Made by a program: the position numbers and the translations under genes. This document shows positions 1 through 64,000 of a DNA stretch of 64,000 nucleotides, piece after piece. The stretch comes from Amoebidium appalachense (lineage: Eukaryota > Protista > Ichthyosporea). The stretch covers positions 4,092,001-4,156,000 of the forward strand of contig CAVNZM010000014.1 of the NCBI GenBank assembly GCA_963693365.1, read 5' to 3'. Within the stretch, counting starts at the first letter, position 1. The number at the start of each line of letters is the position of its first letter. The notes beneath the pieces are model-generated. The model did not search any database, had not been told where the DNA came from, and saw only the letters and a program-made list of their open reading frames with translations.

Positions 1-1240
1 TATATGCCCGTATATGGTAATATGTAATATGCTGGCCTATATGCCCATATATGGTAGCATGCTGGCCTAGGCGCCCATACATTGTAACATTCTTCCCTAT
101 GCGTAATGGAGACGTGTTGGGCTATTACCATATATAGAGGTTGAGGCAGAACACGGCAACCTATGCCCATGTATGGAGGTATGCAGGTAGCGGCAAGCTA
201 TGCTGGCCGTTACCCGTCGTATGTGGCACGTTGGCGTTATGCCATGTATGTATATGCAGACTGGCTGGCTGGCCCACACGATGGTGGGTGCTGGCCAACC
301 CCTTCAGTTAGACATTTTATGTCATGATGCAATTTATGTGAGTGCCAATCCTACGGTTTGTTTCTCCATGTTTTACCACTGAGAAAATCCGGCCCTTCAG
401 TTGGCGGATGTGTGTCTGCACTATGTGACAACGTTGCCAACGTGTGCATGTGCAATACAGTGAGCTATCTTGTGGGGAGCCTCGGCATGCACTGCACCGG
501 TGACGCAGCTGGACGTGTGCCTTGGCCTGCATGGTCTGCACTGGGTGGCTGCCCTCTCGTGTATTCCCACAACGACTAGCTGGTACATGTGTGCTTCAAG
601 GTGCCTGCTCGTGCATATGTATATGTACATATGGGGCGCCTGCACCTTAAGGGCACATGCATTGAGCCATTAACTGCACCTTAAGGGCACATGCATTGAG
701 CCATTAACTGCACATCCTAGCGCTGTTCTGTGGCATTATGTCTGCACGGCAAATTCAGCGGTGGGCTTAGTGGAGGGCACATGCACATACTGTACTGCCG
801 CTAATATAATTGCGCGATATACATGACGAGATAAAATTTAACTGCCCTGCATGCATATGTGCCACACTACATGCCACATGCAGGCACATGAACATCAGCG
901 CACACAAATTCTGTGGTGCGGTGGCCACGGGCCGCACGAGCTTGTGCAGACGTGCACATACATCATATTCGATCACCCGTCCAATGCGGGTCCCCACCCG
1001 TGGCCCTGTCTACAGCCCCTGGGCCACTGTGCTCACGTTCACCGGTATCCGTGTTTGGACTTCCGCATTGAATGCGTGACAAATCACTAGCCAACACTGT
1101 GTGTCTGTCTGTGTGTCTGTCTGTGTGACGTATGAGCCCAATGGCTGGCCATGCTGTCACTTTGGGGCATGTTGGCAGGTGTTGTGTTCACGTCAGCTGT
1201 CACCATGCCCTATGGTGCTGTGCTGGGCACTAAAGGCCCA

Positions 1241-1380
1241 ACCTGTCATGTGCCCGTGGTCTGCAGCTGTGACGTCACCATGTGCTGTCAGGGCCCCAAC
1301 GTGGCCTGTGCCCATGCACACGTGCATGGCCCCGGCCAGTTGGGGCCAGCAGGCTGGGGCCCGTGGGACTTTAAAAGGCA
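1241..1380 (+). promoter_or_regulatory. Conserved upstream block of ML copy 1 (CRE TGACGTCA at 1270-1277, TATA-like TTTAAAAG near 1370); homologous block at about 7193-7330
   Basis: About 130 bp near-identical upstream of both copies (CRE at 7222-7229, CATAAAAG near 7320) while flanking sequence diverges. Confidence 0.5.
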
Positions 1381-1513
1381 AAGGGGAGGGAGAACCAATT
1401 CTCAAATACCCGCTCAGTTGTTACAATAGCATATTGCCACCCACTTAGTCACCAAATATTCACCTTAGCTAATTATAGACCCACCCATCCACCCACTCTA
1501 TTAATCCACGGCC

Positions 1514-3143
1514 ATGCACGTGTCTGCTGCCTCCCTGCTGGCCCTGGCTGCCGTGGCCACGGCACAGGCCCCCTGGTGGGTGCCTGCACGTGCATGTGCT
1601 TGCTGGGCATGGAGACAAACATCAAGTGCACACACACTGCACGCACTCTAGAACACTGTGTTCCCGTTATAGCACACTTCACACTGCATCATAGTCTCAT
1701 GCACTCAATAGAGAGAGACCATTGTAGCATACTTTGTTCTCACTGTGGCACGCTGTGTTGTCACTGTGGCACGCTGTGTTCTCACTGTGGCACACTGTGT
1801 TCCCAATGTGGCACGCTGTGTTCTCACGTGGCGTGCAGGTACACGACCAGCTGCCGGACCAGCGAGGACCACCTGCAGCTGCAGGCCATCACCCCCACAG
1901 CCCTCAGCCCCGTGCCCGGCCAGCCAATCAAAGTGGTGCGTGCCAAATTGCCGTGCCCAAACATCATTGCATGCCCTCCATGCATTGCTCAGACCCTATA
2001 TGAATAATCCCCCCCCCCCCCCCCCCCCCCTGCCCCCGCCCCCGCTACACACACACATCATGTAACTGCCCACAACCCCCCACCTGGCATGCCTTAATTG
2101 CTTTTGCATAGACTAGTATAGTGTGTGCAGCCAGTAGCCTTGCGGCCAATAGCCTTGCAGCCAATGGCCTTGTAGCCAATGGTCTTGCAGCCAGTAGCCT
2201 TGCGGCCAATAGCCTTGCGGCCAATAGCCTTGCGGCCAGTAGCCTTGCGGCCAGTAGCCTTGCAGCCAATAGCCTTGCAGCCAATAGCATTGCAGTCAAT
2301 AGCCTTGCAGCCAATAGCCTTGCAGCCAATAGCCTTGCAGCATGCTAACACCCACACAGAGGGTGCAGGGCACGGCCAGCAGCGCGCTGCCGCAGGTGTT
2401 CCTTGCGTACCGGCTGGCCCACAACGGCAGCCCCACGGCCGCAACGGGCCGCATCCCCCTGTGCGACGGCGCCCTCAGCGTGCCCTGCCCCATCCCCGCC
2501 GGCAGAGTCGATGCCAACCTCACAGGTGCACACACTGCCTGACCACACCACCCACCACCACACACCCTGCAGTGCACTAGGCATCCCTCCTGCCTTACCC
2601 ACCATCTCCCCCCCCCCCCCCCCTCCCCGCACACACACCCCATGCCCCCTGGCCCTCCCCTGTCTGCCCACGCCACTCCCCCTGACCCTCCCTTTCCCTA
2701 ACCCTCCCTTTCCCTGACCCCCCTCCCCCCCCCCCCCCTCCCCCCCCCCCCCCCCCCCCCCCCCCCAGTTGTTGTGCCATCGACGCTGCGGCTGACGATG
2801 CAGGACCTGACGCAGTTTGGGGTGCCGGGGGGCATTGCCAGCAACCTGCTGCCGGGGTTTGCCCTGCAGACCATCCCCCTCAGCCCCGGCGACAGGCTTA
2901 CAGGTGTGTGGGGGAGGAGGGGCCGGGGGGGGAGGGTGGGTGGAGGGGGGTAGGGGGGGCAGGGGGAGGGGGGCGGGGGTGTATGCAGGGATGGGCCCAA
3001 GTCTCAAGAGTGCTGGAAGGGATAAGGTTGATGTAGCAGGCCACAGTGAGTACTTTGCCGGGGGGGGGGGGAGGGGCAGGGGAGGAGGATGTATTTCGAT
3101 ACTAGGGCCACCGGTGGACTTTGGGATATGGTGAGGGGGGGAA

Positions 3144-3175
<32 letters not shown>

Positions 3176-4269
3176 CCAGGAGGATAGGGAACATGGGGTG
3201 TGGTCTTGGGATGTGCAGGGCGGCAGCTGATGGTGTGTGCGCAGGGGAAGTGCGTGTGCTGACGGACAGCGATGAGCCGGTGACCTGCCTCAGTGTGGAC
3301 CTGACCATGGCCAACGCCACAGGTGCACACAGTGAATGCACTGGCACAGGCACTGGCACTGGCACAGGCATGCACATGCACATGCATATGCAACACAAAG
3401 GCACAAGCATGCACACAGGCACAAGCATGCACGCAGGCACAGGCATGCCCACAGGCACATGCATGCACAGGCACACACATGCATGGATGTGGCCATGTAC
3501 ACCAAGACAGTGTGGTGGCACAATCGGGAAGAGAGACACACTTGCACGTAGTCTGCCAAGTAAAGCCCTCGTGCACACGGACACACACACGTGAAGCAGT
3601 AAAGACCCAGTGGCCCAAGTGGCATGCAGTGCAGTAGCACACAAACAACTCACACCCCCCCCAGATCCCAGCAGCACAGCACCCACGGCCCAAGTACCCG
3701 TACGGTTCCCTGTGGCAGGTATGCCTGCATGTGCATGTGTAACTATGCCTGCACTGTGTCGGTAAATGTGTGCGCTTGCAGATCATCATGATACATGCAC
3801 GTGTATGTATATGCCCACACGTGCATGCCCATGTGCCCTGCCGCAGGTATGCCGGCACGTGCATGTACATGCCTGCGCATGCATGGTGGATTGCTGACTG
3901 GGTGGCTTCACGCAGGGGCCAACACGGAGGGCAGCGCCAATGCAGCCGACAGCAGCGCCATGGCCGACCAGAGCAAGGTGCCTGCCTGCCGTGTGCATGC
4001 CCGCAAACTTGGACAGATGCAGGCACTGCCTGTTGCATTATCCCCATGTGCTGCCTGTTGCGCTGGAGTGTAGGATGCCCGTCTGTCACACACATCACCT
4101 TCAGTATCAATTTAACCCATTTGCCTTACCAACCTCCCGCCCCCTATATCCCACGCATGCACTGACACCAATTTACCTGCAGGCAGCCGCCTCGTCTGCA
4201 GCCCCCCGCGGCCTCAGCAGGGCCCTTATGGCCGGCGCCATGCTGCTGCCCTGCGCCCTGGCCCTCTGA
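1514..4269 (+). CDS. Secreted ML-domain (MD-2/NPC2/PG-PI transfer protein-like) lipid-binding protein with probable GPI-anchor signal, copy 1 (7 exons, about 228 aa)
   Basis: GT-AG exons 1514-1575, 1839-1935, 2360-2525, 2769-2903, 3245-3322, 3916-3977, 4183-4269 splice in frame. Signal peptide MHVSAASLLALAAVATAQA; ML-like motifs C...LQLQAITPTALSPVPGQPIKV, LCDGALSVPCPIPAG, DEPVTCLSVDL (4 Cys); Ser/Ala linker; hydrophobic tail ALMAGAMLLPCALAL-stop. Confidence 0.8.
1735..1826. repeat. 21-bp intronic minisatellite (CACTGTGGCACGCTGTGTTCT); longer version at about 7681-7815
   Basis: Tandem copies visible in intron 1 of both ML genes, with different copy numbers. Confidence 0.85.
2126..2340. repeat. 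15-bp intronic minisatellite (GCCAATAGCCTTGCA)n
   Basis: About 14 tandem copies in intron 2 of ML copy 1; source of the LQPIA/AANSL/CKAIG pseudo-ORFs. Confidence 0.9.
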
Positions 4270-4337
4270 GCCCCCAGGCCTATAAATAGTGTACATACCG
4301 GGCCAAGCCCTCTAAATAGCAACCGAATAAAACCACG

Positions 4338-4655
4338 TGGGGCCCTGGTGGTCCCCCCCATACACCATCATCATCCATTCATTTCCATATTGCCCATCCA
4401 GCGTGCACCACACTGTATAAACATATCCCTCACAAACACACACACACGAACACAAACACACAAACATGCACACACATGCAAACACGCGCGGCGACACACA
4501 CGGGGCCCTGGTGGTCCCCCCCATACACCATCATCATCCATTCATTTCCATATTGCCAATCCAGTGTGCACCACACTGTATAAACATATCCCTCACAAAC
4601 ACACACACACGAACACGAAACACACAACATGCACACACATGCAAACACGAGCGGC

Positions 4656-4660
<5 letters not shown>
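4338..4660. repeat. About 165-bp direct tandem duplication downstream of ML copy 1
   Basis: GGGGCCCTGGTGGTCCCCCC(C)ATACACCATCATCATCCATTCATTTCCATATTGCC... starts at about 4339 and again at about 4502. Confidence 0.8.
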
Positions 4661-4716
<56 letters not shown>

Positions 4717-5138
4717 CAGCACTCACGCCCTGTGTGACACACACACACATAATGCACACACCCAGCACACACATGCAAACACTGATACTCAGCAGACACA
4801 TACATGTAGGTAAGCACGAACACAACACACTCTTTGGGCACCGCACCACCACCACACACACAAGCAATCAGGCAGACACACACGCAACCACATACACACA
4901 TAAAATGCAGAAAATGTAGAACCGAGCCATGCCTGAAGTCTTTCCTTCCCTTTCTCTCTCAACCCCTCTAATTCTCCCTCTCCCTCTTTCTTTCGACTCT
5001 GGCCACACACAACCCAAATGCACATCTACCCAATTGCAGCCCCCCCCCCCCCCCCCCCCCCCCCCCTTCTCTCCTCCCCCCTTCCATCATCCCAATCCCC
5101 GCCTCCCCCTTCCCCCCACCCCAAATGCCTAGACACAG

Positions 5139-5177
<39 letters not shown>

Positions 5178-5676
5178 ACACACACACCCACCCCCCCAAA
5201 TATTCCCCCAAACACACATATGCAGCCAAACTGCCAGCAAAACAAAAAAAAAAGAATCATCTTGTCATGAGGAGAACACAACACTGCCACCTGGAAGAGA
5301 AAAAAGGGGAACCCAGAATCTGATATGAATTTCGGCTTTGCCGTGGTGTGGCAAGCAGATTAAATGGCAGGAAATGTCCGGTCATACATTGGCGGGCTGA
5401 TGGTGTGGTCGGCACCAAGATCACACAGCCAGCATGACGTCACGGTGTGGCCAGAGAGAGAAAGAACACGTGGCCGTGTGACGACCCACGGTCTGGGCCC
5501 AAGCACAGCCCTGGCTCAGAGCGGTGCACCAAACACACAGACTCAGCTCCGCATAAACACACAGGCTCCTATCTCGAGTGCGTAAGAATGCACCACCTTA
5601 CCCCTCCCCCCCCCCCCCCCCCTCCCTCCCCTTCTGAATCCCCCTTTCCCAAGGTGCTCAGATTCTTGGAAATACT

Positions 5677-5775
<99 letters not shown>

Positions 5776-7458
5776 TCTACGGTGCACTCTCAAAAAGCCC
5801 TTAAGAGCTATTATGACTTGATTTGGCTGATGTTTCACCTTCGGCCAGCCAGGGCATGTGGGTTTACCCCTGACGGTATCAATACCTCGACATTTGACGT
5901 TGAACAAAAACACACTGGCTCCTTGGTGGCTAGTTGGCCTAGTATCATAACGGCTACAAGCATACAGTGTGAACGTGAACTGTTATTCCGTGGAGTGTGT
6001 GGCATGCGTTCATCCACACTACCCAAGGTCTATCGGCAGCCACACCAACAGTAGCTGCTTTCTGCTTCCACTCAAGATTTTGCACACTGTGACACACTGG
6101 CACATACTTATGGCATCAGAACCGGTGCTTGTCTGATTAAAAAGGCAAAAGATATCTAAAATGCAAATAGAATCATAAAGTTGAATGACATGTGGAAGCG
6201 CAGAAATCCCCTCCCCCCCCCCCCCCCCTCCTCTCCCCCCAATCACGTCACTGGTGGAGGCCTTCAGATTTAAGCACCGTGATTGCATTGGTAATTCAGA
6301 GTGGCTGGTGGTGCACATCGGTTCTTTTTTTTAACCCACTGCTGGAACAAGATAGGGCTTCCATGAAACCCTTCCCCCCCTCCCCCCCCCCCCCCCTCCC
6401 CCCTTCCCCCCCCCTCCCCCCCCCCCCCCGGGCACACATACGCACCCGATAAAGCGGCTCCAGAAATGCCCCCAACTATCCCCTGCATATGGATAACCGA
6501 AAAAGGAAATCGAGAAACCACCCGTCACTACAGATAGAGCTTGGGTCGGATCGAACACCATTGTATGACATATGAGCCCATAACGAACAGCTAACCGCCC
6601 CCTCCTCCCAACCCCTCCCCCCTCTCCCCCTCCCACCACCACCACCCTCCACCCCCTTCCCCCGTGGCCCCTAGCTTGATGGCCAGCCTATAGGCGAGAT
6701 ACCAATGGCTAACTGATAGTATATCAAATTATTTGAACAAGGAGCGGGGCTGGTGCCGGAGTCACTGTAATCAAAAGAAAAAGAATAAGCTATAATAGTA
6801 ATTGTAATATTGGTGATTTGTGGCAGCAGTTATAAATTATAATTACTGGAAGTGGAGTGGTCGCAGTAGTTTTATTATTTGGTTTAGTAACGACGATGGT
6901 GGTAAGCAAACAGCAGCCCGAAAAATAGTTATAGCATCAATAGAATAACAAGAGGCGGGGGAATCACGACTCGAACACGGTAGATTTCTTAAGGTAGGTT
7001 CGCTCTCACGGTGTGGCCCTTCGTTTCCCCAATCTGTAACATTGGGAGGTGCTGAGGGGGTTAACCGGGCATGGCGTGTATGTATGTGCCGCTGTGATCC
7101 GACATTCCTATTAGCACCCCGAGGTCACTGATTGGCCAATGTACTGTCGGCAGGAAAATCAGTGGGCTGGATGCTTGTGTGAGTGCCCACGTACCTGTCA
7201 TGTGTCCGTGGTCTGCAGCTGTGACGTCACCATGTGCTGTCAGGGCCCCAACGTTGCCTGTGCCCATGCACGTGCATGGCCCCGGCCAGTTGGGGCCAGC
7301 AGGCTGGGGCCCGTGGGACCATAAAAGCAAGGGGCCCAAATACCCACCCAGTATTATTACTATCACATACCACCCAACCAGCCATTAGTACTAACACTGC
7401 CATCCAGCCATTAGCACTAGTACTGCCACTTACACACCCACTCTACTAATCCACGGCC

Positions 7459-8041
7459 ATGCACGTGTCTGCTGCCTCCCTGCTGGCCCTGGCTGCCGTG
7501 GCCACGGCACAGGCCCCCTGGTGGGTGCCTGCACGTGCATGTGCTTGCTGGGCATGGAGACAAACATCAAGTGCACACACACTGCACGCACTTTAGAACA
7601 CTGTGTTCCCGTTATAGCACACTGCACACTGCATCATAGTCTCATGCACTCCATAGAGAGAGACCATTGTAGCATACTTTGTTCTCACTGTGGCACGCTG
7701 TGTTGTCACTGTGGCACGCTGTGTTCTCACTGTGGCACACTGTGTTCCCAATGTGGCACGCTGTGTTCTCACTGTAGTACACTGTGTTCCCAATGTGGCA
7801 CACTGTGTTCTCACGTGGCGTGCAGGTACACGACCAGCTGCCGGACCAGCGAGGATCACCTGCAGCTGCAGGCCATCACCCCCACAGCCCTGAGCCCCGT
7901 GCCCGGCCAGCCAATCAAAGTGGTGCGTGCCAAATTGCCGTGCCCACCCATCACTGCATGCCCTCCTGCCTATCCTCTTGACATGTCTTATCTCCCCTTC
8001 CCTTCCCCACCTTCCTCGGGTTTGTCCCCCTTCCCTCCCTC

Positions 8042-8073
<32 letters not shown>

Positions 8074-8741
8074 ACCACCACCACCATGCCAATATCCTCG
8101 CAGCCAATATCCTTGCAGCCAAAAGCATTGCAGCCAGTAGCCTTGCAGCCAATAGCCTTGCAGCCAACGGCCTTGCAGCCAAAAGCGTTGAGCCAATAGC
8201 CTTGCAGCCAATAGCCTTGCAGCCAGTAGCCTTGCAGCCAATAGCCTTGCAGCCAATGGCTTTGCAGCCAAAAGCGTTGCAGCCAAAAGCGTTGCAGCCA
8301 ATAGCCTTGCAGCCAATAGCCTTGCAGCCAATAGCCTTGCAGCCAATAGCCTTGCAGCATGCTAACACCCAATCAGAGGGTGCAGGGCACGGCCAGCAGC
8401 GCGCTGCCGCAGGTGTTCCTTGCGTACCGGCTGGCCCACAACGGCAGCCCCACGGCCGCAACGGGCCGCATCCCCCTGTGCGACGGCGCCCTCAGCGTGC
8501 CCTGCCCCATCCCCGCCGGCAGAGTCGATGCCAACCTCACAGGTGCACACACTGCCTGACCACACCACCCACCACCACACACCCTGCAGTGCACTATGCA
8601 TCCCTCCTGCCTTACCCCCCCCCCCTCCCCCCTCCCCCCCGCCCTCGCGGCACACACACCCCATGCCCCCTGGCCCCCCCCTGTCTGCCCACGCCACTCC
8701 CCCTGACCCTCCCTTTCCCTAACCCTCCCTTTCCCTGACCC

Positions 8742-8781
<40 letters not shown>

Positions 8782-10253
8782 AGTTGTTGTGCCATCGACG
8801 CTGCGGCTGACGATGCAGGACCTGACGCAGTTTGGGGTGCCGGGGGGCATTGCCAGCAACCTGCTGCCGGGGTTTGCCCTGCAGACCATCCCCCTCAGCC
8901 CCGGCGACAGGCTCACAGGTGCGTGGGGGGAGAGGGGCCCAGGGGGAGGGAGGGTGGGTGCAGAAGGGGGGGGGGGGGGAGGGAAAGCGAGGGGTATGTT
9001 TTGGGGAAGAGCAGCAAAGGGGTGTGCTTTTGGGGATGTGCAGGGCGGCAGCTGACTGTGTGTGCGCAGGGGAGGTGCGTGTGCTGACGGACAGCGATGA
9101 GCCGGTGACCTGCCTCAGTGTGGACCTGACCATGGCCAACGCCACAGGTGCACACAGTGAATGCACAGGCACATGCACAGGCACATGCATGCACAGGCAT
9201 ATGCATATGCAACACACAGGCACAATCATGCACACAGGCACAAGCATGCACGCAGGCACAGGCACACACACAGGCACACACATGCACATAGGCACAAGCA
9301 TGCACACCAGGCACACGCATGCACACCAGGCACACGCATGCACACAGGCACACGCATGCACACAGGCACATGCATGCACACAGGCACACGCATGCACATG
9401 AACACACAGGCACATGCACGCACAGTGTGGCCATGAGGTAAACACAGTGTGGTGGCATATCCGGGCACACAGAGGGCACACACCTGTTGGCACGTGAAAC
9501 AGCTATGCCCACCGACACACACATAAAGCAGTAATCAATGAATCAAGGGGCATGCAGAAGGTGTTGCACACAAACACTCACACCACCCCCCAGATCCCAG
9601 CAGCCCGGCACCCACGACACAAGTTCCCGTGCGCTTCCCTGTGGCAGGTATGCCTGCACGTGCATGTGTATGCCTGCACGTGCATGTGTGTGCCTGCACG
9701 TGCATGTGTATGCCTGCACGTGCATGTGTGTGCCTGCACGTGCATGTACATGTACCCTGTGAGTTTGGACCTAACCTTGGGTTGCATTGTTTGTGGCTGA
9801 CTGGGTTACTTCACGCAGGGGCCAACACGGAGGGCAGCGCCAATGCAGCCGACAGCAGCGCCATGACCAACCAGAACAAGGTGCCTGCCTGCTGTGTGCA
9901 TGCCCACACACTGTTGGACAGATGCAGACCCACCCTATTGCATGGTCCCATCTTGCGCTTGTTCGGATGGAATATGCAGACACCCCCACCTTTCCTTGAA
10001 CCTTTTGGCCATCCCTCGCCCCCCCCCCCCCCCCCCCCCCCCCCCCCCTACACCCCCTTCCCTGTCTCCCCGGCCCCTGCCCCCCTCCCCCCTCCCCCCT
10101 CCCCCCCCCCCCCAAAAAAAAAACAAAAAAAACACAACATATGCACTGACTCATGTTTCCTTGCAGGCAGCCGCCTCGTCTGCAGCCCCCCACGGCCTCA
10201 GCAGGGCCCTTGTGGCCGGCGCCATGCTGCTGCCCTGCGCCCTGGCCCTCTGA
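7459..10253 (+). CDS. ML-domain lipid-binding protein with probable GPI-anchor signal, copy 2 (tandem paralog)
   Basis: Same 7-exon structure as 1514-4269. ML exons differ only at synonymous sites; amino-acid changes are confined to linker and tail (ADQSK>TNQNK, PRG>PHG, LMAG>LVAG). Confidence 0.8.
8088..8357. repeat. 15-bp intronic minisatellite (GCCAATAGCCTTGCA)n, paralogous array
   Basis: About 18 copies in intron 2 of ML copy 2, with variant units (GCCAAAAGCGTTGCA). Confidence 0.9.
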
Positions 10254-11035
10254 GTCCCCCAGGCCTTTAAATAGTGTACATACCGGGCCAAGCCCCATAA
10301 ATAGCAACGTTGAATAAATCCACGCAGGGCCCTGGTGGTCTTCCCCCCCCCCACCCCCCCCCCAAACACCTTTATAATGTACGTCATTATGGTGGCCGTC
10401 CGGATCAAGATTGCACTCCACCACTGTACATCTTAGCATCCATACACACACACACAAACAATACACAAATACAAACACACACACACGCACACACATACAC
10501 TCTCAAACCGTACCGTAACACACAATCACACCTACCCACACACACACACTCTTTGTCTATCACACATCCACCACCACACAAACACCCATACACACACACA
10601 AACAGTTAGTAGACAAACACAAGCCGGAACACACACACACACACACACACACACGGACACACACGGACACACACACACACACATACACACAGGCATTGTG
10701 GCTTACCCCTCTCTCTCACGGAAACACAAATTGACAAACACAACTACACAAATCAACCATACCAACATACATATGACGTTACTACACACCGTCATCCCCC
10801 ATCCCCCCCCCCTCCCCCCATCCCCCCCCCCCCATCCCCCTCCCCCCTCCCTCTCCCCTGGCGACAAATTCCCACACCACAAAACACACACACGTCATAC
10901 ACCATAGAGAGACACACCGTGCAGGATGATAAACGTACCTCCCCGTTCAAAATGCTAACACTCTCCGAAACATCACAGCAATAAAGAAAGACCACATCCG
11001 TTCCACACAAAATGACAAAAGTACATGCCATGTAA

Positions 11036-11068
<33 letters not shown>

Positions 11069-11105
11069 ACACACACACACCAACCAGCCACCCGCCCACC
11101 CACCA

Positions 11106-11166
<61 letters not shown>

Positions 11167-11320
11167 GACACAGACACACACACACACACACACACACAGA
11201 CACAGACACAGACACAGACACACAGACACACACACACACACACACAGACAGACGCAGACACACACACATACACACAGACAGACACAGACACAGACACACA
11301 CATACACACAGACAGACACA

Positions 11321-11374
<54 letters not shown>

Positions 11375-12020
11375 ACACACACACACACGTAACATGCCAC
11401 ATAAAAACATATTGGGGCACACGCACAGCACACCCCAGCACATCACCGCGAACCTGCCTATATCAATCGGCACCCATCCGCTTCTTCTCCGTGAACCATA
11501 GTTTAATCACCACAAATGCTGCCCAATTGGTGCAAAACTATGCCTCCCCGCATTAATTTTTTTCCTCCCCCTTGGTGGTGGTGGTGGTGGTGGTGGTGGT
11601 GGTGGTGGTGGTGGTGGTGGTGGTGGTGGTGGTGGGGGGGGGGGGGGGGGGGGGGGGGGGGGAGGAACCTATTTCCACACTACTTCATATCGGATTGTGG
11701 TCAAAACCCACAGTTCTTCGTGCTATTGGATTGGGGGCACCCATTATGGACTGAGGGCCTGGCCTGTACACAAACCCCAATGCACCACCAGACTGCCCAC
11801 TTGCACACATGCAGTGTCCACGGTAGCACTTATGTGTGAGCCAACGGCGCCATGTTCACTGTGCCGCCATGGCATAGTATTCCACCACATTGTGCAATAT
11901 GCTATCCCATCCACCCATCCCCCCTCCACACACAACCACACAAGTACAAACAAACACACACACACACACACACCCCACCCACCCACCCACCCACCCACCC
12001 ACCCACCCACCCACCACACA

Positions 12021-12058
<38 letters not shown>

Positions 12059-14210
12059 GACATCGTCACGCACATACACATGCCCACACACACCACACGG
12101 ACATGACTTCACTCTACCCACCCACCCACACCACCATACAAATATCATCGGTTCGACAGTGGGCATGGCGGGCAGGCTGGTGGACGTGCAGGACCTAACT
12201 CTGATGACACCAAGCCCACACGTATACACATGCACACGCATAGGCACACACACACACGCACACACACACACACACATACAAAACCAACAGACAGACACGT
12301 ACCAACGTTCGCACACACACTCACGTACACACACACACAACACACAACAGTCGAATCAAAAACCTCAATTGAAGGAGATGTCAAGAGGTACTTGAATACA
12401 AGTACAACTTATGATCATGAAATTCTGCAACCATTGCCACTTCGACTACTTGCCCCAACCCTCTGGAGGCCAGTCGGTAGCCTGCTCCGAGCAAGGCAAA
12501 AAAAATCTGCAATTTTGACTGGGCTTGTCAACATGATCATGCACGGGGAGAATCCCCCCCCAACACACACAAAACACCCACCCACCCCCCACACCCACCC
12601 ACCCACCCACCCCAAAAACATCCACCCAAACTCACTCACCCCACCACCACACGGAGGAAGGAGAGATTGGGGGGGAGGGAGGGGGAAAAGAGGAGCCACT
12701 ACAACCTTTGAATACGAACCAAGCTCTTCATTCCTTTAATAAATACTCGTCAACTCGCACATCCGGTGAGATGCTATGTACTACATCACATATCTACACA
12801 CACCCGTTCTGTGGGTGCATCACCTGGCTAAATACTCTATGTATAGCGTTACATTCATACGCTCGTTCATGCTCCGAAATCTTGACAGGCTCTTACACAG
12901 AATGTCAAACTGATGCAAGTGCACACAGTGATGGACAAGCACTCGCAAGGTCATAATGGAGATCTGGGGAAAAGAAAAAAAGAAAACCGGCAAGGGACCC
13001 AGAAGAAGAACATAAGTGCAAATCGCTATCACGGTTCATTATACATCCAAACATTCGATGATCCTCCTCCGTGTGGGCTGCCAGTGATGCAACTGGGCGT
13101 AGCGACAGACAAGTGCCTCAGCACCTTCCTCATTGGTAGAGGCTCCAAAAAGCAAAAATCATGCAAGCGAGCGCGTAGTAGAGCATACGTGCCATTCACT
13201 AGCTCGCCACCTGTCAAACCCAGGCATCAGTCATCGATAGATTATCCTCAGACCGCCAGGCCCTAGCCCACCAGGTGTGCGCTGGCCAGGATAGCACGTG
13301 TGCAGAGAAACTTGCCCACGTCCGCATCTCTCTCCTCCCTCCCATGCCCCTCCCCCACCCCCGCATCTTTCTCCTGCACCACACACTCGATCTGTGCTGG
13401 CTGCTTGGCGACCCAGACCGTCTGCTGCAGGGTGTGGGGTGGGCCTAGCACCGTGCGAAAAAAAAAGCGCCACGTTCGGAGTGCAGCCACGAACAATGGG
13501 GTCTGGCTGGAGTCCCAGCGGTAGGCTGGGCCGCTCTGGTTGCTTGGTTGCCAAGGTCACGCCTGTGAGTACCATTTTCAATACGCGCGTAATATCGCCA
13601 CTAAAGGCTATTCTTGTTGTGTTGGCACACTGCACTCGGTTTGAACACAATTATTCGGAGTTATACTTACGGTTTCGTTTTAGGCTTGTTGCGTGCAGTG
13701 GAAAAAATAGAACGAAAATGACAGAGTAACGGCTGATATATGGGTATCAGTTAACATTTTAGTCTGTGATAAATAGCAAATAGAAATAGCGCTTTAGAGT
13801 CATGAATTGGCCATGAGAAACCACGAATGTAGACCGCGCATAGTAAACTATTTGTCCTCACAGAGTAATTACAAAAAAATGTCGCATTTATCATTAATCT
13901 TTTATTTAAGATACATTGGCAATTACTGTCTAGATGTCCGTCAAACACAAGCAGGATTTACACCCACTCTGGAGCCACCGAGGTCGGCCACTCAACCTAG
14001 CCAGCACGCCAGCTCTTTGCCAATCACCTCCGGCTCACACGGTTTCGTGTTGCCGCACGTTTTCGCATCATGATTGGCCAGAACTTTCCGCGCTTTCGCC
14101 ATGAGCCACTTGTCTGCCGGCAGCGTGACAGTGTCCGGCTCCTCGGGCCGGCCACCCGCGCCGATACTTGCTCCTCAGTCAAGCCTGCCTCAATCGGGTC
14201 ACGTGTGTGT

Positions 14211-14246
<36 letters not shown>

Positions 14247-14941
14247 ATGTGCGAATGCATGTACAGTAGTGTGCGCGTGTACATGTGTGTATGCGTGCGT
14301 GCGTGTGTACATACTGCAGCAGTGAGTGGGTGAGTGTGCATGTGTTGTGTACTATAAAAAATTCTTTATTGCTTCTGGAAATTTTCAATACTGCGTGTTA
14401 CCGTCCACGTGTACCAGGCCACTGAGCTGCGTGTCATAGGGTCCGGCCTCTGAGGTACCGTTAGCACCTCTTTTTTCTTTTGGGAAAATTTGTGTTTACT
14501 CTAACGTGCACACAGTACACGGTTTTCACGTTGACTTGCCCACGAATACTACTAATAAGTATTTAATAAGGAAGAAAGTGATTTGAGAGAGACAGAGGGA
14601 GAAGGGGGGGGGGGGGGGGGGGGGGGGGGAGGAGGGGGGGGGTACGGTAGGTGGGGAGAGCATAAAGGCTTCAGCCGGGTAAAGGAGAGGAAAGGGAGCC
14701 TAGCAAACATAAACAAGGTAGAAATTTCGGAGAAACGACAGGCGCAGAGTTACTTCACTGAGCGCCATATGTCCTATACTACATATATCATTCTAGAAAG
14801 TCCTGCTGGCTATTCATGTACAACTAGCCTGTACCCAGTGCCTGCCATATTCCGCTATTTACATCGACCTGGGTGTGTGTTGCGTCCGAGGTAAGCATCT
14901 GTGCATGCGGGTGGTGCCGTGAACGTGCCAACCCAGCCCGT

Positions 14942-16754
14942 CTACATGGACATGGTGTGCAGCACATACTGTTGTCTGAGCCTGTCCGCCTGCCCCAAAG
15001 ACTGTGTGCGCATTCGCTGGCTGGCCGGGCTGCCGTAGTGGGGGAAGTCCAGGTCCTGGCTGCTAGGGTGCAGGCGGGACGGACGCATGGGTGGGGGCTG
15101 GTGGGTGGGCAGAAAGTGGCGCAGAGGGTCGTGCTGGTTGGGCAGGAGCATGAACCCAGGTGACGGCCGCGGTAACTGTGTGCGGATGTGTGTGAGTGTG
15201 TGCAAGCAAATGCGGTGTGCATGTGCTTACTAGCATGTGTGTGCGTGTGTGTGAGCATGTGCAGTGTGCATGTGCGCACCATGATGCCAAACTTGCGCAA
15301 AGAGTGTGGCGACAGGGTCGGCTGCAGGGACCTACCACGGGGGACAGGGAGCTGGGTGGTGTGCCGACTGGGGACATGAAGGGGGAGCGTGGCCGCAGAC
15401 CAACTTGCACGGGGGAGCGGGGCAGTGTCCCGGGGTAGGGGGCTGGGGCTAGTGGCTTGGGTGGGCTGTGGGGTAAGGCATTAGTTTTTTGCAACGCAGC
15501 TATGTGTCAGTCCCTGTACCTGTGTGAGGTCAGCACAGGCCTATCGTACTACCCCTCTCCCCCCCCCCCTCCGCCTCCAACCCTTCCAAAAGAAAAACAG
15601 AGAGAGACCACGAAAAAAAAGAAAAAAAGGGCAGTTTAAGCCCCGGCTTAACGGCCTCCAGCCCACGTCCCCCCACCCACCTAGGCTTGTAGTCTTTGCT
15701 GGTGCGGCGTCTACGCTTGCGTTCGCAGAGGTGTGGTGGTCGGATACACTTGTAAAGGCGCTCATATAACCCACAAGCGTTACACACTACCTCCCCAGCC
15801 GCATTTTTCCTGCAAGCCAGACAAGGAAGTTAGTTGGTGTGCACTTTGCCCAACACAGGCTGGCTACCTCGATCGTGATCACATTTGGAGTTCGTGCAGA
15901 GAGTCTATTTCGAGTATGTTACATAGTTCTGTCCTATTCTGGCTAAGCGCAGCCTGTCAGTTCCGAAGTGATGCGACGTTCCCCCTTTCATCCTGCAACT
16001 ATCACTCATTGCGGCAAACAAGCACATTGGCACACACAGTTATGTTAAGCATAGGGCACCCACCTCCACATGGACGTGGAATCAGTCTTGCAGTTTGTGC
16101 ACACCGTCACCCCCGGGGCTGTAACCGCTGGTTTCTCCTCGACCACCTCGTGGTCTGTAGTGCAGTCTGTGTTGGACCAGCACTCATCCTCACTGGCCTC
16201 TGATCCATGTTGCAGTTCATGACGCACACTCAATAGTGTTGCATACAGCGATTCCTCAGTTAGTGCTGCCCCGGAGGTTTCTGGCTGGCTTGGTATTTCA
16301 TCTATTTCCATGCTGTCGGCCGCGTCTGGTTGTGGTGCGGGTGAGTCTATGGCCTGCAGGTAGGCCTCGGGCAGGATAGTGTGGTCGGGGCGGGTCCAGT
16401 CCACTACGTCGTCCACAGTGGCGCCTTTGAACACAGCCTCCAGGCTGGTGCTGCACAGAGCACGCTCCATGCTCTGTGACGACAGCAGCCGCATGTTGTT
16501 GAGGTCGAAGGACAACGTGGTTTCGCCCATGGTGGCGCTACTTGGTAAGTTCGAAGGGATGTGCTCTAGATCAAGGTTGTTATCCGCGTGAGAAAGCACT
16601 GAATCTGCACCACTGTGAGTTTGTGCCTTTTTCCTGTTCTGGCTCAGAACAGGCTACTGCTTTACCTGGAGGCTCTGCGTCGCTACAACGCCCTACTTTG
16701 GCAACGACGGTCTGGTTGTTCAGGGCGATAGCTAGATCCAACAGTATGACTGTC
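14942..16754 (-). CDS. GATA-type zinc-finger transcription factor (5' end not resolved)
   Basis: Splicing the exon ending near 16063 to the exon starting near 15809 gives [48 protein letters not shown] (C-X2-C-X17-C-X2-C plus basic tail). Upstream exon about 16754-16666 joins in frame (..DAEPP-D-SVLSHAD). Pro/Ser-rich downstream exons end ..VLHTMSM-stop at 14942. Start codon not found. Confidence 0.85.
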
Positions 16755-17639
16755 TAAAACCATTTCAATTCAAGTCATGAAGCGAACTATTGTAGGCCGA
16801 TTAGTTTGCTTAGCTGTTTGGTGCGTGGTCGAGCCTGAGTAAGGTGTCCTGCTGTTGCTGTTACAGGATGGAAGAACACTGCTTGTGGCGCGTCAGATGA
16901 CTTATCGTGGGGTACTTAGTTATATGCAGCCATATGCATATGCTGCAGCGCTAAAGTTTGCCTAGCTAAGTCTGATTGTATGGCTATGTGTCTTGTGCCA
17001 AGCAAGCTGAACAACGACTTAATGTGTAGCAATCTGTGAATGAGTGGTCGGGCACAAGACGAAGTACAGTATAAAGTACACGTTATCTGCAGCTGCAGCT
17101 GCGTGGGTGGCCCGTGCCACCGGTCAAACGGTGGTGAATTACGGTGGTGTCGTGAACGGATTCAAACCACCGCATACCAAGCATGCCACTGTGCATACCA
17201 CGCCGGTTGCGTGTACCTAACGGAATGTGACGGAATACTGGTACACATAAGGGGTTGAAGGCATCTTTCATATAGAGCAGTAAGCATTCGTAGAGATAAC
17301 AGGAACAGTGCAGCTCAATAATGAGCACATTAATTGACGAGAAGGGGACAAATCCTAATATACTGGAAAGCGGTGATAACGGCAAGGGTTACACGAACAT
17401 TATTGAACCCAGTTCACCGGCGGTCCGGGTCCACTCCGGGAAGGGATACGGGATCGGCGATTTTGAGTGGTCCCCGATTTCTTTCTGGCGCCGCCTTTTT
17501 TCCCCCTGATTACGTAACGCGTTGCTACGCACCCACGCCGTACAACGAGTTTTGTGTTCGCACGTTAACGCAGAGGGCGCACAACCCGAAAGAATTTTTT
17601 TCATGAAAAGAAACTACTTTGAATACATGCACTTTTACC

Positions 17640-18344
17640 CTGGGTGTGCAGGGCTTGCTCCCAGCGCTCGGCATTAGTGCCGAAAAAGCCACAGATGTTA
17701 CTGCAGAGTTGCAACGTGGGGTAGTTGCTTTTGACGGGATGGTGCAGGTCCACAAGTCCTTTTCAGTTTTCGCTGACACAGTAGCCAAACAGCAAATAGA
17801 TGACAAAAAAGTCACAGACGACACATATGCAGCTATTGCAAATCACTTTATGTCCAAAGTTAATACGTATAGGCTAGCAGGGGTCCAGCCACACTATGTG
17901 TTTGATGGGCGCAGATCGAAAGAGGGAAAACTAGTTGATAACGACCGTGCAGAAAAGGTGGTCAAAGCCCGCCAAGAAATAGCCACAAAAAGAGAGAAAC
18001 AGGAGGAGGTAACTAAAAACAAATGGAGAAGCGCTGCAGAGTTAGATAACAGAGTTTTACATGCAATCATCCTTAGACTGAAAGATGAGAATGTCGATTA
18101 CACAGTAGCTCCATACGAAGCAGACCCCCAGCTTGCCTATATGGCACGTACCGGTTTGGCACACACTGTTGTCACTGAGGATGCCGACCTTCTTCTGTAT
18201 AACATCCCGCGGGTTGTATACAAACTGCGCATTGCGGATGCGGCGGTCATCCCTGGGACCGCTAATGCGGTGCGCATTCCCAAACTGTACGGAGTGATTG
18301 TAACCCCCGCCGATGTTTTTACCAGAAGCACAAAGTACAACATA

Positions 18345-18345
<1 letters not shown>
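17640..18345 (+). CDS. EXO1/XPG (Rad2/FEN1, PIN-fold) 5' nuclease domain inside the transposon; start codon reads CTG; 3' part unresolved
   Basis: (L)GVQGLLPAL..VAFDG..PHYVFDGR..VAPYEADPQLAYMARTG..VVTEDADLLLY matches the EXO1-like N and I motifs with the acidic catalytic residues intact. No H3TH GCDY motif found downstream, where repeat-filled intron-like sequence follows. Confidence 0.85.
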
Positions 18346-18418
<73 letters not shown>

Positions 18419-18638
18419 AGTAATCTTCTGACCGATCTAGTGAACCTATAATGAATGAATGAAGACCGTGTGTCAAATCTGAGAGCCATGTACCAGACCC
18501 TGGTGCCTGCATATGTTTCCTACCCCCCCCCCCCCCCCCCCCCCCCTCCCCCCGGTCCCTCCTCCCCCCTTGGTGTTTGCATACGTGCCTACCTGCCCCC
18601 CCCCCCCCCCCCCTCCCCCCCCCCCCCCCCCAACACGT

Positions 18639-18684
<46 letters not shown>

Positions 18685-18928
18685 CGTGCGTGCGTGCGTG
18701 TGTGCAAATGCGTGCGTGCGTGCGTGCGTGCGTGCTTCCGTGTGTGCGTGGTTGTGTGTGTGTGTGGGGAAGGGGGGGGGGGGGGGGGGGGGGGGGGGGG
18801 AGAACGACTCAAGGTTGTACTTGGCACACAAATACATAATAATTTCAATTATTATTATTATTTTCCTATACAGGAAAAGTGGAGCCCTACTGGCCGAATA
18901 CATACATGCAAGCATTCATTCATATTTT

Positions 18929-18980
<52 letters not shown>

Positions 18981-19060
18981 AAAAAAAGACAAAAAAAAAA
19001 AAAAAAAAAAAAAAAAGCAGAGAAGGGGGCTTTAGGGAGAGGCAATCGAAAACGAAAATT

Positions 19061-20987
19061 CTACACCATGCTTTTGGTGTGCCCGGGCCCCACCATATCC
19101 TTATATAGTGGCTCTTGCATGTTACACAAGAAAGCCACAGCCTTAGCTACCATCCAATGGGTGCCTACAATCGACATCTGCACCTGATTGCTAAACAGCC
19201 GATAATTTTTCGTGCGCCCAAAAGCCCTCTCCACATGCACGCGCACACTAGACAGTCTTTGGCTATATATGGTGTCTTCAGCGTTTAGCTGCCCATGCTC
19301 AACAAACGACGGTAATAGCAAGGAAGCACCCTTCTCCATGATTAGCCCGTGCACTCTAAACCCTTTATCAGCTGCTATTTCATCCCCCTCTTCTATCTGA
19401 TCTACAAATTCACGCTTGCATACACCTGTGAGATCCGGGTCTTTGAACCCTCCCACATGTGCATCGGACACCTGTCTGAGTTTCATATCCGTTGTGATGC
19501 CCCCGAAGTACTTGAGAGTATAATTGCTTTTGTACTCTGAGTAGAAACATCGTTTCAGAAGGAGGTTTGTCGGCACCTGTACAAACACCTCGGTGCAATC
19601 AATGATCCACCGTACATCGTCCCATTGCCCAGTGTAGCAACCGGCTTTAAACTTCGAAAGTTGCTCTCTGGTGGGGGCTTTGACAGGCTTTTTCGTATAG
19701 AAAAACCTGTGCTAACGCCAGTGCACCAAGAAAATGGCGGAATATACGCGAAAGATTCGGTTCTGACACATCCACCAGCCGACTCAATAGTTGGAAGGAT
19801 GTGCCGTGGCGGAGGCGAAAAAGTGTAAAAAGACATCCATCATGCAATATTATTTCCTTTCCTGTTTTGGTTTTAAAATCATTCATGTTTATAGTTGATT
19901 GGCCAATAAAAGCAACAATCCCCAGCACTCCCATGAGAGCATCAAAACTATCCAACCCCGTGTATGTTTTCACCACATCATCTCTAGCCTTCCCTTCCTC
20001 TTCCGCCACTATGTCCTCCATGCATATTCTTTTCTGGTTTTGTAGTAATTCCTCCCTCGCTTGATCAAGCGCTTGTTCGAGCTCCTTCTTCTCCAATCTT
20101 TGTTTCTTCTCATTTTCCTCCAATTGCTTCGTAGCTATCTCAAGTTCGATTTGCATTTTCTCCGCCTGCTCCTTATAGAAAGCTCTTGAACGTTCCAGGA
20201 CATTCACATAATCCTCTACATCCATCCCTTCCTCACCTGCCTTCGACTCTAGATAGTCAAATGTCCTTTCACGCACATGTTCCCTCCTCCTTTCCCTCGT
20301 TCACTGTCCGCTGCTTCTTCACTGCTCGTCTCCCCCCGCTCCCTCGCTCGTTTCCGTGTTTGCTCAATATCTGAGGCATCCATTCCTACAGCTTGCATAT
20401 GACTATTGGCCCTTTCCTCCCTCAATAGCTGTACCTTCTCTCTGTACATCGGGTCTAGTTCCATTCGGATGGGACATGCATTCTTTGTTAAATTTCAGTT
20501 TTCCATTCTTAGCAGTAATATCATCATCGGTGAAATGTGCCTCGCATACAACCAGTTGCTTAAGGATAGCCAGTGGCGAGGGGACTTCCACCTTCGGTTG
20601 CCCCCGTTTCCTCTTTGGTTGTGGTTCTTGTGCCGACTGCTCAGCTGGCACAGCCGAGTCATTGGCATTTTCGGATTGTGTGTCAGCTGTGTGTGTCTCA
20701 GTAGTGGTTGTGTCTGTATTTACGTCTGTCCCATCCGAGGCCTTTGGCCTTGTGTCTGTGTGTGTGTCTGGGTCGGGGGGTGCTTGCTTTGTGTGTTCTG
20801 CTATTTGTTTCCGCTCATACTTTGTTTGCTCCTGCCTGCCTATAGCATTTAACCAAGCATGCCTCCTAGCCAATACATTTGGTTTGTATCCATATGGAAC
20901 AGTAAAAAGCTTTATCTTCCTGGTAGGATCTTTGGGAGAGACTGTTTCTTCGTCATTTTTGCAGTAGTTAGCCGCGCAAGTTGGCAT
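19061..20987 (-). pseudogene. THAP + coiled-coil + HTH + DDE_Tnp_4-type transposase, split over about 5 reading-frame segments
   Basis: MPTCAANYC..W..VCEAHF (THAP C2CH); LFRLRHGTSFQLLSRLVDVSEPNLSRIF (HTH); VRWIIDCTEVFVQVP, FYSEYKSNYTLK, IAADKGF, VRVHVERAFGRTKNYRLF (Harbinger/ISL2EU DDE). About 4 frameshifts (near 20485, 20300, 19700, 19625): decay or assembly indels. Confidence 0.85.
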
Positions 20988-21914
20988 TGTGAGTGCCTAA
21001 CATATATAGTTAGAAAACAACCCGCCTTCATGAAAAATGTGCAGCGCAGTTTTGTCCGGACACGTGTGTGGCATGCCGTGTGTACATGGTATAGCTCGGC
21101 CACACGATCTTAGGTGCCCAATAGGCAGATCAAGCCCACTCAATCCAGATAGATATCGATCTGAGCGGCGCCAGAAAGTATTCGAGCCGCGCGATCCCGT
21201 ATCCCTTAATAACTTGGTGGAATAAAAATCATCGCACGCCATTGGACTACACCTGTCTGCATTTTATCACTGGAACGTCGCCGGATGAATCATGATCTTT
21301 CGAAAATGCAGCATTGCAAGCGAATAGGTAAATATCTTGATATCCTTTTTTACCATACAGCGTCAGCCATAAGCAAGAGCCTGCCTTAATTAATATTCCT
21401 AGCTGTGAGCATGTTCATAATGACCACTGGCCTGTTCACTCAAATGCCCACGTACCAGACTGAGCTCGGACATGCCGATGTCATCCGCGCCACTGGTGCG
21501 GCACGCGCTGCATTAGATAAACCAATCAATGGCTGCCATAAGACCCTAAAAATGGCAGGCGAAAGATACGGTCGATTGGCTCTACATATTTTTGGCGCGA
21601 AGTGCAGCATCGTTGTCCGTGGCACCGTCCAGGGAACTGCGTCACAGTCACCGACTCACAGTCACGGAGTCACGGTGAATTCAAGAAGCACTTGTCACGC
21701 TGCAGCTGGGGGGGATAAGCACACAGTACACTTGGTACCGAGAGAAGGGCCAGTGCAAAGACGTCACGGCAACAGAAAACGCACAACAACCTAACTAAAC
21801 TGCAGCACAGCAGCGCGCAGCGAGAGAAAAATATTGTCAGCACAAGCCCCTTACTCACCACGCACGGCTGCAGCAGCTCTAGCTAAACACGCGGTAGCAG
21901 CGGTTGCCAGAGAG

Positions 21915-25026
<3,112 letters not shown>

Positions 25027-25331
25027 TGGTCTGCACTGGCTGGCGAGGCTGGCACAAAAGGATTCTTGGTTTGACCCACCCACGCATGTGCTGTACAGAT
25101 GTGCACAGAGAGCACAGACACGGGTGGCATAAGCATCAAGCCCAGGGTGCATTCTGATGTCCCCTCCCTTTAAAACTTCAGAAACACACACGGCAACCAG
25201 CGAACGAACCGACCAACAACAAGGGCCACACATACTTGTTCCTGTCCATCGGGGCAGAGGTGCACATAAACACACGCAGATACACGCACACACATCACCC
25301 GAGGTGTGGGCACGCACGCACAGACACATTT

Positions 25332-25394
<63 letters not shown>

Positions 25395-25432
25395 CGCGCG
25401 CACACACACACACACACACACAACACACACGT

Positions 25433-25477
<45 letters not shown>

Positions 25478-26428
25478 GTACACATGCAAGAATGATGGAT
25501 TTCTCTCTCGTTCTCTCTCTCTCTTTGATCGTGAAGATAAACAACTTTGCATGCCACCAGTGTCCGGTGGTGCACAAGTACTTGCTTGTCGCCATATCAA
25601 ATAGCACTTCGATTCCTGACAAGGTTTATTTTTTTAATTTTTTTTTTCAGTATGCATGACCTGCATGCATGGTGTCCCTTTGCACATGACTTTAATTATA
25701 AACTTATTAGGTTTAGTATATCAAGAAAAAGGTCACTACAAGTGTGTCTCAACTTACAGTCTCTATGGCATTGTCTCGATGCGACTACTGTGTTAGTGTC
25801 TTAGTTGTTGCCGAGCCTCTTGCTTGCCTATACGTAACAGTGGGTGTAAGTCTACAGTGGATGAACGTAGATTCACAAAATATATATTCGGCAAATACGT
25901 GCTGGTGGAATCCTATTGGCTGTCTGGTTACAGCCCATGGCAGATTACAGACCAGATGATCTGTATGAATATTTGAGGCCATGCCAGCAGTAAAGAGGGT
26001 CATGGTAATGTGCGGTGCACACGTGGCAGATGCATTTCTCCAACGTGCACCCTGCGTACAACCAATTCAACCCGTATACATCTATGTCCTTTTGAATTCA
26101 AATTAGTGCTGTCTCAAGAGCCAAACTCAAATCATGAAAAAGCACCCATTCCATATCTCTAAGCAACCTATCAACACACACTCTCACACATACACACAGA
26201 AATAGGAAAGAGGGCAAAACAAAGAAGAAGAAAGAACCTTCGTCTCCACAGATTCATTAAACGTTCATGCTGAAACGAGCAAACCAGCCCGTGTGTTGGA
26301 TTCGATTGTGGTGAACAGAAGGGTGGGGTGCTGACCTATTGACCGTATGGAGCGGCTAGGCTAATCAATGCGTGTTGATTCCCCAAAAAAGGTCTAGAAG
26401 GATCCAGAATGAACGGGTTGCCGCATGC

Positions 26429-29899
<3,471 letters not shown>

Positions 29900-30208
29900 G
29901 GTGCCTGCACACCAACCAGACAGGGTTAGAGGGGGGACTGTTGTGTGAGGGCATCGAGGGTGGGACAAAAGGGTAGGTTGGGAGAAACAAACACAGAGTG
30001 GTTGCTGGAAATGAATAGAAACGCCCTGGAGGGAAGGGGGAGAGGAGGGTGGGAAGGGGGGGGGGGGGGGGGGAGGGGGAGGGGGGGGTTTGCAGGTAAA
30101 AGAGGAAGAGGAATGAGACACTGACCAATAGCTGTGACGGGCTGAAAAGGATGGGAGAAAAGAGAGGGTGTGTGTGTGTGTCTGTGTGTCTGTCAGTGTG
30201 TGTGTGTG

Positions 30209-30252
<44 letters not shown>

Positions 30253-31717
30253 GTGTGCATGTGTTTGTGAGTGAATGTGTGTGTGTGTGTGCGTGTGTGT
30301 GCATGTGTTGTGTGTGTTGTGCGCATGTGTTTGTGAGCGAGCAAGCACACACACACGCGCGGGCGCGCAGGCGGGCGCGCGGGCGGGCACGCGCGTGTGT
30401 GTGGGCAGGTGTGGGTGTGGATAAGCAAGAAAGGAAAACGAGCCACTGAGGTTTGCAGGTGAACTGGTGAGGAAGTGAGTGGAGCTGTTGGCAGGGTGCT
30501 GTGTGCGTGTGCTGAAGGGGGAAGGGCAGCAGGCATACAGCACACGCCCTGCCAGCCCTGCACCCCTCTGTGTTCCACTTCAGCCACCTGCCTGCTTTAT
30601 CCCCCCAGCAAGAAAGAAATTGCGAAGTGGGAATAGCACTAGAGTGTACAAGCGAGACTAAGCCGAACTTTGAAGCCAACAATCCCACCAAACACTTGCT
30701 TAGATGCTATGTGGGAATACACGCCGAGGGAGGGCCCACCGTTGAAAAGGCGCCGTGCAGGCCGGCACGTGCGCGCACACGGGTCAGCGCCGGGCAGCCG
30801 AGTGGGCCGCAGCAAGCAGTCGGCTGGCTGCGAGGGACTCCGCTGGTTGCCTGCCTGCTGCGACACTGCTCCACAAAGGCTGGGCTGACTGGCCGGATGA
30901 AAGACTGGCAAGCAAGAGAAAAGCACACTAGACGGCTGGGCAAAGTGTATCTATGTGTGTGTGAATATGTAGGTATATATGTATGTATACATGCCAACTT
31001 GTGTGTGTGTGTGTGTGTGCGTGTGTGTGAGTGAGTGTGAGTGTGGGTTAGCAAGGAAACCTTCGTGTGTGTGTGTGCTCGTTGAGCTGGATGGCGGCAG
31101 TATGAAAGTATGCAGGATACCGGCCTGCGCAGCAACGTGCACAGCGAAGAGGGCTACAATAACAGCACACACACAGAATATAAGCGCTCAGTCAACATAG
31201 CAAACAAAAAGACGTAGGAGACGACGTCGAACGTCTCGCGCCCAAAATCATTTGGGCCATTGGCTTACATGGCCGATCCGGCGATGACTTTATTGGTGAC
31301 TGACGCACCACTGTGGCACGCACGGCCGGCCAGCGGCTGCCGGCCGGGTAAAGACAAAGGCAGCTGACAAATGCCTCGGCAAGACGAAAAAGAAGGGCTG
31401 AACGGAACATGTACAAGTAGTTTTTAATAGTAACGGCTATCAGAGGTATGTGCTACATGGTGCATACTAGGCTACAAGGAATTAAAATAGAAGAAAAAGG
31501 GCGACCATGAGGTACCGGCAGACCAACTATAAGCTAACCCTTCAAGGCATCTAAAAGAGTGGACTATATGAAGAACATATGGGAATAACATTCATTCCAA
31601 TGATTCGATAGTGCATGTTGTGCGACAATATAGCCACTTCCTAAGCAAGAGCGTTACTACTTCAAGGAACCCAGCGAGGGAACCACACCTAAAAGACAAA
31701 CGTAAGGACACACAGCA

Positions 31718-32765
31718 TTAAACCACGGTGTTCTGCAGCTCAAAGTTCAGCAGGTAGCGCTTCTGCAGCTTGCTGTGTGGGCCCCTATAGTCTTTGGGCA
31801 GGGCATAGGCCACCAGGCGCACAGCCTTATCCCCCCAGAAGTAGCGCAGGCTGGTGTCGGACACACCGGGCAGGTTACACAGCCGCCACTTGTGGAAGTC
31901 TGCATACATCTGGTGCAGGCTGAACGAGTAGATGCTGCCCAGCTCAAACGAGGTCACCCTTGCACGTTCTGCCTTGGTCAGAGTCTCAGGAAACTCGTGC
32001 AGGCCCATGGCGGGTGACTGTGCACATGGGGGGGTGACCACCAGGCGGTCCACCAGGTTGCCCAGGGGGGCCACTATGTGTGCATCCTCGCCTGAAGGGT
32101 CGTCTGACCCCACGGACAGAAAGACCCCGGGGCACAGCCGCTGGATTGATGCGCTCACCAGAGCCACAAGCACACGCACAAGGCGGCCCATGTGCACGTG
32201 CCCGGGTATCTCCAGGCCCACAAACACCTGCGCGTGCAAGGCGGGTAAGTACACAGTCAGTGCTGGCTATTATGCAGGATACAGGTGTACGGATGTTGAG
32301 GGGAATCGACCTGTCCACAAGCAGCCTACTGCAAGGGAGCACAGGCACGCTGAACCGAGTAGCCAATATGTACTAATTTCAGTAACTAATGGGCTGCCAC
32401 CCGCATCCACACCCACATCCATCAAACATAAGAGGTAGCACTTCACCAGCAAGCTACCAGACAGAGAGCACAGGCAGCAGGCACCTCACCTGGTCGTCAG
32501 CAGCCAGGTTGCGGAAGCAGCCCTGCACCTGCACCTCAAACACACGGCGGCGGCCCTCAAAGTATTCCGCATAGGGCTCCCTGTCGGTGTTTGTGCGCAC
32601 TTTGAACAACACGTGGCCCTCAAAGTGCTCCGACCGGAACGCAGTCGGCGTCAGGCCGTTGACCGGGACTCTTCTGTCTTTATGGCCACCCAGCACGTTG
32701 GTGATGACTAGTGGCTCGGCCTCAGCAGCCACTACAGGGCGCCTCTTTGGTTTGTGGTCGAACAT
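31718..32765 (-). CDS. DUF1769-family protein (2 exons: 32765-32490, 32227-31718)
   Basis: Motifs FRSEHFEG..YFEGRRRVFEVQVQGCF, VFVGLE, YSFSLHQMYADFHKWRL, RLVAY are typical of DUF1769; clean GT-AG intron. Confidence 0.75.
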
Positions 32766-35700
32766 ATTGCACGGCCGTTCCGCAGTGCTGCAAACACCCC
32801 CACACAGCACGTGCACGTGTGTGGCACAGACCGTAGTAGGCTCAACACTACAGTAATAGCTAATATGCTACCGGGTAGTTTGTATGCATGCACTGTCAGT
32901 ATCGCGGTGTGGCTAGAGTCTTGCTGCAACCTGCAGGCGGCTGATAATACTTGAAATCTAAGACTCGGACAGTGGTAGACCTGTTGGACCGAAGTTCGCT
33001 GTGTGGGCAGACTGAGTGCAGAATGGAAAAAGGTTGACGAAGTGATATTGTTGCAAGTGGCTGGGCTCCCATGTAAAGTTTAGAAGAGTGAAGTGACTCC
33101 CTGTGGCGGATCCCTATTTATATGCCGGCCGTCCTCATAAAAATGTTTTTCGGTGAGCCATGCTGCCTGTGAGGCTGTGACCATTGTGATGAGTCATGAA
33201 TCGTTCATGGGAAGGGATGACGTGACGTCACGTGCGTGCGAAGTGCAGACCTCGAGATAATGAGACTATCGCACACACCTGTGTACATGTATATGTCACA
33301 TATGGGTGGAAGCTTATGTAGTGTTTGACACGCTGTATAATATACTGGGCACTCGCTTGTACAGTAGCCACGTCGTTATAAGCCATTTTCTTTGCCGACT
33401 CTGGCAGGCACAGTGTGCCGCGGCCCTTGGTTGTCACATGGGCTGGGGCATCCCCCGAGGTTTGTGCCACGGTCGACCCTGGTTGGCTTAGAACGCATCG
33501 GCCGCGGGGCGGTGCGTCATCGCCACATCCACGCGTACACTGTTCACAGCGCTTGTGCCTGCAAAGGCCGGCGGCCCCGCACACTGCTGCCGCTAACTTC
33601 CCCGCGCAGGGTCGACGCAACAAGACCTCCTTATCTCCCGAGGGAGAAAAGGAGGCCTTGGCAGGACGTCACGATCGAGTGTCCAACGGAGTAGTTTTGG
33701 TGACCGGACCGGTGCCAGCCACGAATGGCACAGATCGATGGCATATGCATTGTGCTCCCCCCCTCCCCCTGCAACCCGCGTGACCCTGCCAGAGTCACTC
33801 CGACCTCAGGCCCTCCATAGCTCCACCCCGCACACTCGAGCTGTAAGACCGAGTTATTTTCGAAAAATCAGGTGCCTTGGGCTATCTGAAAGCATCGTGC
33901 AAAACACGTGGTACTGTTACCAATTGAGGCTGCAGCTGTTTTTATGTGGTCATAATCTCGGGGTCTGATCATGATGAAAGGCCCCTCGGATGAAATTTAG
34001 GTCTCTTGACCCGAACGTCATATTCTAAGGGAACCAAAAAACATTTATTTGTAGTCGATTCAGTTTCATCATTTTGTTTGACGGCCAGTGAAAGGATTGG
34101 CCATAAGGAGGGACACAGGACCTCACATAACTTAGTTGCCTGTCACGACTGGGGTCAGTTAGCCTGAATGGCTTTTAATCAGCCATTCCGTATGGTGATT
34201 AAGCTTAAGTTATGTCCTCAAGTTAATAGGGCTTTCCCCTCCCCCTCACACACGTACAGCTTCTTTTTCTTTTCCTTTTTTTGCTTGCATGCCATTTTAG
34301 GAGCAGGCCACCCTGAAATCAGCTGCAGGGTTGTAAATACAGCTACTTCTGCAAACCTTTGTTTCGAGCAATGTGTGTGTGTGTACAGGCGATCGAACAG
34401 TTCATGTTTATTTGATCGTGTTTTATTTATTGGCTTTTGGTTTGTAAGAAACACCTTCCTCTCTTTCGAAAAGGTATGAGGCACACTTGGGGGTAGGAAA
34501 TAGGCACATATTTACAGTTGCTGCACCGCAGTGAGGTGACGACGACTGCCTCGAGGGTCTCACAGGGAGCAAGGCCAGCTTTGCAGCGGTGAGGATGTAG
34601 TTCAGTTACCTGCTGCAGTTGTTCCAAACATAGAAGGTGGGTGCCTGTCCTTACACAAGGTCATAGATTCAAACCGATATACGCTCCTATAAAGTGCACA
34701 ATATTTGAACAACGCGCAGTGCAGATTGAAAAAAAAAAGTTGATGGCGTGCTGGTGAAATAAATAAAGCCAGGACCTCTCTACATGACCTGATAGTGTAT
34801 ACTTATGCACACGAACCACACAAAGGCAAAAAAAGTGGCCGTTACGGAGCAAGCGCTTGCACCGGGAGCTCCACCATATTGTAAGTCGGAATACATGTAC
34901 ATGCGAGCTGCGAACACTGGCTCGTTTCAAAGCTGTCTGGCAACGATTGTTTCCACAGAAAAAGAAGACAACTATTCCACAGAAAAAGGAGACTTTTATT
35001 CCAAGCGGCCAAACGCCCCACAACAACTACCGTGAAACACTGCAGCGCTTGCCCGAGTTGTCCAACTTATCTGTCCACAAAATGCTTCCATACCTTTATC
35101 CATTGTGAAACAAACAACAGAGAGTCAGCGGCCTCTACAGCGGCCGAGTGACCACGGCCATCTTGAGCAGCAGCTGTTCAAGATGGCCTGGACACAGCAG
35201 CCTCTACAGCGGCCCGGCCTGTGATCTGATCACTCGGTATGAGCATGCGTGAGCCAATCAACGTGGCGATCGCAATCGATCAGCATCAAAAATCTTCGGT
35301 TCGGGTCAGCCTGACTGTGAATCTGTCAAGCCCATGCAGCATCAAAAGCACAGTATATGTGGCAGTAGGTTGTTTAGCCTGAGTATTTTCGATGTCTCAA
35401 AATTATTTATTGCAGCACTTAGTGCGTATAGACGAAAAGGTATAGTCCTTCTATGATTCGTGAAGAAATTTGCCTGGGCTGGCCCGATCCGAAACGAGCA
35501 TGTCGGGCCACCGGCCCAGCACCCGATCCACGGCTGCGATTGGACCGTAACATAAGAGCTGGGAGCCAGCAGCCCAGTCTCACTTTGTAGCCGTTCGGAA
35601 ACGGAACACAAGTTGTCACTTGAAAGCTACAATAGCCTCTGGACACTTGCAAAGGCGACACTTGCAAAGGCAGGCTCAGGTGGAATACGAAACATCTAGG

Positions 35701-38058
35701 CCGACGCGAGAACTGACCTATAGACGAACGGCACAGCTACACCACTCCTGTACGTCGCACTTTCAACACTGACAGCAGCAAATGTGTTTGTGCCAGTAAT
35801 CTCACCCTGGCCTTTGTGCCCCCCAACATGTGTTGCTAATCTGCTTGGACGTCGACCCCCCTTGACGCGTGCTGCAGTCCCCCCTCAACCTAACTCTCAT
35901 ACAACTTACCGAGCGAGCGCAACCGAGAAGATGTTGACGGGCCTGGGCAGTGCCGTTGCGAACGCGGCTGGGATAGTGGCTGCTACGGGTGTGTTTGTCG
36001 TGGGTGTGCAGGGCAAGGCCAAGACAGCAAGGGCCCCGCAGCCAGCCGTGGGCTGTGCCCTGCAGTGCGCCCAGCAGCCCGCAAAGAACCGCGCCGCAGA
36101 GCTGGGCGTGGTGCTGACGCCCTGGCACCCGTCGTAGTCTGTTGGCTAGGACTTAATTCGCGCGTGTTCCTGCCCGCCAGCACCGAGGCCAAACTGCAGT
36201 GCAGCACAAGCCTAGTATGGAGGCAAGGAACGGGCCAGGCCTACAGAGTGGCCTGGGCTTGTGTCCTGATAGGTTAGGAGTGATGTATATAGTGGTCGTT
36301 TGTCTGAAAGGTACTAATATATAATAGTGTCGCTATGATCTGATGGGCAGAAACAAGGTGGCACCCGCTGCTTGTCTTAGAAATAGTCTTGTTGTGCACG
36401 GAAAGGTGGATCCCGCACCCTGCCACTGTGTGCCATTCTTCCTATTAAAATACCACGTATGTTGCCTTCTGCCACACAAGAATGACTCTTTCGAGTCATA
36501 ATAAACGTTTATAATCGATACTCAGCGGTCTCGGCCGCTCCACAAGCGTGCCTGGCTGCGCCTTTCTTTCTGGTATGCACACAGGCACGAGGGAGACACA
36601 TTGACGGGCAAGCCCAGGGCCTCGCGACTGCTTGCCCTGCAGTCACTTTACACCTGCTGCAGCACCTACTCTTCTCCTTTCCAAACTTGGTGTGTGTGTG
36701 TGTGTGTTCGAGCGAATGTATGTGCCGATGATCCCGGCAAAGTTGTGATGCAAAGTTGTGATGCATGCACTGTGACAATGACCTTTGAATATGTATCCGT
36801 AAATTCGCACAGTCAAAAAGTTTGAGGTGTGCATCAGCCTGAAATGACTTAAGTGCTCCTACGCGTGACGTGCCTGGGCGGCATGGTTTTCTGTACATGT
36901 GCCACTCCATCAATAATGTACATATGCTCGTGTGCAAGTCTGACGCAATGTTCGGATCCTCCGCACCTCTTTGAGCACGATAAACGGGGGAACATCGATA
37001 TCCCCGTCACGGTGCGCTTGCACGAGTGATGTATAAAATCAAGAAGGTGCACGCACGCGCGCACAAGCTTGATGCCTGTGCAGTTCCAGTCACTGTGCCA
37101 TTATGGCCGGCCTCAGTTTAAACATTATGCGTAACTCTCATGAAGGCAGTCTCACTAACCTTAGAATCCGAAAGCTCACACAACAGAGAGACCTAGGGAG
37201 AGAGAGGTCCAACAAAGCAATCAGTCTCGTGGTTGCACACATAACACATCTGCGTACACACAAATTCGCTGTATAACACGCAATAGTTGAGCGCACAGGC
37301 AACTGCAAACACTCTCCCAGTACAGGCATACGTGCATGCACACAGCGAACAAACGAACACAAAGTCAAAATGGGATGCGGAAAGACAATTGAATGAACAA
37401 TATGACCGTCGTGAAGCTTTATCTGCACGCACAAACAGGGCCTCTCTTGTGTTTGCCTGCCCCTCTCACACACCCACGTCGACACAACCCAACTGCAGCC
37501 CGGGCCCTGCACTCACATTCCCTTGATTGTCACCTGAATAGGTCTAACACGAGTTCGCATGCACACACACACCCCTGTTGACAGACGCGCACGTACCCAC
37601 GTGAACTTGAGCAGACAGCAGAGAGGCTTTGTTAAACTTTGCAATCTCAGCCCAGTGCATTGCCGCGTGACCAGCAGCCCATAACGGGAACCCAGGCACA
37701 AGCAAGCTTGTACGTGCACGCGAAGGAGAATGGACACCTCTACTATCCCCAGGGACACCGCGTGGCTGCTTCCAAGTCAGGCCACCCGTGGCTGTGCAGC
37801 CAGCTGTTCCTGTAAGCGTGCCGTGCAAAGTGGGCAATGCATGACACCGTGCATCTTGTCGGCTATATCCTCCCTGGGCATACTACTTCCCCCTGCACCG
37901 TGACGGGTGAATCGGACAGTGCACGCCCAGCCCACCAACCACACAGCCCACTAGCCTGTGATGGTGGAAGGGACCAATAAGCTGACTTGCCAACCCAACC
38001 CCATAATGGGCCTCATTCTGCAAACACGACGGTCTGCCAGCGTCTCCTATTGGACAGG

Positions 38059-38170
38059 TGATGCCAACACCCCGACATAGATGATGCCAACACCCCGACA
38101 TAGCTGATGCCAACACCCCGACATATATCTGATGCCAACACCCCGATATAATTGATGCCAACACCCCGAC
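38059..38170. repeat. About 22-25-bp tandem repeat, core TGATGCCAACACCCCGA, 5 copies, upstream of ATIC
   Basis: Direct inspection. Confidence 0.85.
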
Positions 38171-38719
38171 TGCACTATGAGAAACCCATTCACACCATCG
38201 CTAGCCACAACTTCCAAGCAAACACCGTAAGCAATCTAAACTTATACTGGGACGTCGACAGTCACCACAGTCCCTATGCTGATGACCAAGGCCCAACAGG
38301 TCAACGACACACGTACAGCCTCTATACAGGCCAACACATACTGCCATCACCCCCTTCAAATCAACCCATACTCACGGTCACCCTGGCAGTTGAGTGCACT
38401 TGGCCTCCTCCGCGTCCGCCTAGCAAACGTGTGCTGCGGACATATTCCCAGTCTGAGTCTGCGCCGCAGCATCCCACAGTGGAGCCTCAGGCTGGGCGGC
38501 TGCCAGGGCCGGCGGGGTTTGTTTATTGCAGCCATATATGGCAGGACCAGGAAGCCGATGATTGGTCCAGACTGGCGCCAATTCAAACAGACGGCCGCAC
38601 CATGCACGTGTTCGGCACCGGTGTTGCCGTGCACCGTACGCGTGCCACACAGGCACACACACACAGACACGTCCCCACCCACGTACGTTATATCTTCGGC
38701 GACCAGCCAGCCCAGCAAC

Positions 38720-40413
38720 ATGGCCACGCGCACAGGTGTGTTGTTGCTCCGCTGCCTGCCCGCATGCGTGTCTGTGCGTGCCCCATACTGACCGCGGGCC
38801 GCAGCACTTCTCAGCGTGTCGGACAAGACCGGCCTCCTCGACTTCGCGAAGAGGCTGCATGCCATCGGTGTCAGGGTGCGTGCCCCACCCCAGTACTGTG
38901 TGTGCCTGTGCGTGCCTGTGCGTGCCTGTGCGTGCGTGTGCGTGCCTGTACGTGCCTGGGCGTGTCTGTTTGCCTGGCAGGGAACACAGGCCATGCAGAC
39001 ACTGACTGTCTAACCTCCAGCTGGTGGCGTCTGGCGGCACTGCCTCTGCCCTGCGTGCTGAGGGCCTGCCCGTCAGGTTCGTGCAGACACATAGCTCACT
39101 GCGTGGCCAACAAGGCTGAGCGGTGCAGGAGTTGGTTAGGGCGGAGCTTGCAGTTGGGCGGGTTGGACACCCCCTGCAGGAGAAAGGGGGGAAGGGGGGG
39201 TGGGGTGAGGGGGGTTGGGGGGATGGGGAGTGAGGGGGAGAATGGTGAATCTGGAGTAGGTATAGGACTATGTCAAGGTGGTGTAACTATGCTCGTTTAG
39301 GAGATGGAGGTTGGGCGTTGGGTTCCTTGTGTAGGGACTGATGGGTTGTTGCAGGGATGTTGCCGAGATAACGGCTGCACCCGAGATGCTGGGTGGCCGT
39401 GTCAAGACCCTGCACCCGGCCGTGCATGGCGGTGCGTGCCACGCCCTGCCCCCATCCCTCCCCTTCCGCCTCTCCTCATTTTTAAATTTAATCAGTTGCT
39501 TGACGGCCTCCAGTAGGCCGGTTTTAAACTTCGTGTGTGTCGTGCTGACACCGGGCCCACAGGTATCCTGGCCACCACCTCGGACAGGGACAAGGCAGAT
39601 ATGACCGCTCGTGGGTGTGTACCCCCAAGGGAAAAGGGGGGGTAGGGGGGAGGGGGAGAGGGGGTGCTGAAACTGCTCATGGAGGGGGGAGGGCAGGGGG
39701 GGGGGTTTGACTGACGGGGGGTGCAGGTACGACTACATCGACGTGGTGGTGTGCAACCTCTATCCCTTCGAGCAGACTGTCGCAAAGCCGGACGTGACCA
39801 TTGCCGATGCAGTGGAGAACATTGATATTGGTGCGTAGGGGGAGGGAATGCCACGTGCTTTATTGAAAGAAGTTTTTTTTTATTTTCATTTTTTGGGGGG
39901 GGGGAGGGGGACTTGCTGAGTGAGGGGGGGGGGGGGGGGGGGGGGGGGCAGGGGTAATAACAGGTTGGTGTGCAGGTGGTGTGACCCTGCTGCGTGCGGC
40001 GGCCAAAAATCACTCCCGGGTGACGGTTGTGTGCGACCCCTCGGACTACGAGCTCGGTAAGTGATGGGTGTGTGTGTGTGGGTGCATGTTTGGTAGGTGA
40101 TGGGTGTGTGTAGGTGTGGTGGGTGGGTGGGTGGGTGTTTGTCATTGTGATCTAAGTGGGTACATGTGCGTTGATGGGGCCGCTGGCCAGGACGCGTGTT
40201 TGTGCATGCATTCACGTGCGTGGTGGATGCTGATTGGGCGGTGCAGTGGCCGAGCAGCTGGCAGCCAGCAGTGCAAAGGACACAGATGAGAGCCTGCGCC
40301 AGAAGCTGGCTGTCAAGGTGTGTGTGCGTGTGCGTGTGCGTGTGCGTGTGTATGTGCGCGTGTGCGTGTGTGTGTGTGTCTCTACGTGTGCCTGTGTGGT
40401 GTGGGTGTGTGGT

Positions 40414-40476
<63 letters not shown>

Positions 40477-41214
40477 GTGCGTGCGTGTGTGTGGTGGGTG
40501 TGTTACGGTTATCGACATGGGTGGTTGGTGTGCGGGTGTGTGGCATTTGGCCTGGGGATTTGCTGAGGTGCCACAAAGGGCGCGAGGGAGGGGGAGGGGA
40601 GGGAGAGCTGATGGTAGTCACTTGCTCGCTGGCTAGATGTAGGCAGGTGGGGGGCAATGTGTATGCATTTATCTGTAGTGTGTGTGTGTGTGTGTGAAGG
40701 TGCAACCCCGGGGGGAAGAAGAGGGAGGGAAGCAGAGAGGAAGGGGGGGATGTGTGGGGGGGGTTTGTGTTAGTGACTGAAGTGTGTCTGCAGGCGTTCA
40801 ACCACACTGCAGCCTACGATGATGCGATTGCAAACTACCTGCGCCGTACATACAACCACTCAGGCCACCAGGTGGGCACTGCACATGATCTGCACACGCA
40901 CACGATTCATATACACATGGGCATACACACACACTCACACACACATACACACACACGCACATACACACACACATGGGCATACACACACACATGGGCATAC
41001 ACACACACATGAGCATGCTCATGCACATACAAACACACACACATGGGCATACACATGTATACACGTGTACACACACACAAACACACACACACACACACAT
41101 ACACACACACATGGGCATGCACACGCGCATACACACACACACATGGCCATGCACACGTGCATATACACACACACATGGGCAAGCATACACACACGCACAT
41201 ACATACACACGTGC

Positions 41215-41267
<53 letters not shown>

Positions 41268-41300
41268 GGCATACACACACGCACATACATACACACGTGC

Positions 41301-41335
<35 letters not shown>

Positions 41336-41423
41336 GGCATACACACACGCACATACATACACACGTGCTTACACACACACACACACACATGGGCATACAC
41401 ACACGCACATACATACACACGTG

Positions 41424-41454
<31 letters not shown>

Positions 41455-41550
41455 GGGCATACACACACGCACATACATGCACACGTGCTTACACACACAC
41501 ACACACACACACACATGGGCATACACACACGCACATACATACACACGTGC

Positions 41551-41585
<35 letters not shown>

Positions 41586-41618
41586 GGCATACACACACGC
41601 ACATACATACACACGTGC

Positions 41619-41665
<47 letters not shown>

Positions 41666-42526
41666 GGCAAACACACACAAGGGCATTCTGCCTCCTGCAC
41701 GTGCACGAACACACTATGGCCATAAGTACACTCTCGGACACACTCGACCACACAGGCACTGGCAACTGCACGAACATTGTGTGCCACTTTGCAGGACACA
41801 CATGTGCACACAAACGGCTACTCGTACATGCACATCGCATGACCACACATGCGCATGTAGTCTGCTCGTGGCCACATACACCTGTAGTCTGCTCGTGACC
41901 ACACACACACACACACACATACACACAATAGTCTCACGTGACACACACACACACACACGTACACACAATAGTCTCACGTGACACACACACACACACACAC
42001 ATAGCCTGCACGTGAGCACACACCCATGCACACACCTTGTCACGGTGCTGACTGGGGCTGCAGATGAGCCTCCGCTACGGCATGAACCCCCACCAGAAGC
42101 CGGCCCAGATCTACTCTGGCGACAAACCCCTGCCTATCAAGGGTATGTGCATGCTTGTGCCGTGTGTGTGTGTGTGTGTGTAAGTTTCTGTGTGTGTGCA
42201 TGTGCCATGTGTGTGTGCATGGGGGGGGGGGGGGGGGATTGGCCCTGCTTGTGCACGTGTGGTCCCCACTGTGTGCTGACATGACATTGTAGTGCTGTGC
42301 GGGTCACCTGGTTTCATCAACTTTCTGGATGCCCTCAACGGCTACCAGCTGGTGCGTGAGCTGACGGCTGCCACGGGCCTGCCTGCTGCCGCCTCCTTCA
42401 AACACGTCTCCCCGGCCGGCGCAGCTGTGGCGTCAGTGCCCGCCCCCCCCCCCCCCCTCCCCCCCCCCCCCCCCCCCTCAACCATCCATCCCCCCCCCCC
42501 CCCCCCCCCTCTCCCTCCCCCTCCTG

Positions 42527-42580
<54 letters not shown>

Positions 42581-42912
42581 CCCCGTTTTTAAGTACACTC
42601 CAGTCCCGTTTTCTCCTACCCTAGCAAGGTTGTGTTGTTCAAACAGTGTTTTGCTTCCTATCTGGCGAGTCTGGTGCCATTGGCCCCCAGAGACCAGGGC
42701 CTGTTGGTGTGTGGCCCTTTGGGCCATAGGGATGGGGTGTGACCTGATTGGCTGCAGGGCTGAGCTGAGTGAGACGGACATGAAGCTGTGCCAGGTGGAC
42801 GACCTGGGTGTGCCCCTGACCCCCATGGCCATGGCATATGCTCGTGCACGCGGTAATGCCCCCCCCCCGCCCCCTCCCCCCTCCCCCCACTCTCCCCTCC
42901 TCCTCCTCCTTC

Positions 42913-42947
<35 letters not shown>

Positions 42948-44259
42948 ACCCCACCCCGCCCTTCCACGTCCACCCTCCCCGACCTCTCCCCCCCATCCAT
43001 GCACCCTGTGATTTGCATTGGGGCTAACAGGGGGGTGCAGGTGCCGACCGCATGTCTTCGTTTGGGGACTGGATCTGCCTGTCGGGCGAGTGTGACCTGG
43101 CCACGGCCAAGATCATCTCCCGCGAGGTAATTACTAACCCTGGGTGGGGTTGGGGCCCAGGGTCATATGGGGTTAAAAGGCTGGCATAGTGCAGAGAGCC
43201 GGCCATCGCACACAGACAGTAGCACTGCCGCAGAACATATGCTTGTGCCCACACGCACATGCACACTCACTCACACATACGCACACACACAGCACATGCA
43301 CACACCCAGGCACACACATACCCCCAGACAGCACACACTCACACACATATACATACACACACACACACACACAGTACATGGCCCACCACCTACACTTATT
43401 TGCTGCGTACTCTTTTTCTCCTATCCCATATACTTTCTTAAATATTTCTCTACCTTTCATTTTCTCTTCTGTTACACATATTAATTCCCACGGCCATAAC
43501 CCCTGTGCCTGTGCAGGTGTCGGACGGCATTGTTGCGCCCAGCTACAGTGCGGAGGCATTGGAAGTTTTGCGCAAAAAGAAGGGCGGCAAGTACACGGTG
43601 CTGCAGGTCGACCCTGCCTATGTGCCCCCCCAAATGGAGCGCAGACAGGTCTTCGGCCTGACCCTCGAGCAGCTCAAGAACAACCACGGTGCGTGCACGT
43701 GCATGGCATACACATACACGTGCATGGCATACACATACACGTGCATGGCATACACATATACGTGCATATTAGACACATACACGTGCATGGCATACACATG
43801 CACGTGCATGGCATACACATACACGTGCATGGCATACACATACACGTGCATGGCATACACATACACGTGCATGGCATACACATACACGTGCATATTAGAC
43901 ACATAATCATGCACCACACACACGTGCATGTTGCATAACACACACACACGTGCACCCCACAGACGGACGTGCATCACACACACAATACACACGACTGCAC
44001 CTTGCCTGTGCTCACACAGGCACGTCGTCCACACACCCTCATACATATGCACCACCCCCAAACATAGACGTGTGCCACACACACCCTGGGCGCTCTAGAC
44101 ATGAATTTGTCATGGCCCTGCCTGTTGCCGTGCATGGGCACAGGCATGCATGGGTGTGCTGCCTGCGAGGTCTAACTGTGGGGTTTTGGTGCAGAGGTCA
44201 CGGCAGCAGACTTCAGCAACGTGGTGTCGGCAAACAAGGAGGTGGGTGGGTGGGTGTGT

Positions 44260-44290
<31 letters not shown>

Positions 44291-44837
44291 GGGGGGGGGG
44301 GGTAAGAATGTGTTGTAATACAGTACGGATTACACATTCACAACACAACGTGAAGCAGATTTAGCAATGGACACATAAAGAGTGTGCATCATAAGCAGAG
44401 CCCATTCTCAGTGGCCCCAAGTCATTTACGGTATTAGAGTTTCGACCCATTCACCCTTTGGAGGGGGGGGGGGGGGGGGGTATGGCTATGTATGGGCATG
44501 CATGCTGACTGACTGTCGTTGCAGCTGCCGGCCAATGCGCTGCGTGACCTGACTGTGGCCACCATCACCCTCAAGTACACACAGAGCAACTCAGGTGCGT
44601 GCACACAACAGGGGGAGGGGAGGGGGGGGGGGGGGGGGGGTATTTAGGGGAGTGCACGCTGACATTGGTGCTGCAGTGTGCTACGCCAAGGACGGACAGG
44701 TGATTGGCCTGGGTGCTGGCCAGCAGTCCCGCATCCACTGCACACGCCTGGCTGGGGAGAAGGCCGACAACTGGTACCTCCCCCCCCCCCCCCCCCCCCC
44801 CCCCCCACCACCACCACCACGACCACCACTACACACA

Positions 44838-44873
<36 letters not shown>

Positions 44874-46110
44874 ACCACTACCTCCCCCCCCACATCACTG
44901 TTTTTCGTGCCATGCCCCTCCCTCTCTCCCTTTTGCAATTGTGTGAGTGTGCGTGTGTGTTTCTGCGCGTGGCTGTGCGCGTCCGTGTGTGCATGCGTTT
45001 CTTCCTTGTTGTATGCATGCTCCTGTCTGCGCAGGTGTGTGGGTGTACGTGTCTGCCTGCACGCACGTGTGCACGGGCGCATTTATATTTGTGTCGTGTG
45101 CACAGGTGCATTTATATTTGTGTGGCGTGTGCACAGGTGCATTTGTATTTGTGACGGATGATGGAGCAGCAGACATGCAAGGATCAGGGTAGGCTGACAG
45201 GGGGTACAGGTGGCTGCGGCAGCACCCGCGTGTGCTGGGCATGAAGTTCAAGGCCGGGGTCAAGCGTGCTGACAAGAGCAACTTGATCGATGTCTTTGTG
45301 CGCAGCACCGTCGGTGTGGTGTGTATGCCCTCTCCTCTTGCACACACACTTTTGTGGCTGCATGTAGAGGCACTAACATCAATTACTAGGACATGGACCG
45401 TGCGTCGTGGGAGGCCTGTTTCGAGGAGGTGCCTGCGGCCCTGACCGAGGACGAGCGCATGCAGTGGCTGGCCCAGCTCAAGGGTGTGGCCCTGAGGTAT
45501 GTGCGCCATGGGGCAGCATGCATGCAGGCACACTTGGGCGGTTATGGGCACGGAGCACTTTTTACGTTTATTTGTGCAGACATGATGGCGTTCATGCACG
45601 GGATGGGCGAACACCATGGCAGATAGGCACGGGCACTTAATTCCCAGTCACATGCGGGACATGACTCAGCTGTGCACCAGCCCACACATTGGGTCACGTG
45701 ATTTGAATGTTTTTAACGCTTTGCAGGCCAATAGTATGCACATGCCTGCACGGGCACACACGCGCACTGGGGCACACGTGAAGACACACATGTGGCCATG
45801 CCCAGCACCAGGCAGGCACACACAGGCATGGGGCATATTGGTTGTATGCACATACTATCAGGAGCGTGCATGGGGTGAGAATGAGGGAAAGGAGTGCCGT
45901 GCTGTGTGTGGCCTGCCTGGGTGCTCACACGTTGGTTGCAGCTCGGATGCATTCTTCCCGTTCCGGGACAACATCGACCGTGCGGTGCTGTCGGGCGTGC
46001 AGTATGTGGCCAGCCCGTCAGGGTCTGTGCAGGACGACATCGTCATTGCCGCATGCAACGACCACAACATGACCCTGTCCCACACCACCACCCGCCTGTT
46101 CCACCACTAG
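38720..46110 (+). CDS. ATIC: Bifunctional AICAR transformylase / IMP cyclohydrolase (about 20 exons)
   Basis: [140 protein letters not shown]-stop, all in order on GT-AG exons. Confidence 0.97.
41170..41670. repeat. Compound intronic minisatellite (ATGGGCATACACACACGCACATACATACACACGTGCTT + variable (AC)n), about 8 copies
   Basis: Direct inspection, ATIC intron 9. Confidence 0.85.
43695..43900. repeat. 21-bp intronic minisatellite (ACGTGCATGGCATACACATAC)n
   Basis: Direct inspection, ATIC intron after exon 14. Confidence 0.85.
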
Positions 46111-46586
46111 CCGCCCAACAGTTGGGGGCCCTGGGCCCTGCATACAGGATAATGGCACCCCTATCAAGAGACAGGCACACTTCTAATAAGACCATGTAGG
46201 GAAGTAAGGCACGTGAAAAGCACCTGAAAGCCCTTGATCTTGTGCAATATGCATTCCGCTACACACATCAACACACACACACACACATCCCATACAGGAG
46301 TGCTCGGCCTTGTGGTGTGGTGGGTGGGGTGCAGGCCTATGGGCCATGGCCCTATCTGGGTACCTGGTGTGCCCGGGCAAAGTGAATAATAAGCCTGCAT
46401 GTGCTGGGCACGTGCACACCAACAAATACAGTGTTGCTGCCTGCCAGACTTCCATAAATGCCCGGGTTACCCCTGGCCAGTTGGTGCTGCACCTGTAGCT
46501 GCAAAAAAAAGACATCCAACTGGTGGCTTCAGGCATTCAATAGGAGGCCTGAGTCGCCATATCATTTCAACCACCGTAGAGTACAG

Positions 46587-46620
<34 letters not shown>

Positions 46621-46787
46621 CCGTTCGTAATCTTGGGTGACGTCACCACAGTTTGGATGCATGGGTCAGCGCGCTGTAGACTACGGCCCACTGAGGTGCA
46701 GTCACTTCTCGCTGGTGGTTTTCGCAGCCAGGCCTTCGTTCTCTCCGTTGCGTGTGCGCTATGCTGACTGTTTGTTTGGAGGGCAAC

Positions 46788-47042
46788 ATGGCTTTGAGGG
46801 GTGTGCTGCTGCGGCCTGTGCGGCTGCCCTCTACCCTGTGTGCGCGTCTGCTGTGCGACAAGCCGTTCTCGTTCACGTCCAGCTACCTGCAGACAGACAC
46901 GGCACGCACGGGCAGCCATAGGCAGGTGCTGTCCAGCCGCCAGCTGCAGCAGAGGGAGCAGAGGGCCCACGGCGCACTGAGGGCCGCACGCGACTACCTG
47001 GCGAAGAAGCGCCTAAGGGAGATGGAGGGCGCGGACAAATAG
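46788..47042 (+). CDS. Small (84 aa) hypothetical protein with mitochondrial-presequence-like N-terminus
   Basis: MALRGVLLRPVRLPSTLCARLLC is Arg/Leu-rich and acid-free; host-like GC3-rich codons; CAACATGG start context as in ATIC; CRE at 46638-46645 upstream. Confidence 0.5.
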   Translation: MALRGVLLRPVRLPSTLCARLLCDKPFSFTSSYLQTDTARTGSHRQVLSSRQLQQREQRAHGALRAARDYLAKKRLREMEGADK

Positions 47043-47407
47043 CGCAACACAACGTGTGGATCAAGCACAAACCAGTCGTGGGCCAAAGGGAGAATGCGGC
47101 AGGCGCTTACGGGTGGCAGAAGGCTTCAGGCTTGCTGTGGGCCGCAGGGACACCACTTATACTGGGGTGCCGCCAACAACCACTGTATGACTCTGTTCTG
47201 CACAGTAGTGGGTTGGGGAGGGGTGAAAAGGCATGGGCACACACACTCTTGCCCGTGACGTGCTGCTCGCACGACGTCTGCACAGTGTCCATGTAGGGAT
47301 GCAAGCACTGAGGTACGCCCTGTTACCGACCTGCGCGTGTTGGTTTTCGCAGTTTTAGTGGCATGACATTGTACATAGATGTGTTTCCCAGTGTACATAG
47401 ATGTGCT

Positions 47408-47439
<32 letters not shown>

Positions 47440-48857
47440 GGGGGGGGGGGGTTGAAGGAGGTATATTGCAGCCACGCACCCCTGATGTGTCGATCTTGTT
47501 AACTCCTGGTAGTTCTTGGCCCAGCTGGTCGAACTGCTCCTAGGCACGGCCACCTAAAATCCTGAAGTTTTGTCTATATGTATGGCCTGGGGGCAGCAAG
47601 CACGTAATTTGCGTATAAAAATCTGTTTTGAAAACTGAAGAAGCTCATTATGATAATGACTATGTATCGAACAGGACACGACCTAAGCTCGGCCCTTTGC
47701 CAACTGATAAAGACAGTTGAAAGAGGCATTTGTACGACTCCACTTTTTCATGAAATACAGTTGAACAACGTGCACTTGCACATGTACACGTGTACATGTC
47801 ATGGATTAAGCTAATGAGAGGATGGCCATGGGCGACACCGTGCCCTGTGGTGGGCCTGGGAGGTGACAGTGTGTGACGATAGACAAAGTCTGTGTGTGGG
47901 ACAGTGTGTGTGTTGGTTGCGTGTTTTGCTGATGGTCGAGTGTGTATTCGTGAGGGTGAGGTGGGTGGGTGATGGATCTGAGGCTGTTGGCGCTTTCTGT
48001 TTAGATGTGTGCGTATATTTCTGTGGGTGTGTGGGTGCCGTTTTTTTTTTATTTTTGTTTTTTTCTTTCTTTTTTTTTCCGGAGAGAAGGGGTAAGCAGA
48101 TGTGCTCAACAGCCTCTTACACAAGTGGCCCATATGCATGGACGTCTAGAAGAGCCACCACTACCATCGAACATGCACACACCGTCGGACTCCAACGCTA
48201 CGTTGCACACAGACAACCATATGGCAAGCAAATCTTCACTCATGAGCAAATATTCAATCATGAGCATCCGCACAGATAACCTCGATCCTCCAACGCACAC
48301 AGATGCCCCACGTGGCGTACCCCCTTGCCTGTCCAAAACAGCTGCTGTGTTGATATTTAGCCTCGTCTCACCTGGAGACTGGCAGGTCTTGACAAGAGGA
48401 GGGAGGTCTGAATTCAAACCCCAGCATATACAATAGTGTGTGTTCTGAGCCCCCCCCATACTAATATTTCTGCAGTGCATGGCTGTGATTGCCATCACAT
48501 AAACCCTGCACCCGTATGTATATAACGAGTAGACTGCATACCAATAAAGTGCACTGTGATGCACGTAGGCCCAACATACGTCAGCAACATATGGGTGCCA
48601 AGTAAATATTGACCCATATCTGCACCTAAACAGCACATGTATGGTGCCAACTTGAAGCAGATAAGATCCCACACATCTATATATATGGGTACATGGGTGC
48701 AGAGCACAAGTCACATATGCATACAGTTGCATGGGTTGTGGGGTGCTTCCCCCACATACCCACACGGTGCCTGGTGGTGCTATGGCCATCATACGACACC
48801 AACCCACCGCCATGGCCCCATACTCGCGTATCTCTAACCGTAATACTAACATGGCCT

Positions 48858-53373
<4,516 letters not shown>

Positions 53374-53504
53374 GGCTGCGCTGTGGGTGCCGAGCATGTT
53401 CCCTCGGCTACTCTCTGGCTGTGACAGCAGGGGGTTGGGTTGTCTGCGAGGCGCAAACACTCGAGAGAGAAGTTGACAGCGGTGGCGCTGCCGGGGGGAC
53501 CTGT

Positions 53505-53630
53505 GTTTTCTGATTGGACCAAAAGCGCGCCAAAAAGCGATGATGTCACGGTGACGTCAACGAATCGCACAAACAGCGCGTAGCATGCTGGCCGCCCAAT
53601 CACGTGGCGCTTCAAAACGTACCAATCCAA
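53505..53630. promoter_or_regulatory. Promoter between divergent NSE4 and DCX-bHLH-PAS genes: CCAAT boxes, E2F-like site, CRE, E-box
   Basis: ATTGG about 53513, GCGCGCCAAAA about 53525 (reverse TTTTGGCGCGC), TGACGTCA 53552-53559, CCAAT-CACGTG 53596-53606, CCAAT about 53622; CpG-rich compared with the introns. Confidence 0.55.
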
Positions 53631-54227
53631 ACGCGAGTTACGCCGGGGCCCTGGCAGCTCAGAAATGCAGTTGCACTTATAAATACTGCAGTCACAAATG
53701 CTGAAACTATACTGCTGTTTTATATGTGTGCATGTTTGCAAATTATTGGCTCAACAGTACAAACTTACGGCTTCAGTGAACGAGTGTAAAAAGGCCAGAA
53801 GTGTCTGCTGTGGGGACGGCATGTGGATTTGGCCCATTCTATCGGGACACTAACCAAGGCCTTTGATTGCATATTATAACAGTGCGTATTTTAAATGATG
53901 CATTACAGTGATTTAGACTGTTAAAGAGTTAAAATCATGTGCACTAGTATCGTTATGACAACTTTCCTTTATTGTCCACGGACTGAAGGCCGAGCGCCTG
54001 GCTCATGCGTGCCGCGTTCATGTTCCCGATTACAGCTCACACACCTGATAGTAGACCCTTACAAAGTGAACGGTTTTGTGGTTTGTATTAGCGTACATAC
54101 ATACTTGTAGCTGCTTTGTACATCAGTAGAGCACGATAAGCTAGCTTGCACGCAGCCTTTGCACACCACCAGACACTTCTGTACACTTCTGTCATTGCTA
54201 GCACGGTTCATATATTTCCACGCTAAC

Positions 54228-57200
54228 ATGGCGGCCTTTTGGGTTACACTGTACAAGAACGACGGCCGGCTGGAGTCCACCGACGCTCAGCCCTTTAGTA
54301 TCGATTCTTTCTGGAACATAGACCGTGTGCGCTACGAGGCCCACAAGGTATGCAAGCACGCGCTGCTGTGTCCGTGCCTTTCTCCCTATTTTTCTGTGTG
54401 CATGTGTGTCTGCATTTGTGAACACGTGTGTGGTTGCATGGTGGAGGTTTTTTGTGTGCTTGTGCATCTGTTCGTGCGTGGTGTCTGCGTGCCTGCTTGT
54501 GCACCTGTTCGTGCGTGGCGTCTGCGTGCCTGCGTGTCCGTGTGCCCGCTCATCTTGGGTGCCTGTGCGCGTTTTAAGCTTCTTTTGTTCAGGCCGTTTT
54601 TTTTTTTTCCCGCAGTGCGTGTATGTGTGTGTGTGCCTGCATGTGTTAACGTGTGTGTGTGTGGCCAAGTGTGTTTTGTACCGAGTGCTTACGAGGGACA
54701 TATTTTTCTGTTCTGTGTTTTTGTTTCCAGACCAGTGCCCATGTTTTGTGCCCGTGTGAGAGGAGCAGGTGTGTGCGCCCTTGTTTTTTCTTTTGTGTGT
54801 GATTGTGGCCTGGGGGTGCTGACCTAACGGCGTTGTGTGCGCACGTATCTGCGTACCTGTGTGGGTACGTTTTTGTGTACCGAGACTCGTTCCGGCACTT
54901 ATTTTTTGGCTGGCGCTGTGTGTGCAGGCCCTTTACAGCACCACCAACCGCTTCTGCCGGCTGTTCACTGAGTTTGGGGTGGAGGTGGCCAACGCAGACG
55001 ACATAGCGCCCATGCAGAGTCTCGTGGTGTCCCAGGGGGAGGACTTTGTGCCCCTGCAGCACCTGGCCTTTGTACGTGCCCCCGGAGGGGGGGGGGGGGG
55101 GGGGGGAGGGTGCTGACTGTGTATGTGTGTGCAGAACTGGGAGCTAGGCACCAACGCCATGGCCGAGTCCCTGCTGGAGGGCATCTACAGCGACCCCACC
55201 GCAGAGGTGATGCCCATGGACGGCATACTGCAGCAGGCCGACAATGACCTTATGCGCCACTTTGGCCGGGGGCTGGGCGACTGGTTGCAGGACACCATGA
55301 ACACATGCGAGGTGGCCCCCGTCAACCCGCAGCTGCAGGCCATCTTTACCACCATGCACCTTCCCAGCATCCATCTGCCACCCCCCGTTCACCCCATCCT
55401 GCCCCACCAGCCCCCCGTCATGTCCCCCGCGCAACACCCCTCACCCGTATCCGTCAGCACCCCAGCCAACGTGCCAGCCACGCCACCAGAGACCCCAGCC
55501 AGCAGTGTGGGCAGTGCAAGGGGGGATTCCTCACCAGAGCCACGGTCCCGAGGCCCATCAGTTGTAGACCTCAAGGGCATGCCCAGCCTGGCACCAAACC
55601 CAGGGCTGCCGGTCATGCAGCCCACACATATGCCCCCACAGCACTACGGCTACCAGGCATTCATGCCCCCCCCAAGTGTAGCACCCTCAGTAGCTGAAAG
55701 CTGGGACTCACGGTCCTTGGCGGGGGATAAGTCACAGCTGGCTGAGAAGGCTGAGAGCCACAAGGCCAGCGAGCAGCGTAGCAGAGACAAGTATGTGGGT
55801 GGGTGGCGGGGGGGGGGGGGGGGGGAGGGGGGGGGGGGGGGAAATAAAGGGAGGGGTGTTGCTGTGCGCACGGTGGGGTGCTGAGACTGTAGGGTGTGCA
55901 GGCTCAAGACGTCGATACGGGAGCTAGTGATGACGGTGCCGTCGCTGGCCACGATGAAGAAACCGAGCAAGGCGGTGGTGATCAAGAAGGCCACAGAGTA
56001 CGTCAACCACCAGAAGAGGGTGGCCCAGGGCCTGAAGGCAGAGAACGACATGTACAAGCAAGAGCTGGCTAAGATGCACATGTGCGTGTGGGTGTGGGTG
56101 TGGGTGGGTGGGTGGGTGTGTTTGTGCCTGGTGCGTGTGCATGTGTGTGCGTGTGCGCTGCATGTGTGGTGCGCTTTTTTTGGGTGCGTGTGGGCTCATG
56201 TGTGTTGTGTGTGTGTGTGTGTGCGCGCGCGCGTGCGTGCGTGTGTGTGCATGCGCGCGAGCGTGGTCGTGTTTGCGTGGGTGTGTGCGCGCACCTGCAT
56301 GTGTTTGTGTGTGCATGTGTGTTCCTGCGCGCAAGTAGGTGTATATGTGCGCGCATGTGCGTACACGTATGTGCGTGCGCGTGTGCTTACGGTTGCCTGT
56401 GTGCGTACGTGCATATGTGGTGTGTGTGTGTGTGCGCGCGCGCGGTGCGCGTGTGCAGGTGTTCATGTTTGCGCTTGCGAGCGTGAACGTGTGTGTGCCC
56501 GTATGTGCAATTGCATGCGGGTATGTGTGTGGTGTGTTCGTGTATACGTGTGTGTGGATAAAAAATACGTGCACGATGATGTGTGCGTGAGCAGGTGTGT
56601 TTGTGTACTTGCATGCATGTGCTTGGGGTTGTGAGTTTGTGTTTGTGTGCACACGTGAGAGTGCGAGTGTGTGGTTTTGTGCTTGTTTGTTTGTGTGTCC
56701 TGCCTGTGTCTTCTGGTGTAAAGGTTTTAACGTGATGCTTACGTCATGTCTGATCACAGGGAGCGATCACGCCTGCAGCATGAACTCAAGCTAGGCAGCA
56801 TCGTGACTGTTGAGATGGTGACTGCCGACCTGCGCTACATCTTTGTGGACCACAACTGGGAGATCATGTACGGCTATGCACGCCACGAGGTCGTGGGCAA
56901 GCTGATCCTCGACGTCTTGGGCTGCCCAAAGTGCCGTACGTGCCCATGCCTGAAAGAGGGGGGTTGATAATGTTAGTGGGGGTGCTGATCTGTAGCATGT
57001 GTTTACAGCGCTGCAGTACAACCGCTGCAAGCAGGTGCACGAGGCCTTGGACCGCAAGCAAGCCTGGCACGGGCTGGTTGTTGTGCGGCGCAAGGACGGG
57101 CAAAGCATGGCCTGCGAAGCCACGGTCAGCCCCGTACTGGACAGCGAGGGGGCAGTAATGCAGTTCATGACGGTGAGGAAGAACTTCCATCTGATTAGCA

Positions 57201-57803
57201 AGGACCAGGGTTCACAGCTGCTGCAGAGTTTGGTCGAAGGAACAGCTTCAAATGTACGTGCATTTGTGGCTGTGTGTGCGTTCCTTTGTGTGTGCCTGTG
57301 CATGTGCATGTTGCACGTGAGCTCTGTGTGGGAGTGTGGGTGCTCCCAGATGTGTTGCGTGTGTGTGTAAGCCTGGATGGAAAGCATGTCCGTGTGTGCA
57401 TGTGTGCAGCTTGGTAAGACATGGGTGGCTGCCTGTCCGTGCTGTTGTGTGTGGCCTCCTGTGTGCTTGCCTGCCTATGCTGTGTGCAGATCTTGGTGTG
57501 TCTGAGCTTGCACGTGCCTGGTGATGTATGTGTGTCAGTACGTGCACGTGCCTGCCTGTAAGGACTGGGCCAGGATTTGTGTGTGTGTGGATGTGTATTT
57601 GCCCGCTTGGCTCTCTGCTGCCATACATGGTGTGTTGTGCCTTGTGCTGACACCCCTTTTAGGAGCTCGACCGTGCTGTGGAGGACACCAGGCAGGTGAT
57701 GGCACAGGCGCTGAGCATGCACCAAGCCACCGACCAGCCAATGAACAAGGCCCCGGCCATCGTCCCCACCCAGCTGCAACCTGCCCTGGCATCCACCCAG
57801 TAG
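54228..57803 (+). CDS. Transcription factor with N-terminal doublecortin/ubiquitin-like domain, Pro-rich region, bHLH-leucine zipper and C-terminal PAS/PAC domain (7 exons, about 553 aa)
   Basis: Exons 54228-54347, 54928-55071, 55135-55790, 55902-56081, 56760-56935, 57009-57253, 57663-57803 splice in frame. [30 protein letters not shown] (DCX-like); [40 protein letters not shown] plus heptads (bHLH-ZIP); [52 protein letters not shown] (PAS-PAC). Confidence 0.85.
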
Positions 57804-59510
57804 CATAATTACACCCCACAACACGGCTGCATGGCCTGGCTGCCGTGTAAAACCCCTTCTGTGTGTGTAATTTGGCCCTGGGGCTGGGCGCTGGTGGTCT
57901 GTCTGTGAGGGCCAATGTGGCAAGAGGAGAGCAGGGACCAATCCGAAGGCACCGCTATGCAGGAAGGCACAGGCACCGTGCGCTATTTTTAGATGGCACC
58001 GTGCTAGAGGCATCTTTGCCGGTTGAATATTTGGGATGATACCGGGCAGGGGGCATTTCTGTAGCCTGCTAGAAAATATGAAGGCTGAATGTGATCACAT
58101 TAAGGGGTATGTTGTGTTACCTAAAAAAGCAAATATATGAAACAGAGCATGGGCTCTACTTCAGGTTGAAAATGTTACCAAATATGGCTCGCTTGGTACC
58201 GAAGAAAGTGTGCTTTCATAGGCTGAAGATGATACCGAGCAAGTTGTGTTTTGAATAGGATACCGAACAGGGGATTCCTTTGTAGGCCGAAAGAGGCATG
58301 TTTGGCGTGGTGCTACCGATCGAGCCTATGTTGTGCACACAGCAAATAAAGCCCGCCATGACACACAGAGCTAATTAGACCAACACGTGTTTCGATCCCA
58401 TCTGTGTGGTGCTGCATATGTATGTGTACTACTATGCATCCCTTGCGCGTGACTTCAGATTCAGCACACAAACCAAAATGATACCACTCAGTGCATCTTT
58501 GGTGCATACGGTCACCGCTCGCCTATACCCTGCGCACGGTTCTCCTTATCCCTCCCCCCTCCCCCCTCCCCCCCCTTCCCCCCCTCCCCCCCCCCCTTCG
58601 GGCCCTGGCTCCCTTGGTCACCGGGGAACCCGTATATCGCAATGGTCCATGTTGAAGTCTAATGGAAATGGTATCCGTGCATCCCCCGACGTCGACCCGT
58701 CCCTTCTTTTAATGGGTGAGTCTGTCCCCAGGCCTAGGACTGATCTTGTCATAATGCGTGTGTGCGTGCACGTGTGCGTGTGTGTTTGGGGAGAGAGAGG
58801 GGGGCGGGGGGAGGGGGAGGGGGCAGGGGGGGGGACGTTTGAGGGCCAGTTGGTGTAAGTGGTAGACTTACGTGTGCTCGGCTACGATGCGGTGGTGCTT
58901 GTGACTGCATCCCAGCTGTGCTGTATACATGTTACATGTGTGGGTGCCACTGGGTGGCTGTGCCGTACATCTGTATGAAGTTGTTTTGTCATGCTTTCGC
59001 TTTTCCCACTGACATGGGGGTGGGGGTGGGGGTGGGGGTGGGGGGGGGGGGGGGGGGGCAAAATTTGGGTTATGTGGGTGAAGGGGGGAAAGGGGGGAGG
59101 GAATGTTTGTAGCTCTGTGTGAGAGAGTGCTGTGTGATTCTGTATGTGTGTGTTCGGGGGGAGGGGGGGGGCCAAGATTTATCCCGACAATTCAGTGGCC
59201 CGTTGCTACGAGGTTTGCAGTTAATCGGCAGCACTGGGCCGGAGTGTTGTTGGCTGACGATCATATGTGCGCAGACAGACGCCGTATCTCGTATGTGTAA
59301 GGCCAAGTCATTATCGATGTCGTGCCCACAGTGATCATGATTAGCATACAACCGGTGCAGCCATGTAGATATCACGACTATCTTGCATCGTGCAGACATC
59401 AAGTACATGCCCGACAACGACTATCTCGCTAGACTAAGTGCTGACATTACTTGCCCCACCGACTATCTCGGCACATATGGGCAGATAATATCATAATTTG
59501 AGCCCCTTTA

Positions 59511-59738
59511 ATGCCCCACATGACAATCTCGTTTAGCGAGATAACATGCATTATGCCCCACATGACTACCTGATTTAGCGAGATAACATGTATTATGCCC
59601 CACGTGACTATCTCATTTAGCGAGATAAAATGTATTATGCCCCACATGACTATCTCATTTAGCGAGATAACATGTATTATGCCCCACATGACTATCTCAT
59701 TTAGAGAGATAACATGTATTATGCCCCACCTGACTATC
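59511..59738. repeat. 42-bp tandem array (ATGCCCCACATGACTATCTCATTTAGCGAGATAACATGTATT), about 5.5 copies, each with an internal inverted repeat
   Basis: Units start at 59511, 59553, 59595, 59637, 59679, 59721; TATCTC...GAGATA palindrome in the unit consensus. Confidence 0.9.
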
Positions 59739-60689
59739 ATGTCGCTTTTTTTTTTATTTCGTAGCTTTGGCTTTTTCAGTTCTATTGGTGGTTATCTAGC
59801 CTGTGGCTGCACGCTGCCTTCATCAACGGATCAATAAAACCGAGTCAAAAGAAGAAAGAAAAAGACTATCATACAGACACCGTCTGCCATTAAGATTCAC
59901 TGCCATGAAGATTTCTCCCCCCCAGGCAAAATCAGATTCAATCCCCCCGGGCCAGATTTCGGCCGGGATGATGTCATTCAGTCCATACGGCACAATATCT
60001 CATTTACATATCAAGACAACGTGTATAATGCTCCACATCACGGATCATCTTGCATACATCCAATCATTCCGTTATGTATTGTTTTATCTAGGCCAACTGT
60101 ATATTTGTCCCTCGAGCACACATATGCATGGTGCCGCATGACTATCTCCCATGTGCAGTGCCGAAATCATATCATGATGACTCACCTCTCAGGCCGTTTG
60201 GCACATATATATATATATGTGCCGTCATGTGTGTGTAATGGGTGCCCCCCAGGTGACTATCTAGCTAGAATAGCATATGTAGGGCCTGTAGATAAAATGG
60301 GTGCCCCTCATATAATTTTCCATATATATCTCACTTACATGGTGCAGCTGCAGGTACTTTGAACCCGTGTCGTACAGGACTATGCATTTCTGAATGCATA
60401 CGTGCATAGCAATTTAGTTTAGTTGGATCCACTCCTCTCATGGCAGTACGTGTATATTACTATAATAGCGCTGTATACTAGCTATAGTACTAGTGAATCA
60501 TGATCTGGAGTCACTAACGTGCCTGGGCCGTTTTTTATATCATGCATCATGATTGCCGAAGAAGCACTTTTGGCGATATGCTGGTGGCTCAGGGTACCGG
60601 TGGCATTGGGTGGTCACTGGCCCATGTGGTGGTGGCCCTAGGGGGTAGTGGTGGGGGCACTGTGGGTGCCAGTGGCGGGGAGGAGGGGA

Positions 60690-60721
<32 letters not shown>

Positions 60722-62018
60722 TAGCGCTACGCATACGTACACACAGGTCGACATTCAAAGGTGACTGTGAACATACAGACTGAGTCCGTCCGACAAGCAC
60801 GAGTTCGTCCGTGCACATGTCCAAGATTTTCGTCATGATACGAGGTCCCACACGCCCATCTCGCTTACACCGTGCCAACAGCTGACGCAATACGTGCCGC
60901 ATTTGACTATCTCGCATACACTGATAATGTGCCAGTAGATATTTAATACATATCCCATGACCATGCCTATCTCACGGGTGCATGCAATGCATATATGTGG
61001 TGCCTACATGTAATTCATTTGTCATACATCAGTACCGCCATTTGGCCACAGCAGCTGTCAGAGAGATGCTATGATACGATAACATCTGACTCCAAGACTG
61101 GATTTCTTGCAGGCGCATTTGGTGTGGCCATTCCCCCCCACAACACAACACCATATAGGGACATATAAAGTATAATCCAATCATTGCGGTCTGGCAACAT
61201 AGGTGGCGCACCTAACTGACACCACTACACTACAATAAGGGGCGCGGCACATGGTCGACGTGACGTCATCAAAGATGACGTCACCTCGACCATTATCCGC
61301 ACCCCTTAGGATATGGGATATGTGAATATGAGATATGTGATATCTGTGTACACTTATCGCGATATGGGATATGTGATATGGGTGGATATATGTACATGAG
61401 CACGTGCACACACTGTGTGTGTGTAAAACACGTGCAGAGCACGTGGTTTTAATTAAAGAATTAAACAATTAAAGAGAGAGAGGGCGGAACACGTGTACGC
61501 GTACGTGTACGCGTACATGTGGTGCGTACATGTACACAAGTGCGGATCAAAGGAATGCGAAGGTTTGCGCAAGGCGTCCAATGGGAATTCGAATTCTGAA
61601 TTCCATGTACAAGGCGTCCAATGGTATTACGGATGCGCAGGGCGGCCAATGATAATTCGGCTCAAAAAAGCAAATTGCCGCACAAGGCGTCCAATGAGCA
61701 TTAAGGACAGCACATTCCATCCCCAAAGCGTCCAATGAGCGCCCGGATCGGTCTATCTGGGTCTCTTATTGGACGCCTTAGGTACACAGGCGGCCGCCGC
61801 GACCACACACACACACACAAACAAACACGTACCGACGTTGTTTTTTGCAAGATGTTTGCTTTGGAGATTTATTGCACAGGCACAGGCTTGTTATTTTGCA
61901 TACTGTTCTTTATTGAGGCGTTGCCCTGGCACAGCCAGGATTAGCCTAGTAATTATTAAGTAGATTGATACTTGAGATTTATAAGATTACAGCCTGAGAT
62001 CTAAGGTTACATTTCAAG

Positions 62019-62324
62019 ATGTTCAGAGAGAGCCAGGAAGAGTTTGAAGATGACCTGTTGCGGGCACTGGATGCCGACCCGCAACAGGTCCTGCAAGCCC
62101 ACCCGTTTCTGCAGGCCATGTTGGCCCCACCACCCCCACCCCCACCCCTCCCCGGCCTCCCCCCGGCCCCCACCCCCATCAACCACCCCGATGACCCCCA
62201 GATCATGGCCATGCCCGCCGAGGGCAACTGGCGGCTGCGTTCCCGTGTCGATGACATGCAGGCACGGGGACTGGGTGTGCGTGGTCACACCCTCGAGTAC
62301 CAACGCGGCGTTCATACTTGCTAG
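62019..62324 (+). CDS. Small intronless hypothetical protein (101 aa, acidic N-terminus, Pro-rich centre), probably viral
   Basis: ATG after an AT-rich leader, GC3-rich codons, converges on the capsid gene with a 30-bp gap; no recognisable family. Confidence 0.55.
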   Translation: MFRESQEEFEDDLLRALDADPQQVLQAHPFLQAMLAPPPPPPPLPGLPPAPTPINHPDDPQIMAMPAEGNWRLRSRVDDMQARGLGVRGHTLEYQRGVHTC

Positions 62325-62354
62325 GTGGTCCACACAATTTGCACCTTTGAGTTA

Positions 62355-64000
62355 TTAAGCCTCCACCGTCACCTCACGGGCACCGGACAGCACCAGCACG
62401 TTCTCGTGGTGCACGAAGGTGTCGAGGGTCAGGTCGTCCTGAACCGTGGGTTCCCCGACCCCGGCGGAGAACTTTTCCGTGTTCAGGTGCAGCAGAATGG
62501 GGGTGGCGTCGGAGCTGGTGTCGAGCCCAGAGTACAGGTCACGGTCCCTCTCGAGGTCCAGGGCGATCATGAACTGCTTGTCGGGCCAGGACGTGGAGTT
62601 GTACATGCAATCGGCCGTGACGTCACCCAAGAAGTAGAGGGCCTTAGCCAGCTCGGCCCATGCCTCGGCGCAGTTGTTCTTCGACACACGAATTTCGTCG
62701 AGGGGCTTCTGGTAGGGGCCTATCTTGATCTGGTAGCTCGTTATGTTGCTGCGTTCCGACCTAAACGACTCGTAGCCGGCCTGGGCCCACGTGTTGCCGT
62801 TACGAACGAGGGAGAGCAGGGACTTGACGTTTCTCCCCCGGAACGAAATGTGCAGGTCGGCAGGGCTGCCCCCCTTGACGTAGCTCTGGAAGTGGGTGAA
62901 CGTGCTGTAGGGAATGTACACGTTCTTCTCCATCAAGGCCTTTTCGAAGCCGGCCGTGTAGACGGCGTTCCACTCGATGATTTCGCAGTGGAGGACGGGG
63001 TTGATGATCTCGTAGGCGACGTCCTTGAGCCAATTCTCGTTCTCGGTGGGCACGTACAACACTTGGTTTGCCTCACCCAACGACAGCTCGATCTGCACCT
63101 CCCCCATGTACGACAGCGGGAGGTACCGGCCGGACCGCATGAGGCCGAGCTTGAGCTGGTGAATGTAGGTGAAACCGTCGGTGGCGTCGATTTGGGCCTG
63201 GATGTTGGCCTGGTGGGGAGGCCACTTGGCGGCGCGGGCGGTGTAGTCGAGGAAGCGGTCGGCAGGAATGCCGTCCTTGCCCGGCAGCTTGTCGACATCG
63301 GGGGCAAACAGGGCCTCGTTGGGCAAGGGGTCCGTCCCCCTCGCCTTCTCGATGCCAAAGAGCTTTTTGAGGGGGTCGGGGTTGAAGGACGAGTACTGGG
63401 CGGCCGTGGTGGTGTTCCACTTGTCCGCATACTCCCAGTCGGCGTCCTGCGGGCTGTACGTCCCGTGCATGCGGCCGGCGGGGCTGTTGCCGTAGTCGGC
63501 CGACGACAGGAACCGTTCCAGGTTGATCATCAGGTGGTTGTAGCCTGAAATGTCCTCGACGGTGGTGCCGTTGATGGACACACGGGCCCGTTCAAACGGT
63601 GCGGCCGAGGAGCAGAGGTGGCCCCCCATCATGGCCATCCCCTCCAGGTTGCGGACCTTGAGGGGGAAAATGTCGGTTGCCGCCGCGTTGTTGTTGAGGG
63701 TGTTGTTGGCCAACGTCTCGCTCTGGGGCACGGTGGTGCCCTCGTAGTCCCTTATGGTGGTGTCGATCTCGAGGGGGTGGGCCAGCTGACCGGGGAGGGG
63801 GAACCTGCGCAGCCTCTCCACCTTCACGCCCACGTACTCGGGGGCGTTGGGCACGTTGGCCTTGAACTGGAACGTCATGTAGGAGTTGAGACAGTCCAGG
63901 AAGCCCACGGCCGGCAGGGAGAACCGAATCACGCGCTGCCCCTTTGAGCTGTACGTCGAGCCGGTCACCGGGTAGGTCTTGACCGTCGACCGGCGGTTGA
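62355..64000 (-). CDS. Double jelly-roll major capsid protein of Polinton/PLV/adintovirus type (5' end outside window, over 545 aa)
   Basis: Uninterrupted frame from the window edge: NRRSTVKTYPVTGSTYSSKGQRVIRFSLPAVGFLDCLNSYMTFQF..PFERARVSINGTTVEDISGYNHL..RYLPLSYMGEVQIELSL..YEIINPVLHCEII..YQIKIG..FMIALDLE..SGLDT..TFVHHENVLVL. Motif order matches PLV/Maverick MCPs as I recall them. Confidence 0.8.
   Translation of the reverse strand, partial: NRRSTVKTYPVTGSTYSSKGQRVIRFSLPAVGFLDCLNSYMTFQFKANVPNAPEYVGVKVERLRRFPLPGQLAHPLEIDTTIRDYEGTTVPQSETLANNTLNNNAAATDIFPLKVRNLEGMAMMGGHLCSSAAPFERARVSINGTTVEDISGYNHLMINLERFLSSADYGNSPAGRMHGTYSPQDADWEYADKWNTTTAAQYSSFNPDPLKKLFGIEKARGTDPLPNEALFAPDVDKLPGKDGIPADRFLDYTARAAKWPPHQANIQAQIDATDGFTYIHQLKLGLMRSGRYLPLSYMGEVQIELSLGEANQVLYVPTENENWLKDVAYEIINPVLHCEIIEWNAVYTAGFEKALMEKNVYIPYSTFTHFQSYVKGGSPADLHISFRGRNVKSLLSLVRNGNTWAQAGYESFRSERSNITSYQIKIGPYQKPLDEIRVSKNNCAEAWAELAKALYFLGDVTADCMYNSTSWPDKQFMIALDLERDRDLYSGLDTSSDATPILLHLNTEKFSAGVGEPTVQDDLTLDTFVHHENVLVLSGAREVTVEA

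Follow-up and report, generated by a model that had tools for sequence, protein, structure and literature searches.

The window analysed here, a stretch of 64,000 nucleotides from the ichthyosporean Amoebidium appalachense, contains a DNA transposon whose assignment to the ISL2EU type, with an EXO1-subfamily nuclease as the convergent second gene instead of YqaJ, is supported by our results (Table 1). The element is multi-copy and mobile, and the copy in the window is dead, being broken in both genes. The complete reading, in which the window holds one defective member of a multi-copy family of ISL2EU-type transposons and the nuclease, occupying the YqaJ slot, acts on transposition intermediates by trimming 5' ends or flaps, is for us about evenly balanced between belief and doubt.

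Table 1. Features of the element, in positions of the window.
Feature	Positions	Strand	Remarks
Left terminal inverted repeat (TIR)	17441..17456	+	damaged; outermost T and AT target duplication of other copies missing
Left subterminal 14-mer	17481..17494	+	inverted partner at 21165-21178
11-mer	17597..17607	+	mirrored at 21027-21037, shortly upstream of both start codons
Predicted EXO1-subfamily 5' nuclease, N-terminal two thirds	17640..18341	+	CTG start; ATG in other copies
Simple-repeat-rich filler replacing the nuclease 3' end	18342..19019		362 of 678 nt simple repeat
ISL2EU-type transposase gene	19061..20987	-	THAP, coiled coil, HTH_Tnp_4, DDE_Tnp_4; majority form spans about 638 codons
DDE catalytic core	19064..19669	-	D-D-E triad in place: IIDCTE, ADKGF, HVERAFG
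Right subterminal inverted 14-mer	21165..21178	-	partner at 17481..17494
Right terminal inverted repeat, 17 bp	21192..21208	-	X1, X2 and X13 copies alike up to 21210
AT target-site duplication, right end, inferred	21209..21210	+	from contigs of other copies and the ISL2EU duplication in PMC4482050

The minus-strand transposase matches THAP (E 1.4e-7), HTH_Tnp_4 (2.7e-8) and DDE_Tnp_4 (5.1e-30) in Pfam. These are the domains recognised in the first-pass annotation of this DNA, but the reading frame is not intact, being distributed over three frames by three indels. The DDE core is at most 39-41% identical to the DDE cores of YqaJ-partnered elements. In our careful tree of 23 rows, which followed a quick one of 43 and was made without Harbinger, Spy, Nuwa or Pangu rows, it groups with the ISL2EU-type set against four bacterial IS with support of 100/100, on a long branch and with its exact placement not settled; this comparison set was fished with motifs of the transposase itself. 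Searches for longer relatives of the transposase, and among plasmids with the DDE core of the window, returned none, and all clusters obtained from the ESM Atlas were of DDE_Tnp_4 or XPG. One of the prokaryote genome scans was empty, and another gave three ISL2EU-type loci.

The nuclease lies on the opposite strand, tail to tail with the transposase, which is the arrangement of the YqaJ-type partner in most of the 47 loci, among 83 related ones, that possess it. None of these 83 loci contains an XPG gene, nor did they include a second family pairing the transposase with an EXO1-type nuclease; an EXO1-like fragment at one related locus (L034) was discarded as degenerate and outside its element. 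The profile of the YqaJ partner has no match anywhere in the window, where the second ORF is of the XPG family, and a fused transposase domain was found in none of the 68 EXO1-like matches scanned against Pfam. Searches of the full text of papers found no description of the pairing. The initial proposal of an undescribed lineage carrying an EXO1-type nuclease in the slot of YqaJ therefore stands as far as the element, the slot and the absence of a description in those searches are concerned. A further part of it, that this nuclease replaced YqaJ, is likely from the sequence comparisons and not proven, because the transposase falls among the YqaJ-partnered ones and a sister position was not rejected (AU p 0.37).

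The perfect 16-bp TIRs noticed at the outset (17441-17456 and 21192-21207) and the subterminal inverted motifs were borne out. The 14-nt TIR core occurs at only two sites in the window against 0.19 expected (up to two mismatches), and the inverted 11-mers sit about 160 nt inside either end. However, the bounds drawn from these repeats, 17441..21207, are not the true ends, which lie outside them according to the other copies (AT-TAAGGG...CCCTTA-AT), and the left end of the window copy is without the first three letters present in those copies. All intact ends seen have this form, no single copy being observed with both ends intact, and the empty site holds ATAT; the nine complete YqaJ-type loci inspected likewise have AT-bounded ends. 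A TTAA duplication with GGG ends was also considered, being compatible with the filled sites and incompatible with the empty one.

The evidence on copies comes from the contigs of four sequencing runs (X1, X2, X4 and X13), with depth from two DNA runs. Depth in X4 was 979 for the nuclease, 959 for the right arm and 449 for the DDE core, with the flanks at 34-41; the X2 values were 120, 183 and 15 against 11, so that nuclease depth is about 11-29 times that of the flanks. The abundance of the nuclease equals that of the element ends, and it therefore belongs regularly to the family. The multiple copies that had been expected are thus found in the run contigs, from the depth excess, from several flanks (three left and four right, the window's own included) and from an empty site, an X2 contig joining both flanks without the element (GGG-AT-AT-AAC). 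Divergence among copies is about 1% or less, and with copies some 99% alike and polymorphic sites the family looks recently mobile. Deletion derivatives without the DDE core (19229>20319, 19218>20291 and 19199>20806) show short microhomology at their breaks, and the run contigs include no copy that is both complete and intact in a single piece.

The defects of the window copy comprise three transposase frameshifts, CTG in place of ATG, the damaged left end and the cut-off nuclease, and the contigs show other copies to be open at the points where it is broken. An assembly error behind the frameshifts is unlikely, as a single-copy X2 contig shares both of those within its span. The left junction of the window and the CTG appear in no contig of the four runs, and ATG stands at the nuclease start in contigs of all four.

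The nuclease, convergent on the plus strand, matches XPG_I (E 3.6e-13) and, weakly and below the cut-off, XPG_N (5.3e-4). Human EXO1 was retrieved with an E-value of 6.5e-16 against 2.9e-10 for the best FEN1, the predicted structure (pLDDT 85) gave a Foldseek TM of 0.74 to EXO1 against at most 0.69 to FEN1, and the nuclease tree places the protein inside the EXO1 clade on a long branch and separates it from archaeal FEN1 and from three proteins of giant-virus type. Its mean identity to 53 EXO1 matches is 31%, while these average 44% among themselves. The acidic motifs, initially described as intact, are so for most ligands: the window copy has the equivalents of human EXO1 D30, D78, E150, D152, D171 and D173, together with those of H36 and R92, but has lost the H3TH motif and the equivalent of D225, the last catalytic Asp, as the nuclease breaks off at 18341. 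The conserved Lys of the K85 position is replaced by Gly, with a Lys one residue further. The transcript-derived protein P0002 contains the H3TH/GCDY part and with it the D225-equivalent, a part that the window has nowhere, and all seven acidic metal ligands are kept across the window copy and P0002 combined. Judged by XPG-N, XPG-I, H3TH, the seven ligands and a greater closeness to EXO1 than to FEN1 or XPG, the family belongs to the EXO1 subfamily, on the window piece and P0002 together and not on the window copy alone.

Regarding the break, the X4 contig stops exactly at 18341, and the X1 and X2 contigs extend 424 and 217 nt past 18340. We rejected an intron as the explanation of the break at 18342, since the junction lacks a GT donor and coincides with the end of a DNA contig; upstream, the reading frame is unbroken over 234 codons without an intron, in an intron-rich host. 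Near-identical proteins are known from the ichthyosporean Amoebidium parasiticum, and a transcriptome-style assembly contains ORFs of both genes. In the transcript-derived nuclease, a 1-nt insertion that is also found in an X13 contig divides the frame into P0001 and P0002. In viral contigs, transposase and nuclease queries retrieved only three distant giant-virus-type XPG genes, which are only about 20% identical and therefore offer no close viral source.

As initially noted, codon use differs from that of the GC3-rich host genes, GC3 being 0.47 in the nuclease and 0.43-0.52 in the transposase pieces against 0.64-0.87 in five host exons, three of them of just 28-59 codons. Of the A-rich codons ascribed to the nuclease, AAA does prevail for Lys (AAA:AAG 15:3), whereas GAA is the minority codon for Glu (GAA:GAG 4:8). 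The codon use of the nuclease matches that of the transposase, and this transposase-like GC3, together with the low identity to EXO1s and the retention of all acidic ligands, agrees with a long residence in the element. The view that the EXO1-type nuclease is neither a chance neighbour nor a fresh capture is supported.

In the mechanism that we propose, largely from family knowledge, the THAP and HTH domains would recognise the subterminal motifs, with nicking of the 3' ends and their insertion at an AT dinucleotide falling to the DDE core. The predicted role of the nuclease is to remove either the 5' strand that is not transferred or the 5' flap that strand transfer leaves behind, and deleted and frameshifted copies may be moved in trans. 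In Tn7, a second nuclease handles the non-transferred 5' strand. YqaJ/lambda exonuclease and EXO1 have unrelated folds and both act 5'->3', and the presence of two such folds in one slot suggests that processing of 5' ends is what was selected for. From this presumed role, transposition of this kind likely needs a second nuclease. A bolder version, which we regard as tentative and on the doubtful side, is that in an undescribed protist branch of ISL2EU-type elements EXO1 became the obligatory second nuclease of the transpososome, processing whichever strand the DDE core does not cut, so that eukaryotes would have arrived at a two-nuclease cut-and-paste mechanism on two occasions, once using YqaJ and once using EXO1.

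The nuclease might instead resect 5' strands at the donor site as a dedicated element gene, the gap being repaired from a sister copy and copy number thereby raised. In cells, EXO1 mainly serves long-range resection, and the microhomology deletions and the filler resemble aborted gap repair; however, host enzymes yield such derivatives in any cut-and-paste family, and the X2 site, if it is an excision footprint and not a pre-insertion site, kept both AT without loss, which leaves this idea possible but rather improbable. It is unlikely, in our view, that an old captured EXO1 persists as a passenger or as an indirect aid (e.g., by dampening the DNA-damage response). The deletion derivatives would retain the nuclease simply because their breaks fall within the transposase, the long branch can also mean relaxed selection, a frameshift interrupts one transcript form and the residue at the K85 position has changed. 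Nevertheless, drift would not spare the acidic ligands, R92 and H3TH, all kept at about 31% identity, and the intronless frame, the YqaJ slot and the mirrored motif ahead of each ATG also argue against a passenger. The host's own EXO1, lying beside or inside the transposon by chance, is a very improbable source, as the nuclease is within the TIRs, far exceeds flank depth, has several different flanks and is absent from the orthologous X2 empty site; the same evidence largely rules out the single-copy host EXO1 that the first-pass annotation had named as its refutation.

A role in trimming 5' ends or flaps on transposition intermediates would bear on an open question, the function of the second gene, YqaJ, in ISL2EU (PMC4482050). 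The chemistry of EXO1 is well known, so that point mutants make the question of the second gene directly testable. In addition, ISL2EU-type elements are extended beyond the animal-only range of PMC4482050, into a cultured relative of animals.

The element resembles ISL2EU in its THAP-HTH-DDE transposase, in the convergent second gene for a nuclease of 5'->3' type, and in having short TIRs, AT-flanked ends and a size of about 4 kb. It differs in its second gene, SWIM-YqaJ in ISL2EU (PMC4482050, PMC4122938) and EXO1/XPG-family here, and in its ichthyosporean host, as all 25 ISL2EU families of PMC4482050 are from animals. Moreover, ISL2EU TIRs usually start with GG and the target is A|AT|T, whereas here, in the AT reading, they start with TAAGGG and the variable flanks, few in number, show no such preference; the TIRs of the YqaJ-type loci fetched mostly do not start with GG either. 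PIF/Harbinger, Nuwa, Pangu and Spy share a DDE_Tnp_4-type core and, in most, the two-gene layout, but have TWA, CWG, TNA or ANT duplications or none, a Myb/SANT, unknown or no partner, and no THAP (PMC4482050, PMC4122938); the Spy and Harbinger relatives need no nuclease of this kind for their transposition (PMC4122938), a point against the proposed role. PIF/Harbinger was rejected, as the partner is a nuclease and not Myb/SANT and the ends give no 3-bp duplication, and so was Spy, which has a single ORF without THAP, no duplication and an AAA|TTT target; the present element has both THAP and a second gene, and AAATTT is absent from its empty site. AcademX, a DNA transposon from which XPG-like domains are known, belongs to a different superfamily with 3-4 bp target-site duplications. 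An accessory nuclease of AcademX is thought to affect the length of this duplication (PMC10045372). With cellular exonuclease 1 (human core, PDB 3qea and 5v0c), the nuclease shares the fold, the seven acidic ligands, H36, R92 and H3TH, and it differs in its identity of about 26-36%, the changed K85 position, the lack of a visible long regulatory tail and its multi-copy, mobile nature. Finally, the Kolobok lineages D, E, P and H carry unrelated accessory nucleases (DEDDh, lambda-like and His-Me) or a helicase, an XPG-family partner not being mentioned (PMC9587614), and they provide, in a different transposase superfamily, a precedent for the swapping of accessory nucleases within one superfamily.

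The element is a mobile two-gene transposon in which an EXO1-type gene occupies the slot of YqaJ, the unrelated nuclease that is the second gene of known ISL2EU elements. On the plus strand of the window, Pfam detects XPG_I and a weak XPG_N. Among solved structures, human EXO1 scores best (E 6.5e-16), with FEN1 behind (2.9e-10), and the structure model (pLDDT 85) matches EXO1 at a TM of 0.73-0.75, FEN1 at up to 0.69 and XPG/Rad2 at up to 0.56. A quick tree with 58 rows, built without eukaryotic FEN1, XPG or GEN1 rows, places the nuclease on a long branch within the EXO1 clade, and its weak neighbor is a Branchiostoma EXO1-like protein with a HIRAN domain (SH-aLRT 89, unstarred). The EXO1/XPG-family assignment of the first-pass annotation is supported, with EXO1 ahead of FEN1 by E-value and fold. 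Mean identity is 31% to 53 hits and 44% among those hits, and only about 20% to three giant-virus-type XPG proteins. Among 1.84 billion representatives, only the nuclease's own two transcript-derived pieces (P0001 and P0002) exceed about 39% identity over most of the query. The EADPQ and EDADLL motifs of the nuclease recur in the Branchiostoma protein, annotated "exonuclease 1-like" (P0158/P0006; two loci, C-terminal HIRAN), which may also be element-borne.

In EXO1 numbering derived from alignments, the window nuclease has equivalents of D30, H36, D78, R92, E150, D152, D171 and D173, and a Gly at the K85 position. Beyond the nuclease break of the window, P0002 goes on to an H3TH motif that includes GCDY and GIG; this part is absent from the 64-kb window, where 678 nt, half of them simple repeats, stand in its place. 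The active-site motifs initially described as intact are only in part so in this copy: the equivalents listed for D30 to D173 are present in the window, whereas the D225 equivalent and H3TH are found only in P0002. No SWIM motif was found in P0002, which is possibly incomplete.

The window copy is dead, and the family is open at the points seen. The THAP-HTH-DDE transposase first proposed stands in its domains: on the minus strand, Pfam recovers THAP, HTH_Tnp_4 and DDE_Tnp_4, spread over three different frames. Relative to the window, contigs of the sequencing runs X1, X4 and X13 show -10 nt at 19676, -1 nt at 20490 and +1 nt at 20290, which gives one transposase frame of about 638 codons. The window indels are likely real, because a single-copy X2 contig carries the two that it spans. 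P0168, a transposase-related protein, is open across two start-proximal junctions and then broken at a site of its own. In the nuclease, position 17640 is an ATG in contigs of all four runs, and no indels occur in the compared part in X1, X2 and X4 contigs; one X4 contig stops exactly at 18341, and X1 and X2 contigs continue for 424 and 217 nt. A 1-nt insertion cuts the reading frame of the assembled nuclease transcript in two, which speaks against a simple picture of expression; since an X13 contig has the identical insertion, the two are maybe not independent. The commonest derivative in X4, the deletion 19229>20319, removes the HTH-DDE core in frame and would leave 278 codons; P0167, a protein made up of THAP and the C-terminus, has precisely this length (278 aa). 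The KP repressor of P elements would be a parallel to this putative THAP-bearing product.

The inverted repeats and subterminal motifs were found as first described (table below), and the TIR core has no further match within 64 kb (chance expectation 0.19). At the right end, X1, X2 and X13 copies are alike through 21210 and divergent beyond. The left end is ...GT-AT-TAAGGG in contigs of X1 and X13, and three letters precede 17441 in the short X4 contig of greatest depth. From these contigs, the family ends are AT-TAAGGG...CCCTTA-AT, of which the simplest reading would be a 17-bp TIR plus an AT duplication. The AT duplication is the ISL2EU rule (PMC4482050), and the nine complete YqaJ-type loci inspected have the same AT-bounded ends. 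The window copy's left end is without the first three letters of the family end, as read from the window sequence only. One X2 contig joins the left and right flanks without the element (record positions 872 and 874), supplying the empty site sought in the first-pass annotation. It reads GGG-AT-AT-AAC, and may be the target before insertion or a footprint in which both AT copies remain. A TTAA duplication is compatible with the filled sites, but incompatible with this empty site.

Inverted features of the element, with positions in the window
Feature	Position	Basis
Terminal inverted repeat, perfect 16 bp	17441-17456 / 21192-21207	Sequence comparison within window
Inverted 14-mer	just inside TIRs	Sequence comparison within window
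Inverted 11-mer	upstream of both start codons	Sequence comparison within window

The host neighbors are a GATA factor gene and a MOZART1 gene. GC3 is 0.47 in the nuclease and 0.43-0.52 in the transposase pieces, both below the range of 0.64-0.87 in five exons of host genes, of which three are short, in line with the codon-use contrast noted earlier. The element's left part is present in 20 of the 24 listed sequencing runs, and contigs of four runs (X1, X2, X4, X13) were compared over 17150-18340 and 19020-21480. Those of X4 are identical to the window across both flanks. In X4, depth is 34-41 in the flanks, 979 in the nuclease, 959 in the right arm and 449 in the DDE core; in X2, the corresponding values are 11, 120, 183 and 15. 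Summed contig depth is not copy number, and read only as rough abundance it gives tens of copies of the element and a similar frequency for the nuclease and the element ends. At this abundance, the nuclease is a regular part of the family. Nearly identical proteins appear in EukProt under the label Amoebidium parasiticum, and their names are of transcript-assembly style.

From family knowledge, THAP and HTH would bind the element ends, and the DDE core would nick and then insert at AT. The nuclease is predicted to trim the non-transferred 5' strand, or a 5' flap following strand transfer, an activity to which we give about even chances. Such 5' processing is proposed because YqaJ/lambda exonuclease and EXO1 share polarity and not fold (convergence), and because the catalytic set is retained at 31% identity. 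The same enzyme might instead resect the donor break, favoring copying from the sister, which we consider possible but doubtful. That the nuclease is a passenger, to be weighed against the retained catalytic set, is improbable, and that it is the host's own gene, to be weighed against its depth and the empty site in X2, is scarcely credible. Trimming of the 5' strand or flap is the reading that we prefer.

The related ISL2EU-type loci (83; the best 80 of 90 confirmed metagenome stretches plus three from GTDB) include many that repeat the same families. A YqaJ-partner profile built on 13 Pfam-confirmed YqaJ-bearing ORFs matches 47 of them, and 31 of the 37 with at least 2 kb downstream; nearly all matched loci have this partner on the strand opposite the transposase. 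An EXO1 profile gave no match of at least 40 residues in any of the 83 loci. The window DDE joins the ISL2EU-type set against four bacterial IS (support 100/100) and is placed among YqaJ-partnered rows, but a sister placement also passes the AU test (p 0.37). Replacement of YqaJ by the EXO1-type gene in this lineage is therefore the likely, not proven, history.

Some loci deserve separate mention. In L057 and L058, the YqaJ gene is upstream and divergent, within long inverted repeats, versus the usual tail-to-tail layout. L085 and L086, on contigs filed as prokaryotic MAGs that are likely eukaryotic contamination, carry an ISL2EU-type transposase and a convergent YqaJ-type PHD-bearing partner; Pfam finds YqaJ in L085 and merely a weak alkaline-exonuclease match in L086. 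In L034, a short, degenerate EXO1-like H3TH fragment (6761-6856) lies beyond the end of a YqaJ-type ISL2EU element, some 800 nt away. Elsewhere in the window, a duplicated block (about 1250-4300 and 7200-10270, copies about 6 kb apart) contains 15-nt and 21-nt tandem units. An uninterrupted minus-strand ORF of at least 547 aa (62358-63998, open at the window end; GC3 about 0.87) has no match in Pfam, PDB or viral contigs; by eye, its product gives the impression of a capsid-type protein.

The consulted passages of the Amoebidium genome paper (PMC11244446) mention no Harbinger element and no nuclease. Kolobok provides known cases of exchanged accessory nucleases (PMC9587614), and AcademX also has a nuclease (PMC10045372). 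For ISL2EU, the portions available of PMC9179366, PMC4122938 and PMC12730594 give YqaJ as the only partner, or none, and "XPG" was not found in those of PMC9179366 or PMC12730594. No description of an ISL2EU-EXO1 pairing was found in the papers searched, and a catalogue entry, for example in Repbase, is possible. The element is real: it would work in the same mode as ISL2EU and has its type of transposase, but unlike ISL2EU it has no YqaJ, and it is therefore filed as a variant of ISL2EU.
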